A stretch of 57,453 nt of DNA, taken from the IMG/VR virus record IMGVR_UViG_3300017700_000813, positions 1 to 57,453 of that record; one strand, given 5' to 3'. Positions 1 to 57,453 of this stretch are shown piece by piece. Position 1 is the first letter of the stretch. Every line of letters starts with the position of its first letter. The notes beneath the pieces were generated by a model. The model saw only the letters and a program-made list of their open reading frames with translations, did no database searches and was not told the origin of the DNA. The stretch is from a virus (taxonomy: Duplodnaviria > Caudoviricetes). The position numbers and the translations under genes are program-made.

Positions 1-123
1 CGCGATCGGCGCACCCGCATCGATCGCGGCGCGCTCGGCGGCGCCCATGGCGGTGCTCGACATCAGCATGCCGCTGGCGGCCGCGCCCTCCTTCGAGCGC
101 AGCCGCGCGCTCTGGATGTAGCG
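1..123. repeat. Terminal direct repeat, copy 1 (circular assembly overlap)
   Basis: Bases 1-123 are identical to 57331-57453, and a reading frame continues across the junction. Confidence 0.95.
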
Positions 124-621
124 GCCGTTCTCGTCGAGCAGCTTGCCCAGCTGCTTGGACGTCAGCTCGTTGTCGGTGACCGTCCGGTTGATCGCCGTCT
201 TGTCCGTGTCCGCCAGCCCGGCCTTGTAGTCCATGAGCTGGATCGTGCCGTAGTCGCGGGGCGGGGTCGTCGGGTTGGCCGGGCCGGTCGGGGACGGAAC
301 GTACGGCGCGGTGGCGGCGCCGGCGACCGGAGCCTTGGGCGCGGTGCCGAACGGATCCTTCGTGCCGCCAGCGCCGTCCACGGGGCGGCGAACCGGGGTC
401 GGGGTCGGGAAGTCGCCCGTGCTGGTGGTGGCGGCGGCGGGCGCGGCCGGGGCGCTGTCCTGCGGGGCGAAGGCCTTTTCCTCGACCGGGGCCGGGGGCG
501 CCTTGGCGGGCGCCATGGCCTCGCCCGGGACCGGCGGCGGCGGGACGACCGGGGTCGGGGTCGTCGTGCTCGCATCCGCCATGATCTTGCGCGCTGCCTT
601 GTACATCACGGGGCTGGCCAT
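1..621 (-). CDS. 5' part of an origin-spanning virion/ejection protein (about 437 aa; continues at 57330-56638)
   Basis: ATG at 621 overlaps the TGA of the upstream tail gene (TGATG). The frame MASPVMYKAARKIMADASTTTP... stays open to base 1 and is in frame with ORF 56638..57399. Confidence 0.75.
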   Translation of the reverse strand, partial: MASPVMYKAARKIMADASTTTPTPVVPPPPVPGEAMAPAKAPPAPVEEKAFAPQDSAPAAPAAATTSTGDFPTPTPVRRPVDGAGGTKDPFGTAPKAPVAGAATAPYVPSPTGPANPTTPPRDYGTIQLMDYKAGLADTDKTAINRTVTDNELTSKQLGKLLDENGRYIQSARLRSKEGAAASGMLMSSTAMGAAERAAIDAGAPIA

Positions 622-3600
622 CAGGTGTCTCCGGTGTGGCCGCGGCTATCGCCGCGAGCACTGATGAAGGGTTCGATGTACTGGAGGGTGTGCGGCGCCT
701 CGCGATTGGTCAAGGACTCGACCTGCAGCATGATGTCGTAGCACTCGGTGGGCATGTCGATGGCCCCCATCTTGCTGCTGCGGCGGGATCCGTTCTGGGG
801 CGTGGCCGGCTGGGTGGCGGTACCGAGCTGCGAAACCAGCTCGGCGCCCTCCGGGTACTGGCCGTTGATGCCCCGGCTCCACGTCAGGGAGGCGTAGCCG
901 CCGCTGCCGCCGAAGAAGAATCGGTCGTACTGCTTGAGCTGCGAGAGGGCGCCCGCGCTGTAGGGGTTGATCACCAGCCGGGCCGGGATGGCCTCGCCGT
1001 CGAAGCTGCGGCCCACGTCCAGCTCGAAGACGTAGCCTTCCTTCGCGCCCGTGAAGGTGATGAACAGGCGCTCGCGGCCGGAGGCGTCGACGCCGGACCA
1101 TGCGCGGCGGACCACCAGCGCGACGTCCGGGGTGCCGGCGATGTACAGGCGCTGGCGGGTGATCTCGATCCCCTCCTCGACGGCCGTCATGGTGAGCACG
1201 GCGCCGTCGCGGAAGAAGATCCGGTACTGCTGCTTGGAGCGGACGGCCAGCGCGCACACGGGGCGGAGGAACCGCTGCTCGTTGCTGATGGTCGCCTGCA
1301 GGCGTTCGCGCAGCCACGGCTCGACGGTCGCGCTCAGGTAGTTGCGCGAGGCGGCGGCGAAGCTCTCGGGCGTGTCGGCCGCGAAGATGCCGAAGTTGTC
1401 GGCGATCAGCGCGCGGCCCGGGTCGGCGAGCGTGTACTCGACCGCACCACGGCGCGGACTGATGATGCTCTTGCTGAAGACGGCCGGACTGAGGCCGCGG
1501 ATCACCGAGGTAGTTTCCTCGCCGATGACGATGAGCGCATCGCCGCCGCCGGGCGCGAGGCCCGTGAGCCGGTCGCCGGTCTCCACGGCCGTGGCACCGA
1601 AGGCGCCGCGCGTCTCGTACGGGGCGCCGACCGCACTGAACAGGACGGCACCGCTGAAGTAGCCGATGGCCAGCATGGTGCCGTGCTGCGCGATGTGGCG
1701 CGGGACGTCGACGCCGGGCGCCAGCGGCGTCCGGATCTTGATCAGGTTGGTGCCGTCGAAAGCCATCGCCGGGCCGGCGCCGCTCACGCCGTACATGGCG
1801 GAGTAGCGATCCTGCCCGAAGAAGTTGTAGCGGAACCAGTCGTACTGGCTGCGGTTGTTGTCGATCTCGAACTGCCCGGGCAGGAAGATCGGCCGATCGC
1901 GCGAGGACACGATGCCGATGATGTCGCCGCCGCCAGCGGGCGCGTTGCGGATCTCGTCGCCGACGTTGACCAACCGCGGCTTGTCCGCGTTCTTTTCGGA
2001 CGTCAGCGTGACGAAGCCGGCGCCGCTACCCTGACCGGAATCACCGGTCAGGATCTGCACGTTGATCACCGTCATCTCGACATCGGTGGTTCCGTCCCAG
2101 ACGTAGATCGGGATGCCGCCGCGCTCGGCGTAGTGGATCTTGATGGCGACGTAGTCGATGGTCGCATCGAGCGCGGTCGGCGGATCATCCTGCTCGACAA
2201 GGAACAGGACGCCGAAGCTCGGGTCGCTGATGGTCGAGTAGCCGATGTTCTCGCTACCCCACAGGTCGGAGGATCCGCCGTACGTCTCGACGGTGAGCAC
2301 GCCCGAATCGTCCCACCGGCCGGACGCCTTGTTCTCGGTGCCGCCCGTGATGCCGGTCAGGATCACCACCGCATCGCGCGCGACGCCGGCGGCGGTCGTG
2401 GTGCGCTTGATGCTCACCTCCACGCCGATGACTTCGGCGCCGGCCGGGATCGAGGAGAAGTCGAAGTCCCGGCACCACAGGGTCTGGCCGGAGGCGCCGG
2501 CGATGGCGTCGGTCACGGTGTCGTCCGCGGCAAGATCCGTGGCCGCAACGCCGTCGATCTCGCTCGTGCCCGGGTAGATCCAGTCGGTGGCCTTGATGTC
2601 GGAGGCGTCGAGGTTCGTCGCGCGCGGGGTCGACGCAAGGCCGTCCGTACCGGAGATGAAGCCCATCTCGCGGCCGAGATCCACGCGCTCCCAGCCGCTC
2701 GAGCTGGAGCGCCACAGGGCCGCCGGCGTGACCTCGGACTGCTGCGCGAACTCGGAGAGGTCGACGATCTCGCCCGGGGCGGGGGTGCCGACATCATCCT
2801 CGGCGAGCGACCAGCTGTAGGGCGCCACGCCACCGGAGACCGACAGGCCGTCGCTGTACGGGATGGTGTCGAAGCCGGAGCTGAAGGCGCCGCTGACGGG
2901 CAGCGACGTCAGGGTCGGGCTGCCGATGCCGGTGGCCACCGCGCCCGGGCTGGGCACCGGGTCGTAGGCGATGAAGCCGGCGTTGTCGCCGAGCACGCGG
3001 ACCTCGAGGATCTCGTAGAACTCGGAGTCGATCTCGATCCGCAGCCCCTCGTCGGCGTCGGTGTAGTACCCGCCCTCGAAGTAGACGCGCGGGAGGTCGC
3101 GGATGGCGTAGTTGCGGTTGTTGAACAGGAAGCCGCCGAGCACGTCGCTACCGCCGCGGCCGGGCACGGTAACGATCTCGGCACGACGGGCGACAGCCAG
3201 CGCATAGAGCGCGTCGTCGAAGGCCTCCTGAGTGCCGATCGGCGTGTCCAGCGAGGCGTAGGCGGTCACGGTGGCGGTGGCACCGACGACGGGCGCCTCG
3301 AGCTGATCGGGAAGTGCCGGGTCCGCCATGCCGCCGGCGAACACCACGCAGATCTTGGGCTGCTCGTCGGCGCTCACGTCAGTGACGTAGCCGGTGATGC
3401 CTTGGTGCGGCTGGGGCGACATCTCCTCCGCGAACTGCACGAGGTCACCGACCGCCATGGAGCCGGTGATACCCGAGGTGGTAAGCAGCAGCACGCGGAA
3501 CTCGGCGACGCCGGGCCGGCCGTCGAAACGCTCGAAGCCATCGATGCGGGTGTAGCCGCGGCGACTGGCTACCTCGTAGTTCAGGCAGTCGGCCAGCGTG

Positions 3601-3674
3601 CCCGGCCGCGTCATCGGCGACGGCGTGGTGAGATCCAGACCGCCCAGCAGCGGGATCGCCGGCCCACGACTCAC
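621..3674 (-). CDS. Tail tubular/nozzle protein B-like (1017 aa)
   Basis: Large beta-rich protein (GGLDLTTP...CLNYEV...GYTRIDGFERFDG) directly after the tubular A-like gene. Contains an inserted Ig-like segment (YSDGLSVSGGVAPYSWSL). Confidence 0.65.
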   Translation of the reverse strand: MSRGPAIPLLGGLDLTTPSPMTRPGTLADCLNYEVASRRGYTRIDGFERFDGRPGVAEFRVLLLTTSGITGSMAVGDLVQFAEEMSPQPHQGITGYVTDVSADEQPKICVVFAGGMADPALPDQLEAPVVGATATVTAYASLDTPIGTQEAFDDALYALAVARRAEIVTVPGRGGSDVLGGFLFNNRNYAIRDLPRVYFEGGYYTDADEGLRIEIDSEFYEILEVRVLGDNAGFIAYDPVPSPGAVATGIGSPTLTSLPVSGAFSSGFDTIPYSDGLSVSGGVAPYSWSLAEDDVGTPAPGEIVDLSEFAQQSEVTPAALWRSSSSGWERVDLGREMGFISGTDGLASTPRATNLDASDIKATDWIYPGTSEIDGVAATDLAADDTVTDAIAGASGQTLWCRDFDFSSIPAGAEVIGVEVSIKRTTTAAGVARDAVVILTGITGGTENKASGRWDDSGVLTVETYGGSSDLWGSENIGYSTISDPSFGVLFLVEQDDPPTALDATIDYVAIKIHYAERGGIPIYVWDGTTDVEMTVINVQILTGDSGQGSGAGFVTLTSEKNADKPRLVNVGDEIRNAPAGGGDIIGIVSSRDRPIFLPGQFEIDNNRSQYDWFRYNFFGQDRYSAMYGVSGAGPAMAFDGTNLIKIRTPLAPGVDVPRHIAQHGTMLAIGYFSGAVLFSAVGAPYETRGAFGATAVETGDRLTGLAPGGGDALIVIGEETTSVIRGLSPAVFSKSIISPRRGAVEYTLADPGRALIADNFGIFAADTPESFAAASRNYLSATVEPWLRERLQATISNEQRFLRPVCALAVRSKQQYRIFFRDGAVLTMTAVEEGIEITRQRLYIAGTPDVALVVRRAWSGVDASGRERLFITFTGAKEGYVFELDVGRSFDGEAIPARLVINPYSAGALSQLKQYDRFFFGGSGGYASLTWSRGINGQYPEGAELVSQLGTATQPATPQNGSRRSSKMGAIDMPTECYDIMLQVESLTNREAPHTLQYIEPFISARGDSRGHTGDT

Positions 3675-4369
3675 GGGCGGACCTCGACGCAGAGGATCTC
3701 GTCCAGCTCCTCGAGCAGCAGCTTCTGCATCTCGCGCTTGAGCTGCACGCCGGACTTGGCTAGCAGGTCATTCGCGTCGCGCGTGGTGCAGTAGTAGTTC
3801 TTGATCGCCCACCACACGATGGCCATGTGGAAGCGCGGCTTCATGATGGGGGAGTCGGTGTCTTGGGTCAGCGTCTGCGGCAGTCGACGGTAGTCGAAGC
3901 GCAGCGTGTACGCGAAATCGGCATTGATGTCGAACTCCAGCTGCGCGTCAGGGCGGAGCGTGAAGCGGGACGGCATGCCGGTACCGCGATCGCCGCGGGC
4001 AAGGTAGCTCTGCTGCCAGTCCTGATAGGGGACGTAGCGCACCACCTGCTCATCGGCAACGCTGTCGCGGTACATGGTGATGAAGCGGCCACGGCCCTCG
4101 GAGTCGGAGACAAGGATCGAATCGAGATCCGAGATCGCCGCCGTGGAAACGCGGATGCCACCCTGCGGCAGCACCAGCGTCCCGTTCTTGACCATGAACC
4201 GCCAGCGGGGCTGGTCGTTCTGGATGTCCTCCCACGCGCGGGCGATGAAGAACACCAGCTCACCCAAGATGCCCGTTTGCGCCACCGTCGTTTGCGGCTG
4301 GACGCCGAGGGCACCCTGCCCAATGCGAAGGGTCTGGTGCAGGGTCTGGGTGAGCTGGAGGTAATTCAC
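3671..4369 (-). CDS. Tail tubular protein A / head-tail adaptor
   Basis: MNYLQL... start, AWEDIQ...WRFM and D-x-P-x-x-x-x-x-FH-x-AIV motifs typical of podovirus adaptors; position after the capsid module. Confidence 0.7.
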   Translation of the reverse strand: MNYLQLTQTLHQTLRIGQGALGVQPQTTVAQTGILGELVFFIARAWEDIQNDQPRWRFMVKNGTLVLPQGGIRVSTAAISDLDSILVSDSEGRGRFITMYRDSVADEQVVRYVPYQDWQQSYLARGDRGTGMPSRFTLRPDAQLEFDINADFAYTLRFDYRRLPQTLTQDTDSPIMKPRFHMAIVWWAIKNYYCTTRDANDLLAKSGVQLKREMQKLLLEELDEILCVEVRP

Positions 4370-5136
4370 GCTTCGGCTTCCTTTTCAGCGACGGCGTCAA
4401 CCACGGCAGCGTGGCCCCACAGGAAAACGTAGATGTCGGAGATCAGCTCCTCGTCGGACTTCGAGGTCTTCATCACGTCGCCCTTGGTGACCGTGATCTC
4501 GAGCAGGCTGCAGATGGACTGCAGCTCGCGCGTGGTGCGCCGCTTGAACCAGCTCGGGGCGTTGGTCTGGTACCACTCGGTGATCGAGCCGGCACGATCC
4601 GCGGTCAACGGGTCATCACCGTAGTCGATGATCGGCATGTCGGTGAACTCCCACTTCGTGGTGATCTCCGAATTGGGATCGCTCTTGTCGACCTTTTCCG
4701 CGCTGACGATCTTGCGCTTGCGATCGACCAGCGCCATGTAGATCGGGAACGGCACGTCGGTGGTTTCGTCGTACGCGATCCAGTACGGGGCCTTGCCGTT
4801 GACGCTCACGCACTCGGCGCGGGCGAGCTTGGAACCCTGCGGGCGGGGGACGCGGATCCGGCGGCGCCTGCCGCCCCACAGGCCGTTCGGGGACAGGTTG
4901 TAGGGCGGGCGGATGTGCTCGCCGGCGAAGGTCGCACGCGACGGCGCCTTGCGCTCCTGCTGCCCGGCGGGATCCACCAGACCCATGGCGGCGAGCACCT
5001 TGGCGCGGAGCTTGTTCTGGTCGTCGTTGCTCTCGAAAGGCTCACCCAGCTCGGTGAGGTATCGCTGCAGCTCGCTGGTCGTCGACTGCGCAAAGCGCGT
5101 CTCCGCCGCCTGTTGGATGGTGATCTCGTTCGACAT
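4366..5136 (-). CDS. Hypothetical virion-module protein
   Basis: 256-aa ORF with GGAGA RBS, overlapping the next gene. Confidence 0.7.
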   Translation of the reverse strand: MSNEITIQQAAETRFAQSTTSELQRYLTELGEPFESNDDQNKLRAKVLAAMGLVDPAGQQERKAPSRATFAGEHIRPPYNLSPNGLWGGRRRRIRVPRPQGSKLARAECVSVNGKAPYWIAYDETTDVPFPIYMALVDRKRKIVSAEKVDKSDPNSEITTKWEFTDMPIIDYGDDPLTADRAGSITEWYQTNAPSWFKRRTTRELQSICSLLEITVTKGDVMKTSKSDEELISDIYVFLWGHAAVVDAVAEKEAEA

Positions 5137-5162
5137 GCTGGTCTCCGGGTGCGGATAAGGGA

Positions 5163-5184
5163 ACGGCCCCCCGCAGGGGGCCGT
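5163..5184 (-). other. GC hairpin in the intergenic leader (possible weak terminator or leader stem)
   Basis: ACGGCCCCC-CGCA-GGGGGCCGT inverted repeat; a TAATAT hexamer lies just upstream on the minus strand. Confidence 0.4.
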
Positions 5185-5221
5185 GCCCGATATTACCGCC
5201 AGACGCCGCTAAGCGCAGGGC

Positions 5222-5698
5222 TTAGTTGTTGCCCGGGAGGTACGACTCGATCAGGAACGTGTGGGTGGCCGAGACTTCGGCCGCGCCCGCGGTCGGGGTC
5301 AGGATCAGGTCGTCGCCCTCGGCCGCCACGGAGGCGATCGCCAGCGCAGCCGCTTCGGTGACCTCGAAGGCCGCGGTGGCCTGCATGCCGGTGCTGGCCG
5401 ACGCGAAGGCCGTGGCCGAGCCGAGGCGGAAGCCGAGGTTGAAGGTGAAGTCGTTGGCCACGTCCGGGTCGCCCGAGCGCACGTTGGTGATGCGCTTGAT
5501 GCGCTCGCCCGCCACGAAGCCACCGGCGATGTACAGGATGTCGTTCAGCGACGCCGAGGCGTTGTACGTCAGGGTGCCGGTGAAGGTGTGGTGGCGGAGG
5601 ACGGCCTGACCCGGGCGCTCGACGTGCGGGCCGCGGTAGAGGTAGGTGGTGGAGTTGGCGTTCGGGACGAGGCCGTAGCCGGAGCTGTACTTGGGCAT
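5222..5698 (-). CDS. Putative capsid decoration/cement protein
   Basis: 158-aa beta-rich protein immediately downstream of the major capsid gene. Confidence 0.55.
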   Translation of the reverse strand: MPKYSSGYGLVPNANSTTYLYRGPHVERPGQAVLRHHTFTGTLTYNASASLNDILYIAGGFVAGERIKRITNVRSGDPDVANDFTFNLGFRLGSATAFASASTGMQATAAFEVTEAAALAIASVAAEGDDLILTPTAGAAEVSATHTFLIESYLPGNN

Positions 5699-5767
5699 GA
5701 TCGTGGTGCCTTCTGGAATGAGGGGGTTTGAACCGATGGCCCCGGCGCTAGGCCGGGGCCGTCAGGG

Positions 5768-6799
5768 TCAGCTGACGTTGTCCGTCGCGCCGGCCTCGAT
5801 GCGCTGCACATGCAGCTGCTGCAGGATCACCGGGGCATCCCACCAGCGGCAGGACACGAGCCGGCGCTGGTTGGTCGGGTCGGACTTGTCGGCCTTGTCG
5901 AGCACGTTCATCTCGACGGCACCCATGCCGCTCTGGCTGGCGCCGCGCAGCGAGCACTTGCCGAGGGCCTCCATGCCGAAGATGACGTAGCTGTAGACGT
6001 CGATGTTGACGCCGCCGGCCGAGCGCATGTTGGTCGCACCGACCGCCGCGCCCTCGCCGAAGAACGGCTCGAACTCGGGGGAGGTGATGAACATCACGTC
6101 ATCGACCTGACCGAACAGCTGCGGCAGGTTGCGCGAGGCGCCGCCGATCTGGGCCAGCGGGACGAAGCCGGGCAGCGCGCGGATGTCCGGGCGGCAGTCG
6201 GTGTGGCACAGGGCGAGGTAGGCCGCTTCCATCGCGGTCGTGCCCTGATTCACCGAGCCGTTGGAGATCTGGCGGATGTACGGCGCGCGGTTGTTGGTCA
6301 GCGAGCGCACGGCCACGCGGATGCGGCCCAGCGTGATCGGGCCGTTGACCTGCGAGCGGGTGCTGTGCGCCGAGCTGTTGAAGATGCGCTGGGTGCCGTT
6401 GCGGTACTCGAACCACGCGTTCTTTTCGCGGGTGCGCTTCATCAGGTCGACGATGCGGTCCTTGGAGTCGGCCAGCACGTCGGACTCGCCCAGCTCAGCC
6501 TGACGGCTGGTCACGGCGAACGTCTCGGCGAACTCCTCGAACGTGGTCTGCACGTTCTCGTAGGTCAGCGAACGCTGCGACGGGTTGACGCCCTCGGCCA
6601 CCTCGGTGGTGCGCGGCTCGGGGGTGACCGAACGCTGCATGTTCACCAGCTCCGACTTGTTCATCGGGACCGGGATGACCTTGACGAGGCGATCCAGCAC
6701 CTCGACGACGTCGATGGACTTGAGGATCTTGCCGAGGTTGTAGAGGTTGGTCGGGTTGCCTGCGGCGGCGGAACCGGCCTGATAGCTGTTGATCGACAT
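5768..6799 (-). CDS. Major capsid protein (N4-gp56 family)
   Basis: 343 aa; P(M)NKS, EGVNP, CHTDCRPDIRALPGFVP and DKSDPTNQR motifs characteristic of N4-gp56-type capsid proteins; follows the scaffold gene. Confidence 0.88.
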   Translation of the reverse strand: MSINSYQAGSAAAGNPTNLYNLGKILKSIDVVEVLDRLVKVIPVPMNKSELVNMQRSVTPEPRTTEVAEGVNPSQRSLTYENVQTTFEEFAETFAVTSRQAELGESDVLADSKDRIVDLMKRTREKNAWFEYRNGTQRIFNSSAHSTRSQVNGPITLGRIRVAVRSLTNNRAPYIRQISNGSVNQGTTAMEAAYLALCHTDCRPDIRALPGFVPLAQIGGASRNLPQLFGQVDDVMFITSPEFEPFFGEGAAVGATNMRSAGGVNIDVYSYVIFGMEALGKCSLRGASQSGMGAVEMNVLDKADKSDPTNQRRLVSCRWWDAPVILQQLHVQRIEAGATDNVS

Positions 6800-6817
6800 G
6801 GTGGTTGCCTGCTGTAG

Positions 6818-7864
6818 TTAGTCGGGGGATTTGAGGCCTGCGAGGAAAGCCTGCTCGGGCGTCATCAGGTCGAGTCGAACCCGCGAAATGGGCGGGGTGG
6901 AACCGACGCTGGGAGCCACGGACAGAGCCAGTCGCGCGGGGGGCGTGGTGGGCTTCGGGTCAGGGACCGTGGGCGTCGTCGCCGGCTGCGCGTTGGTGAT
7001 GCCGCGATCGCGCTTGAACTCGGTCAGCCGCTTGGCCGTGAACTCGGGATCGGACAGGTAGCGCGCAACGACCTTGGGATCCGCGAACCGTTCCTGCACG
7101 AAGTCCGGCTGCTGGGGCAGGTAGACCTCGTCGAACCAGTTGCTGAAATCATCGCCTTCGTTGTACTGCTTCCAATCCGGGTGGACGGACTCCAGCTGGG
7201 AGATGCGAGCGTTGTAGTCCTCGATCTTCTGCTGTTTCTCGACCTTCCCGATGATCGGCTCGAAGCGGGTGCTGAGCGTCTGCACCGCCGCATCAACCTG
7301 CCGCTTGGCAATCTTCTCGGCAGCCTCGAGGACGCGGCGGTTGTTCGCCTTCCAGACCTTGGCCTCTTCAGGGAAGGTCTTTTCCCACTCGGCAAACTCG
7401 GGCGTGGCCAGCTGAGCGTCGAGTTCCTCGACGGTCTGCGGAGCTTGCTCGAGCGCGGCAGGTGCGGCCGGGGCCGCGGGCGGTGCGCGTTCGTAGCTGG
7501 CGAGCTTCTGCTGAAGCGGCCTGAGCTTCCCGGCCATCGAGGCGTGGTCGTTGCGCGCTTGCGCAAGTTCCTCCTGCAACTTCCGGTTAGCAGACTGGGT
7601 CTCGATGTAGCGGTTCCGGATGTCCTCGGGAAGCGCCGCGAGCCACTCGTCTTCGGCCGAAGGCTGGGCCGCGTTTTCCGTGGTGTCAAGCCCCTCGATG
7701 GGGGTCGTCTGACCTTCGTCGGCGGGCGCCTGCTCGGCCGGCGGGGTGGCCTCGGGCGCGGCCGCCGGCGGCTCGGTCTGGGTTTCGGGCACGTCGCCAC
7801 CGTCGGCGAGGCCGGCGCGGAAGGCTTCTTCTTCGGACATCTGGCTCAGGTCAGGGTTCATCAT
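6818..7864 (-). CDS. Capsid scaffolding protein
   Basis: Acidic, Pro/Ala-rich N-terminus, coiled coil and HPDW motif; lies between portal and major capsid. Confidence 0.7.
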   Translation of the reverse strand: MMNPDLSQMSEEEAFRAGLADGGDVPETQTEPPAAAPEATPPAEQAPADEGQTTPIEGLDTTENAAQPSAEDEWLAALPEDIRNRYIETQSANRKLQEELAQARNDHASMAGKLRPLQQKLASYERAPPAAPAAPAALEQAPQTVEELDAQLATPEFAEWEKTFPEEAKVWKANNRRVLEAAEKIAKRQVDAAVQTLSTRFEPIIGKVEKQQKIEDYNARISQLESVHPDWKQYNEGDDFSNWFDEVYLPQQPDFVQERFADPKVVARYLSDPEFTAKRLTEFKRDRGITNAQPATTPTVPDPKPTTPPARLALSVAPSVGSTPPISRVRLDLMTPEQAFLAGLKSPD

Positions 7865-8063
7865 GGGGTAGATCCTCTGCAGTGGAATTGAGTAGCGCCT
7901 TCAGCTCGGCGATGCGGGCGCGGATCGCGGGGATCTTCTCCACCGGGACCATCTCGCTCTCGAGCTGACTGCGGTACTTCGTCAGGCGCGCTTGGCACCA
8001 GCCTTCAATCTCCGCCCATGCGAGCGAAGATTTGGGGATCTTGATGGGAGGGATGTCGCTCAT
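7851..8063 (-). CDS. Small conserved head-module protein
   Basis: 70 aa ending IRARIAELKALL; overlaps the portal stop codon. Confidence 0.65.
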   Translation of the reverse strand: MSDIPPIKIPKSSLAWAEIEGWCQARLTKYRSQLESEMVPVEKIPAIRARIAELKALLNSTAEDLPHDEP

Positions 8064-10435
8064 GCGAGGCGCGGACCCGGGTTCGGATTACGGGACTCGA
8101 CCTCGATCTCGCGCTCCATCTTCTCGCGGTCGAAGTCCAGCTTGATGGCGCCCTCCGCCGCCTTCATGCCGGCCACGCGAGTCTGGGTGGCGTTGCGATC
8201 GGCTTCCTTCGCCATGTCGGCCTGCATCTGCATGATGCGGGCCTGCGCGTCGGCGTCGAACCCGGCGAGCGCGGCCTGCAGGTTGGTGGCCGCGATGCGC
8301 TCGCGGCTCTCGCGGTCGGCGATGCTGTCCTCGTAGTCCATGGCGCGGTCCTGCGCCTCGAGCTGCAGCATGCCCTCGGAACGCTTCGCGTCCGTCTGCG
8401 CCTCGACCGCGCGTGCATCGGCGACCTTGACCGCGGCTTCGGCCTTGAGCATGTTCGGATCCGGAGCCGGCTTCTCGGCGGCCATCTTTTCCTCGAACTC
8501 TTCTTCGGTCATGAGGAAGCGAGCGGTCTCGATGTCAAGGATCTTCAGGCCCTCCTCCGCCCACGCATCCATCTTCATGCGCGGCTGCAGCAGCGGATTG
8601 GAGCTGTACAGATTGAGTGCCGTCATGAAGTTCTGGGCTTGGATGTCCTTGACCAGCAGGTGAGAGCTGGCCCGGGCGATGATCCTGTAGTCACCTTTGG
8701 CGCCGTCATCGCCGTACTCCATGTTCCAGTCGTAGTGGCCCTGAATCATCGGGGTCGTCATCGACGCGTCGTAGCGGGCGGCCAGTCGGCGCTGCACGAT
8801 GTTGGACGCATTCATCAGCATGGCCAGACCGGAGCTGGTGGGTACGGCCTGCGACGGCTCACCCTGCGCGATGAGCGGGAGCATCACCTGCTCCTGCCCG
8901 TTCTGCTTCGCGCGCTCGTACACGGGCATGGTGGTGGCCGCCGTGCTCGGGATCGTGAAGACCTGAATGGCCTTGGTGATGTCCTCGACGTCGGAACCGA
9001 AGGCCCACACGCGCGGCTTGGTGCAACGCAGGTCGGTCGTGCCGCTGCCCGGGGCGTTGGGCACCAGCGCGCCCTTGATGACGCCGATCTGCGGGGAGCT
9101 GGACATGATCGTGTTGAGCATGATCGCCGCCCACAGCATGCGGACGCTGCGCTGCGGGTCGCGCAGCAGGCGCGGCACGCCGCGGCCGAACGGAGCGGCC
9201 TCGCGCTCCTCGAAGACGAAGAACTTGTACAGGCAATACTGGTGATCGATCGGGCTGATCGCGACCTTCATCACGATTCCCTGCGACATCCAGACGTTGC
9301 AGTGAAGGTGCAGCGCGTTGCTCTCCTCGATGGCGGCGAGGATCTGCTGGCTCTGCTCGTCGCTCATCTTCGACTCGGCCAGCAGCTGGTCGACGAAGAT
9401 CAGGACCGCCTCGCGCGGCATCTCGCCGTTGTACTCGAACACGGCGTAGAGGTCGTTTCGCGTCAGCAGCGTGTTCGCGTCCAGCATCTTCAGCGCGGTC
9501 TGGGTCTGGGCCAGCGTGTCCCACACCGGGGCCTGCTTGAGCAGGCGGCCGACCTGCTCGCTCGAGAAGCCGGGCTGGATCCGCAGCTCCGAGACCTTCT
9601 TGGCCGACATCTCATGCAGCTCGAACACGCCGGGGCAGTCGTCGATGCGGCGGCACGGGCGCGGGTAGACCATCCACGGATCCACGCGGGTGGTCTTCGG
9701 CGAGGTCATGATCTCCTCGACCACGGCCTTGTAGCCCTTGCCGGCCTCGTAGCGGCGGCGCTTGGTCGCCTGCGCGAACGGCCCCTTCATCACGCCGTGG
9801 CCGATCTTGCAGGCGTCCATGATGACCTCGCGGCCATGGTCGTTGTACCGGCTCTCGCTGAGCTGGTCGTCGATCTGGGTGCGCATCTTGGCCGCGCGCT
9901 TTCGGGCTACGGCAAGAATCAGCTCGTCGACCATCTCCTCGGGGACGCCGTTGCCGTCCGGTCCCTTGCGGATGCTCTCCACGATTTCCGGCGGCAGCTC
10001 CGGCTTCGGGGTCTGGTCGATGTCCCAGTTGCGATCGTTGGTCGGGTAGATCATGTCGCCGAGGCGCGCGGCGAAGGTGATCGTCGCCGGGCGCGTGATG
10101 TTGTCGGTGACCGAGCGGTACTCCTCCTCGGAGGTGTCGGCCTTGGTGGGGCCAGCCGAGCGGCCGCCGTCGACGTCGCCGTCCTCGAACTGGCGGATGT
10201 CGTCGATCCACTCGCCCTCGAATGGGGCGCGGAACTGCACAGCCTCCTGCAGGTGGCCCATCAGGGTGGTGCCGATCGAGTCCATGTGCGCGCGGCGAGC
10301 GGCGCGCTTGCGCTCGATCTCTTCCTGCAGCAGCGCCGCCTCTTCTTCGCTCAGCTCCTCGCCGGCGATCTGGGTGGCGTCCTGCACGGCCTCGCGCTCA
10401 GCGGCTTCGTCGCCCTCAAGGATTTTCTGCTGCAT
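8060..10435 (-). CDS. Portal protein
   Basis: 791 aa after TerL; NITRP, IDDQLSE, GHGVMKGP, RVDPW-x-x-YP and PFGRGVP motifs; C-terminal coiled coil. Confidence 0.85.
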   Translation of the reverse strand: MQQKILEGDEAAEREAVQDATQIAGEELSEEEAALLQEEIERKRAARRAHMDSIGTTLMGHLQEAVQFRAPFEGEWIDDIRQFEDGDVDGGRSAGPTKADTSEEEYRSVTDNITRPATITFAARLGDMIYPTNDRNWDIDQTPKPELPPEIVESIRKGPDGNGVPEEMVDELILAVARKRAAKMRTQIDDQLSESRYNDHGREVIMDACKIGHGVMKGPFAQATKRRRYEAGKGYKAVVEEIMTSPKTTRVDPWMVYPRPCRRIDDCPGVFELHEMSAKKVSELRIQPGFSSEQVGRLLKQAPVWDTLAQTQTALKMLDANTLLTRNDLYAVFEYNGEMPREAVLIFVDQLLAESKMSDEQSQQILAAIEESNALHLHCNVWMSQGIVMKVAISPIDHQYCLYKFFVFEEREAAPFGRGVPRLLRDPQRSVRMLWAAIMLNTIMSSSPQIGVIKGALVPNAPGSGTTDLRCTKPRVWAFGSDVEDITKAIQVFTIPSTAATTMPVYERAKQNGQEQVMLPLIAQGEPSQAVPTSSGLAMLMNASNIVQRRLAARYDASMTTPMIQGHYDWNMEYGDDGAKGDYRIIARASSHLLVKDIQAQNFMTALNLYSSNPLLQPRMKMDAWAEEGLKILDIETARFLMTEEEFEEKMAAEKPAPDPNMLKAEAAVKVADARAVEAQTDAKRSEGMLQLEAQDRAMDYEDSIADRESRERIAATNLQAALAGFDADAQARIMQMQADMAKEADRNATQTRVAGMKAAEGAIKLDFDREKMEREIEVESRNPNPGPRLA

Positions 10436-10436
10436 G

Positions 10437-11858
10437 TTAGAACCTCACGTCGCTGGTTAGGGTGACCTCGCGCCCCGAGGGCGGATGCTTGGCATCCTTG
10501 AGATCCATGATCGCGTAGCGGGTGGCATCCATCAGGTGGTCGTTCTGCTTCACCACGTTGCCCTTTTCGTCGTAGCGGTAGCGGCGGAACTCATCGAACC
10601 ACTTGACGCACGTCGCAAACACCTTCAGGCGCCCATCCTCGAGGCGGGACACGACCTCGCCGATGCCGGCGTCCACTGCCTTATTGGGCAGCTTCATGTC
10701 GACGCCGAGGCTACGATACTTTTTCACGATCTGCTCGCCATCGTGGGCGCGGGCAGCGGCGTCGCCCCGGCACGGGATCCACGAGCCGCGGGCCTTGATG
10801 GCCGTGGCGTGGTTCTCGGTCGTCGTCTCCCCGCGCTTGTAGTCGGCGTACAGGTAGGCGACGTCCTCGTCCTTGTCGTAGGCGATCCACACGCAGGCGG
10901 TGTTGTGCCAGCCATGGTCGAAGCCGGAGATCCGCCGGAAGTGCGGCGGGATGGCGAAGGGGCGGACGGTGATGAACTCTTCTTCCACGGGGTACACCAT
11001 GCCGATGCCGGCGGTCGGGATGCCAAGTTTGCGGGTGTTGCGAAGGTGCGGCCGGGTCTCGGCGAGCGTGATGCGCTTCCATTCCTCGGTCAGGTGGGGC
11101 ACGTCGTCCCAGCCGCAGCTGAGCGTGAAACGGCTCGCACCCAGCTTGTTCGCGTTCTCCCAGTCGAGGAAGTTGTTGACCACGTCGGAGAAGCCCGACA
11201 GCGGGGTGAACGTCAGTAGGATCCGGCCGTCGACGCCGCGGCCGCGCTGCACGTTCTCCTCGTGGATCCCGATCGGCGGCTCCTCGTCCTCCCAGATGAA
11301 CTCGAACTTCGTGCCCTGAAAGGCCTTGCGGCCCTGCTCATAGGCGCGGAACTGGATGGTGGTCCAGCCGCCGGAGACGTGCTTGACCTTGACGAAGTCG
11401 ACCAGCCCGTTGGTGTTGCTCACCACCTTGGGCTTGCCCAGCAGGTGCCGCGGGATCAGGCCGGTACCGTACTCCTCCTCGCCCAGCTCGGCGAAGTTGC
11501 CCAGCAGCACCGGCTGGATGATCTCGCGCATGGTCTGCCGGGTGTCGCCGCAGCAGCGGATCTTGATGGCGTGATCGAAGCGCAGGCCCACCCACCACAG
11601 CGGATACAAGCCGGTCGCGTGGTAAGCCACCTCGACGCCGCCCATGCCGTAGGTCTTGCCCACGCCGTTGCCGCCCATGAAGCACCGGTGGCGGAACTTC
11701 GCGCCGGCCTCGAAGATCTCGGCGTGCTTGGGGTACTTCGAGATCCCGAACGGGCCGGGCCGATACATCGCCTCGAGGGCGTTGTAGCGGATGTACTGCT
11801 GCTCGGCCTCGATCAGGGTCTCGAGATCGAGGTCATCAATGTCCTCCACCTCGTTCAC
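10437..11858 (-). CDS. terL: Terminase large subunit
   Basis: Walker A GGNGVGKT, Walker B FIWEDEE, LTFTP coupling motif, and RNase H-like residues GFDHG and NDHLMDATRY. Confidence 0.93.
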   Translation of the reverse strand: MNEVEDIDDLDLETLIEAEQQYIRYNALEAMYRPGPFGISKYPKHAEIFEAGAKFRHRCFMGGNGVGKTYGMGGVEVAYHATGLYPLWWVGLRFDHAIKIRCCGDTRQTMREIIQPVLLGNFAELGEEEYGTGLIPRHLLGKPKVVSNTNGLVDFVKVKHVSGGWTTIQFRAYEQGRKAFQGTKFEFIWEDEEPPIGIHEENVQRGRGVDGRILLTFTPLSGFSDVVNNFLDWENANKLGASRFTLSCGWDDVPHLTEEWKRITLAETRPHLRNTRKLGIPTAGIGMVYPVEEEFITVRPFAIPPHFRRISGFDHGWHNTACVWIAYDKDEDVAYLYADYKRGETTTENHATAIKARGSWIPCRGDAAARAHDGEQIVKKYRSLGVDMKLPNKAVDAGIGEVVSRLEDGRLKVFATCVKWFDEFRRYRYDEKGNVVKQNDHLMDATRYAIMDLKDAKHPPSGREVTLTSDVRF

Positions 11859-12304
11859 TGCAGGGCGCGGTAGCTGTAGTGGTAGATCAGCATCAGGGAC
11901 TCGATCGCGGCGGACTGGAAGCGCAGCGCGGGATTCCCGTCACCCGGGGCGGACGACACGACGCCCGGGGAATACGCGGCGCCTGCGGCCAGCAGCGTGC
12001 CGTGGACCGGGTTGTCGACGGTCGTGTCCATCGGGATCGGTGGCGAGAGATCGAAGCGCACCGTGGCCGCGCCACCCGCGGTGGTGGTCACCGTCGCGCG
12101 CCCGGACACGGTCACGATCGCACCGACCCGCGAATACTGGGCGATGCCCGGCGTCACGACGGACGCGTTGGACAGCGCGGACGCCTCCGGCGTGTACTGC
12201 CCGTCGCCGGCCACCGCCTCGAGCAGGCGGATCAGGCTCTCGGCCTGCTCCCGGGTGAAGGCCCGGGAATCGAGCAGCGGGCGGAAGGCGGTGCTGAGCG
12301 TCAC
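11855..12304 (-). CDS. Small virion fibre-associated protein
   Basis: GTG at 12304 overlaps the upstream stop (MTLSTAFRPLL...); C-terminal YSRVGAIVTVSG beta motif typical of fibre tips. Confidence 0.6.
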   Translation of the reverse strand: MTLSTAFRPLLDSRAFTREQAESLIRLLEAVAGDGQYTPEASALSNASVVTPGIAQYSRVGAIVTVSGRATVTTTAGGAATVRFDLSPPIPMDTTVDNPVHGTLLAAGAAYSPGVVSSAPGDGNPALRFQSAAIESLMLIYHYSYRALQ

Positions 12305-14421
12305 AGGCCGGACTCGTAGCTGATCTCGACCACGATGTCGGCGGTCGCGGTGCGGCCGCCGCTGTCGGTGACGGTCAGGCGGAAGGTGGCGGACTTGTTG
12401 CCGCCGATCGGGATGCCGGTGCCGGTGAAGGCCGTGGTGGCCGCGGCCGGGCTGTCGGCGGTGATGTCGGCGCTGCCCGCGATCCGGGTCCACGCGTAGC
12501 TGTAGCCGCCCGAGCCGCCGCTGGCGGTGCCGGTGACGGTGCCCGTGGTCAGGGTCCGCGTGCCCGGGGATCCGCTGGCCGGGCTGTTCGTGAACAGGTA
12601 GCTCAGCGTCGGGGCCAGCGAGACGGACAGGCCGAGCGCGATGGTCAGGGACTGGGGCGAGTCGGCCACGAAGCCGGCGGCGTCCGTCACGCGCACGGTG
12701 AAGCCGTAGGCGCCCACGGCGGACGGGGTGCCGGTCAGGGCGCCGCTGCCGGCGTTGATGCTCACTCCGGGCGGCAGGCTGCCGCTGGCGATGCTCCAGA
12801 CGTTCGAGCCGTGCCCGCCCGAGGCGCTCAGGCTCGAGTCGGCGTACGCGGCTCCGGTGTAGCCCGGGCTGGCCACGGTGCCGGCGATGGTCAGGTTGTC
12901 GGCGTAGGTCACCGACTGGGCGGCGTCGACCACGTTCGCCATGTCGTCGGTCAGGCGCACGGTGACGGCCACGACGCCGTAGCTGGTGGAGGTGGGCGTG
13001 CCGGTCACCTCGCCGGTCGTGCTGCTGAGCGACAGGCCCGTGATCAGGCTGCCCGACTGCAGGGCGTAGGCCAGCGGCGAATGGCCGCCGCTCTGGGTCG
13101 GGGACAGCGAGTAGGCCCGGGTGCGCATCGCGAAGCTGGCCGGGTAGGACAGGGTCGGGAAGTTCCGGTAGCCGATCGTCGCGCTCACGTTGGCGGTCGC
13201 GCCCAGATCGTCGGTGACGCGGAAGGTCATGCTCCGATCGGTGTAGCTCGTGTCGGTGGGCGTGCCCGAGAGGGCGCCGGTACCGGCGTTGAGCGTGATG
13301 CCCGCAGGGAGCGTGCCGGCCGTCACCACGAAGCTGAAGGGCGACTTGCCGCCGCCGCGGTTCAGGGTGCCAGTGTAGGCGACGGTGCGCGTGGCGCGGC
13401 CCACGGTGGCGCCGAGCGTCATCACGACATAGGTGTTGGTCGCGCTCGCCGTGAAATCGTAGGTGGCGCTGCTGATGCCGTCGGACACGGTGAGGCGGAA
13501 GAAGCCAACCGTGCTCGCGCCCGGGGCCACGGTGCCCACGAAGCTCGTGCTCAGGCTGGTGGGCGAGCCGGCATTGATGGCCGTGCTGCCGCTGATCCGC
13601 GCCCAGCTGTAGCTGTAGGATCCGGTGCCGCCGGCAATGACCAGCCCGCTGTAGGTGGGCATGATCGAGAACGCGGACAGGGTCTCGACGTTCTGCACGC
13701 CGTTGGTGATGTTGCCGGTGATCGAGATCGCCGTGTAGGCGCTCACCACGCTCAGCGAGAACGTGCCGCTCGCGATGTCGCCCGACGCATCGGTGACGCT
13801 GATGCCGAGCGATACGCTGCTCACGTCGCTCGAGGTGCCGGAGATGACGCCGGTGCTGGTGTTGAAGGTCAGGCCCGACGGCAGCGAGCCGCTGGTGATC
13901 GCCCACGTCCGCGGCAGGTGGCCGCCGGCCGCGTCCAGACCATCGCTGTAGGCGACGGCCTCGGTGGCGTTGGCGTAGGTGCCGCCCAGCGTGAGCACGT
14001 CGGCATAGCGGAGCGTGACCGCCTGCTGCGCCGAGGATCCCACTGCGTCGACCACGCGGATCGTCAGCGGTCGGTCGGTGTAGGTGGTGTCCGTCGGGGT
14101 GCCGCTGATCACGCCGGTGCCCGCATCGATGGTCAGCCCGGTGGGCAGCGTGCCCGAAGCGATCGACCAGACGTAGGGCGCGGTACCGTTCGCCACGCTC
14201 AGGCCGCCGCTGTAGGCGACCGTGCGCTTGGCGAAGGTGGGGATGGATCCCGACAGCGACGGCGCCGTGTAGGCGGCGATGGTGATCGACTGCGGGATGT
14301 CACGCGTATTGCCCTGCGCGTCTCGCACGCGCAGGGTGAAGTTGTAGGTTCCGGCCTCGGTGGGAGTGCCGGAAACTACCCCGGTGGTGGGGTTAAGCGC
14401 GAGACCCGGGGGAAGCGGCAT
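12301..14421 (-). CDS. Ig-like (putative Ig/He_PIG) repeat virion protein
   Basis: About 6-7 repeats of G-x-LP-x-GL-x-x-x-x-x-TG-x-ISGTP...F/I-TVRV-x-D. Confidence 0.85.
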   Translation of the reverse strand: MPLPPGLALNPTTGVVSGTPTEAGTYNFTLRVRDAQGNTRDIPQSITIAAYTAPSLSGSIPTFAKRTVAYSGGLSVANGTAPYVWSIASGTLPTGLTIDAGTGVISGTPTDTTYTDRPLTIRVVDAVGSSAQQAVTLRYADVLTLGGTYANATEAVAYSDGLDAAGGHLPRTWAITSGSLPSGLTFNTSTGVISGTSSDVSSVSLGISVTDASGDIASGTFSLSVVSAYTAISITGNITNGVQNVETLSAFSIMPTYSGLVIAGGTGSYSYSWARISGSTAINAGSPTSLSTSFVGTVAPGASTVGFFRLTVSDGISSATYDFTASATNTYVVMTLGATVGRATRTVAYTGTLNRGGGKSPFSFVVTAGTLPAGITLNAGTGALSGTPTDTSYTDRSMTFRVTDDLGATANVSATIGYRNFPTLSYPASFAMRTRAYSLSPTQSGGHSPLAYALQSGSLITGLSLSSTTGEVTGTPTSTSYGVVAVTVRLTDDMANVVDAAQSVTYADNLTIAGTVASPGYTGAAYADSSLSASGGHGSNVWSIASGSLPPGVSINAGSGALTGTPSAVGAYGFTVRVTDAAGFVADSPQSLTIALGLSVSLAPTLSYLFTNSPASGSPGTRTLTTGTVTGTASGGSGGYSYAWTRIAGSADITADSPAAATTAFTGTGIPIGGNKSATFRLTVTDSGGRTATADIVVEISYESGL

Positions 14422-14423
14422 GG

Positions 14424-14636
14424 TCAGATGCCCGTGGTCGAGATGGTCGCGCCGACGTAGTTGGTGTCGGTGACGCCCGCGTCGGCGTTGAGCTTCGTGG
14501 CCAGCGTGGTCAGTGCCGTGTTGACGGTGACGGCATCCTGCTGGATGTCCACCAGCAGGTCAGCGAGGATCTTCGCCTGCGGGGACGTGAAGCCACCCTG
14601 CAGACGGGCTTGGATGTTGGTGCGCGAAAGTGCCAT
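14424..14636 (-). CDS. Small virion protein
   Basis: 70 aa with AGGAG RBS; C-terminal LATKLNADAGVTDTNY motif. Confidence 0.65.
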   Translation of the reverse strand: MALSRTNIQARLQGGFTSPQAKILADLLVDIQQDAVTVNTALTTLATKLNADAGVTDTNYVGATISTTGI

Positions 14637-14704
14637 TGCGGTTTCTCCTCCGGCTGGAAGGGGTAGCTACGCGCGGTGCCGGAAACCCCGCGCGCGGCCG
14701 GAAC

Positions 14705-15007
14705 TCAGTTGCCGTGGTCGGCTGCGACGGAAGCGTACACGGCGGCCGCACCGATCGTCGCGTCCTTATCGATGCTGTAGGTCGGGCCGACGGGCAGGGT
14801 GGCATTGGGCTGCGCGGCAGTGAGCGTGACGGGCACGCCGCCCTCGGAGTAGACGACGCGAGCGGCGCCGCCCATGACGTAGATGTCGACCTCCTCCGCA
14901 CCGGCAAGGCCCTCCGCATGGAGCACGACGCTGTTGTAGACGTCGGTGAGCAGCAGCTTATTGCTGTCGGCCGCGGTCTTTGCTTCGATGATGGTGATGG
15001 TGGCCAT
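14705..15007 (-). CDS. Small virion protein, paralogous to the N-terminus of the spike
   Basis: GAGG RBS; shares GLAGAE, GGA, LTA-x-QP-x-A-x-LP-x-GPTYSIDK with the N-terminus of 15030..17102. Confidence 0.75.
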   Translation of the reverse strand: MATITIIEAKTAADSNKLLLTDVYNSVVLHAEGLAGAEEVDIYVMGGAARVVYSEGGVPVTLTAAQPNATLPVGPTYSIDKDATIGAAAVYASVAADHGN

Positions 15008-15029
15008 GGGTTACCTCGGTGTTTTCCGG

Positions 15030-17102
15030 TTAGACGAAGAATGGATCGATGGCAGTCTCGAAGATCCCGGCGGCAATGACCTGACCGGCCGTGTTGAGGT
15101 GGATGTCGTCGTCGTAGTAAACGCGAGCTGCGGGCGCCCCGTCGGGGCCGATGTCCGGGTCGGCAGCGAGGTCGGCAAGACCCTCGAAGTCGAGTCCGAC
15201 ACGCGTGCGCATGAGCGCAGCAAGCAGCAGGCGTTCCGCGTTCCACGCCGGGTTTCCGACATTGGCGGGAAGCGGGGTGGCGGCGATGACGATCGCGCCC
15301 GCGTTGCGGTAGTCGGCGTACAGCAGGGCGAGCTTGTCGTAGTACGCGGCGTGTCCGAGAGAGCCGATCTCGGCGGTGTCGTTGGTGGCACACAGAATGG
15401 TGACAATGGGCTGCGCGCCGGCGGCGATAGCCTGCGCAATGATCTGCAGGTTCTTCGCCTTGCGGGTGTTGAGGTCGACGATGCCGGACGAGCTGACGGA
15501 CCTGTTGCGCATGTACAGCGGCGGCTTGCCCGCGAAGGCGCCGGCCGCACCGAGGAGGTACGGGTATGCCGGACCCTGAGGTGCGCCAGTGGACGCCGAG
15601 ATGCTGTCGCCATCGGAAAGTAGGAAGTGGGAGAACGTGCCCATGACCTGACCAGCGGCCGGAACGTCGACGTTGCGGATCTTCTCGTGGATAGCAAAGA
15701 AGTCGGCATCGGACGGATAGGACGGGAAGGCAACAGCAACCACCGGGAAGCCGCGCGCAGGCGTCGCCGTGGTGGAGCCGTAGAGGTTGAGCATGCGGGC
15801 TTGGAACCCAGCCCACGCCGTCGATGCGGAATTGAGTTCGACGCCGTTGAAGTAGCACTCGCGCGCCCCGTTCCTGATCCGGATGGCGTAGATGTGGACG
15901 CCCTCGTTGACCGGCTCGATGCGCGTCGTGCCCTGATTGACGGGCTGGAACGTCACCTGCCCGAGAACAGAGCCGGCCGTCACGCCGATCTGCAGGGTGT
16001 TGACGGTGGTGCCGAGAGAGGCGTCGGCCTCGGTGACAAATAGCTGTCCGCTGCCGAGCGTCCTGTAGTCGAAAGCGACCACGGCGCAGAACTCGGTGAA
16101 CGTCTTCGCAGCAGGGAACGTGGGCGACAACACGGAGCCGACAGCGCCGCCAGTCAGGTTGTCCAAAAGGTTGCCGGAGCGCGAGATGGCGCCGGCGTAG
16201 CCCTTGTTGCGGACCTTGAAATGCCAGTCGTTCGTCTCGGTGGCGAATGCCGGCATGGTCTCGGCAGACGGATACCACTGCAGCTCGTCGATGAGGAGAT
16301 CAACCGGCGCGTTGGCGGCCGCGGGAAGAATCGCGAACGAATCGTAGGTCGTGCCGCTGGCGGCGTAGGGCGAGACATCGAGATAGGTCCACGTCGCGTC
16401 ATTCACCGTGGCGGTGAGGTATCCGGGCAGGGTGTCGCCATAGCGAATATCTTTCGTCGGCCCGCCGGAGTTGAGCTTGACCGGGAGGCGCAGCCGATAG
16501 TTGTTCGCCGGCGGCGCGCCGGAGTACAGGAGGAAGGTCGTCGTGTCGGCAGCGAACTCGACGCGACTGGCCGTCATCGAGCCGCCGGGTCCGTTGGCGA
16601 AGTTGTTGGTCAGGACGCCGGCGCCGCCGGCAGATCGAATGTAGCCCGTGGACAGGGTGAAGATGTTCCCGTTGGGCGGCGTGCTCGCGTAACGGTTCGC
16701 CACCACGCGTCCATCGGAGTCGAGGTGGTCGATCGAGTAGATCGCGAACTCGGGCGCGATGGGGAACTCGACAACGGTGCCGCCCGGGGTCGTGACCGTC
16801 GTGACCGCCGACGCACTTGCGCCGGACCAGTAGACCGACACGGCACCGGCACTGGCGCTCTTGTCAATCGAGTAGGTCGGGCCGGTCGGCAGGCGCGCGA
16901 ATGGCTGGGTGGCAGTCAGCTCGACGGCCAGCTGGTTCTCGGCGTAGGGCACGGCCCCGGCACCGCCGGTGATGAAGACCTCGACGGTCTCCGCCCCGGC
17001 CAAGCCGACCGCGAAGACCATGACGTGGCTGTAGCCGTCGGGGTTGAAGACGATGTTGGAAGCCGCGTCGGTGCTCGGGTTGAGGATGGTCTTGACGGTC
17101 AC
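15030..17102 (-). CDS. Tail spike/receptor-binding protein with C-terminal SGNH (GDSL) esterase
   Basis: GDSIS, ATND and DDIHLN catalytic blocks preceded by beta-sandwich regions. Confidence 0.75.
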   Translation of the reverse strand: MTVKTILNPSTDAASNIVFNPDGYSHVMVFAVGLAGAETVEVFITGGAGAVPYAENQLAVELTATQPFARLPTGPTYSIDKSASAGAVSVYWSGASASAVTTVTTPGGTVVEFPIAPEFAIYSIDHLDSDGRVVANRYASTPPNGNIFTLSTGYIRSAGGAGVLTNNFANGPGGSMTASRVEFAADTTTFLLYSGAPPANNYRLRLPVKLNSGGPTKDIRYGDTLPGYLTATVNDATWTYLDVSPYAASGTTYDSFAILPAAANAPVDLLIDELQWYPSAETMPAFATETNDWHFKVRNKGYAGAISRSGNLLDNLTGGAVGSVLSPTFPAAKTFTEFCAVVAFDYRTLGSGQLFVTEADASLGTTVNTLQIGVTAGSVLGQVTFQPVNQGTTRIEPVNEGVHIYAIRIRNGARECYFNGVELNSASTAWAGFQARMLNLYGSTTATPARGFPVVAVAFPSYPSDADFFAIHEKIRNVDVPAAGQVMGTFSHFLLSDGDSISASTGAPQGPAYPYLLGAAGAFAGKPPLYMRNRSVSSSGIVDLNTRKAKNLQIIAQAIAAGAQPIVTILCATNDTAEIGSLGHAAYYDKLALLYADYRNAGAIVIAATPLPANVGNPAWNAERLLLAALMRTRVGLDFEGLADLAADPDIGPDGAPAARVYYDDDIHLNTAGQVIAAGIFETAIDPFFV

Positions 17103-17158
17103 GGGGGCATCCTGTGGTTGTGCGCCGGAGGCTGCCGCTCGCGGGCGGCCAATGCAAG

Positions 17159-17599
17159 TCAGTCGCCCGGAAGGTCTTCCCGGGAGATCAGTCCGGCCTT
17201 GTGGAGCGCCCGCACGCGGTTGACGATCATCTGCCGGCGCTCCTCGGCCGGCATGTCGAGCGCCCGCTGCAGGGGCGTCTCCTTGTCCTTGTCCAGCCCG
17301 CCCTCGTCGAGGAGGCCCGTGGCCTTGGCCAGCATGCCCAGCGCGGCCACGCGCGCCGTCTGGCGGCTGCGGGTGCCGTAGTCGGTGGCCTCGCGCATGA
17401 GGCGCGTGACCACCCAGCGGGCATCGAGCACGTCGGGATCCGCGTCCCGGCCCAGCAGCTCGACGGCGTTGGACTCGGGGGAGTGCGGATCCTGCAGTGT
17501 GCCCGGGCCGGCGGCCTTGAGGAACTCGCCCTCGGTGGGCTTGCCCGGGTTCGGCCCGGGCGGCATCACCTCACCCTCGAGGAGGAACGGGTCGCTCAC
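17159..17599 (-). CDS. Terminase small subunit-like protein
   Basis: LDARWVVTRLMREA...ARVAALGMLAKATGLL resembles TerS C-terminal motifs; GTG start overlaps the upstream stop. Confidence 0.55.
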   Translation of the reverse strand: MSDPFLLEGEVMPPGPNPGKPTEGEFLKAAGPGTLQDPHSPESNAVELLGRDADPDVLDARWVVTRLMREATDYGTRSRQTARVAALGMLAKATGLLDEGGLDKDKETPLQRALDMPAEERRQMIVNRVRALHKAGLISREDLPGD

Positions 17600-17955
17600 A
17601 GCAGGCCCAGCGCCTTGGCCATGGCGCGCACGGTGCCGCCGAAGATGGCGTCCTTGACTCGCTGCTCTTCCGGCAGCTGGTCGTACGGCACGAGGCAGGG
17701 GTGGGTCTTGGCGTCGGCGTTCTTGACCGGCCCGTAGCGCCAGCCGTCGGCGATCTTGGCCGCTCCCCAGCTCTCGTGCAGCTGCTCGGGCGTGATGTCC
17801 GGGTTGGCCAGCACGGCCTCGACGCCCTTGACTGCGGACTCGCGCTGCCACTCCGGCGCGTACTGCCAGTTGGCCTGCGTCGCGTCGCCGATGATGAAGC
17901 AGTAGGCGCGGTTGGCCTCGTGCGCCGCCTGCGCACACGCGAAGATCTTGAGCAT
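17596..17955 (-). CDS. RyR-domain protein
   Basis: HESW-x-x-x-K-x-x-DGWRYGP-x-KN-x-x-x-KTHPCLVPYDQLPEEQRVKD is the RyR repeat signature. Confidence 0.85.
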   Translation of the reverse strand: MLKIFACAQAAHEANRAYCFIIGDATQANWQYAPEWQRESAVKGVEAVLANPDITPEQLHESWGAAKIADGWRYGPVKNADAKTHPCLVPYDQLPEEQRVKDAIFGGTVRAMAKALGLL

Positions 17956-17957
17956 GC

Positions 17958-18257
17958 TCACGGCCGCACCGCCCCGGCCTTGATGGCCGCATCGATGCAG
18001 GCCACGCAGCTGGCCCGGCGCAGCTCGCACTGCTGCAGCTCGAGGCGCAGCGGGGTCACCACCTGCGGCTTGATGTAGTCCCACGCCTCGGGCTTGCGCG
18101 CGTCCGGCGGCAGCCACTTCGGCAGGCTGGTGTCGCAGGGGTTGCGGCACTCGTCGGCGCAGCGGATCTGCGGCGCCGTCCACGCCGGGGCGTCAGCGAC
18201 GGGGGCGGAGGCGCAGCCGGCGAGCACCAGCAGCAGACCCAGCAGCAGCGCCCTCAC
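17958..18257 (-). CDS. Outer-membrane spanin-like lipoprotein (Rz1-like)
   Basis: Signal peptide with lipobox LAGC; Pro/Cys-rich; lies in the lysis region. Confidence 0.7.
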   Translation of the reverse strand: MRALLLGLLLVLAGCASAPVADAPAWTAPQIRCADECRNPCDTSLPKWLPPDARKPEAWDYIKPQVVTPLRLELQQCELRRASCVACIDAAIKAGAVRP

Positions 18258-18550
18258 GAGAACACCGCCACGAAGACGCCGGCGAGCAGGCCGGCGGCCA
18301 CGACCAGCGACGACAGGATCAGCAGGGCGACCTTGCGCTCGTGCTTGTGGCAGGCGGCGAGGTACTCGAGCGCCTCATCGGTGTTGATCGACCCGCGGTG
18401 GCGCGCCGTGTTGATCTGCTCGTTAGTGAAGAAGACCACGGTCTCGTCGCCGTTGGGCAGTACGAGCAGCGCCGGGTAGTAGCAGGGATCGGCACCGAAC
18501 TTGCGGTTCTCGTTGAACATCTTCTCGGATTCGTAGATGCGGCTTTGCAT
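18254..18550 (-). CDS. Membrane protein with C-terminal TM helix
   Basis: MQSRIYESEK...; GGAG RBS; hydrophobic C-terminus. Confidence 0.6.
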   Translation of the reverse strand: MQSRIYESEKMFNENRKFGADPCYYPALLVLPNGDETVVFFTNEQINTARHRGSINTDEALEYLAACHKHERKVALLILSSLVVAAGLLAGVFVAVFS

Positions 18551-18552
18551 GG

Positions 18553-18729
18553 TCAGCTCCAGAGGTGGCGGGCGGTGAGCACGATGGCGTCGAGCACGGT
18601 CCACACGGCGCCGAGCACCGCGAGCACCACGCAGAAGCCGATGATGAAGGCGACACCGGTCGCGGCAACGTGGCCCATGAAGGCCGTGGCCGGTGCTGCA
18701 GCGCGGCGGAAGGTGCGGGCGACGTGCAT
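18553..18729 (-). CDS. Small membrane protein (holin candidate)
   Basis: 58 aa with a long hydrophobic segment; GGAGG RBS; TGATG overlap. Confidence 0.5.
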   Translation of the reverse strand: MHVARTFRRAAAPATAFMGHVAATGVAFIIGFCVVLAVLGAVWTVLDAIVLTARHLWS

Positions 18730-19109
18730 CAGCCGCCTCCGTTGAAGGCGTCGACGCGCTGCTGGCCCGGACCGCAGTTGGAAGGCAGCGGCGGCAGGCG
18801 CGCGAGCGCCGCGTTGTAGTCGGCGATGACGTCCCGCTGCTCTTCGGCGATGGCCGCGAACTCCGCCGCGAGCAGGATCCGCTGCTCCTCGGCCTGCGCG
18901 GCGATCTCTTCGGACTGGCGGGCGCCGCGCTTGGCGGCCGCGATCTCGGCGGCACTGCGCAGCTTGGCGATCTCCGCCGCGTGCTCGGTCTCGGCGATGG
19001 CGCTGGCCTTGAACTGGGACACATTGAACCAGCCGCTCACCACCAGCAGCGCGGACAGCACGGCGATGGTGATCAGCAGGGGCTTGATGGCGAGCTTGTC
19101 GAGGATCAT
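18729..19109 (-). CDS. Inner-membrane spanin (Rz-like)
   Basis: N-terminal TM helix, Ala/Glu coiled coil and C-terminal Cys. Confidence 0.7.
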   Translation of the reverse strand: MILDKLAIKPLLITIAVLSALLVVSGWFNVSQFKASAIAETEHAAEIAKLRSAAEIAAAKRGARQSEEIAAQAEEQRILLAAEFAAIAEEQRDVIADYNAALARLPPLPSNCGPGQQRVDAFNGGG

Positions 19110-19420
19110 GGTGCGTTCTCCGTGGGTTCGTCGATCCATACTTCACTGGCGGGCGAGCCAGCGAACTGAATCTCGCGGCCCTGTTGTTCGGCGATGGCCT
19201 TGGCGCGCTCGATCTCGGACAGCAGCGCGTTGTCGAACTCGAGCTTCTGCAGGAACACCTCGACCGCGTAGGCGATCCGGTTCTCGATCGGGTCGGGCAG
19301 CAGGTCCGGATCCTGCTGGTACACCCACGACCACGGCGTGACACCCGCCTTCCAGATCGAGAAGGCCAGCGTGGAGATCCGCGCATTGCCGGGGAGATTC
19401 AGGCGCCAGTCGTGGGACAT
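19106..19420 (-). CDS. Hypothetical protein
   Basis: 104-aa ORF coupled to neighbours by overlapping stop/start. Confidence 0.55.
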   Translation of the reverse strand: MSHDWRLNLPGNARISTLAFSIWKAGVTPWSWVYQQDPDLLPDPIENRIAYAVEVFLQKLEFDNALLSEIERAKAIAEQQGREIQFAGSPASEVWIDEPTENAP

Positions 19421-19656
19421 CAGTGCTGCCTCTTGCTGTTCGCTGCGGGTAGGCCGGCCACGACGCCCTCGAGCAGGGTGGCGGTGTTGGCGAGGATGGT
19501 AGGCAAATCCCCGCTCAGGGCATAGATCTTAGCCGTGGTGCCGGACCCGATGACGCAGACCACGGTCTCGTCTTCGCCGGCGGCGTCGACCCGGTCGGCC
19601 AGATCCCGCAGGGCGGTGCTCACGCTGAGCTGGCTCGCGTCGTCCACGTTGATCAT
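19420..19656 (-). CDS. Hypothetical protein
   Basis: MINVDDASQL...; ATGA overlap with the endolysin stop. Confidence 0.55.
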   Translation of the reverse strand: MINVDDASQLSVSTALRDLADRVDAAGEDETVVCVIGSGTTAKIYALSGDLPTILANTATLLEGVVAGLPAANSKRQH

Positions 19657-20189
19657 GCGGCAATGCACTGCTGGTACTCGGCGCGGCGCCGGTTGGTCAG
19701 GCCCTTGACGGCCTTGGGAGGCTTCCCCGCCTTGTCCCAGCGCAGCAGCTGCGCGCACCACACGGCAGGCGGCTCGCCCGCATTGAGCTGGCGGACCAGC
19801 GTGCTGCTGCAGGCGGCGCGGTCGCCCACGTTGTAGGCCCAGCTGAGCACGGCCGCCTGCTGCAGCGGGGTCATCCGCGCGTCGGGGGAGATGCACCGCT
19901 CGAGCTTGGTGGCGAAGTAGGCGACCTCGTCGCCCAGCATTTCCCGGCACTGGGCCTCGGTGTAGGTGGCGCCCGGCGCCGCGGCGGCACCGGTCTGGCC
20001 GTAGCACACGGTGGCCACGCCGACGATGTCGAGGTAGGTGGTGGTGCGCAGGCCCTCCCACGGCATGATGAGGCCGATGGCCAGCACCAGCATGGCGGCG
20101 AAGGCGCCGCGCTTAGGGATGTCCTTGCCCGGGGCGATGGTGGGCCGGCGCTGGCCGGGGCGCGGCGGGATCAGTGGCGTGGTGGTCAT
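19653..20189 (-). CDS. Endolysin, GH24 lysozyme with SAR-like N-terminal hydrophobic segment
   Basis: Catalytic E-x8-D-x5-T (EGLRTTTYLDIVGVAT), SWAYNVG, GLTNRRRAE; hydrophobic stretch before the catalytic Glu. Confidence 0.92.
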   Translation of the reverse strand: MTTTPLIPPRPGQRRPTIAPGKDIPKRGAFAAMLVLAIGLIMPWEGLRTTTYLDIVGVATVCYGQTGAAAAPGATYTEAQCREMLGDEVAYFATKLERCISPDARMTPLQQAAVLSWAYNVGDRAACSSTLVRQLNAGEPPAVWCAQLLRWDKAGKPPKAVKGLTNRRRAEYQQCIAA

Positions 20190-20893
20190 CGCGGTGCCCT
20201 CGACTGCAGGGGATGGCTGTCCGGCGGAGCGAGCGCCCCGTTGACGGTGTCGATGCGGCGCATGGTGGCCACCCAGCGGACAACGGACTCGGTGGACGTG
20301 CGGCGCGTGGTGACGCTCACACCCGACATGCGGACGGGCACGATGTCGCCGTCGCGATCGATCAGCCTGAAGGCGTTGTCGAACTGGCGGTTGTAGCGGA
20401 TGCAGCGCGCCCACTCGTCGCCGACGGCCTCGCGATCATCGGGGTGGATGCTGGAGATCCAGCCATTGCCCTCCAGCTCCGCGCTGGTGCGCTGCGTCCA
20501 TATGAGCAGCGGCCGGGACATCCACTCGACGCGCCCTGTGTGGTCACAGTCGAGCTGGGCCACGTCGTCGTCGGCATCGGCGCGTGCGCGGATCTGGCCC
20601 ACCATCAGGTTGACGGTGGCCTCGGTGCGCGACACCGCGTCACGCATCGAGCTGTTGCCGTTGGGCAGCACCTCGTGCTTGATCGTCTGCAGCAGCACGG
20701 TGTTCTTGAGGTTGGTCTCGATGCCCTTGAGCAGCTCGTCGGCGCGAGTGCCCACGTCCATCAAGCCGGCCAGTGCGCGGCCCGTGGCCTGCATGCGCGG
20801 CCAGACCCAGCGAAGGCCCGCCCACCACATGCCGGCCAGTGTCGAGATCGCGATCGCAATCTCAGCGATGAGCGGAAGCTCACTCAGGTTCAT
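20186..20893 (-). CDS. Membrane-anchored PAS-domain protein at the holin position
   Basis: N-terminal TM, coiled coil with PNGNSSMRD, then a PAS_3-like fold (ELEGNGWISSIHPDDREAVGDEW...FRLIDRDG); GGAGG RBS. Confidence 0.75.
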   Translation of the reverse strand: MNLSELPLIAEIAIAISTLAGMWWAGLRWVWPRMQATGRALAGLMDVGTRADELLKGIETNLKNTVLLQTIKHEVLPNGNSSMRDAVSRTEATVNLMVGQIRARADADDDVAQLDCDHTGRVEWMSRPLLIWTQRTSAELEGNGWISSIHPDDREAVGDEWARCIRYNRQFDNAFRLIDRDGDIVPVRMSGVSVTTRRTSTESVVRWVATMRRIDTVNGALAPPDSHPLQSRAPR

Positions 20894-20906
20894 CTTTCCT
20901 CCGGGC

Positions 20907-20945
20907 AAAAAAATGCCCCGCGGCAGGATGGGCCTGTCGCGGGGC
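20907..20945 (-). terminator. Rho-independent terminator just upstream of the lysis/late genes
   Basis: 13-bp stem GCCCCGCGACAGG/CCTGCCGCGGGGC (one mismatch) followed by a T7 run on the minus strand. Confidence 0.65.
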
Positions 20946-21007
20946 GGGGCTGTGCTAGCCAGCCCGACCGGTCGCATCGCTCAGGGAGGCGGGCGACCAG
21001 TGGGGCC

Positions 21008-21036
21008 ATGCTGCAGTAGCGGGCGGCGTAGTGCAA
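21008..21036 (-). promoter_or_regulatory. Candidate late promoter
   Basis: TTGCAC-N17-CAGCAT; resembles TTGCGG-N17-CAGCGT at 30265-30293. Confidence 0.4.
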
Positions 21037-21040
21037 GGCT

Positions 21041-21394
21041 TTAGCCGGCGCTCGGCGGGATGGCGTCGTGCAGGCGCTGGCGCAACAGGTAGCCCTCGAG
21101 CGCCCAGATCTTGTCGCGGGCGTTGCGGTAGGCGATCTGCTCGCCGATCTCGCGGTCGAAGTTCTCGGGGCTGGCCGCAGCCGACTCGCCGGTGACGTGG
21201 TAGCCGTTGACCAGCGTGAGCAGGCAGGTGGTGAGCGTCGTGCCCGGCCAGACGTGGAAGCTGGAGGACACGATGCGGCTGTCGATCAGCTGCGGCGACA
21301 GGCGCGGAGCGTTCAGGCCCTTTTCCTGCAGCTGCTGCTCGATCTCGGACTCCTCGGTGGTGCGCTCGGGGACGTGGCCGTTACGGCTGTTCAT
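21041..21394 (-). CDS. Gp49/Sf6-gp66 family protein (Acb4-like nucleotide sponge candidate)
   Basis: APRLSP...LTTCLLTLVNGYHVTGESA-x-x-SPENFDREIG-x-x-IAY-x-NA-x-x-KIW-x-LEGYLL family signature. Confidence 0.85.
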   Translation of the reverse strand: MNSRNGHVPERTTEESEIEQQLQEKGLNAPRLSPQLIDSRIVSSSFHVWPGTTLTTCLLTLVNGYHVTGESAAASPENFDREIGEQIAYRNARDKIWALEGYLLRQRLHDAIPPSAG

Positions 21395-21941
21395 GGCTGA
21401 CCCCCGCGTCGTTCTGGCCGTCGGCGAGGTAGGTGTCGTCGACCACGGCCACGGTGTTGCCATCCTTGTCGCGGAAGGTCTCGCTGGTCGCGTTGGCCGT
21501 CTCGGCGTCCTGCCGGGCATTCCAGTCGGCCATGGCGTCGACGACCGGGGTCACGTCAGGGTTGAACTCGGCGTCGACCACGTCACCCTCCTCGGACACC
21601 AGCGCGCCGAAGGACTCGGGGAACGTCTCGGGGTGCAGCGGGTCGCTGCCGCGGGTGCGGCTGCTGGGGTCGCGCTGGATCCGGGCGTCGAGCGCGCGGA
21701 AGGTCAGCAGGGCCTGCACCCGAGCGTGGATGTCCTCGAGCGCCAGCCTCTGGCCCTCGCGGGCGGAGAAGTGCTTGGCGCGGGGGAAGGAGTGCGTGCC
21801 GACGACCACAAAGCCGTTGTCGAGCACGGCGGTGGCGACGGTGGTGCAGGCATCGCCCAGCTCGGCGTAGTCGACGGCGCGGATGGCCGCCTCGATCTGC
21901 TCGGTGGTGATGGTGACCGGTGCAACGTGGTTGCGTTCCAT
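21381..21941 (-). CDS. Divergent Gp49-family paralogue with acidic tail
   Basis: ITTEQIEAAI...TTVATAVLDNGFVVVGTH...F-x-x-x-EG-x-x-LA aligns to the adjacent Gp49 protein; GGAG RBS. Confidence 0.65.
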   Translation of the reverse strand: MERNHVAPVTITTEQIEAAIRAVDYAELGDACTTVATAVLDNGFVVVGTHSFPRAKHFSAREGQRLALEDIHARVQALLTFRALDARIQRDPSSRTRGSDPLHPETFPESFGALVSEEGDVVDAEFNPDVTPVVDAMADWNARQDAETANATSETFRDKDGNTVAVVDDTYLADGQNDAGVSHEQP

Positions 21942-22145
21942 GGGGATCTCCGGGTTCGGTGGGTGCCACAGGTGGCCCGGCCGAGGCTGGGCGGCGCGCG
22001 TCGGGCGGTCAACCCCTTACCCCTAGCGGATCCGGGCTGGCCACATGATGCCGGCGCACGCTACCAACCCACCCTGTACAGTTTCAATCCTTTAGCCGGA
22101 ACCGATAGCCGAAGCCTATCCCCACGCTTTGGCTGTCTTTGCAGC

Positions 22146-22203
22146 TGCGCCCCGAATAGAGTTCATGTACACTGTACGGAAACGCGGATGGGCCGCGTGG
22201 GAG
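22146..22203 (+). promoter_or_regulatory. Early cassette 1: degenerate operator, -10 box and ATGGG leader hairpin
   Basis: CGAAT-AGA-GTTCA (22153-22165), TACACT, hairpin ACGCGG-ATGGG-CCGCGT (22182-22198), GGGAG RBS. Confidence 0.6.
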
Positions 22204-22209
22204 ATGGTT

Positions 22210-22446
22210 ATGGCGCTCGTTTGGCAGGCGGATGTGTTCTGCGATTTCATGGCGTCGTCTCGATGCGAGAGCTGGACGCCCGGGGCCGGTACCCGCCGGC
22301 GCGGCGTGAGCAGGGACGACAGGGCGCGTGCCCGCGGGAAGGGGTGGACGATGCGCCGCGATCCTGACTCGGGGAAGCTGGGCGACTGCTGCTCCCAGTG
22401 CGCGGCCGAGCTTGGCCGCCGCGCGGACATTGGGGGTGCGCGATGA
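22210..22446 (+). CDS. Small Cys-rich hypothetical protein
   Basis: Follows the cassette RBS; GW...CxxC motif. Confidence 0.55.
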   Translation: MALVWQADVFCDFMASSRCESWTPGAGTRRRGVSRDDRARARGKGWTMRRDPDSGKLGDCCSQCAAELGRRADIGGAR

Positions 22447-22652
22447 ACCGCCCCGAGGACGTGCGGCCGCCCGAGGGTGAGGCCGTGGGAACCAACCCGG
22501 GCGATGCCTGCGGCCGCGACGGCTGCGAGGGGATCATCCGCGAGAACGAGATCGAGAACTGCAGCTGCCACATCAACCCGCCGTGCGGCCAGTGCGTGAC
22601 CGCCGGCGTGAGCTGCGACACCTGCGACTACGACACCCGAGGTGAAATCTGA
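22443..22652 (+). CDS. Zn-finger-like small protein
   Basis: CGRDGC...CSCHINPPCGQC...CDTC. Confidence 0.65.
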   Translation: MNRPEDVRPPEGEAVGTNPGDACGRDGCEGIIRENEIENCSCHINPPCGQCVTAGVSCDTCDYDTRGEI

Positions 22653-22978
22653 TGGACACGAAAATGGGGCGGGTCATGGACACCAAGCGCATCGGCGAGC
22701 TGTCGCAGCTGATCGGCGAGAGGGCGAGCAGGCTGGAGGCGGACAGGAAGATCCTTGCGGAGATGAGCGGCGGCAAGGTCCAGATCAGCGTGAGCATCGG
22801 CAACAGGTCGATCAACGTGGTCAATTACGTCCATCCGAACTCCTACACCGCCATCCGCGGCCGCGAGATGTTCGATCTGGCCGCGCGCAAGATGATGGCG
22901 GGCTTCATCGACATCGGTGAGGCGGAGCTGCACAAGCTGCAGGCGCAGCTGGCGGCGGCGATGCGGGGTGAGTCGTGA
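22652..22978 (+). CDS. Hypothetical protein
   Basis: TGATG-coupled ORF, 108 aa. Confidence 0.6.
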   Translation: MDTKMGRVMDTKRIGELSQLIGERASRLEADRKILAEMSGGKVQISVSIGNRSINVVNYVHPNSYTAIRGREMFDLAARKMMAGFIDIGEAELHKLQAQLAAAMRGES

Positions 22979-23325
22979 GCCGCGGCGCGCTCGGCCCGCT
23001 GCTGCCGGGGATCCTCGAGAAGCTGCCGGCCCCGTGGAAGGCGTGCCGGAGCCACGAGGACCACGACGGCCCCATGTGGCAGATCGACGACGACGAGGCC
23101 GCGTATTACGCGGAGCGGCCGCTGGTGCGGATCTTGGCCGCCAATGGGGAAGTGGTGACGTCCGCCCACGACCTGTTCGAGTTCCGCGACCCGGCGGTGG
23201 CCCACCTACTGGCGGCCGCGCCGCTGCTGCTGCAGGCGCTGGAGCTGGCCGAGGAGGGTCTGCTGTCGCCCGAGACCCGCGAAGTGGTCAGGGCCGCACT
23301 GGCGGCCGCGCGGGGTGGGGCATGA
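22975..23325 (+). CDS. Hypothetical phage protein
   Basis: PAPW...AHLLAAAP-x-LL-x-AL motif common in early phage genes. Confidence 0.65.
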   Translation: MSRGALGPLLPGILEKLPAPWKACRSHEDHDGPMWQIDDDEAAYYAERPLVRILAANGEVVTSAHDLFEFRDPAVAHLLAAAPLLLQALELAEEGLLSPETREVVRAALAAARGGA

Positions 23326-24017
23326 AGGCGTCCGAGAATCCCGTCACGGCCCGGGCCGAGCTGTGGAACTGGCAGCAGCTCCACGTCAGGCCCATCCCCC
23401 GGGGGTGGCGCGGCTCTCCCCTATTCCGGGTGGTCCCGGGCGGGACGCCGGCGATCATGTTCGTGGACTTCTACCTGCGCGGGCGGCGGTTCAGCCGTTC
23501 GATCGCCGTACCCGAGCTGGTGTCGGCCGTTGACTGGCGCGCCGCGCTGGCGCGCCGGCTGCGCTACTTCCGGTTGGAGATGCGCGTGCCGCCGTACACG
23601 CCCGAGGAGACCGCCAACGTGCCGAGCTTCGGCGAGCACAGAACGGACGCGCTGCGCTACGGGCTGCAGCTCTACACGACGGGGCGCGGCGCCGGCGGGC
23701 CGATGATCCCGCCGCGGCCGGTGCCCTTCAGCCGCGGCGCGCGGGGGTGGGGTCCGGGCTTTGCGGCGGCCGACGCGCTGCTGGGCAACGCGCCCACGAT
23801 CGCCGACGGCCTGATGGATCTGGCGCGCCGGCGCATGGCCGACTTCCTAGCGCATCACACCGACGAGGGGATCCGCGCGGGCCTGATCGCGCTGGGGTGG
23901 ACGCCGCCTCCGCCACCGGGGACGGTGCGAACCGGGCCGTCGTGGGTGTGCGACCTGTGCGGCCAGCGCAACAGCAGCTGGGCCAGCGAGTGCGGTCGCT
24001 GCGAGCGTGCGCGATGA
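23322..24017 (+). CDS. Hypothetical protein with C-terminal Zn ribbon
   Basis: ATGA overlap; WVCDLC-x-x-x-N-x-x-x-x-x-x-CGRC. Confidence 0.55.
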   Translation: MKASENPVTARAELWNWQQLHVRPIPRGWRGSPLFRVVPGGTPAIMFVDFYLRGRRFSRSIAVPELVSAVDWRAALARRLRYFRLEMRVPPYTPEETANVPSFGEHRTDALRYGLQLYTTGRGAGGPMIPPRPVPFSRGARGWGPGFAAADALLGNAPTIADGLMDLARRRMADFLAHHTDEGIRAGLIALGWTPPPPPGTVRTGPSWVCDLCGQRNSSWASECGRCERAR

Positions 24018-24238
24018 GCGCGCCCGATGGTCGTCAGGATGCGATGGATGTTCGCCGGGCCGTGTCGCTGGCGCACAAGCACTTCCACGCCGCAACGAAG
24101 GCGGAGCGCCGCTGCTACGTCATGGAAGTGTTTGGCTGCGCCGGCGAGTACGCCAACGGGCTGTGCCGGCGCTTCGGGCTGGACCCGGATAAGGTGCTGA
24201 CCCCGGCCGATCCCGTCGAGTGGGGGAGGGGCCGATGA
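24014..24238 (+). CDS. Hypothetical protein
   Basis: VMEVFGC...A-x-x-LCRRFGLDPD motif. Confidence 0.6.
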   Translation: MSAPDGRQDAMDVRRAVSLAHKHFHAATKAERRCYVMEVFGCAGEYANGLCRRFGLDPDKVLTPADPVEWGRGR

Positions 24239-24429
24239 ACGGGCCTCCAGATCCGCAGTCCGCCTACGCCGAGCTGCTCGCGGCCGTGCGCGAGATCGAT
24301 GCATTAGACCCGATCGGCGACGGCGTGTACCGCGTCCGCGAGCGTGAAGGGTTGGGCTGGTTCGGCCCCGACGTGATGCGCCACGCCGAGGCTTGGAAGG
24401 TCATCAGCCTGCACGTCAAGCTCGACTGA
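24235..24429 (+). CDS. Hypothetical protein
   Basis: Coupled ORF containing YRVREREGLGW-x-GP. Confidence 0.55.
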   Translation: MNGPPDPQSAYAELLAAVREIDALDPIGDGVYRVREREGLGWFGPDVMRHAEAWKVISLHVKLD

Positions 24430-24638
24430 TGGGCGCCCGCCTGTGCTGCCACTGCGCCCGCCCGCTGCTCGACGTGCTCGGCCGGGCCGTGGATCCGGTG
24501 GTGCGCACGATCGAGGGGATCCCGATGCGGCTGCACGGCAGCTGCGCGAAGCGGCTGGATGCCGGCAAGCCGTACGTTGAGAGGCCGCGCCCGGCGGTTC
24601 CGGGCACTACGCGAGGTGGGCGCGATGAACGATCTTGA
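24429..24638 (+). CDS. Small Cys/His hypothetical protein
   Basis: TGATG overlap; CCHC...HGSC. Confidence 0.45.
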   Translation: MGARLCCHCARPLLDVLGRAVDPVVRTIEGIPMRLHGSCAKRLDAGKPYVERPRPAVPGTTRGGRDERS

Positions 24639-25017
24639 GTACAGCAACCTGATTCTGAGGCTGGGCTATGTCAGCGATGCGCTGAAGCCCATGAAGTGGG
24701 CGTCTGGTTTCCGACAGGGGCCATCGATGTCCGAAACCGTGCAGAAGGCAATGACCGCGCTGGGCGTGGGCAAGGCCCCTGCCTACTACCGGACCATGAC
24801 CCGAGAGGAGCTGCTGAGCGCGGCCCAGCTCGACGCCGCCACGCCGCTCGAGCGGGCGCTGCTGGCCATGCTCCGCGGCGAGGACGAGCTGCTGGAGGAG
24901 GTGTCCGAGATCGAGGAGGCCAAGAGCCGGGACTCCAAGGCCCAGCACACCGAGGAGATCTCGACGCTGGTGCGCAAGCTGCGCGGGATCTTGGACGACC
25001 TCGAGGATCTGGTCTGA
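24625..25017 (+). CDS. Hypothetical protein
   Basis: GAGG RBS; acidic helical C-terminus. Confidence 0.55.
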   Translation: MNDLEYSNLILRLGYVSDALKPMKWASGFRQGPSMSETVQKAMTALGVGKAPAYYRTMTREELLSAAQLDAATPLERALLAMLRGEDELLEEVSEIEEAKSRDSKAQHTEEISTLVRKLRGILDDLEDLV

Positions 25018-25916
25018 TGGCCGGCGAACCGAAGAAGTGGGGCCACGACGAGCTGGCCAGCGATCTGGCCGCGCACCTCGCCGGCAACACAGCCGAGCGC
25101 GCGATCTGGGAGGACATGCAGCTCGGGCCTGCCGGCACCATCCGCCCGGACGTCTACGCGATCACGAAGACGTACACGCGGCTCGTGGCCATGACGTTCG
25201 AGGTGAAGGTCTCGCGCTCCGACTTCCTGAGCGACATCACGTCCGGCAAGTGGCAGGGCTACCTGAAGTTCTCGAACTGCGTGGTCTTCGCGGTACCGGC
25301 CGGGCTGGTGAAAGCCGACGAGATCCCGAAGGGCGCGGGCCTGATCGAGCGGCTGGAGAACGGCTGGCGGTTCAAGCGCAAGCCCACCTTCGGCCACCTC
25401 GAGGGCCTGCCGCTGACGGTCTGGCAGAAGCTGCTCTTCGACGGCATCGGCCGCGAGCGGTCGGTGGCGCGCCGGGCGACGATCCGCAACGAGTACATTG
25501 CCCAGCGCCGGAGGACCGAGGTGGCGCTGGCCAAGGGTGGTGCGGAGCTGGCGGCGCTGCTGACGCGCCGGGACCGGGCTGAGCAGGACTTTGCGCACGC
25601 CACGGCGCAGCTGGAGGCCCGGACCAAGGATCTGCACGAGCGGCGCGTCAAGGCCGAGGACGAGGCCCGGGCCGCGGCGGCGCGCGAGCGCAGCGACGTC
25701 GACACCGAGCTGGCCAAGATCGCCCGGGAGCTGGGGCTGCCCGCCACCGACACCAGCAGCTGGCAGATCATCCGCGAGCTGCGCGCCCGGCTGCCCAAGG
25801 CCATGGTGGCCGACCTGCAGAACGCGGCCGACCAGCTGCGCCGGAGCGGCGAGCACCAGCTCAGGGAGGCCACCGAGATCGAGCGGCGGCTGGCGGGGCC
25901 GCCCGCGGAGGGGTGA
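25017..25916 (+). CDS. MmcB-like PD-(D/E)XK nuclease-family protein with coiled-coil tail
   Basis: RPDVY...FEVKVSRSDFLSD...KWQGY...FAVPAGLV-x-x-x-EIP-x-x-x-GLI. Confidence 0.75.
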   Translation: MAGEPKKWGHDELASDLAAHLAGNTAERAIWEDMQLGPAGTIRPDVYAITKTYTRLVAMTFEVKVSRSDFLSDITSGKWQGYLKFSNCVVFAVPAGLVKADEIPKGAGLIERLENGWRFKRKPTFGHLEGLPLTVWQKLLFDGIGRERSVARRATIRNEYIAQRRRTEVALAKGGAELAALLTRRDRAEQDFAHATAQLEARTKDLHERRVKAEDEARAAAARERSDVDTELAKIARELGLPATDTSSWQIIRELRARLPKAMVADLQNAADQLRRSGEHQLREATEIERRLAGPPAEG

Positions 25917-25940
25917 GGTTCCACGGGGAACACGCACCCA

Positions 25941-26003
25941 TTGCGTCCCGAACATTGTTCGTGTCATACTCCAGTTGTGGCGCGGGGATTGGCCCCGCAG
26001 GAG
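25941..26003 (+). promoter_or_regulatory. Early cassette 2
   Basis: TTGCGT, CGAAC-ATT-GTTCG (25949-25961), CATACT, hairpin GCGGGG-ATTGG-CCCCGC, AGGAG. Confidence 0.8.
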
Positions 26004-26011
26004 ATGGCAAA

Positions 26012-26650
26012 ATGAGGATCCAGATCCGGGGCAACTGCCAGTGCTGCGGCCGGCAGCAGGCGATCGTCCGGGGCGACATGGCCCAGCACGGCTACACGGT
26101 CGAGCGGGGCTACTTCGAGGGCGTGTGCTACGGCTATCAGTTCAGCCCCCTGCAGGTGAGCCGGGCCAAGGCCGACGAGATCATCGCCGAGTGCCGGGCC
26201 GACGCGGTCGAGTTGCTGGCCCTCGTGGCCGCCTACCAGAGCGGCGCCAAGGTGCCGGGCAAGGTGAAGAACCCCAGCTACAAGATGGCCGAGCTGGAGG
26301 CCAACCCGATGGTGCCCTACGCCAGCCTGAACAGCTGGCAGCAAGCCGACGCCCTCAAGATGGCGATCTGGAACGCGAGCCAGCGGGCCAAGCTGGCCAC
26401 GGACTTTGCCGACCAGCTGCAGGGTCTGGCCGACCGGCTGCACGGCACGGCGCTGATCGAGGTGGACGTCGAGGCGAAGAAGCTGGCCCGGATCGAGGGC
26501 GGCGACCAGAAGAAGCTCCCGGGCGGCACGCTGGTGACGGCCCGGTACGCCGAGCGGGGCCGGGTGGTCTACGTCTACATCGGCAGCGACGGCAAGGCCC
26601 GGCAGGGCTGGATCGGCACGCAGAGCTGGCGGAAGCTGGCCGACGCCTGA
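26012..26650 (+). CDS. Early protein with N-terminal Zn-binding motif
   Basis: GNCQCCGR...HGY...GVC-x-G; strong RBS. Confidence 0.75.
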   Translation: MRIQIRGNCQCCGRQQAIVRGDMAQHGYTVERGYFEGVCYGYQFSPLQVSRAKADEIIAECRADAVELLALVAAYQSGAKVPGKVKNPSYKMAELEANPMVPYASLNSWQQADALKMAIWNASQRAKLATDFADQLQGLADRLHGTALIEVDVEAKKLARIEGGDQKKLPGGTLVTARYAERGRVVYVYIGSDGKARQGWIGTQSWRKLADA

Positions 26651-26653
26651 CCC

Positions 26654-26720
26654 TTGCGCACGAACACAGTTCGTGTATAATGACGGCTGAGGGGCGGGCA
26701 GTCCGCCCCACCAATGGAGA
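26654..26720 (+). promoter_or_regulatory. Early cassette 3
   Basis: TTGCGC, CGAAC-ACA-GTTCG (26661-26673), TATAAT, hairpin GGGGCGG-GCAGT-CCGCCCC, GGAG. Confidence 0.85.
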
Positions 26721-26726
26721 CCCGCC

Positions 26727-26960
26727 ATGAAGATCACCTTCGACATCATCGCCAAGATCGAGGGCAACCTCGGCGAGCTGCTGGCGCAGACCAGCCCCGC
26801 GCCGGCCGTACCCACCCTCGCCGAGCTGCTCGAGACCATGGGCCAGCTGGCCTTCGTCGTCGAGACCGTCGCCCACCTGCAGGGCAAGGAGAAGGAGCTG
26901 CTGCCGACCGCGGACAAGGCCCGCGCCCTGATCGAGAAGCTGCAGACCATCAACATCTGA
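26727..26960 (+). CDS. Hypothetical early protein
   Basis: 77 aa, RBS, GC3-rich codons. Confidence 0.7.
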   Translation: MKITFDIIAKIEGNLGELLAQTSPAPAVPTLAELLETMGQLAFVVETVAHLQGKEKELLPTADKARALIEKLQTINI

Positions 26961-26967
26961 TCCACCC

Positions 26968-26998
26968 GGGGCCGGATGGGCCGGCCCCCTTCGAGGAG
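26968..26998 (+). promoter_or_regulatory. Stand-alone ATGGG-loop hairpin before an RBS
   Basis: GGGGCCGG-ATGGG-CCGGCCCC then GAGGAG; no promoter or operator upstream. Confidence 0.65.
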
Positions 26999-27005
26999 AA
27001 CCACC

Positions 27006-27239
27006 ATGGCAAGCAAACTGATCCCCCTCTCCAACTTCGTCGTCATCGGCCCGGGCGAGTGGCAGTCCGGCACCAACCTCGCCGAGACGGTCGCCAAGCT
27101 GCGCAAGCGCCTGCCGAAGGCCGCGGCCAAGGCCGCCCTGAAGGTCTTCGGCAGCGACGGCGAGATCAAGGTCTCCGCCGACATCTACGTCCGCGTGCAG
27201 GTCGGCCCCGACTCCACGCTGGTCGAGTTTGAACTCTGA
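27006..27239 (+). CDS. Hypothetical early protein
   Basis: MASKLIPLSNF...; GAGGAG RBS. Confidence 0.7.
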   Translation: MASKLIPLSNFVVIGPGEWQSGTNLAETVAKLRKRLPKAAAKAALKVFGSDGEIKVSADIYVRVQVGPDSTLVEFEL

Positions 27240-27296
27240 CCCTTGCCCCAGCGCCTTCGAGGAGGGCGCTGGATCGAGACCACAGGGAGATCGACC

Positions 27297-27602
27297 ATGA
27301 AGAAGAACACCATGAACTACGCCGCAGTGCTCGCGCTCGCCGAGCTGGCCGTCAAGGCCGCGCTCGACCAGATCCGCTACGCGCAGGGCGCGAACGGCCG
27401 CGGGATTCTCACGACGAAGGAGGCCGACGAGCGCAGGATCGCCAGTCGCTGCGTGGCCCTGACCATGATCGACGACCTGTACTACGACATGGCCAACCCG
27501 GCGACCGCGGAGAGGCTGCGCAAGTTCGCCCGCAGCAACGAGCTGACCGGTGGTGGCAAGGCCGCGCTGCTCGCGCTGAGCGGTTTCGATCAGCTGCCCT
27601 GA
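27297..27602 (+). CDS. Hypothetical early protein
   Basis: GGGAG RBS; preceded by hairpin CCAGCGCCTTC-GAG-GAGGGCGCTGG. Confidence 0.7.
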   Translation: MKKNTMNYAAVLALAELAVKAALDQIRYAQGANGRGILTTKEADERRIASRCVALTMIDDLYYDMANPATAERLRKFARSNELTGGGKAALLALSGFDQLP

Positions 27603-27605
27603 CCG

Positions 27606-27668
27606 TTGCACCACGAACCCGGTTCGGGTTACAATAACCGCGTGGGGAGGATGGGCCTCCCCGAGGAG
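27606..27668 (+). promoter_or_regulatory. Early cassette 4
   Basis: TTGCAC, CGAAC-CCG-GTTCG (27614-27626), TACAAT, hairpin GGGGAGG-ATGGG-CCTCCCC, GAGGAG. Confidence 0.85.
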
Positions 27669-27674
27669 AACGAG

Positions 27675-28199
27675 ATGGGCTGGATGGTTGGCTGGAAAAG
27701 CAAAGACGAGGTGATCAAGCACGTCCTCGACCAGTGCAACACGGGCGGCATGAAGCTGCTCGACAAGTCGGTGGTCGGCGGCGCGGTCTACGCGCTGATC
27801 GGCAAGGGCGAGGAGAAGTTCATCGCGATCTTCCTGATCAAGGGCTATCGCGACGACGCCTTCGGTCCCGCGCAGTGGGGCTACAAGGACATGGACGAGA
27901 CCTGCGGCCCGAACGAGGACAACTGCCCCGAGCGGCTGCTGGCCCAGAGCACGGTGATGGACGGCTACGCGCCCGAGTGGCGCGCCCGCTGCCGGGCCAA
28001 GCGCGCGGCCAAGAACGGCGGCCGCAAGTTCGCCGCTGGCCTGAAGCCGGGCGACAGCTTCCAGTGGAACGAGCATGTGGTGAAGTTCGCCGGCTGGGTG
28101 ACGCAGCGCGGCAAGCAGATCCTGACCGGCTACAGCCCACGCGACGGCAAGCTGTACTGCTACCCGGCCGGCCGCATCGGCCCGGTGGTGGCGCCGTGA
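27675..28199 (+). CDS. DUF6927-like mobile-element early protein
   Basis: MGW...WGYKDMDETCGP-x-x-x-x-CP-x-x-LL...A-x-x-WR-x-x-CR. Confidence 0.7.
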   Translation: MGWMVGWKSKDEVIKHVLDQCNTGGMKLLDKSVVGGAVYALIGKGEEKFIAIFLIKGYRDDAFGPAQWGYKDMDETCGPNEDNCPERLLAQSTVMDGYAPEWRARCRAKRAAKNGGRKFAAGLKPGDSFQWNEHVVKFAGWVTQRGKQILTGYSPRDGKLYCYPAGRIGPVVAP

Positions 28200-28375
28200 G
28201 GGTCGTGCTCGAGATCCCGGCCGAGTTCTCCACCCTGCTCGGCGCCATCGTCGCCGGCGTGCTTGAGCACGGCATCCCCGGCGAAGGTCAGTCGCCACTG
28301 ATCGATGCCGAGGCGCACTTCCTCGAGTACGTCGCCGACGAGCTGAAGCTGGCTCGTCTGTTGGCCGGCTACTGA
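28196..28375 (+). CDS. Hypothetical protein
   Basis: GTGA overlap; 59 aa. Confidence 0.5.
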   Translation: MRVVLEIPAEFSTLLGAIVAGVLEHGIPGEGQSPLIDAEAHFLEYVADELKLARLLAGY

Positions 28376-28680
28376 TGGCCACGCGCAAGCGCCCAGTGAC
28401 CGCCGCCCGGGATGTTGCGTACACCCCGGGCGGAACCCGCGACGCAATGGACGCCTTCGCGGACGACGCCGGCGCGAGCGAGTGGATCCGCGGCAACACC
28501 AAGCCCGGCGAGGTCTTCTACGTCGCGACGTCGCGCTTCGCCTTCGACGGCAAGATCACCGGGTTCTGGAAGGGCAACGAGCTGATGACGCGCCGCGGCG
28601 TCCTGCACCGGCTGGCCATCGCCGGCCTGATCGATGTCGAGAGCCAGTTCTGGCGCGGCTGCCGCTGCCGCCGCCTGTAG
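28375..28680 (+). CDS. Hypothetical protein
   Basis: TGATG overlap; 101 aa. Confidence 0.6.
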   Translation: MATRKRPVTAARDVAYTPGGTRDAMDAFADDAGASEWIRGNTKPGEVFYVATSRFAFDGKITGFWKGNELMTRRGVLHRLAIAGLIDVESQFWRGCRCRRL

Positions 28681-28750
28681 TGGTGCACCGAACACAGTTC
28701 GTGTTAGAATTGCACGTCACCGGGGGATGGGCCTCCGGGGCAACAGGGAG
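28681..28750 (+). promoter_or_regulatory. Early cassette 5
   Basis: CGAAC-ACA-GTTCG (28689-28701), TAGAAT, hairpin CCGGGGG-ATGGG-CCTCCGG, GGGAG. Confidence 0.8.
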
Positions 28751-28757
28751 ATCCACC

Positions 28758-29195
28758 ATGTCGGCCTACGTCGTGAGCAACAACCACATCAACGCCATCG
28801 TGCGCTTCATGGAGATGGCCAAGCCGAAGATCTTCGAGCGCGCCGGCCGCCACTTCATCGGCGGCATCGATCCGGCACAGTACGGCAACGCCATCGGCCA
28901 GCTGCTGCTTAATGAGAACGTGCGCTCGGTGAACTACCGCTACGGGCAGAAGGGCCGCGCCGCAAAGTTCACCTACCACCCGATGCCGCCGGCCGTGAAG
29001 CCCATCGAGGCGCTGAAGCTGATCAACGGCCTCGACTACCAGAGCTGCGAGCGCAACGACTGGCACAAGTCGGTGGCCTGCCTGATCCTGACCACGCTGA
29101 AGATCGCCATCCTCGAGGACATGGCCGGCCTGAACGACAACAGCGGCCAGAAGCCGATCCAGATCGAATACGCTGCGGCACCGTGGAGCATCTGA
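28758..29195 (+). CDS. Conserved hypothetical early protein
   Basis: MSAYVVS-x-x-HI...EN-x-x-SVNYRY...LK...YQSCE-x-x-DW. Confidence 0.75.
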   Translation: MSAYVVSNNHINAIVRFMEMAKPKIFERAGRHFIGGIDPAQYGNAIGQLLLNENVRSVNYRYGQKGRAAKFTYHPMPPAVKPIEALKLINGLDYQSCERNDWHKSVACLILTTLKIAILEDMAGLNDNSGQKPIQIEYAAAPWSI

Positions 29196-29197
29196 CC

Positions 29198-29539
29198 ATG
29201 GCCTGCCAGCAGCTTGTCATCGGCGTCGTCGCCTACGAGGCCATCAAGGGCAAGGTCTTCGTCCGCATCCCCAACGAGCGCGGCCGGTGGATGCTCACCG
29301 ATCGATGCGTGGTTGAGGTGCCGTGCGACTACTGTGGATCCGTGACTGGCGAGCCGTGCTCGACGCGGAAGAAGCGCGACCCGCTGCTTCGCTACGGCGT
29401 GGCAACGCACATTGCCCGCCGCGCGGCCGCCGACCGAAAGCGCGGCTGGCGCTCGTACGGTGATGGCCCGCCACCCAAGCTGCGCATCCGCGCCGAGGAC
29501 ATCGCGGCCACCGAGGAGGATCCCGACGATGTCGGCTGA
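29198..29539 (+). CDS. Zn-finger hypothetical protein
   Basis: CDYCGS-x-x-GEPC...H-x-x-R. Confidence 0.55.
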   Translation: MACQQLVIGVVAYEAIKGKVFVRIPNERGRWMLTDRCVVEVPCDYCGSVTGEPCSTRKKRDPLLRYGVATHIARRAAADRKRGWRSYGDGPPPKLRIRAEDIAATEEDPDDVG

Positions 29540-29819
29540 CCCCTGCATTCCTCCTCACCGCAAAATCGTCGCCATCGCGAAGCGGTGGCGCCAGTCACTG
29601 ATCGATCGCAAGATCGACAAGGTGCCTCTGCTGATCGACATCACGCTCGCCCTGATGATCGCCGACATGAATGGCCTTCCGCTCGACACCGACGCGCTGC
29701 TGGCCGCGCCGATCGACGAGCTGGAGCACGACGTCGGCGGGATCTTCTGTGACGTCAACCGCGGCACCGGAAAGCTCGACGGACTCTTCCAACCCCGCCA
29801 CATTCGGAGAACCGCATGA
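29529..29819 (+). CDS. DUF6874-like protein
   Basis: PLD-x-x-x-LL-x-A...HDV-x-GI...NR-x-TGKL-x-x-x-F-x-PR. Confidence 0.65.
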   Translation: MSADPCIPPHRKIVAIAKRWRQSLIDRKIDKVPLLIDITLALMIADMNGLPLDTDALLAAPIDELEHDVGGIFCDVNRGTGKLDGLFQPRHIRRTA

Positions 29820-30058
29820 CCGACAACAAGCTCGACCCGCGCGACACGTTCGAGTACCTGCACAACGTCTCGGTCGCGCGCCACTACACCGCGCAGTCGA
29901 TGCGCCACAGCGCGCGGGCGCACCAGATCGCCGGCAACGGCGATGACGCGATGACCTACCTCCGGCTTGCCGGCACCTACGAGGAGATCTCGGCGCGGTA
30001 CCGGGAGAAAGCCTACGCCGCGGCCGACTGCCCGATGAAGCGGCAGGTGGCCCCGTGA
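29816..30058 (+). CDS. Hypothetical protein
   Basis: GGAG RBS, ATGA overlap. Confidence 0.6.
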   Translation: MTDNKLDPRDTFEYLHNVSVARHYTAQSMRHSARAHQIAGNGDDAMTYLRLAGTYEEISARYREKAYAAADCPMKRQVAP

Positions 30059-30261
30059 TCCGCATCGGCGGCGGCTACCCGCCCGAGAAGCCCGATCGCC
30101 GGCGCACCCCACGGCAGGCCCGGCCCCTGAACCCGGCCGAGCTGGAGGCCGCACAGGCCCGGCGACGGCCGCGGCGCCCCACCGGTACCGGGGAGGTGGC
30201 CGCCGGCGTCCTGTGGTTCGCCGCGTGCTGTCTGGCGGCCTACCTGATCATGGGTCTGTGA
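30055..30261 (+). CDS. Small protein with C-terminal TM
   Basis: GTGA overlap; hydrophobic tail. Confidence 0.5.
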   Translation: MIRIGGGYPPEKPDRRRTPRQARPLNPAELEAAQARRRPRRPTGTGEVAAGVLWFAACCLAAYLIMGL

Positions 30262-30296
30262 CCCTTGCGGATCCGCGCCGCTCGCTGCAGCGTCGA

Positions 30297-30467
30297 GCTG
30301 TCAGCGGGCGGTGCGGCCGGGATACGCGCTCGGGGACGGGAACCCCGTTCATGCCGGCAAACACCCGCAGCTGACGGCCCGGTTGCCGCCAATTTGTAAC
30401 GGCGGAGGTTGCGCGTGACCTGCTCCGGCCGGGGCCACAGCAGGGATGGGGGGCTTCGGCCCCTTTT
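30297..30467 (+). ncRNA. Candidate structured small RNA (about 170 nt)
   Basis: No credible ORF; upstream TTGCGG-N17-CAGCGT; several complementary stems; ends in a terminator. Confidence 0.35.
30450..30467 (+). terminator. Rho-independent terminator
   Basis: GGGGC-TTCG-GCCCC-TTTT. Confidence 0.75.
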
Positions 30468-30476
30468 CTCTGGGTG

Positions 30477-30537
30477 TTGACCCGAACTTGGTTCGTCTGT
30501 ATAGTCTGGGGCGTGGGGCGACGGGCGCCCCGGGAGA
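30477..30537 (+). promoter_or_regulatory. Early cassette 6
   Basis: TTGACC-N17-TATAGT with CGAAC-TTG-GTTCG (30483-30495); hairpin GGGGCG-ACGGG-CGCCCC; GGGAG. Confidence 0.85.
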
Positions 30538-30542
30538 TCCCC

Positions 30543-30896
30543 ATGAAAACCGCACAGGGCAACCGGATGGGCCGCAGCGTCGTCATCGAGGGCAAGGCCG
30601 CCGCGCTCTCGACTGACTTCGGCATGAAGATGCTGCGCGCGAAGTTCCCTGACGAAGCCGACGCCATCCTCGCCCACCTCGGCGTCTACTCGCGCGGCCC
30701 CCGTAAGGGCCTGCCGCGCGGCTACATCCACTGGGACAAGATCGTCGAGGGTGGCTTCCACTACGGCGAGGGCAGGGTGCTCTACCCCGGCACGCGCGGC
30801 TGGCGCGTCATGCCCGACACCAACCCGGAAGGGACCAGCGTCGGCAATACCATCGCTCTCGCGGCCGAGGCCGCGAAGCGCAACGAGGAGAAGTGA
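30543..30896 (+). CDS. Hypothetical early protein
   Basis: Follows the cassette RBS; Y-x-RG-x-RKG-x-PRGY-x-x-W motif. Confidence 0.7.
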   Translation: MKTAQGNRMGRSVVIEGKAAALSTDFGMKMLRAKFPDEADAILAHLGVYSRGPRKGLPRGYIHWDKIVEGGFHYGEGRVLYPGTRGWRVMPDTNPEGTSVGNTIALAAEAAKRNEEK

Positions 30897-30897
30897 G

Positions 30898-31314
30898 ATG
30901 GGCATGAATATCATCAGCCGCCGCGAGCGCGTCGAAGTCGTCAGCTACTACCTGCACTTCGCTTCGCGCAGCGTGCGCGGCGCGGGCTGGGGTCCGGACT
31001 GCGACGAGCAGGGCAACGTGCTTGGCGACGAGCACGCCACCAAGGAGCAGCGCGAGGCCGAGGTCGCCGCGGCCCACCTCGACCCGGACCTGATGCCGCC
31101 GGAGATCCGCCGCCGCAGCCACAGCTACATCCAGTGCGCCATCGGCCGCTGCACCTGCGGCGCCGAGGTCCACCTCGAGGATCCGCTGTTCAACGAGTGC
31201 GATCGCTGCCACCGCTGGTGGAATGTCTGCGGGCAGGAAAAGATCGACCCGAACGGCGCGCTGAACCGGGGGCTGGACATCGAGGCCGGCGAGTTCTACG
31301 GGGTCGACTACTGA
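30898..31314 (+). CDS. Zn-ribbon hypothetical protein
   Basis: RCTCG...NECDRC...NVCGQ. Confidence 0.7.
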   Translation: MGMNIISRRERVEVVSYYLHFASRSVRGAGWGPDCDEQGNVLGDEHATKEQREAEVAAAHLDPDLMPPEIRRRSHSYIQCAIGRCTCGAEVHLEDPLFNECDRCHRWWNVCGQEKIDPNGALNRGLDIEAGEFYGVDY

Positions 31315-31318
31315 CCCG

Positions 31319-31380
31319 TTGCACCACGAACCGAGTTCGTGTATTGTGTGGGTGTGGGGCGGATGGGCCGCCCCGGAGGA
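31319..31380 (+). promoter_or_regulatory. Early cassette 7
   Basis: TTGCAC-N17-TATTGT with CGAAC-CGA-GTTCG (31327-31339); hairpin GGGGCGG-ATGGG-CCGCCCC; GGAGG. Confidence 0.85.
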
Positions 31381-31387
31381 AAGTGAG

Positions 31388-31588
31388 ATGGAGATCCTGA
31401 TGAACCTCGCCGCCGCCCAGAGGGCCGCGCTGAGGAAGGCGATCGAGAAGGACGCGCCGCAGGCGCTGGTCGCGGCCTACGGTGGCTACGCGGTCCCGAG
31501 CGCCGACGAGCTGGAATACGAGCTGGCCGGTGCCCCGGTCATCGCGGTCTACAACCCCGCCGGCGGCTACGCCGGCCTGATGGTCTGA
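31388..31588 (+). CDS. Hypothetical early protein
   Basis: 66 aa after the cassette RBS. Confidence 0.65.
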   Translation: MEILMNLAAAQRAALRKAIEKDAPQALVAAYGGYAVPSADELEYELAGAPVIAVYNPAGGYAGLMV

Positions 31589-31598
31589 GGAGAACACC

Positions 31599-31853
31599 AT
31601 GAGCAACGAAGCCAACGCCCCCCGCGCCCTGAGCGCCATCGCCCGCGACATCCGTGCCAACTGGCCGAAGGTGAACTACGCGGCCAAGCCCTACCTCGAC
31701 GCGATGGCCCAGCTCGGCAGCATCAACGACAAGTTCTATGCCGACAGTGCCAAGGACGTGGTGCTCTACTTCCTCGCGAACGCCGGCAGCTGGCGCGGCG
31801 AGGACGCGAAGCGCATCAAGGCCGAGCTGAAGAAGATGGCGGGCGTGAAGTGA
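31599..31853 (+). CDS. Conserved phage hypothetical protein
   Basis: IA-x-DI-x-x-x-W...AKPYLDAM...YFLANA-x-x-WRGE-x-A-x-x-IK-x-EL. Confidence 0.75.
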   Translation: MSNEANAPRALSAIARDIRANWPKVNYAAKPYLDAMAQLGSINDKFYADSAKDVVLYFLANAGSWRGEDAKRIKAELKKMAGVK

Positions 31854-32113
31854 GACGGCCGCTGACGATGGCCCAAGCGTGCGCACGCTACCCGCACCGC
31901 TACACGATGACCTACGTCCCGGCGTGGGCGCGCAACCCGCAGGCCGGTAAGTTCTACGCGCCCCAGTACCGTGACTGCTCCGAGTGGTACGCGTCGACTC
32001 TCTTCCCGGGCGAGGGCGGGATCCCGAGGAACGAAAAATACTGCCAGTCCAACGGCCAGACGTGGCCGCTTGGCCAGTGGCTGGACAAGCCCTTCACCAT
32101 GGAGACGAACTGA
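31850..32113 (+). CDS. Hypothetical protein
   Basis: Aromatic-rich (HRYT-x-x-x-VPAWA...YAPQY), coupled ORF. Confidence 0.65.
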   Translation: MRRPLTMAQACARYPHRYTMTYVPAWARNPQAGKFYAPQYRDCSEWYASTLFPGEGGIPRNEKYCQSNGQTWPLGQWLDKPFTMETN

Positions 32114-32466
32114 TGAGCCTGCACAACGTCAAGGTCGGCGACGAGCTGATCGTGATCCGCGACATGAACGTCAAGCGGGTGGTGGTCACTAAGATCAACA
32201 TCCGCGACGTGGCGACCAGCGGCGGCCGCTTCATGAAAGACAACGGGAAATCGCACGGCTCAAGTGCATGGTCCGGCGAGTACGCGTACGCGGTCGACCA
32301 CGACTCGATCGAGCGCGAGGCCGCGCTCAAACTGAGGGTGCGGGCGACCCGCCTCCTCAAGGAGCTGCGCGAGCTGGACGTGATCCTGCCCGCGAGGATG
32401 ACGGCCGAACAGGTCGAATCCTTCTCGAGGTGGATGGCCGGCTGCCCGGTGAGGTACGGCGCATGA
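32113..32466 (+). CDS. Hypothetical beta-barrel-like protein
   Basis: MSL-x-x-VKVGDE start; TGATG overlap. Confidence 0.6.
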   Translation: MSLHNVKVGDELIVIRDMNVKRVVVTKINIRDVATSGGRFMKDNGKSHGSSAWSGEYAYAVDHDSIEREAALKLRVRATRLLKELRELDVILPARMTAEQVESFSRWMAGCPVRYGA

Positions 32467-33212
32467 CTGCCGTCAACCGCGCCCTCAGCTACGCCCTCGG
32501 TGCGATGGGTCCGAGCCGCGTCGACAAGAACGGCAACAGCTACGCGCTGCACCTGATACAGGTGGTCGACAACCTGCGCGAAAATCTGGTGCTGAGCGGA
32601 TCCGATCCCAACGACGAGGAGGTGCTGGCCGCGGCGGTGCTGCACGACACGGTCGAGGACACGCCGGTCACGATCGAGGATCTCGAGCGCCACGGATTCA
32701 GCGAGCGCACCGTCCGCCTCGTGGCGGCGTTGACGCACAAGCCGAGCGAGAGCTACATCCGCTACCTGATCGGGATCAAGGCCTCGTGCTGGGAGGCGGT
32801 GGCCATCAAGGCCGCCGACGCCACCAGCAACGCCGACCTCAGTCGCTGCCGCGGCATGCCGACCCACAAGGATCTGGACCGGTGCCTGAAGTATTCGCTG
32901 GTGCTGGAGTTCCTGCGATCGGAGACGCCGCTGGTGGGTACCGGTGCGCTGGCGGCGCTGGAGGCGCACATCTCACAGAAGACCGGGCGCAGCGCCGCCT
33001 CGGACATGGCGTCGGCACTGGCGTCGATCGTGGCCCACGAGAAAGCCAGCCCGCTGCTGGTGCTGCCCATGGTCGAGATCGAGGCCAATGCCTGCCGGGA
33101 CCGGGCCGTGGCCCACGTCCGGGCGATGAACTCCGAGCGGGTCGGCCCGCGGTTCGCGCAAAAAAAAGCCCCCGGGGGTGAGCCGGGGGCCTCTACTGCT
33201 GGGGTCGGTTGA
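32463..33212 (+). CDS. HD-domain (p)ppNpp hydrolase-like protein (SpoT-HD/Mesh1/Aph1 type)
   Basis: DK-x-G-x-x-Y-x-x-H, AAVLHDTVEDT, V-x-ALTH, Y-x-x-Y and VAIK-x-AD-x-x-x-N motifs. Confidence 0.85.
   Translation: MTAVNRALSYALGAMGPSRVDKNGNSYALHLIQVVDNLRENLVLSGSDPNDEEVLAAAVLHDTVEDTPVTIEDLERHGFSERTVRLVAALTHKPSESYIRYLIGIKASCWEAVAIKAADATSNADLSRCRGMPTHKDLDRCLKYSLVLEFLRSETPLVGTGALAALEAHISQKTGRSAASDMASALASIVAHEKASPLLVLPMVEIEANACRDRAVAHVRAMNSERVGPRFAQKKAPGGEPGASTAGVG
33160..33190 (-). terminator. Terminator facing leftwards (possibly bidirectional)
   Basis: A-run followed by GCCCCCGG-GGGTGAG-CCGGGGGC on the plus strand. Confidence 0.6.
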
Positions 33213-33610
33213 CAGGGTCAGCCGGCCAGCGGTAGGGTTGCCGTCCGGGCCGGCTTGCAGGCCGCCCGGGCTGATCCAGTCTTCCGCCGAAGAACTAGAT
33301 CCGTATGGCCCGCCGAATGTACATGGCCCGTCCCTACTGATCAACCCCTTAGCCGAAGACCTTCAGCCCTCCGTCACGGTCGGGTAACGACAGCGTGCGC
33401 GGTTGAAAGTCGGAGCTGTGGGATAGGGGCTGAGAAGCCGAGCGCGCCGTAGTCATCGCAGCGCGTGCCCCGAACAAGGCGATGGTCTGCAGTCCGGCTC
33501 CGCTAGCGAAGTCGCCAGCAGGATCTCCAAGCGCATCGGCGTTTGGATGCTTCCTGCTGCCTCACCACCAGCGAAAGGATTCTCTGGGGAGATCTAAGAT
33601 CTAAAGCTCT
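33209..33610 (+). other. Structured non-coding region with its own promoter (ncRNA or origin candidate)
   Basis: TTGACA-N18-TAGGGT (33209-33238); long hairpin 33516-33559; AGATCTA tandem repeat; no credible ORF. Confidence 0.4.
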
Positions 33611-33618
33611 TCAGGCTG

Positions 33619-33678
33619 TTGCACGTCGAACTGAGTTCGTGTACTCTATCGGTGTCGGGTGATGGGCACCCGGGGAGA
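33619..33678 (+). promoter_or_regulatory. Early cassette 8
   Basis: TTGCAC-N17-TACTCT with CGAAC-TGA-GTTCG (33627-33639); hairpin CGGGTG-ATGGG-CACCCG; GGAG. Confidence 0.85.
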
Positions 33679-33684
33679 AGTGAA

Positions 33685-33990
33685 ATGGGCAAGATCCTCA
33701 ACAAGGTCGACAAGCTGGCGCAGCTGCGTGTGGAGCAGGCCGCGCTCAAGAAGGCCGCCGACAAGCTCGAGGCCGAGATGAAGGCGCAGGGCGTCGGCGA
33801 GTACAAGGGCAGCGAGCACTACGCCAACGTGTACGAGCTGCAGTCGGCCGACAAGGTCGATTGGAAGGCGATCGCCATGAAGCTGCAGCCCAGCCGCCAG
33901 CTGATCGCCGCCCACACGAAGCCCGGCAAGCTGGGTCTGGTGCTGAAGCTCTTCGGCTACAAGAAGGACGGCGCGGCGGTGGCGGCATGA
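33685..33990 (+). CDS. Hypothetical Lys-rich phage protein
   Basis: VDKLA...VDWKAIA-x-KL-x-PSRQLI-x-AHT motif. Confidence 0.75.
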   Translation: MGKILNKVDKLAQLRVEQAALKKAADKLEAEMKAQGVGEYKGSEHYANVYELQSADKVDWKAIAMKLQPSRQLIAAHTKPGKLGLVLKLFGYKKDGAAVAA

Positions 33991-34223
33991 ACGGCCTCGA
34001 TTACCTCGATCGCGCGAAGCGCCTGATCGACGAGCAGAACCCGCCGGACGAAAGCCCACTGACGACGGCGTCGCGAGATCTTCGCGCCGCACGCGCCGCG
34101 ATCGATGGTCTGCTGACCGCGGCCCGCGACATCAGGGCGTCCATTGCGGTCGCGCCGGACACCTCGCTGGGTTGGATAAACGACAAGCTCGGCGCCGCCC
34201 TCAACAAGTTCGAGGTGAAGTGA
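33987..34223 (+). CDS. Hypothetical protein
   Basis: ATGA-coupled ORF. Confidence 0.55.
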   Translation: MNGLDYLDRAKRLIDEQNPPDESPLTTASRDLRAARAAIDGLLTAARDIRASIAVAPDTSLGWINDKLGAALNKFEVK

Positions 34224-34564
34224 TGAACCTGCAGCAGCTGATGTCCGCCTGCCCCAACCTCGTCGTGATCCCGGTCGGCGACAAGCCGACGGCGGCGGCG
34301 ACGGCAATGAAAGCACTGCGCGATGCCATCGCCGCGTTCGACGCCGGAAGCGCGGAGCGCGCCCAGCAGTGGGACGCCATCGAGAACAACGCCGACCTCG
34401 AGGCCGCTGAGGCTGCCGACCTCAAGGCGCTGGAGACTGTCCGCGAGGCGTTCTGGCAGCTGACCAAGGACCGCAACAGCCGCGCCCATTGCTCCATCGT
34501 TGGGATCGAGTTCATGCGCCGCATAGCGCAGCTCGATCCCGCTAAGTTCGAGGTGTCGCCATGA
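34223..34564 (+). CDS. Hypothetical protein
   Basis: TGATG overlap, GAGG RBS. Confidence 0.6.
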   Translation: MNLQQLMSACPNLVVIPVGDKPTAAATAMKALRDAIAAFDAGSAERAQQWDAIENNADLEAAEAADLKALETVREAFWQLTKDRNSRAHCSIVGIEFMRRIAQLDPAKFEVSP

Positions 34565-34890
34565 TCCAGCACATCACCGACCGCCGCACCCTGAAGCGCC
34601 TTCGCGGCGTGTTCCGGAAGTGGATCAAGGCTGGAACGATGACGCACCGCGAGACGTACAGTCGCACGTCGCGCGCACCGGCCGAAGTCAGCCTGCCGCC
34701 GGTACCGATCGAGCTGAGCGCGCCGACGCTGAGCGCCCGCGAGATCGAGGCCATCCACGCGAGGCGCTATGCCGACAAGGTCGTGCTCTCCGATCGCACG
34801 CAGCGGGCGCTTGATCGCGCTCGCGGACGGCGTAACCGACGCGCCGTGCTCGAGGCTGCACGCGCGCAGGCGGAGGCGCTGAACCGATGA
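34561..34890 (+). CDS. Basic hypothetical protein
   Basis: ATGA overlap, GAGG RBS. Confidence 0.55.
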   Translation: MIQHITDRRTLKRLRGVFRKWIKAGTMTHRETYSRTSRAPAEVSLPPVPIELSAPTLSAREIEAIHARRYADKVVLSDRTQRALDRARGRRNRRAVLEAARAQAEALNR

Positions 34891-35111
34891 GAGCATGGAC
34901 AACCATTGCCGGCGCCCTGATCCAGCACGCCGTGTCGGTTGCTGCCGAGGCGCGGGTCATTGTTCACGAAGAATCAATCACCAACACCGTCTGTGAAATA
35001 AAAGCTTGGGCTGGCCGAGAGGTTCCCATCATCAGGTTCAAAGGTGGGATCCCCAACGAAAAACCCTACGGAAAGAAAGCGCGTCGCCGCAACCGCGGCG
35101 GCAAGTATTAA
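34887..35111 (+). CDS. Hypothetical protein
   Basis: Coupled ORF with lower GC content. Confidence 0.45.
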   Translation: MRAWTTIAGALIQHAVSVAAEARVIVHEESITNTVCEIKAWAGREVPIIRFKGGIPNEKPYGKKARRRNRGGKY

Positions 35112-35127
35112 CCCACCAAGGATCCGC

Positions 35128-35355
35128 ATGAACTACCAGCCGCCCACCCCCGACGACGTGCGCAAGCTGCGCACCAAGCACAAGCTGACGCAGGTTGCGT
35201 TGGCCGACCACGCGTGCGTGACCGAACGCAGCGTCCAAATGTGGGAGGCGCCGACCGGCACGCTCTCGCACCGCTACCCGAGCGAGCCGGTGTGGACGCT
35301 CGTGCTCCACAAGTTGGGCGAGAAGAACATCGCCCGCGTTCGCCGGAGGAAGTGA
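35128..35355 (+). CDS. XRE-family helix-turn-helix regulator
   Basis: PTPDDVRKLR-x-x-x-x-LTQ-x-x-LA...VT-x-RSVQ-x-WE; AAGGA RBS. Confidence 0.8.
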   Translation: MNYQPPTPDDVRKLRTKHKLTQVALADHACVTERSVQMWEAPTGTLSHRYPSEPVWTLVLHKLGEKNIARVRRRK

Positions 35356-36578
35356 TGGAGACCACGACCGAGATCGCCAACCTCAGCCCCATCGTCGAGT
35401 ACAACGAGACCGAGCAGGCGCTGGCCCAGCTGCAGCACAAGTACAACTCCGCCGTCTACGACGTGACCACGAAGCAGGGATACCTCGCCGCGACACTGGC
35501 GCGGCGCGAGCTGCGCGAGCTGCGTGTGGCGCTGGAGAAGAGGCGCGGCGAGGTCAAGGCGCCCGTCATCGAACAGGGCCGCCTCATCGACGCCGAGGCC
35601 AAGCGCATCACCGCCCTGCTCGAGGCCCTCGAGAAGCCGATCGACGCCCAGATCCAGCAGCAGAACGATCGCAACGCGGCCGAGAAGGCCGAGCGCGAGC
35701 GCGTCGAGGCCGAGCGCGTGGCGAAGATCCGCAATGCCATCGGCCGGATCTCGAACGAGCCGGCTCGGCTGGCGGGCGCGCCAAGCACGCAGATCGAGGA
35801 GCGGCTGGCCCAGTTGCGCGCGGTGGTGCTGGACCCCACCAACTACGGCGAGTTTTTCGCCGAGGCCGAGCAGGCGCTGGCCGACATGCTGCCTCAGCTC
35901 GAGGGCCTGCTGGCACTGCGGATCCGGGTCGAGGCCGAGCAGGCCCAGATCGAGGCCGACCGGGCGGAGCTGGCGAGGCTCAAGGCCGAGCAGGCCGCCC
36001 GGGAAGCCGAGCAGGCGGAGCGCGATGCCGCCGCCAAGGCCGCCGCTGACGCCGAGCGGGCACAGGCGGACGCCGCCGCTGCCGCGGCCCGGGAAGAAGC
36101 CGATCGCGCCGCACGCGTCGAACGGGAGCGTCTGGCGGCCCAGCAGCAGCGCATCGCCCGGATCCGCGGGTTGGGCGACGGCATCGACGGCCTGAACATC
36201 TTCAGCTTGAAGACCATGTACGGCCTCTTGATGGAGGGGGAAGACCCGGACACCAATGGCCCCCTGCTGGATGGTATCGACGACGACCACCTCGTCGAAG
36301 CCGAGGCCGCGCTGGTCGCCACCACCTCCCGGGTATTGGCCGCGGTCGAGGCCGCGCAGAAGCGGATTGACGAGGACGCCGAGCGGGAGCGCCTGCAGCT
36401 GCAGGCCGTGGCGGACGCCAAGGCCGCGGCCGAGGACCGCGCCCGACTCGAGGCCGACATGCTGGCCAACATCACCCTGCATGACGCGGCGCTGGCTGGG
36501 CGGGATCTGCTGGTCGGGATGGGCCTCGAAGACCACGTTGTCACCCGCGGCCTGACCGCCGCCCTCGAGAGGAGCTGA
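35355..36578 (+). CDS. Long coiled-coil protein (DUF1351-like N-terminus)
   Basis: LEKRR-x-EVKAP...IDAEAK-x-I-x-x-x-L-x-x-x-E-x-PID-x-QI, then Ala/Glu/Arg coils. Confidence 0.65.
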   Translation: METTTEIANLSPIVEYNETEQALAQLQHKYNSAVYDVTTKQGYLAATLARRELRELRVALEKRRGEVKAPVIEQGRLIDAEAKRITALLEALEKPIDAQIQQQNDRNAAEKAERERVEAERVAKIRNAIGRISNEPARLAGAPSTQIEERLAQLRAVVLDPTNYGEFFAEAEQALADMLPQLEGLLALRIRVEAEQAQIEADRAELARLKAEQAAREAEQAERDAAAKAAADAERAQADAAAAAAREEADRAARVERERLAAQQQRIARIRGLGDGIDGLNIFSLKTMYGLLMEGEDPDTNGPLLDGIDDDHLVEAEAALVATTSRVLAAVEAAQKRIDEDAERERLQLQAVADAKAAAEDRARLEADMLANITLHDAALAGRDLLVGMGLEDHVVTRGLTAALERS

Positions 36579-36580
36579 TC

Positions 36581-36775
36581 ATGGACATCCGCAATCCGGG
36601 GCTTCCCCTGCTGATGAAGCTGGGAAGCATCGCCGTCCACGCCGAGGAGTATCTCGGAAACGGCGGGCACCTCGTCGATCTCAAGGCTATGCAGGCCCTG
36701 CTGTCCGACCCCGAGGTCGTCGCGTGGCGCAAGGCCATGACGGCCGAGGCCCTCCTTCCGCTCAAGAGAGGCTGA
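36581..36775 (+). CDS. Hypothetical protein
   Basis: LL-x-KLGSIAVHAEE...LLSDPEV-x-x-W...ALLP-x-KR. Confidence 0.7.
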   Translation: MDIRNPGLPLLMKLGSIAVHAEEYLGNGGHLVDLKAMQALLSDPEVVAWRKAMTAEALLPLKRG

Positions 36776-36777
36776 CC

Positions 36778-37119
36778 ATGGAAACCAGCAAGTTCGGCAC
36801 CGACCCGCACACCCTGCACCGCGCCGGGGGCATCGACACCAGCGAGGCCGCGGCCTACTCGATCGACAGCGCCGGGCTGGAGGAGCGGGTCTACCAGACC
36901 ATCCGCGGCTTCGGCGTGCTCGGATGCACGCAGGACGACGTGTTGGCCAAGCACCCGGGCGCACCCTACTCGAGCATCACCGCCCGCTTCAGTGCGCTGC
37001 TGCGCAAGAACCTGATCGTGGATACTGGCGTGCGGCGTCCCGGCCAGAGCGGGCGCAAGCAGCGTGTGGTCTACGTCCCGCCGGCGACCGGCGATCTCGA
37101 TTTGAATGGAGGTGTGTGA
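36778..37119 (+). CDS. Putative winged-helix DNA-binding protein
   Basis: TS-x-x-AA...G-x-T-x-DD...SSITARF-x-x-L...G-x-RR-x-G-x-SGR-x-Q-x-V. Confidence 0.6.
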   Translation: METSKFGTDPHTLHRAGGIDTSEAAAYSIDSAGLEERVYQTIRGFGVLGCTQDDVLAKHPGAPYSSITARFSALLRKNLIVDTGVRRPGQSGRKQRVVYVPPATGDLDLNGGV

Positions 37120-37364
37120 TGTCTATTGCTGACATGGATAAAGTTCCAGCCGACTATCTCCTCAGCTTGGTGAAGAAAGAGCTGAAGGAAAACATCAAGG
37201 CCGAGCTGATCAAGGATCTCGACCCGATCATCGAGGCCGCGGCGGTCAGGACGATCGAATCCCTCGAGCTGTACGTCGTCAAGCACGTCGACAACTTCAA
37301 GAGCGACTACGCGCTGCAGCTCGTCATCAACAAGAAGGAAGTGCCCCATGGCTCGCGGAGTTAA
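37119..37364 (+). CDS. Hypothetical protein
   Basis: GGAGG RBS, TGATG overlap. Confidence 0.6.
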
Positions 37365-37857
37365 CAAGGTCATTCTGGTCGGAAACCTCGGGCAAGATCC
37401 CGAGATCAAGTACACGCAGTCCGGCGCCTGCGTCGTGCGCATCAGCGTCGCCACGTCCGAGAGCTGGAAGGACAAGGACGGCAACCAGCAGGAGCGCACC
37501 GAGTGGCACAGGTGTAAAGCCTTCGGCCGTCTGGCCGAGATCATGGGCGAGTACCTGAAGAAAGGCCGACAGGTCTACATCGAGGGCAGCCTGCGCACCG
37601 AGAAGTACACCGACAAGAACGGCGTCGAGAAGTTCAGCACCGACGTCGTCGTCGACGAGATGCAGATGCTCGGCGGCAACCCGGGCGGCGATCGCGATGA
37701 GCGCCCGCAGCAGCAGGCTCCGCAGCGGCAGCAGCGTCCACCCGCACAGCAGCCGCAGCGTGGCGGTGGCGACTACGGCCAGCGCAGCGGCGGCCAGCAG
37801 CGGCAGGATCCGCCGCGCAACGATGACCCGTTCCCCGACGACGACATCCCGTTCTGA
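37348..37857 (+). CDS. ssb: Single-stranded DNA-binding protein
   Basis: [15 protein letters not shown]-x-DPE...TEWHR...DDDIPF. Confidence 0.97.
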
Positions 37858-37869
37858 CCGGAGAAACCC

Positions 37870-38619
37870 ATGAATGACAAGTTGAAGGCGTTGGAGGCGG
37901 CCTTGGGGGCGGTCCTCGCCTACGCCAAGCACGAGGATTCCTGCGGCGACAGGGACGCCTACAACAACGAAGCCATGCAGACGTGCGGCTGCGGCCTTGA
38001 CTCTGCGAAAGAAGCGGCATACGCCGAACTAGACGCCCTCGCCGCCACCCTCACTCCCTTGGGTGACAAGGACAGGGAGGCGGTGGAAGCGATGGACCGC
38101 GCGATTGATTGCATGGGCGCGATGACCGACGCCGACACGACGGCGCTGATTCGCAAGAACGCCCGCGCCTACATGGCCCACATCGCCACCCGCCTCGCGG
38201 AGAGTGGGGGCGGGGAGGCTATCGGCCATGTCACGCCTTACAGGTCGGTGACGTTCTACAACGACCCGCCCGGCCCGGCGCCGGGAACGAAGCTCTACAC
38301 CACCCCGCCCGCCGCTGCGGTGGAACGCTCCGGCCACGTTGTCAGGCACATCACCGAGGACGGTTCCCGGTCGGAAATCGTGTGGGCTGACGGCGTAACG
38401 CCGCCCAGCAAGGGCCGCCACGTTTACCTAGCCCCACCCACCCCGAGCGCCGGGGTGTCGGAGGCGATGGTGGATGCGGCGGCCGAGGAGCTTTGGTGGC
38501 GAATGGCAGGCCACAACCCACACTACTACCGACACCTTTGGCCGAAGAACATATCCGACGCTGACGCATACCGCGACCACGCCCGCGCCGCGCTCGCAGC
38601 CGCCGAGGGGGTGAAGTGA
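37870..38619 (+). CDS. Mosaic hypothetical protein
   Basis: 249 aa; GTKLYT-x-PP and VSEAMVDAA modules typical of phage accessory genes. Confidence 0.6.
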   Translation: MNDKLKALEAALGAVLAYAKHEDSCGDRDAYNNEAMQTCGCGLDSAKEAAYAELDALAATLTPLGDKDREAVEAMDRAIDCMGAMTDADTTALIRKNARAYMAHIATRLAESGGGEAIGHVTPYRSVTFYNDPPGPAPGTKLYTTPPAAAVERSGHVVRHITEDGSRSEIVWADGVTPPSKGRHVYLAPPTPSAGVSEAMVDAAAEELWWRMAGHNPHYYRHLWPKNISDADAYRDHARAALAAAEGVK

Positions 38620-38996
38620 TGGACAGCGACCACTACGAATACCCTGAGAAGTCTCGCAATCCCCACCGAAGCCACCCCATGACTGACCCGAAGTTGCCGG
38701 AGTTGCCGGAGGCTGTGGCCACCGCGCTCACCCTTTATTCGGCAGCGCCAAGCCAAACCAACCGCGCTGAACTGGAATCTGCTATCCACGCCTACGCCCG
38801 CGCCGCCGTCGAGCTGGCTGGCGGGGGGAGGGATGGGGAGAGGTATCGGTGGCTGCGGGCGAACTTCAATCGGATCACCGTAACGTCGGCATTCAACAGA
38901 GAGCATGGCTACGGCAAGTTCAGCGTTGCGGCTGGTACGTTCTCCACGCTCGACGCCGCCATCGACGCCGCCATGACCGGAGGCGAGCATGGGTAG
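38619..38996 (+). CDS. Hypothetical protein (D-x-ERYRWLR...LDAAIDAAM family)
   Basis: Characteristic DGERYRWLR and LDAAIDAAM motifs; start uncertain. Confidence 0.6.
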   Translation: MDSDHYEYPEKSRNPHRSHPMTDPKLPELPEAVATALTLYSAAPSQTNRAELESAIHAYARAAVELAGGGRDGERYRWLRANFNRITVTSAFNREHGYGKFSVAAGTFSTLDAAIDAAMTGGEHG

Positions 38997-39183
38997 GCTA
39001 CCGTCAATGAAGCCGTGCCCTAAATGCGGGGCAAGAGTGCCGCCGGCAAAGCGCGAGTGCCACTGCGGGCACGAGTTCTATCCGGCCAAGATGATCAAGC
39101 GGGAGATCCGTCTCGTCGACGGATCCACGGTTCTCTGGCGGCGCGGCCCTACTTCGGCCAGCTCAGATCCAAGTAAGACCTGA
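38989..39183 (+). CDS. Small Zn-ribbon protein
   Basis: CPKCG...CHCGHEF; GGAGG RBS. Confidence 0.5.
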   Translation: MGRLPSMKPCPKCGARVPPAKRECHCGHEFYPAKMIKREIRLVDGSTVLWRRGPTSASSDPSKT

Positions 39184-39664
39184 TCGCCTGCAGCGCGGCG
39201 TCGGCGCCCCATGCAAAACAGGCCGCGTACCCCGCGGCCTTCATTCTTTTGGCGAACTTGATCTGGTCATCGGAGGCCGTGCCGTCCGACGCCTTCAGCT
39301 CGATCCACAATCCGTGGTGGCGTGACGTCGGGTAGGCGAATAGGTAGTCGTGGACGCCAGCCTGCAGGCCCTCGGCCTTGAGCTTCGCGCCGCGCGCCTT
39401 GCTGGCGCTGCCTTCGTTGGCGATGTGGATCAAGTGCTCGTCGAGCCGGTTGCCGTTGGCCAGCCCTGCCACCCGCGCAACGCCGAACAGCGTGGCCGCC
39501 TCGACGTGCTCGCTCCGGTACCGCGCCGGGTGGATGTCCTGCAGCGGCAGCTCCGGCTGGCCCGGGATCCACAGACCAAGCCGACCGCGCCGCATCTTCA
39601 TCGGCTTGCCGGCAGCCAGCCGCTCGAGGTTCTCTCGCGTGAGCTTGCTCAGTCGCGCGGCCAT
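39149..39664 (-). CDS. VRR-NUC family nuclease
   Basis: HIANEG...LKAEG-x-x-AGVHD...LWIELK...S-x-x-Q. Confidence 0.85.
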   Translation of the reverse strand: MAARLSKLTRENLERLAAGKPMKMRRGRLGLWIPGQPELPLQDIHPARYRSEHVEAATLFGVARVAGLANGNRLDEHLIHIANEGSASKARGAKLKAEGLQAGVHDYLFAYPTSRHHGLWIELKASDGTASDDQIKFAKRMKAAGYAACFAWGADAALQAIRSYLDLSWPK

Positions 39665-39996
39665 CAGCGGTTGCCACCAGAGGCGCCTTTCTTTCCCCAG
39701 CCATGTGCGCGCGTCGGCTTCGGCGGCGGCGGCGCCTTCCATTTCGCGATCGCCGCCGGCAGCGTCTTCTTCAGCTCGAGCACGGCCAGCCCGAGCTTCA
39801 GCTCGAGATCCTCCTGACGCATGTCGGCCGGGACATCGATGCGGATGTGCGGCATCGAGCGCCGCACCTTGTCGCCGGCGACGATGGCCTCGCCGCTGTA
39901 GCCGACCCACAGGTGGATCCCGCCCTTGGTCTGGCGGGCGCGCTTGATGGCACGCGCCGCGTTCGCGACCATGCTGGTGACCTTCAACTGCGACAT
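39664..39996 (-). CDS. Hypothetical protein
   Basis: GGAGG RBS; TGATG coupling. Confidence 0.6.
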   Translation of the reverse strand: MSQLKVTSMVANAARAIKRARQTKGGIHLWVGYSGEAIVAGDKVRRSMPHIRIDVPADMRQEDLELKLGLAVLELKKTLPAAIAKWKAPPPPKPTRAHGWGKKGASGGNR

Positions 39997-40313
39997 GCGC
40001 GGACCCTCCCTCGGCGGACACCCTCATCGAAGCCCAGCGCAAACGCGCACTCCTTCATGGTGCTCACGAGGTGGTCCGGGTCGGTGCGGTGGTTGATGGT
40101 CAGGACGTGGAACTTAGGCTCGATCTTGCTGACGTCGGTGGCGACCATCAGCCCGGTCTTCGTGATCATGACCGCGAGTCGATCGCGCTTGAAGCTGAGC
40201 GCGCGGAGTGCGCGCTCGGCCGCCTCGTCGTAGAACTCGTTGGTCTCCTTGATGCGGCCGAGCACCAGCGGGAGCTTCACGTCCTCGTCGAAGAAAGATC
40301 CCTGCATGGTCAT
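39984..40313 (-). CDS. Hypothetical protein
   Basis: ATGA overlap with dut. Confidence 0.55.
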   Translation of the reverse strand: MTMQGSFFDEDVKLPLVLGRIKETNEFYDEAAERALRALSFKRDRLAVMITKTGLMVATDVSKIEPKFHVLTINHRTDPDHLVSTMKECAFALGFDEGVRRGRVRACRS

Positions 40314-40738
40314 GCTCCGCTGCTCCCGAATCCGTCGCTGCCGCGGCCGGTAGCCTCGAGCGAGGAGACGTAGCGGATCCCCGGGTAGGCGACCGGCACA
40401 ATCAAAAGCTGCGCGATGCGGTCTCCGACGTCGCATTTCCAGTTCGAGCCAGTGCTATTGAACAGCACCACCGAGATCTCGCCGCGGTAGTCCTCGTCGA
40501 TGATGCCCGGCGCGTTGAGTACGATGATGCCTTCCTTGCTGGCTAGACCGGAGCGGGAGCAGACGAAGCCGCAGTGGCCGGCCGGAAGCCGGGCTGTGAT
40601 ACCCGTGCGAACAGTTCTCCGCATTCCGGTAGGCAGAAAGACCGGCTCTGCCGCGCGCAGGTCGATGCCCGCCGAGAGCGCCGTCGCGCGCGTGGGCTGC
40701 AGGGCTTCGGGGACGGTGTCGATGATGTCGATGTTCAT
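40310..40738 (-). CDS. dut: dUTPase
   Basis: SAGIDL, SRSGLA, NAPGIIDEDYRGEI, GDRIAQL, RG-x-x-GFGSSG. Confidence 0.95.
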   Translation of the reverse strand: MNIDIIDTVPEALQPTRATALSAGIDLRAAEPVFLPTGMRRTVRTGITARLPAGHCGFVCSRSGLASKEGIIVLNAPGIIDEDYRGEISVVLFNSTGSNWKCDVGDRIAQLLIVPVAYPGIRYVSSLEATGRGSDGFGSSGA

Positions 40739-41373
40739 GGGTTTCCTTCGTGGCTCAGGGAGGGGGTCAGGGTGATGCCGGCGGGGACGGTGGCGTGGGC
40801 GGGGCCGGAGCGGCCGGACTCGAGCACGCGCTGGGCGCCGGCCCCGATCATGATCGGAGACGTTGGGCGGCGATGCCCGGCCGCGTGGTTGGAGATCTCG
40901 GTCGTCCCGGGGAGGTAGGCGGGGTGAGCGACGTCGCGGCCGCTGAGCGCCGCGTACGCGGTCTGGAAGTCCTTGGCCCGGAACGGCAGCTCGTGCTCCG
41001 GCGTCGAGCACAGCTTCGGCCAGCCGCCCATCTGCTCTATCACGAGGTTGGCCATCGGGTCGTCGAAGCAGACGCTGCTGTAGCCGCCGATGCGGGCCAT
41101 GGCCCACTGCACCTGATGCCATGAGATCAGCGCCCGGTCGGCGGCGGTGCCGCCCACCTGCTCGAGCACGTCAGCCGGGCGCGGCGGGAACTGCCCGCGG
41201 CCCGGGCGACGCAGCCAGTCGGACATCGCCTCGCTGAACTGCTCGATCGTGATACCCGAGAGCGCGGACCACCAGATCGACAGCGCGGTCTTACTCAGCG
41301 GCTCGCGCTGGTAAACCTCGGTGTAGCAAGCCTGCACGATGTCGGCAAAACGCTTTCGGTCAGCGTCCTGCAT
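40735..41373 (-). CDS. DUF6475-like replication/helicase-loader-associated protein
   Basis: WW-x-AL...GQFPPRPADV...GGY-x-SVCFDDP...MGGWPKLC. Confidence 0.75.
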   Translation of the reverse strand: MQDADRKRFADIVQACYTEVYQREPLSKTALSIWWSALSGITIEQFSEAMSDWLRRPGRGQFPPRPADVLEQVGGTAADRALISWHQVQWAMARIGGYSSVCFDDPMANLVIEQMGGWPKLCSTPEHELPFRAKDFQTAYAALSGRDVAHPAYLPGTTEISNHAAGHRRPTSPIMIGAGAQRVLESGRSGPAHATVPAGITLTPSLSHEGNP

Positions 41374-41872
41374 GGGCGTCCCCCACGAAGGCGTCGGTAG
41401 CTGCCTGTCCACGATTGACGTTCTCGGCCGTCTTCCCGGGGAAGAGGCCGACCCAGCCGTTGCGGATCGACTGCTGGATGGAGGATGCCTGCGAAAGTCC
41501 GAGCTTGTGCATCTCGTGCAGCATCGCCAGCTGCGCCTTCGTGGTGCGCTTCGTCATCGGCTTCCCGATCTCGGCGCGATAGGCGATCCACTCCGCCCAT
41601 GCCACCTTGTCCAGCCAGTCGGGCAGCTCGTCGGCCAGAGCAACCTGCTTGCCGATCGCGCGGAACTGGTAGACGCCGGGCTTGACCGCGGTTATCAGCG
41701 TCAGCGCGAAGTCTGCCTCGCCATCGAACTGCAGCTGCACGACGCTGGAACTACGCTCACGCGCCAGCACCAGCGTGCAGCCGTACTCGTCGAGGATCGA
41801 CTGGATCTTGTCCGAGATCTCATGCGCTATCAGCGCCATGTCGAGCCTTGGGGCCTCGCTTTTTCGGTTCAT
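41360..41872 (-). CDS. Replication-initiator-like protein (C-terminal domain only recognised)
   Basis: LPDWLD-x-x-AW-x-EW-x-x-YR-x-x-x-x-KPMT...QSI-x-NGW-x-GLF. Confidence 0.65.
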   Translation of the reverse strand: MNRKSEAPRLDMALIAHEISDKIQSILDEYGCTLVLARERSSSVVQLQFDGEADFALTLITAVKPGVYQFRAIGKQVALADELPDWLDKVAWAEWIAYRAEIGKPMTKRTTKAQLAMLHEMHKLGLSQASSIQQSIRNGWVGLFPGKTAENVNRGQAATDAFVGDAHAGR

Positions 41873-42086
41873 TGTTCGTCAGCTCCCTGATTTCAACGTG
41901 CCCATCGCACGCCTTACTGATGCGCCCTGCGGTTTTCAACGATGCGAATCGACGGCCGAGGCTGATCGAGTGCAGCGTGTGCGGCGACAGCTTGGCGCGC
42001 AGGGCAATGCGCTTCAGCGTCGGGTTCGTGATTCCGAGGGGGGCGTTAGCCTCCGACTTCTTCACGATGTAGTCGCGCAGCCTCAT
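41820..42086 (-). CDS. Cro/YdaS-like HTH regulator
   Basis: M-x-L-x-DY...L-x-x-I-x-x-GRR-x-AS-x-x-x-A-x-x-I-x-x-A-x-x-G-x-V-x-x-x-EL; first gene of a divergent pair. Confidence 0.7.
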   Translation of the reverse strand: MRLRDYIVKKSEANAPLGITNPTLKRIALRAKLSPHTLHSISLGRRFASLKTAGRISKACDGHVEIRELTNNEPKKRGPKARHGADSA

Positions 42087-42099
42087 AGTAATTCCTCGC

Positions 42100-42158
42100 T
42101 TGATTCATGTACAGGGGTGCGCTATATTGGCCCAACCCTGATGGGCAGGGCAAGGAGA
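42100..42158 (+). promoter_or_regulatory. Promoter for the recombination operon with ATGGG leader hairpin (no CGAAC operator)
   Basis: TTGATT-N17-TATATT; CCCTG-ATGGG-CAGGG; AAGGAG. Confidence 0.75.
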
Positions 42159-42165
42159 TAGCACC

Positions 42166-43002
42166 ATGGCAGACGGCAGTCGCGTCGGTTTTTTCTACGA
42201 CGAACCCGCTGATCAGTACCACGTCCGGATTCTGGGCGAGGCCAACAACGGGGGCCTCAAGATCATCCGCGACCGCAGCCCCGCGCACTACAAGGCGTGG
42301 GTCGAGGGCTACGAGCCGAAGCCGACCGAGGCGATGAAGCTCGGGCGCATCATCCACACGGCCATCCTCGAGCCGGACAAGCTCGAGAGCGAGTACCTCG
42401 TGCTCCCCGATTTCGGTCCGCTCCAGTCCAGCAAGAACCGAGCCGACCGCGACGCGTGGCTCGCCTGCCAGTCGCCGACGGCGATCGTCGTCAAGGCGCA
42501 CCAGATCGAGCAGGCCCGCACCATGCGAGAGGCCGTGCTCCGCCACAAGACGGCACGCCTGCTGATCGAACGCGGCAAGCCCGAGGTCACCATGCGCTGG
42601 CGCTGCCCCCGCACGGGCATCATGTGCAAGGCGCGCATGGACTGGTACTACGAGGAAATGAACTTCGCGATGGATCTCAAGTCCACCGACGACGCCTCGC
42701 CGTCTGCGTTCGCGCGCAGCGTGGCGAACTTCGAGTACCACGTCCAGCACTGCCACTACAGCAGCGGCACGAAGGCGCTCGGCAGTCCGATCGAGAACTA
42801 CCTGATCTGCGCGGCCGAGAAGGAAACCCCGCACGCTGTCGGCGTCTACCACATTGATGCGGCGGCCGAAGAGCGTGGCTTCCAGATCCTCGATCGTGCG
42901 ATGGACACGCTGGCCAAGTGCGTCGAGACCGGTCTGTACCCGGCCTACGGCGAAGACATCGAAACCCTCAGCCTCCCGGGCTGGGCCTTCTGGGACAAGT
43001 GA
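42166..43002 (+). CDS. RecE/exonuclease VIII-like PD-(D/E)XK nuclease
   Basis: SPAHY...G-x-x-x-H-x-AILEP...CKARMDW...DLKST...YHVQ-x-x-HY. Confidence 0.88.
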   Translation: MADGSRVGFFYDEPADQYHVRILGEANNGGLKIIRDRSPAHYKAWVEGYEPKPTEAMKLGRIIHTAILEPDKLESEYLVLPDFGPLQSSKNRADRDAWLACQSPTAIVVKAHQIEQARTMREAVLRHKTARLLIERGKPEVTMRWRCPRTGIMCKARMDWYYEEMNFAMDLKSTDDASPSAFARSVANFEYHVQHCHYSSGTKALGSPIENYLICAAEKETPHAVGVYHIDAAAEERGFQILDRAMDTLAKCVETGLYPAYGEDIETLSLPGWAFWDK

Positions 43003-43004
43003 TC

Positions 43005-43847
43005 ATGAGCGAGAACACCAACACCGCCCCCGCCAACGCCATCACCACCACGCCTCCGTCTGCGTCCGCGCAGACCGGCGCGTCGCTGGTCTCCAAGTTC
43101 GCGAAGCGTTACAGCGTGGACCCCGACAAGCTGTTGGCCACGCTGAAGGCCACCTGCTTCAAGCTGAGTAAGGAAGGCGCCGTCGTCAGCAACGAGCAGA
43201 TGGTCACCCTGCTCGTGGTTGCCGACCAGTACGGTCTCAATCCGTTCACGAAGGAGATCTTCGCTTTCGAGGACAAGCACAAGGGCGTTGTGCCGGTGGT
43301 GTCCGTCGATGGCTGGTCGCGGATGATGAACGACCACGCCATGATGGATGGCATCGAGTTCAGGTTCAGCGAGGAGCTGGCCACCCCCAACGGCGGCAAG
43401 TCGTGCCCGATCTGGTGCGAGGCCGTGATCTACCGCAAGGACCGCAACCGCCCGACCATCGTGCGCGAGTTCCTCGACGAGGTGTACGTCCCGCCACGCG
43501 GCGGATACAGCGGCCCGTGGCAGAGCCACACGAAGCGCATGCTCCGCCACAAGGCGGAGATCCAGTGCGCCCGCATCGCCTTCAGCTTCAGCGGCATCTA
43601 CGACGAAGACGAGGCCAACCGCATCATCGACAGCACTGCCGTCGACGTCACCCCGCGCCGCATCACCGATGCCGGCAACGTCAGCAACCTGCAGCAGCGC
43701 CTCGAAACCTCGAGCAACCTGCCGCCGGTGGCTGCCGCCGATTCGCGCGTTGTCGAGACCGTTGATCGTCGCGCCACCAACGACCCCTTCACCGACGCCG
43801 ATGAGGCTGGCGCCGGCGATGAAACCTCCAACGCCTCGGAGACCTGA
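43005..43847 (+). CDS. bet: Red-beta/Bet single-strand annealing recombinase
   Basis: QYGLNPFTKEIFAF...PVVSVDGWSR...PWQSH-x-KRMLRHKA-x-IQCAR-x-AF-x-x-x-GIYDEDEA. Confidence 0.93.
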   Translation: MSENTNTAPANAITTTPPSASAQTGASLVSKFAKRYSVDPDKLLATLKATCFKLSKEGAVVSNEQMVTLLVVADQYGLNPFTKEIFAFEDKHKGVVPVVSVDGWSRMMNDHAMMDGIEFRFSEELATPNGGKSCPIWCEAVIYRKDRNRPTIVREFLDEVYVPPRGGYSGPWQSHTKRMLRHKAEIQCARIAFSFSGIYDEDEANRIIDSTAVDVTPRRITDAGNVSNLQQRLETSSNLPPVAAADSRVVETVDRRATNDPFTDADEAGAGDETSNASET

Positions 43848-43850
43848 GCA

Positions 43851-44084
43851 ATGAACGCACCGAAGAAGACGCCTACTCGCCGCTACCACCTCAAGAGCAA
43901 GGACGAGCTGTCCCGCGACGAGCGCATCATCGTCGCCACCAATCCGGCGCAGGCGCTGAGCCATGCGGCGAAGACCGCTTGGGACATCGAAGTCCTGACC
44001 ATGGACAACGCCATCCGCCTGACCAAGGAAGGTGTCGTCGACGAGGTCGCCGGCGACACCAACCAGCTGTCCCTCGACGTTTAA
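43851..44084 (+). CDS. Hypothetical protein
   Basis: RIIVA-x-NPAQAL-x-HAA motif. Confidence 0.65.
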   Translation: MNAPKKTPTRRYHLKSKDELSRDERIIVATNPAQALSHAAKTAWDIEVLTMDNAIRLTKEGVVDEVAGDTNQLSLDV

Positions 44085-44090
44085 CCAACA

Positions 44091-44112
44091 AGCCCCGGCG
44101 AAAGCCGGGGCT
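44091..44112. terminator. GNRA hairpin, possible terminator
   Basis: AGCCCCGGC-GAAA-GCCGGGGCT. Confidence 0.5.
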
Positions 44113-44126
44113 ATCGGAGGAACGCC

Positions 44127-44333
44127 ATGCACCGTCAATTCAAGCCAGATCCGAACGCGCAGGTGCTGACCTGCACCGGCTGCGGCAAGGAGCCGCACTT
44201 CTACAATAGCCCGCGCGGCATCTTCATCGAGTGCTCGCCGTGTGGTCGAAGGACTGACGCGTTTCCGAACGAAACGCTGGCCAGCTACGACTGGCAGATC
44301 GATCGTTTCTACGCCATCGGGAAGGCCGCGTGA
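44127..44333 (+). CDS. Lar-like (restriction alleviation) Zn-ribbon protein
   Basis: CTGCG...IECSPCG...A-x-x-x-W pattern; GGAGG RBS; downstream of the recombination genes. Confidence 0.5.
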   Translation: MHRQFKPDPNAQVLTCTGCGKEPHFYNSPRGIFIECSPCGRRTDAFPNETLASYDWQIDRFYAIGKAA

Positions 44334-44680
44334 TGCGGCAGGCTGACCGCGGCGACGGCCGCCCCCACTGCTTCAACGTGGAGCTGGCTGAGCTGGTGAC
44401 CCATCAGGACGGGCACATGCAGGTGCAGGTCTTCGATCAAGCCAGCGGCATGGACATCAGCACCGTCGTGCCGATCATGGTAACCCGGCCGTTCCCGATG
44501 ACGCGCGAGTGCCGCTCGTGGGTCAGCACGCCGGGGACGGATTCCGTCCCCTTCACCGAGGGCTGGAAGTGCGGCGGGTGCAGTCGCTACCCGCACGATC
44601 TCGTCGAGCAGCAGCTGCGGTACCGCCTCATTCGCCGCGTCGACCAGCTGCGGCATCCTCCGCAGACATCCGGCGGTTGA
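44333..44680 (+). CDS. Hypothetical protein
   Basis: TGATG overlap; converges on and overlaps the 3' end of the giant gene. Confidence 0.5.
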   Translation: MRQADRGDGRPHCFNVELAELVTHQDGHMQVQVFDQASGMDISTVVPIMVTRPFPMTRECRSWVSTPGTDSVPFTEGWKCGGCSRYPHDLVEQQLRYRLIRRVDQLRHPPQTSGG

Positions 44681-47600
44681 GCGCCTTGACCGCGTCGGCA
44701 CGCTCGCGCTGCAGCTCGATCAGTCGCGCACTGCGCGCGACCGGATCCATGGTCGAGTCGTTGTAGACCCGGCGCATCTCGCTGGCGATCTCGGTCACAT
44801 CGCGCGCGGCCGTGCGGTACATCTTCACCATCGAATCCGCCGGGAGCGCGAACTCCGGGCGACCCGTGTTCGGATCCGTCATCACCTCGCCGGCGCGGCC
44901 ATTGTCGGTCGTGCGCTTGCGCACGCGCAGGCCGACATCAGCGTAGGCGGGTCCAAGTTCAGCCTGCACCTCGGCGTATTTCTCGGCACCGCCCTCGGCA
45001 TAGGCGTCCTTGAGCCGGTCGAGGTTGCGCTCGATGCGGTCCTTGTTTTCGTAGAAGCGACGGGCCTCGATGCTCTCGCGGCGGGCACCACCGACCACAG
45101 ACTTCACGATCGGCAGCTCGAACGGCTTGGCGTCGCCGGCGGCCACCTCGCGCGTCACCGTGCGGTAGAACCCGGTGACCGTGGAACCCGGGCCACCAGC
45201 GAACTGGTTGAACAGGTACTCGAGGTCGTTGGGCGAGACGTCGAGCAGGCCGTCGAGGATCTTCGGCTTGTTGTAGTCGTCGCCTCCGCCGATGCGGTTG
45301 AGTGCCAGCGCGGCCCACTTGAACGGCTCGGCCGTGCCCGGCGTGGACATGCTGGCGCGCGGCGTCTCGTAGGTGGCGAAGTCCTCGGACTGGCCGATGC
45401 GGCGGCCAAGGCTGTCCCGGTTACGCGCCATCTCCAGACCCATCTGGGCGATCGTCGGCCACATGCCGCCCTCTTCGCCGACGGCCACCGGGCTGACGGC
45501 GTCGATCGCCGTCGACGTCAGGTAGCCGAAGGCCGAAGCGAAGTGCGCTTCCTGCTTCCCGCGCCAGCTTTCGCTCATGTAGTTCGCCGCGTAGCCGCCG
45601 ACTGCCGGGAACACGTTGAAGCCGAACGGCATCGGGATACTGAACCACCTCGCATTGCCCTGCTCGTCGAAGCCCCACGGGATCACGAACGAACGGCGCT
45701 TGACGTGGTCGGGGATCTGCTCCCAGAGCGTCTCCTCGTCGTCCTCGTCGTACTTCACCATGCCCAGCGACGCGGCCAGCAGCGCCTGCCCCGTGGCCAG
45801 ACCGCCGAGCACGGCCGCCACCTTCGGGTGGCGCATCAGCATCAGCGTACGGCGGCTGCCCTGCATGCCCGCATTGAAGAACAGGTAGAGCGCGTTGATC
45901 ACGCTGCCGGACGCGCCCTTTCGGTTGAAGTTGACCGTCATCTCCTTCGCGTACTCGGCGGCCTTTTCGCGCGACCAGCCCTTGTCCTTGCGCAGGTGGG
46001 CGTACGTCGCCACGCGGATCGCGTTCTCGACGGAGTCGTTGGCGTTCTCGATCGCTTGGATCACGGTGCTGCGGGAGAAGGCTTCGCCCAGCACGTCGAG
46101 CGGGCGCGTGCGCGCGACGTCGACCAGCGACATCATCGAGTTCTCGATGTCGGCCTGCAGGGTGTCCATGTCATCGATCGCGGTCCAGCCGGTCTTGCCG
46201 CCGGCCTCGCTGAACTCGCGGGTCCAGTCGGCCATGGTCTTCTGGGCATCCGGCTTCGACGCGTCGCCGCGCTGGCTGCGCGCATCGAGGTAGGTGGCGG
46301 CCACCGCCTTCGGGTAGTTGGCCAGCACCTTGCCCAGAGACTCGGTGCCCAGCTCGGCGAGCACGCCGGTCAGGCCTTGGAACATATCGCGCGCGAGGTT
46401 GACCGGGACGAAGCCGGGATTGAAGCGGGTGAACACGGCCGACAGCCAGCGGTTGACCTTGCCGAGGTAGCGGACAATCCACTCGGCGCCCTCGGTGCCG
46501 GTGTTGCGCAGTGCCGCCACCAGCTGCGGGTGCTTGATCTGCACCCGGTACGGCTTGCCGTTGTGCTTGACCACGATCGACTCGGCGTCGTCCGGCGTGG
46601 CGATCGCGAGGTAGACCTCACCCGTGGCCTCGTTGAACTTCGGCTCCAGAATGACCGGCTCCACGCTCCAGAGCGCCGGGTTGGGGTAGGACAGCACCAG
46701 ACGCAGCAGGGCGCGGCCAACCTCGGCTTTGCCCGCCTGCACCACCGCACGCTCCGAATCGCCCACCAGCTCGGCGAGGATGTTCTTGGGCGGGGTCTTG
46801 CGGCCCAGCGCCCGCTGCACGCCGGCGCCGGCGGCGCTGATGCCCTGTCCGGTACCGCCGACGCGCGCCTCGCCGTCCTTGTCGGCGCGGAGCGGGACGT
46901 AGTTCTGGTAGCTGGCAAGGATCGTGTCGGCCTGCCCGCGCTCGAGCTGGCCGGCCTTGACCAGCGTCTCGAGGGTGTGGCGGCGGATGGCCTCCACGCG
47001 CGCACCGATCGCCTCCAGCTGCTTCAGCTGGGCCGGGGTGTAGGTGGCCAGCTTCGCCGCGGCGTCGGCGTCGCTCATGCCGCTACCGTCGTCCACGCCC
47101 GGGTTGATCGCCCGGATCTTGGCGTTGCGCTCGGTGGCGTGGCGCGCCCACAGGTAGGCTTCGACCTCGGCCACCGACATGCCGGTCGCCTTGATGGCGG
47201 CCTTCAGCGGCTCGACCATGGTCTGGCGGAACTTCTCGATCCCGTCCGCCACCTTGCCGTGCATCTGGTTCTCGGCGCGGTACACGTTCTGGGCGTCGTC
47301 GAGCGAGCGGCCCAGCTGCGACTCGATCTCGCGCTGCACGTCGCGCACGTCGATCATCTTGTCCTGCAGGGCGCGGCGGATCTTCCGGCGCACGGTCTCG
47401 CCGCGGGCCTTGATCGGATCGCTGGTATCCCACAGGAAGCTGCCCTGCTGGTAGCCCTCTGCCGCGAGGAAACCGAGCACGTCGTTGCGCTTCTGGTGAG
47501 CCTTGATCACCTTGTAATCATTGCTGGCGCGCCAGTCGGCCACGCGCTTGGCCGCGATGTAGGCGGACTCGGCGGCATCGAGCGACTCGGCCAGCTGGTC

Positions 47601-50600
47601 GACCAGCAGCTCGCGCTCCTTGAGCGACATGCTGCCGCTGCGGCGCTCGGCCTTGTCGATCAGGCGGTTCGCTTCCGCGGCCTTGGCGCGCACCGTTCGC
47701 TGCTGATCCTCGATCAGGGCCATCATGTCGCGGATCTCGTCGTACCGCTTCAGCGCCTCGCGGTCGCCGGCCAGCGTGGCCCGGCGCTCCGGGGTCAGCT
47801 CACGGCGGGCGTCCTTGAGATCCTGCGCGAAGTCAGGCGACACGCTCACCTCGCCGATCAGGATCCGGGCGCGATTCGTCCACGCGCGCAGCTGCTCGGC
47901 CGTGACGAACTGGGTCGTGAGTTCGCGGGCAAGCTGGCTCTTGCGCTCACGCAGCTGGGCGGCGGTCTGGCGCGCGGCCTGCGTGGCGGCGCGCGACTGC
48001 ATCGGCGCCTCAGCCGGCGTCTCGTCGCCCGGATTGAGAACAGCCTGCTCTTCCGGCCCGAGCTTGATGGTGCCGGTGAACGGCGCGGCCGCCCGCAGCG
48101 TGGCCACCTCTTCCTCGGTGGCGTCGTACTTGATCGTGACGTGCGGCGTGTAGTCGCTGCCGTAGTCGTGGCTCGCACCGGCGGCACGGTATCGACGGTG
48201 TCCGGACTCGAGCTGCGGGGCCAGCACCGGCATGGCCAGCGCGGAGCGGAGCTTGATCGGGCGGCCGGCGGTGGAGGCGGAGATGTCGCCGCCGGCGGGC
48301 GGGGCGTCGATGACGTCGACCGGGGCGCGCGAGTAGGTGACCGTGACGTGCATCTCGGACATCGGGAGCACGCCGGACAGGCCGGCAGCCTCAGCCCAGC
48401 GGCGCAGGCCGCCGTCATCGGTGACGGGCCGGGCGACGTACAGGGGCGTCGGCGTGCCGGGCACGGGGGCCGCGGCACGCGACTGGGGTGCCGCGCTTAC
48501 TTCGGCTTGCGGGGTGCCGGCTTCGACGTCGCGGCCGTAGCGGCCGGCGAAGGCGCGGTTTGCGGCTTCGATACGCGGCGCGAGAACACGGTCTGCCCAC
48601 TCGGCAGCGGATCGATGCCCGGCTTCAGCAGCCGCACGGAGGTAACCTTGCCCATCGGTGTCTTCCTTCCAGTCGTTGGAGATGAGATTGCCGTCGCTAC
48701 GGAACAGCTCGACCGCGATGTCATCGTGATCGATGGCCCGGGTTGCGGCCGACTCAATCATCTCATGGAACACGGGATTCTGTACAGAGCCGAAGTTCAG
48801 GACGCGCAGGCCGTCCGGCGTCGAGATGATGGCGAAGTCGTCGGCGGATCCGCCGCGCTCGCGGGCACGGCCATCCAGCTCGCCGTAGAAGCGCAGCGTC
48901 TCCTCGCCGGTCAGCACGCGGCCAGCACGGATCTCCACGCCGTTCGCGTCCCGCTTGCTGGTCGCGTAGTCGGGGCGGTGCCAGCCCATGCCCTCCTGCC
49001 GCAGCAGGCGCCCGAGGATCGCCGCGTAGGCGGTGACCATGTTCTGGGCGTCGGGGTCCACGAGGTTGCGATCGGCGCCGGAGATCTCCTCGCCGGCGGC
49101 CTCTCGCCGCGCGAGATCTTTCGCGTAGTCCTTGGCCTTCTTGCGCAGCGGGAGCGTGATGACGGACTGGCCGCCGGCCGCGACCTCGCCCTGCCACACG
49201 CCCGGCGCCGCGGCGTAGTCGACCACGGGGAGACCGAGCTGGCTGGCCAGAAGATCCTCGCCGTCGCGTCCGAGCAGGGCCTGATGGATCTCCTCCTGAT
49301 ACGCGGCCTGCACCTCGAACGGCGCATCGTTGACCCACTGCATGGGGCCGCCGGCGGTGCGGCCCGGACGCGCCTCCCAGCTGATCTGGCCGAGGTAGTC
49401 GCGCATGGCGTTGCTGTAGTTGTACTCGCCCACGCGCAGCAGCTCCGGCGTGAGCTGGCGGGTCAGCGCATCCTCGAGCCAGCGGCGGCGGTGATTGGCC
49501 GCGCCCTCGGCGCCGGAGAACTGGCGCGCACCGTCAACGATCTTCAGGTCGCCGGCGGCGATCGAGGCTTCGTCGACCGCGCGGTTCGCGGAGCGGTCGC
49601 CGTTCATGCGCGTCTTCAGCGCCACCCAGATGGCGGCCTGCGCATGCTGCGGCTCCCAGCCAAGCTTCTGCGCAAGGCGGTTGGTCTCGATCTCAATGAA
49701 ACGGTACTGGCTGTCGTTGGGCGCGTCGGTCTCGTACTGGAAGGCGCGAGCCATCCACATATCGCCGGTCACGCCCTGCACGTCGGCGCCGTACTTCTCA
49801 GGATCCACGGCGCGCATCAGGTTGTTGTAGAAGTTGTTGGTCTTCTCTCCCGTCCACGGCTTGCCGTCGCGCACCACGGCCTCGGCGTTGCGATCCTGCG
49901 CGCCGGTCTTCACGTTGACCGGCTTTCCGGCCTTGATCTGCAGCCACGCGCGCAGCGCGAACACGAAGTTCGGCGCGATGTCGGCCTGCGGGGAGTAGAT
50001 GGCCACGAGCTGCATGAACTTGCGGGCATCCTCCTTGTTGCCGCCGACCATCTGCAGCACGGCGCGGCCGCTGTTCTCGTACCAGAAGCGGCCGCTTTCG
50101 CCCTCGAGTGCGAGCTTCTCGATCGCCTCGCGCATGGCCGGAAGCTTCGCCTCGGTGTCGAACTGCGGAGGGGCGCCGACGACCTTGCCGTCCTTGATGA
50201 CGTGCTCGTACACCACGCCGGCGCGCGATGCGGCATTGGTCTCGCCGGCGATGGTGGCGAGGATCCTCGGCGACTGGTTGACGGTGAAGGTCAGGCGACC
50301 CTTGGCCAGCTTGCCCTTGTCAGTGATGCCGCGCTCGGCCAGCAGCTCGCGCAGCTCATCGATGCCCTCGAGCACGGAGACGGCACCATCGGGCGCTACC
50401 TCGAACTCGATCTCCGGGTTGACGATCGAGCGCGACTGCGGCGTACCGGCGACGCCAGCGGATCCGGAGCGCGTCGCCTTGTAGGCGTTGCGGATCAGGT
50501 CGATCACCTGCGCATCGGACATCGGTGCGCCGGCGTTGAAGGCGAACCGCTTCACGGCGTCAATGATCTTCTGTACGGTGCCGCGCGCAGCCTTCGCCGC

Positions 50601-53600
50601 GGCGCGGGCATCGGTCTCGGCGGCCATGCCGGCACCGTAGCGGGACACCAGTGCATCCATGTCGCCCGTGAACATCGCGGCCGCCACCTCGGCGATCGCC
50701 TCCTCAAGGAATCCCGACAACGGGATCTCGCGCGCACCGGCGGCGCCGCGCGCACGCTCGGCGTCGGCCTCGGCCTTCATGGCCCGGGCGATGCCGGCGA
50801 GCAGCGGGTTGGTGCCCGCCTCGTCCAACAGCTTGGCCAGCTGGTCACCGGGCAGCAGCGAGCGCAGGCCGTTGTGGCCGGCGAACTCGTGCATGGTCAC
50901 CCAGATGGCGCGGGCCGGGTCGCTGATGGCGCCGGCAAACAGGTAGACGGTGCCCTCGTGGTAGATGCCCTCGGTCTGGCCGTCCAGCCCGCGGCTCGAG
51001 ACGGCCTTGGGCAGATCCTTCGGGGAGGCGAGCACGCGCACCTTACCGGCGGGAATCTCCAGCTTGGCCAGCAGCGCGGACACCGCGCGGCCGATCGGGC
51101 TATCCTGTACAATATCTCCATCACCAGCAGAGGATTCAGCCGTGTCCGAAGTATTCGCAGGCGTGACCGTGCCCCCGGCAGGCGGCGACGTGGTGTTCAT
51201 GGGCCGCAACGACTCGGACGTGTTCGCGTTCGTGACGCTGTCGCCCGGCACGCCGGTGTCCGGCACCAAGTTCCTGCCGTCCGGCGAGGCCGTGGCCATC
51301 TCCGGCGACGCCGCGACGTCGGTGCTCAACCCCGACTCTTGGTCGCCGCTGACGCGCGCGGAGTTCGTCGCCGAGCTGGCCAAGCTGCCCGCCTCGGCGT
51401 AGAGCTTCTTCTGCGCGGCCACCGCGCGATCGAACCGCATGATCTCGGCCGGCGTCGCCGTGCCATCGGAGATCTTCCGGTCGAGCGTGCGCGTGGCCTC
51501 GTAGTGCTTGTGGCCCATGGCCTTCGCATCGGCCATCGCGCGCGTCATCAGCTGGATCTCGGCCTTCGAGCCGCCCGGCATTTGCACCACGAGGTTGATG
51601 TCGCGGTAGCCGAAGCCCTTGTCCTTCGTGCCCGGCGCCAGCGTGTCCTTGTCCTTGACGACGGTCATCGTGCCGCGGATCTCGGACGCTGCGGCCAGCG
51701 CCGCCTCCGGCGTGTCGAAGACCACGGTGCCGCGCAGTAGGTCGGACAGCTTGCTGATGTCGCCGTTGTAATCCTCGCTGACCTTTTCCTCGGCGCGCGT
51801 ACGGCCCTTGAGCGGGGCGATGATTGCCTCACCGCCCAGCCGCTGGCCCAGCCCCTCGAGGGTGGACCGGTAGGCGGGAAGCTCGGATTCGGCCAGCTCG
51901 TAGGCCGCGGTCAGCGCCGCATCACTCTCGGGCGCCAGCATGCCGCGCGGCATGCGCCAGCCCTCGCTGCCCTTCGGCGCCTCGACGATGCGCACGGGCA
52001 TGTCGCGCAAACCGATCTGCTCGGCCGCGGCGAAACTGCCGTTGCCGTCGATGATCTCGTAGGTGCCATCCTCGAGCAGGCGGACGTCGATTGGGTCGCG
52101 TCGCTCGATGACGCCCGCGGCCGTGGCGGCCATGCGCTTGAGCGCGTTCGTGGCCACGCGCTCGGACTTGGTCGGGCGCAGCTGGGACAGCGGCACGACG
52201 GCGTCGCCCTTCTTCGCGCTGAAGTAGCGCGCCGAGCTATCGGTCGGCAGCTGCTCGGGCGTCGGGTCCGGCAGCGTGTCGATGTTGGCCTTGAGATAGG
52301 GCTTGGCCTCGTCGCCCGGCAGCAGGCTGGGCACGCCCTTTGCGTAGCGGCTGGCCACCGGGGGCGGCGCCACCATGTCAGCGCGCGACAGGCCGCGCGG
52401 GGCCGTCGCCGGCGGCGGCAGCGCAGGGCCTGCGGCCGGCAGCTTGGCCGGCGGCGGCGGGGGAAGCCCACGCCGGCGCGACTGGGTCGGCGCGGTACCG
52501 CCCTGCTGCTGCAGGGCCGCCATAGCCTCGGCGCCGCCCGGGCCGGCGGCCGCGCGGATCTCCGGATCCAGACCGGCAAGGGCATCGAGCGGATCCTGAC
52601 CGGCGGTCAGGTCGACGGGTGCCGGCCGGCCAGCTCCGGAGGCTTCACCCGTTTCGGGTGCCGGGCTGGCAGGCGCGGCCGGCTGGGGCGCCGGGGCGGC
52701 GGCAGGCGCTGCGATCGGCCCGGGGGCCGCGGCGGTGGGAGCGGGTGCGGGGGCCGCGGGCGCCTGCGCGCTCTGAGGCGGTCCCGTGAAGGCGCCGCGC
52801 TTGGCCGCCGCGTAGATCTCGGCCACGTCCCGCTGGGCCTGCCCGGCCGGGTCGGTCGTGTCGGTGGGCTGGGTGGTCAGGATGTCGGCCACCTTGGTCG
52901 GGCTGGCGAGCGCGCCGGCGCCGCCGCCGACGCCACCGCCGATGATGCCCTCCATGACCGCCGCGGTACCGACGCCCTTGGTGATGTCGTCGGCCGAGCG
53001 CACGCCGCCGGCCACCTCGCCGAAGTTCTGGGACAGCTGGTCGGCGCCGCCCTCGACGGCCTCGGAGGCGAATTCCTTCGCACCGCCCATCAGGGTCCGG
53101 CCCGCGCGCCCGGCCGCACCGGTGGCCTCGTCGAGGATCTGGCCGAAGCCGGGACGCGCGCCCGCGGCCGCGCGATCGGCGACGTTCAGGCCGAGCTTGG
53201 TGCTCGCGCCCATCAGGGCCACGTTGGCGGGCAGCGACAGGGTCAGCGCCGCGTCGCCGGCGCGGCGCGCCATGATGTCGCGGATCTCCGCCGGGCTGCG
53301 GCCCTCGGCCTGCAGCTCCTGCGCCATCGGGGTCGCGAGCAGCTGCTCCTCGGACAGGCTGCGCACGGCATCGGCCGCGCCCTCGGCGTTGAGCGTGGAC
53401 GCCACACCGCCCTGCGCCTGCGCGGACGCCATCGTGGCCAGCTCGTCGGTGGCGCCAGCGGCCTTCAGTCCACGGCCGGCGATACCGCCGCCGAGCAGGA
53501 ACGCCGCCACGTCGGGGCCGAACGCGTTGGCCGTGTCCAGCGGGCTGGTGATCATGTTCTTGGCGCCGGCCCAGAGGCCCTTGTCGAACTCGCCGGCGAT

Positions 53601-54221
53601 GGCGGCCTTGTCGGCCTTGGTCTCGTCGCTCAGCGACTCGCGCGCGGAATCGGCGTACTCGCCGGCGACGCCGGCGACGGAGGTCGCGAACTGGGTCTTC
53701 GTTTCATCCTCGAGCGACAGCTCACCGGCGGCGGCGCGGCGCGCGTTCTCGGCGTCGCGCGCGGTCTGGTTGCTGTCGCGGATCCGCGCCGCGGTGTCGC
53801 GGTTGCTGGCGGCCATGGGCTGCGCAGACTTGGGGCCGAAGCGTTCGATCAGGCTGGCCTGCACGTCACCGAGCGTGGCCAGCGCATTGCCGCCGGCTTC
53901 CTTCACTCGGCCGACCGTCTCGACCATGCCGCCGATGACGGGGATGTCGCGCGCCATCAGCTCGAAGCGAGCGGCGCGCGTGCCCGGGGCATTGGCCAGT
54001 GGTGCCGCATCGGGCTGCGCCATGTCGGCGACGTTACCGCCGGCATCGATCAGGGCCGCGCCGGTACCGACGACGGGATCGGAAACGGCTTCGCCGATCG
54101 ACCGATCAGGTGCAATGCTCCGGGGATCGAGACCACCGATCGCCGCCTGAATCTGCTCTGCCGTCATGCCATCGGGGAACTCTGCCACCGTCCCGTTTGG
54201 CAGCTGAACGCGCTGCACCAT
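44628..54221 (-). CDS. Giant polyvalent internal virion/ejection protein (3197 aa): ParB-like, RelA/SpoT, zincin MPTase, HhH-glycosylase-like, 2H phosphoesterase, LPD38-like
   Basis: PIDV...YEIIDGNG (about 51975-52200); LKG-x-x-RA-x-EK, DLLRGT, GYRDIN, EIQL (about 51390-51920); HEFAGH...EEAIAE (about 50480-51000); FWY...SPQ...KTNNFYNNL...VTGDMWM-x-RA (about 49610-50100); HVTVTYS and PHVTIKY (about 48045-48450); TVNFNRKG, LYLFFNA-x-x-QG, IPMPFGF (C-terminal). Confidence 0.85.
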   Translation of the reverse strand: MVQRVQLPNGTVAEFPDGMTAEQIQAAIGGLDPRSIAPDRSIGEAVSDPVVGTGAALIDAGGNVADMAQPDAAPLANAPGTRAARFELMARDIPVIGGMVETVGRVKEAGGNALATLGDVQASLIERFGPKSAQPMAASNRDTAARIRDSNQTARDAENARRAAAGELSLEDETKTQFATSVAGVAGEYADSARESLSDETKADKAAIAGEFDKGLWAGAKNMITSPLDTANAFGPDVAAFLLGGGIAGRGLKAAGATDELATMASAQAQGGVASTLNAEGAADAVRSLSEEQLLATPMAQELQAEGRSPAEIRDIMARRAGDAALTLSLPANVALMGASTKLGLNVADRAAAGARPGFGQILDEATGAAGRAGRTLMGGAKEFASEAVEGGADQLSQNFGEVAGGVRSADDITKGVGTAAVMEGIIGGGVGGGAGALASPTKVADILTTQPTDTTDPAGQAQRDVAEIYAAAKRGAFTGPPQSAQAPAAPAPAPTAAAPGPIAAPAAAPAPQPAAPASPAPETGEASGAGRPAPVDLTAGQDPLDALAGLDPEIRAAAGPGGAEAMAALQQQGGTAPTQSRRRGLPPPPPAKLPAAGPALPPPATAPRGLSRADMVAPPPVASRYAKGVPSLLPGDEAKPYLKANIDTLPDPTPEQLPTDSSARYFSAKKGDAVVPLSQLRPTKSERVATNALKRMAATAAGVIERRDPIDVRLLEDGTYEIIDGNGSFAAAEQIGLRDMPVRIVEAPKGSEGWRMPRGMLAPESDAALTAAYELAESELPAYRSTLEGLGQRLGGEAIIAPLKGRTRAEEKVSEDYNGDISKLSDLLRGTVVFDTPEAALAAASEIRGTMTVVKDKDTLAPGTKDKGFGYRDINLVVQMPGGSKAEIQLMTRAMADAKAMGHKHYEATRTLDRKISDGTATPAEIMRFDRAVAAQKKLYAEAGSLASSATNSARVSGDQESGLSTDVAASPEMATASPDGRNLVPDTGVPGDSVTNANTSESLRPMNTTSPPAGGTVTPANTSDTAESSAGDGDIVQDSPIGRAVSALLAKLEIPAGKVRVLASPKDLPKAVSSRGLDGQTEGIYHEGTVYLFAGAISDPARAIWVTMHEFAGHNGLRSLLPGDQLAKLLDEAGTNPLLAGIARAMKAEADAERARGAAGAREIPLSGFLEEAIAEVAAAMFTGDMDALVSRYGAGMAAETDARAAAKAARGTVQKIIDAVKRFAFNAGAPMSDAQVIDLIRNAYKATRSGSAGVAGTPQSRSIVNPEIEFEVAPDGAVSVLEGIDELRELLAERGITDKGKLAKGRLTFTVNQSPRILATIAGETNAASRAGVVYEHVIKDGKVVGAPPQFDTEAKLPAMREAIEKLALEGESGRFWYENSGRAVLQMVGGNKEDARKFMQLVAIYSPQADIAPNFVFALRAWLQIKAGKPVNVKTGAQDRNAEAVVRDGKPWTGEKTNNFYNNLMRAVDPEKYGADVQGVTGDMWMARAFQYETDAPNDSQYRFIEIETNRLAQKLGWEPQHAQAAIWVALKTRMNGDRSANRAVDEASIAAGDLKIVDGARQFSGAEGAANHRRRWLEDALTRQLTPELLRVGEYNYSNAMRDYLGQISWEARPGRTAGGPMQWVNDAPFEVQAAYQEEIHQALLGRDGEDLLASQLGLPVVDYAAAPGVWQGEVAAGGQSVITLPLRKKAKDYAKDLARREAAGEEISGADRNLVDPDAQNMVTAYAAILGRLLRQEGMGWHRPDYATSKRDANGVEIRAGRVLTGEETLRFYGELDGRARERGGSADDFAIISTPDGLRVLNFGSVQNPVFHEMIESAATRAIDHDDIAVELFRSDGNLISNDWKEDTDGQGYLRAAAEAGHRSAAEWADRVLAPRIEAANRAFAGRYGRDVEAGTPQAEVSAAPQSRAAAPVPGTPTPLYVARPVTDDGGLRRWAEAAGLSGVLPMSEMHVTVTYSRAPVDVIDAPPAGGDISASTAGRPIKLRSALAMPVLAPQLESGHRRYRAAGASHDYGSDYTPHVTIKYDATEEEVATLRAAAPFTGTIKLGPEEQAVLNPGDETPAEAPMQSRAATQAARQTAAQLRERKSQLARELTTQFVTAEQLRAWTNRARILIGEVSVSPDFAQDLKDARRELTPERRATLAGDREALKRYDEIRDMMALIEDQQRTVRAKAAEANRLIDKAERRSGSMSLKERELLVDQLAESLDAAESAYIAAKRVADWRASNDYKVIKAHQKRNDVLGFLAAEGYQQGSFLWDTSDPIKARGETVRRKIRRALQDKMIDVRDVQREIESQLGRSLDDAQNVYRAENQMHGKVADGIEKFRQTMVEPLKAAIKATGMSVAEVEAYLWARHATERNAKIRAINPGVDDGSGMSDADAAAKLATYTPAQLKQLEAIGARVEAIRRHTLETLVKAGQLERGQADTILASYQNYVPLRADKDGEARVGGTGQGISAAGAGVQRALGRKTPPKNILAELVGDSERAVVQAGKAEVGRALLRLVLSYPNPALWSVEPVILEPKFNEATGEVYLAIATPDDAESIVVKHNGKPYRVQIKHPQLVAALRNTGTEGAEWIVRYLGKVNRWLSAVFTRFNPGFVPVNLARDMFQGLTGVLAELGTESLGKVLANYPKAVAATYLDARSQRGDASKPDAQKTMADWTREFSEAGGKTGWTAIDDMDTLQADIENSMMSLVDVARTRPLDVLGEAFSRSTVIQAIENANDSVENAIRVATYAHLRKDKGWSREKAAEYAKEMTVNFNRKGASGSVINALYLFFNAGMQGSRRTLMLMRHPKVAAVLGGLATGQALLAASLGMVKYDEDDEETLWEQIPDHVKRRSFVIPWGFDEQGNARWFSIPMPFGFNVFPAVGGYAANYMSESWRGKQEAHFASAFGYLTSTAIDAVSPVAVGEEGGMWPTIAQMGLEMARNRDSLGRRIGQSEDFATYETPRASMSTPGTAEPFKWAALALNRIGGGDDYNKPKILDGLLDVSPNDLEYLFNQFAGGPGSTVTGFYRTVTREVAAGDAKPFELPIVKSVVGGARRESIEARRFYENKDRIERNLDRLKDAYAEGGAEKYAEVQAELGPAYADVGLRVRKRTTDNGRAGEVMTDPNTGRPEFALPADSMVKMYRTAARDVTEIASEMRRVYNDSTMDPVARSARLIELQRERADAVKALNRRMSAEDAAAGRRGE
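48497..48655 (-). CDS. Candidate overprinted 52-aa ORF in an alternative frame inside the giant gene
   Basis: GGAAGGAAGA RBS then ATG; GC3 bias switches from the main frame to this frame. Confidence 0.4.
   Translation of the reverse strand: MGKVTSVRLLKPGIDPLPSGQTVFSRRVSKPQTAPSPAATAATSKPAPRKPK
51142..51402 (+). CDS. Candidate nested antisense gene (86 aa), putative immunity protein for the RelA/SpoT domain
   Basis: AGAGGA RBS 7 nt before GTG; TACAAT at 51108-51113; globular-protein composition, while the host frame reads as shadow-like linker. Confidence 0.6.
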   Translation: MSEVFAGVTVPPAGGDVVFMGRNDSDVFAFVTLSPGTPVSGTKFLPSGEAVAISGDAATSVLNPDSWSPLTRAEFVAELAKLPASA

Positions 54222-54241
54222 ATCAACCTCTCAAATTGTAG

Positions 54242-54868
54242 TTACTGCTTTGCGGGATTCGGAACGAGCTTGCCGTCGACATAAACCCAGTCGGGCAGGT
54301 ACTGCTTGGAGCTGGCGCCGCCAACCGTGGCGGCAGCAGCCGGCGACGCGGCGGGATCCGCCACCTCGGGGATGCCTGAGAAGCGCGTGCCGGCACGGCC
54401 CTCGACCATCTCGAAGTCGCCGCCGGAACGAAGGCGCGGGTCGTCGATCGGCATCGACATGATCTTGTTGGTGGTGCGGTCGCGAACGATGATCTCGGAC
54501 GCCTTGCTGTCGGCGCGGCTGGCGTTGGCGGCAGCGATCTGGTTGCCGCCGCGGATCGACTCCAGCTCGCGCTGCTGCTCGGCGCTGAACTTCAGCTCGC
54601 CCATGCGCTGCTCGCCCTGCGCCTCGAGTTCGGCGGCGCGCTGCGCGGCCAGCCGCTCGTCGCGCTGGGCCTGCGATTCGTTCTGCAGCTGGATGTTCTC
54701 GCGCTGGAAGGCGCGGTCCTCGCCGCGCTCCTGCGCGCGAATGGCGGCAAGGCGCTCCTCGCGGAGCGTCTGCGCCTCTTCCATGGCCTTCGTGCGGTAG
54801 AAGTCCGAGACGCCCTTGAGGGCGCCGGCGGCAAAACCCATCAGTGCTCGACGCGTGCGCTTGCCCAT
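54242..54868 (-). CDS. Internal virion/ejection protein
   Basis: N-terminal ALMGFAAGALKG segment plus Gln/Arg/Glu coiled coil; upstream of the giant gene. Confidence 0.65.
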   Translation of the reverse strand: MGKRTRRALMGFAAGALKGVSDFYRTKAMEEAQTLREERLAAIRAQERGEDRAFQRENIQLQNESQAQRDERLAAQRAAELEAQGEQRMGELKFSAEQQRELESIRGGNQIAAANASRADSKASEIIVRDRTTNKIMSMPIDDPRLRSGGDFEMVEGRAGTRFSGIPEVADPAASPAAAATVGGASSKQYLPDWVYVDGKLVPNPAKQ

Positions 54869-54871
54869 GGG

Positions 54872-55447
54872 TTATTCCTGCATCAGGGGTGCGCGCGGTG
54901 CAGCACCCTGCGCCGGAGGCTGCCCGGCAGGTGCGCCCTCGTCAACGGGGGCGTCGTCGGCGAACGGATCCTCGCCGCGGCGCTGGCCGCTGGCGCTGAT
55001 CGTGGCGGCCGCCTCGTCGACGGAACCGTCCTCGGTCATCTGGGCCAGCATCTGCTGCGCGGCCTCCTGCTCCTCAGGCGTGGCGTCGCCGGACATCATG
55101 TACGCCTCGACGGCCGCGAGCATGGCGTCGTCGCGCATGTCCTCGTCGTCGGCGGCCTCGATGATGCCCATGGCTTCGGCCACCTCGAGCAGGCTGTCGA
55201 TGACCTCGGCCGCAACACCGAGCGCCATCTCCATGTCGACGTCGCGGCCGGCGCCCTTGGCCTGCTCGACGGCGGCGCCGGTCATCGTGTAGGCCATGGC
55301 CCCGATGTCCTTCGGGAGATCCTGCGACTTGCGCAAGTGCTCGACGATGCCTTTCTCGCCGGCGCCAAAGATGTGCTTGACCAGACCGGCGGTCATGGTC
55401 TCGAACGTCTCGACCTCCGGATCCATCGCTTCGTTCTGCTGTTCCAT
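54872..55447 (-). CDS. Acidic virion-module protein
   Basis: 191 aa, AAGGA RBS. Confidence 0.65.
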   Translation of the reverse strand: MEQQNEAMDPEVETFETMTAGLVKHIFGAGEKGIVEHLRKSQDLPKDIGAMAYTMTGAAVEQAKGAGRDVDMEMALGVAAEVIDSLLEVAEAMGIIEAADDEDMRDDAMLAAVEAYMMSGDATPEEQEAAQQMLAQMTEDGSVDEAAATISASGQRRGEDPFADDAPVDEGAPAGQPPAQGAAPRAPLMQE

Positions 55448-55456
55448 GATGATTCC

Positions 55457-56188
55457 TTAGCCGCCGTTGGGGTCGTCGTACATCAGGGGCCGGCGGAAAC
55501 TGGTCGGGCCGCCGGTGATGTTCGCGTCATTGAACGCGATCTCGTTGCGCGAGAGCGACTTGTTTCCATCGAGGCCGACGCCGTAGTAGCCCTGCATCTC
55601 GTTCTCGTCCTCGCCGGCGAGCATCGCTTGCGCGGCACCGAGGCCGCCCTGCACCAGCGCCTGACCGCCCGCGGTGTTCCAGAAGCTCTGGGCCGCGGGG
55701 GCGGCGGCACCGGCCACCGGGGTCGGGGGCGCGACGGGAGCCATCGGCGCCGCAGCCGCGGGCGTCGCACCAGCAGCGGCGGCGCCACCAACGGCCTTGA
55801 CCGCGACCGGCGCAACGGCCTTCACCGCGGCCGTCGTTGCCGCGCCCACGGCCTTGGTCAGCCCGCCGGCGGCGAGCTTGCTGGCGGGAGCAACGGCCTT
55901 CAGCGTGGCCAGACCCTTGGTCGCGGCGGTGCCGGCAACCTTGGTGGCGGCCGCGCCGGCCGCGCCCTTCCCGATGCCAACGGCCGCGCCGATCTTTGCC
56001 AACCCGGCTTTCATGGTGGCTCCGATGCCACCGAGGATGCCCTTCGCAGCGAACGTCGCCTTCAGCCCGGCGAGACCGCCGGCCGCAGCGCCCGCGGTGA
56101 ACACCACGGCGGCGGCGATGACGATCTTCTTCCAGTGCTTCTTGATGAATTTGCCGATCTTTTTTACGGCCTTCTTGAGTGCGCTCAC
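55457..56188 (-). CDS. Gly/Ala-rich pilot/ejection protein
   Basis: KKAVKKIGKFIKKHWKKIV followed by Ala/Gly hydrophobic repeats. Confidence 0.7.
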   Translation of the reverse strand: MSALKKAVKKIGKFIKKHWKKIVIAAAVVFTAGAAAGGLAGLKATFAAKGILGGIGATMKAGLAKIGAAVGIGKGAAGAAATKVAGTAATKGLATLKAVAPASKLAAGGLTKAVGAATTAAVKAVAPVAVKAVGGAAAAGATPAAAAPMAPVAPPTPVAGAAAPAAQSFWNTAGGQALVQGGLGAAQAMLAGEDENEMQGYYGVGLDGNKSLSRNEIAFNDANITGGPTSFRRPLMYDDPNGG

Positions 56189-56634
56189 TTCGATTCCTCC
56201 AGCACAAGGTAGTAGACGCGGCCGGCCTGAGAGAAGCCTTCGCGCCCGAACAGTCGATCCTTCGCCTCGATGTCTCCCGGCTCGCTCACACCCATGTCGA
56301 TGCGGCGGATCTTACGCGCGCGGCACCAGTCGACAAAGGCCTTCAGCAGCAGGTCGCCACCTTGGAATGCAGCGAACACGAGGTCGGTCGCACAGAAGCC
56401 ACCACACCACGGCATCGGCATCTTCATACCCACCAGCAGGCCGACGACGTCGGATCCGCGGCGCGCGATCAGCACCACGTTGCTCGCCTCGGCCATGACC
56501 TGCTTGAGCGTGTTGCGCCAGATCACGGCGTTGTATCCCATCGGCGCGTAGGTGATCGACGCCTCGTGCGCACGACGACTGAAGTCCATGATGGACGTCA
56601 GGTCATTGAGGCTGGCGGCGCGCACGGTGATCAC
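56185..56634 (-). CDS. GNAT-fold protein in the virion module
   Basis: ITVRAAS-x-x-D...VVGLLVG...G-x-x-LL-x-x-F-x-x-W...LF-x-R-x-GF-x-x-x-G. Confidence 0.75.
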   Translation of the reverse strand: MITVRAASLNDLTSIMDFSRRAHEASITYAPMGYNAVIWRNTLKQVMAEASNVVLIARRGSDVVGLLVGMKMPMPWCGGFCATDLVFAAFQGGDLLLKAFVDWCRARKIRRIDMGVSEPGDIEAKDRLFGREGFSQAGRVYYLVLEESK

Positions 56635-56637
56635 CTA

Positions 56638-57330
56638 TCAACCCGGCGGCGGCGGCGTGGTCGGCGGGGTGACAACCGGCTGCGTGGCCGTGCCGCCCAT
56701 CGGGTACGGGTTGGCGAAGATCTGGGGCACGCCCTGCGCGAACGCGGCATTGAAGCTCGCCGTGATCGAGGTGAACAACGCACGCGCGTTGTTGGCCGCC
56801 GCCTGCTGCTCGGCCGGCTTGAGCGCCGTGTTCGAGAAGATGGCGGCAAGCTGCTGCGACAGCAGGTTCTCGCGGTTCGCCTGCATGTTGGCGTAGCTGT
56901 CGAAGCGCGCCTGCGCGCGGCTGGCCTCGTTCTGGCCGGCGTTGAACTCGCGATCGAGGGCCGCGCCCTGATCGCGCCACTGACGCTCAATGCCCGCCTG
57001 CGTCGACTGGAAGTCCTGCCCCATCAGCTGCAGGCGCGTCTGCTGGTCGCGATCGAGCGCGCTCTGGCCGCCTTGGAAGCCGAACTGGTTCTCCTGCATG
57101 CCGTACTGGTGGTATCGGTCGCGCCCGGCCTCGCTGCTACGCCAGTCGCGCTCGATGCCGGCTTCGCCCGCTTGGAACTCGCGGCCGATCTTCGCCTCGT
57201 CGGCCTGCGCACGCAGCCCGATGGTCTGGCCCAGCAGGCTCCGGCCCTGCCCCTGATCGGCCATGAGGTCGTCGTTGGTGGCCCGCATGTTCTCGCTGGC
57301 GGTGTTGGCGTACACGCCGGCGTCCGCCTG
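56638..57330 (-). CDS. 3' part of the origin-spanning virion/ejection protein
   Basis: Gln-rich repeats (REFQAGE, QSALDR); in frame with 621-1. Confidence 0.75.
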   Translation of the reverse strand, partial: QADAGVYANTASENMRATNDDLMADQGQGRSLLGQTIGLRAQADEAKIGREFQAGEAGIERDWRSSEAGRDRYHQYGMQENQFGFQGGQSALDRDQQTRLQLMGQDFQSTQAGIERQWRDQGAALDREFNAGQNEASRAQARFDSYANMQANRENLLSQQLAAIFSNTALKPAEQQAAANNARALFTSITASFNAAFAQGVPQIFANPYPMGGTATQPVVTPPTTPPPPG

Positions 57331-57453
57331 CGCGATCGGCGCACCCGCATCGATCGCGGCGCGCTCGGCGGCGCCCATGGCGGTGCTCGACATCAGCATG
57401 CCGCTGGCGGCCGCGCCCTCCTTCGAGCGCAGCCGCGCGCTCTGGATGTAGCG
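57331..57453. repeat. Terminal direct repeat, copy 2
   Basis: Identical to bases 1-123. Confidence 0.95.

Follow-up and report, generated by a model that had tools for sequence, protein, structure and literature searches.

A probable antisense-nested immunity gene beside a Tas1-like synthetase domain in a giant phage protein

Tas1 (Apk1) and Tis1 of Pseudomonas aeruginosa form a type VI secretion toxin–immunity pair built on a (p)ppApp synthetase, in which, according to the available text of PMC10083569, Tis1 neutralises Tas1 through active-site occlusion. The phage locus analysed here resembles this pair, since Tas1 is the closest solved structure to its synthetase domain and the interface predicted with a small candidate partner likewise covers the catalytic motifs. 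The arrangement of the genes differs. The Tis1 gene lies downstream of Tas1 on the same strand, whereas the phage candidate runs antisense within the toxin's own reading frame; the Tas1 toxin is C-terminal to a PAAR domain, whereas the phage domain is internal to a virion-type protein of 3197 residues. The 86-residue phage product matches no PDB chain in sequence or fold, and no likeness to Tis1 in sequence or fold was found in the PDB, a library that may not include the Tis1 chain.

Apk2 with BcTis1, and Aph1, are presented in the available text of PMC10083569 and PMC12691689 as (p)ppApp synthetases of phages, fused to MuF and with immunity genes lying downstream. As far as these sources describe them, they share with the present locus a phage-borne, probably virion-carried Tas1-type synthetase and a small neutralising protein, here a candidate. 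In the same accounts, their toxins are C-terminal and immunity comes from conventional ORFs downstream, one of which encodes a hydrolase, whereas the phage domain sits mid-protein and its candidate is overprinted on the opposite strand. RelA/SpoT domains are also reported from polyvalent proteins of phages and conjugative elements in the available text of Iyer et al. 2017 (PMC5512222), and the giant protein resembles those proteins in its size, its many domains, LPD38, a zincin-like peptidase and a RelA/SpoT domain. The terms "immunity protein" and "opposite strand" are absent from that text as available, and a nested antidote gene falls outside the theme it describes.

Antisense overlapping genes of Escherichia coli O157:H7 and P. 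aeruginosa offer a second comparison, as each is likewise an ORF that lies on the strand opposite an annotated gene, within its bounds, and has start signals of its own. In the available accounts, these cases are mostly young, unassigned in function and supported by Ribo-seq; by contrast, the phage candidate, a prediction from sequence, is conserved across lineages at 35-54% identity, and has a confident predicted fold and a predicted partner encoded opposite. In type I toxin–antitoxin systems, the antidote is an antisense RNA acting on the toxin mRNA. Their antidote is also specified by the strand opposite the toxin gene, but it is RNA, whereas the phage antisense strand shows the signature of protein coding and specifies a product predicted to fold. 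Our analysis indicates that the phage ORF is probably an antisense-nested immunity gene.

The giant protein and its synthetase domain

The window, meaning the whole stretch of DNA that was analysed (57,453 nucleotides), holds a complete phage genome of 57 kb with 68% GC. Its giant protein combines a weak ParB_N-like region, a Tas1-like synthetase domain, a zincin-like HExxGH region, DUF7178, an Acb1-like domain and LPD38 (Table 1). Searches of Pfam and PHROGs matched LPD38 (E 5.4e-26), Acb1 (E 1.4e-19) and DUF7178. A giant multidomain phage protein with an LPD domain and a zincin-like peptidase corresponds to what is called a polyvalent protein. The zincin-like region itself gave no match in a Pfam search and is named by analogy with the polyvalent-protein peptidases in the available text of PMC5512222.

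Table 1. Features of the locus, with positions in the window
Feature	Position	Strand	Basis
Polyvalent protein gene, 3197 aa	44628..54221	minus	ORF list and translation; full-length homologues P0002-P0009
Zincin-like metallopeptidase region, HEFAGH at 50874-50891	50622..50999	minus	Downstream of linker; HExxGH invariant in alignment
A/T-ending sense-codon patch around the antisense start, lowest GC3 of the giant gene	51099..51170	unstranded	
-10-like TACAAT, 28 nt upstream of GTG, putative promoter element	51108..51113	plus	
Shine-Dalgarno-like AGAGGA, 7 nt upstream of GTG	51129..51134	plus	Sequence
Nested antisense ORF, GTG start, 86 codons and TAG, proposed immunity/inhibitor protein	51142..51402	plus	
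Sense reading of the overlap, S/T/N-rich linker, residues 941-1026	51144..51401	minus	Translation
Tas1-like RelA/SpoT-homologue synthetase domain, residues 760-945	51387..51944	minus	PDB sequence match and motifs

A preliminary description of this stretch had likened the synthetase motifs to those of Tas1/Apk-type toxins, and the likeness holds. In a phmmer search of the PDB, the best match of the domain was Tas1 (6ox6_A, E 1.3e-11, query 26-141), followed by YwaC at E 0.1. The Pfam profile RelA_SpoT (PF04607) reached 15.7 bits (E 0.018), which is below its cut-off of 27, and the domain is, judging from its sequence, a divergent member of the RelA/SpoT-homologue superfamily. It contains KGRTRAEEK (805-813), DLLRGT (827-832), GYRDIN (871-876) and EIQL (888-891), which we take to be the basic nucleotide-binding, D-x-x-R, G-Y-x-D and E-I-Q motifs of a synthetase. 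Residues K805, R809, K813, D827, R830, G871, Y872, R873, D874 and E888 are invariant among nine homologues and align with Tas1, and 1900 representatives match the domain at E<=0.001.

The linker, which joins the synthetase part to the zincin part, matches its flanking domains in conservation, and it is uninterrupted and in frame in all 14 homologues having both parts. Its sense codon usage is poor for this phage, with an RSCU score of -1.46 that falls in the lowest 4.9% among real-gene windows.

Codon usage and start signals on the opposite strand

The preliminary description had placed a hidden gene opposite this linker, and the features it listed are all present where it put them: the ORF, AGAGGA with its 7-nt spacer, the GTG, TACAAT, the stop at the end of the domain and the S/T/N-rich sense stretch. 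The antisense TAG (51400-51402) pairs with the codon of Tyr941, an invariant sense residue where the synthetase domain ends. The linker is available as DNA in four sequences from about three independent lineages, namely the window and the loci L002, L005 and L007, which were the only ones holding it in alignment-based locus scans.

The length of the ORF was dropped as evidence because the candidate frame is often open. This frame has its wobble position in common with the sense frame, and its stops come mainly from sense Tyr codons; 17.7% of 86-codon windows in it are stop-free, it stays open in 77% of synonymous resamplings with the sense protein fixed, and longer same-frame ORFs (430, 161 and 111 aa) occur within the giant gene. 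The globular look of the antisense frame, to which the preliminary description had also pointed, is there to be seen, but it is partly a by-product of the genetic code, which in this frame turns sense T into V, sense N into F/L and sense S into D/E.

In all four DNA homologues, the antisense ORF is open to the same stop, with no antisense stops in between, and the GTG, the Shine-Dalgarno motif and the -10-like box are kept and made of rare sense codons. The conservation of antisense ORF and ribosome-binding site, which the preliminary description had proposed as a check, is observed, and so is that of the start. L002, L005 and L007 have an equivalent AAGGAGGA or GAAGGAGA 6-7 nt upstream of a GTG; the -10-like box reads TACAAT in the window and L002 and TACACT in L005 and L007, made from the rare sense codon GTA plus ATT or AGT. 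Three proteins in the databases, 88-91 aa long, share the start of the 86-codon ORF. Over the 20 codons at the antisense start, GC3 falls to 0.30, whereas the gene as a whole averages 0.90; none of the 3177 windows is lower, and at the same place it is lowest in L007, tied lowest in L005 and ranked 41 of 2119 in L002.

These start signals prove little by themselves, because synonymous resampling that preserves the sense protein often yields a Shine-Dalgarno motif with an in-frame start (P = 0.62, 0.09, 0.04 and 0.21); not being significant given the sense protein, they were dropped as stand-alone evidence. A sigma-70 promoter scan returned 0 sites and called no complete promoter, and the motif CTGTACAMT showed no enrichment elsewhere in the phage, with 5 matches against 5.0 expected.

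The excess over chance lies in synonymous codon choice, which carries an antisense coding signature beyond what the sense protein imposes. The antisense RSCU score at the ORF is -1.08, close to that of real genes (-0.99 +/- 0.22); antisense windows average -1.64 +/- 0.22, and 0 of 878 reach the observed score. When the sense protein was kept and its codons resampled synonymously, 0 of 5000 trials reached it. Among 1921 windows of 60 codons from 25 phage genes, the antisense reading is better than the sense reading in 15, all of them within 51114-51503, and the sign inversion of codon fit between the strands is limited to about 51150-51430. The signal recurs in the three homologous loci at 35-54% identity: the sense minus antisense RSCU of the L002, L005 and L007 linkers is about +0.0 to -0.5, mostly negative, compared with +0.53 to +0.60 (sd 0.24-0.25) outside the linker. 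Permuting wobble bases among sense four-fold codons gave z = 3.8, 3.1, 2.2 and 2.3 in the four sequences (P = 0, 0.0005, 0.012 and 0.0065). By resampling, the antisense codon signal of L005 and L007 is modest (z = 1.5 and 1.7), and their antisense RSCU of about -1.5 is under the real-gene mean.

These data bear on an improbable alternative in which there is no antisense gene and the linker is a conserved sense element, such as a processing site or linear motif, with a rare-codon cluster at the domain boundary that slows translation. The antisense features would then be by-products of an S/T/N-rich sequence at high GC, a view that agrees with the expected openness of the frame, with the mapping of T, N and S to V, F/L and D/E that mimics a globular composition, and with start signals that are not rare given the sense protein. 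It agrees also with the proposal, in the available text of PMC5512222, that polyvalent proteins are processed by their own zincin peptidases. What it leaves unexplained is that synonymous choices, specific to the amino acid, fit the antisense frame after wobble permutation in four of four sequences, and that this place is unique among the 1921 windows.

Predicted fold and partner of the antisense product

AlphaFold2, given the four sequences, predicted the 86-residue protein with pLDDT 85.8 and pTM 0.71, against 49.6 and 0.15 for a same-frame shadow-ORF control, and modelled it as a beta-rich protein with a C-terminal helix. Co-folding with residues 760-945 gave ipSAE values of 0.63, 0.73 and 0.68, which express model confidence and are not measurements, whereas the best of three controls gave 0.00. 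In the calibration of the co-folding tool, 58 of 80 solved complexes attained its mark, as did 2 of 110 mismatched pairs; these counts apply here only roughly, because alignments made for this analysis were used. At least 86% of contacts are common to the runs, and the partner pLDDT is at least 88. On the domain side, the predicted interface comprises D827, Y872, D874, N876, E888, Q890, H904, Y907 and R911; on the partner side, it includes the invariant F19, D24, P46 and P64. In these models, the small protein binds the synthetase domain over its active site. The co-fold that the preliminary description had put forward as a check therefore came out in its favour, with the 86-residue protein on the catalytic face (ipSAE 0.68 against a best control of 0.00). 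Neither this specific co-fold nor a pLDDT of 86 beside a control of 50 is accounted for if the linker is a sense element only.

Known families and folds gave little guidance. Foldseek of the model against the PDB and BFVD found nothing at E<=0.001, a profile search against the PDB found only short WD40-type hairpin matches, the best ESM Atlas score (0.75) was below use, and Pfam and PHROGs searches with the 86- and 145-residue forms yielded only a sub-threshold DUF4148 match.

We think it fairly probable that the plus-strand ORF is a real antisense-nested gene whose protein binds and inactivates the adjoining synthetase domain. The in silico support for this reading consists of the coding signature, conservation, the predicted fold and interface, and co-occurrence with the domain. 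The antisense gene would be translated from a ribosome-binding site and GTG start of its own and would probably have a separate promoter, and its 86-residue product would sit on the catalytic face of the same synthetase domain and render it inactive, providing immunity by active-site occlusion. The giant protein would read the overlap as a disordered S/T/N-rich linker, so that one stretch of DNA would yield two products. We infer that the antisense gene is transcribed and translated, that the domain is toxic, that the small protein neutralises it, and that the antidote is timed in one of two ways: made late, it may protect the producing cell; made early, it may turn off the injected domain. 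An antisense gene opposite a late operon would meet transcriptional interference, which counts against the proposal. That a toxin placed mid-protein cannot be served by a normal antitoxin, as the preliminary description assumed, is a matter of argument and not a finding.

It is rather unlikely, in our judgement, that the gene is real but its product is something other than an immunity protein, for example an early regulator, a chaperone or assembly factor of the giant protein, or an anti-host effector. All of the coding evidence is silent on function, the protein matches no known family or fold, and the co-fold is a prediction only, all of which leaves room for such a role. Against it stand a co-fold that clears the mark while its controls stay at 0.00 and that extends over the catalytic motifs, and the report in the available text of PMC10083569 that Tas1-type toxins come with immunity genes.

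Few antisense overlapping genes of bacteria and phages are regarded as functional, and those are disputed; the antisense nesting of an antidote beside its toxin domain is a form of packing so far not described. The phage candidate is conserved over deep divergence and has a confident predicted fold and a specific predicted partner encoded on the other strand. If the proposal is true, it represents a new genetic architecture for toxin–immunity modules and explains how a Tas1-type, ATP-consuming toxin can lie in the middle of a virion protein without self-poisoning of phage production; an antidote made from the incoming genome could also be a timer that turns off the injected toxin. It would further mean that annotation pipelines systematically miss such genes at high GC, where shadow ORFs are routinely ignored. 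If the arrangement is general, more antisense antidote genes, discarded by gene callers, may be concealed in the "disordered linkers" of giant conflict proteins, and a local inversion of synonymous-codon fit between strands offers a recipe for finding them.

Homologues, substitutions and a possible origin of the overlap

Searches at the DNA level added few sequences. A blastn search of the region against phage and plasmid collections gave no match, single-sequence locus scans found nothing, and scanning viral contigs with two DNA patterns brought back the L002 contig but no new carrier, the other 29 loci lacking the protein. Sequencing runs holding the stretch included no RNA run among those listed, which is neutral as evidence.

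Substitutions were compared between the two frames. The two close pairs agree in having fewer changes at sense position 1 than at position 2, the opposite of the flanking domains. Their mismatches average BLOSUM62 scores of -0.11 and -0.10 when read antisense and the harsher -0.55 and -0.81 when read in sense. In the three other regions, it is the sense reading that has the milder mismatches. The comparison by frame that the preliminary description had proposed favours the antisense frame in the close pairs but not in the four distant pairs, aligned on the sense protein, which show no antisense-favouring pattern. The distant pairs thus fit the reading without an antisense gene, which nevertheless leaves unexplained that sense T/M/N exchanges correspond to antisense V/I/F-L. 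Identities are nearly equal between the frames (0.52 vs 0.53; 0.74 vs 0.76), and shared conservation cannot tell the frames apart because the two proteins nearly determine each other.

Among protein homologues, P0010 (Zeta_toxin) and P0017 (GGDEF-like) keep the zincin part while the synthetase is replaced and the linker is absent. This pattern agrees in silico with the earlier suggestion that the antisense ORF travels with the domain as one module, and the absence of the ORF from two relatives with a different domain in that place speaks against a product unrelated to immunity. Since one stretch would serve both products, synthetase domain and antidote would move as one cassette. Whether a toxin–immunity pair lies on the two strands of the same DNA, recombines as a cassette and arose by gene fusion across an opposite-strand immunity gene is, in our estimate, evenly poised. 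At its origin, two minus-strand genes may have fused across this opposite-strand gene; its protein is without Tyr, His and Gln, so the reverse frame is stop-free.

A variant of the fusion scenario, in which the swallowed gene left an imprint and lost its expression, seems very improbable. The shadow-frame-like composition of the sense reading and the gene-like antisense reading are what such a relic would show, but codon fit, start, Shine-Dalgarno motif and open frame persist in lineages that are 35-54% identical, although wobble positions differ between homologues at 41-63% of codons. Persistence despite such wobble divergence requires ongoing selection.

An invertible segment was also considered, since a perfect 13-nt inverted repeat (51060-51072 / 51375-51387) would let the segment flip and, by frame arithmetic, the plus-strand frame would then be read in frame within the giant protein. 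The two arms encode an identical run of four residues in one codon phase, which would keep an inversion in frame. The idea was dropped as extremely improbable: L002, L005 and L007 have no flanking inverted repeats, all 14 homologous proteins with the region have the same orientation, the source-sample contig contains no inversion joint (though contigs hide rare forms), and a single peptide, written in preferred codons on each of the two strands, accounts for the repeat.

Contigs of relatives carry six variants within the ORF, four of them silent in both frames, too few for a frame test. An M>T variant of the sense protein, which is I>V in the antisense protein, was seen in two sequencing runs.

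Organization of the giant gene and its antisense frame

The virus record is complete (57,453 bp, GC ~68%) and bears direct terminal repeats; a minus-strand block with the terminase and a head-tail adaptor (connector) match ends, by position, with the giant gene. According to Pfam, the 3197-aa product contains LPD38, an Acb1-like domain and DUF7178, along with weak matches to ParB_N and RelA_SpoT, the latter at 15.7 bits and under the cut-off. It belongs with the polyvalent proteins of Iyer et al. 2017 (PMC5512222), who report RelA/SpoT domains within this class.

The preliminary description had likened the synthetase domain to Tas1, and Tas1 is indeed its best solved relative (E 1.3e-11). The motifs it named were located at residues 827-832 (DLLRGT), 871-876 (GYRDIN) and 888-891 (EIQL), followed by an S/T/N-rich sense linker at residues 941-1026. 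Opposite this linker lies the antisense ORF with its start elements, at the place described, and its TAG abuts the end of the synthetase domain, being the complement of Tyr941, the invariant residue that closes it. We propose that this ORF encodes an immunity protein for the synthetase domain.

Features of the giant gene region, with strand and source of assignment
Feature	Position	Strand	Source
Giant gene, 3197 aa	44628-54221	minus	ORF list and translation
Acb1-like 2H phosphoesterase domain (anti-CBASS family), E 1.4e-19, residues 1926-2063 of the giant protein	48033-48446	minus	
-10-like box TACAAT	51108-51113	plus	sequence
SD-like AGAGGA, 7-nt spacer to GTG	51129-51134	plus	sequence
Antisense ORF, 86 codons, GTG at 51142, TAG at 51400-51402	51142-51402	plus	sequence
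2065-codon ORF	45543-51740	plus	
13-nt inverted repeat, perfect, two arms	51060-51072 and 51375-51387		
Third copy of the 13-nt repeat	50829-50842		

The openness of this frame carries no evidential weight here. It has its third codon position in common with the sense frame, and its stops fall almost only opposite sense Tyr; 17.7% of its 86-codon windows are stop-free, it stays open in 77% of cases when the sense linker is resampled synonymously, and it holds other ORFs of 430, 161 and 111 aa within the giant gene. The sense and antisense proteins almost fix each other (T maps to V, N to F/L, and S to D/E or L), and conservation is therefore common to both. The globular look of the antisense product, which had been taken as a mark of a normal protein, is present but in part expected, because an S/T/N-rich linker maps in this way on the other strand. 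The 2065-codon ORF, codon-aligned with the giant gene on the antisense strand, has a GC by position of 0.91/0.48/0.68; it is the usual high-GC shadow frame and warns that ORF length is meaningless in this genome.

Codon usage and start signals

Codon usage marks the linker site out from the rest of the phage genes. With a training set of 25 phage genes, taken without residues 931-1090 of the giant gene (a stretch that includes the linker), the antisense ORF has a synonymous-codon score of -1.08, against -0.99 ± 0.22 for real genes and -1.64 ± 0.22 for antisense windows, none of which (0/878) scores as high. The sense linker, at -1.46, ranks among the bottom 4.9% of real-gene windows, and with the sense protein fixed the observed antisense score was reached by 0 of 5000 synonymous resamplings. 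In sliding scans, the strand inversion of codon fit is limited to about 51150-51430, and both frames score poorly immediately upstream of the GTG; antisense exceeds sense in 15 of 1921 windows of 60 codons, all within 51114-51503, and the sense-minus-antisense minimum is -0.46 vs a mean of 0.67 (sd 0.23).

The inversion is repeated in the homologous loci L002, L005 and L007, whose linkers give sense-minus-antisense values of about +0.0 to -0.5, most of them negative, compared with +0.53 to +0.60 outside the linker. When wobble bases were shuffled among sense four-fold codons, with protein and composition held constant, the antisense fit gave z = 3.8, 3.1, 2.2 and 2.3 (P = 0, 0.0005, 0.012 and 0.0065) in the four sequences; plain resampling was only marginal for the two distant loci, L005 and L007 (z = 1.5 and 1.7). 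That the antisense features are a pure by-product of a conserved sense linker with a rare-codon cluster is a less likely reading, which would leave this permutation result, the uniqueness of the site, and the fold and co-fold unexplained.

The order of elements on the antisense strand is identical in all four sequences: a -10-like box (TACAAT or TACACT), a gap of 28, 28, 37 or 40 nt, an SD (AGAGGA, AAGGAGGA or GAAGGAGA) and, 6-7 nt further on, GTG, so the RBS is conserved in 4/4. The 11-mer GAAGTGGCAGA is common to three of them. These elements are composed of sense codons rare in the phage (GTA 2%, TCT 3%, CCT 5%), and third-position GC there is 0.30 vs 0.90, the lowest value anywhere along the window's giant gene; the site is also lowest in L007, tied lowest in L005 and rank 41/2119 in L002. 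Minima as low occur at giant-gene codons about 1821-1874 of L002 and about 1529-1553 of L005, and these might be further embedded signals or recombination joints. The start signals are not to be over-read: given the sense protein, an SD followed by a start in frame is not unusual (P = 0.62, 0.09, 0.04 and 0.21), no full sigma-70 promoter was called, and the -10-like motif shows no enrichment in the rest of the phage. That the ORF is a relic gene is unlikely, because its signals are kept while wobble differs at 41-63% of codons between homologues.

Conservation and domain exchange among relatives

The query segment of residues 760-1200 (synthetase, linker and zincin start) gave 1900 matches in the representative library. 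Full-length protein relatives have 64-36% identity over residues 700-1250, and the sense linker is conserved to the same degree as the adjoining catalytic domains. Linker motifs are clear in 10 of 14 homologues with both synthetase and zincin parts, and partial in 2 more. Two relatives keep the zincin part at about 60% identity with another domain in the synthetase slot, namely a Zeta_toxin domain (residues 669-854, P0010) and a weak GGDEF match (residues 731-877, P0017); the conserved S/T/N stretch is absent from their linkers, which are ordinary and A/G/P/E-rich.

DNA was compared among the window, L002 (a viral contig), L005 (a metagenome) and L007 (a MAG). All four keep the antisense frame open as far as one common Tyr-derived stop, and the single Tyr within the sense linker of L005 and L007 reads as antisense Tyr, not a stop. 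Within the overlap, the two close pairs (window with L002, L005 with L007) show fewer changes at the first sense codon position than at the second, the order opposite to that in the flanking domains and one that a gene on the other strand would predict. The mean BLOSUM62 of overlap mismatches in these pairs is -0.11 and -0.10 in antisense, and -0.55 and -0.81 in sense, with repeated sense exchanges among T/M/N being V/I/F-L on the antisense strand; in the synthetase domain, second linker part and zincin part of both pairs, mismatches are milder in sense instead. The four distant pairs, for which the alignment followed the sense protein, lack this inversion. Six variants fall inside the antisense ORF in relatives' contigs of two other runs: 4 change neither protein, one is silent in sense and E>D in antisense, and one, present in both runs, is sense M>T and antisense I>V. 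At L002 1977-8393, the giant frame stops after 2139 codons, yet the tblastn match runs on to query residue 3186, and the gene seems split at that point. A second contig of 203 nt, diverged by 32 differences and 4 gaps, covers 50928-51121 in the probable source sample, where a related phage may be present.

The perfect 13-nt inverted repeat could in principle flip the segment between its arms, and by frame arithmetic the flip would stay in frame; no such repeats occur in the homologues L002, L005 and L007, and orientation is identical in all homologous proteins. Read in phase, each arm codes for the same four residues, in the giant gene for one arm and in the antisense ORF for the other. The repeat is probably coincidental.

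Predicted product and partner

From only four sequences, AlphaFold2 predicts that the 86-aa protein folds as a small domain rich in beta structure, with a helix at its C-terminus (mean pLDDT 85.8, pTM 0.71); a shadow ORF that lies opposite the zincin domain, in the frame of the candidate, served as an identically built control and gave 49.6 and 0.15. The protein has no match among families, solved structures, viral models or Atlas clusters, and three database proteins of 88-91 aa, called on short contigs, begin at the same start.

Full-text literature, including that on antisense overlapping genes in bacteriophages, yielded no immunity gene embedded opposite a toxin gene, and Iyer et al. 2017 (PMC5512222) has 0 occurrences of 'immunity protein' and 'opposite strand'. 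Toxin-immunity modules as such are known; what would be new, in a case made wholly in silico, is a dual-coding layout with the immunity gene nested antisense, together with the immunity family itself.

When residues 760-945 and the 86-aa protein were co-folded, a check proposed in the preliminary description, ipSAE was 0.63, 0.73 and 0.68, and none of the three controls exceeded 0.00; the ipSAE mark is reached by 58/80 solved complexes and 2/110 mismatched pairs, counts only roughly valid because our own alignments were used in the co-fold. At least 86% of contacts are common to the runs, with a partner pLDDT of at least 88. These models support binding of the 86-aa protein to the synthetase domain; a real antisense gene with a function other than immunity is the main alternative. 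The predicted interface includes, on the domain side, D827, Y872, D874, N876, E888, Q890, H904, Y907 and R911, which are part of conserved motifs, and on the 86-aa side includes the invariant F19, D24, P46 and P64.
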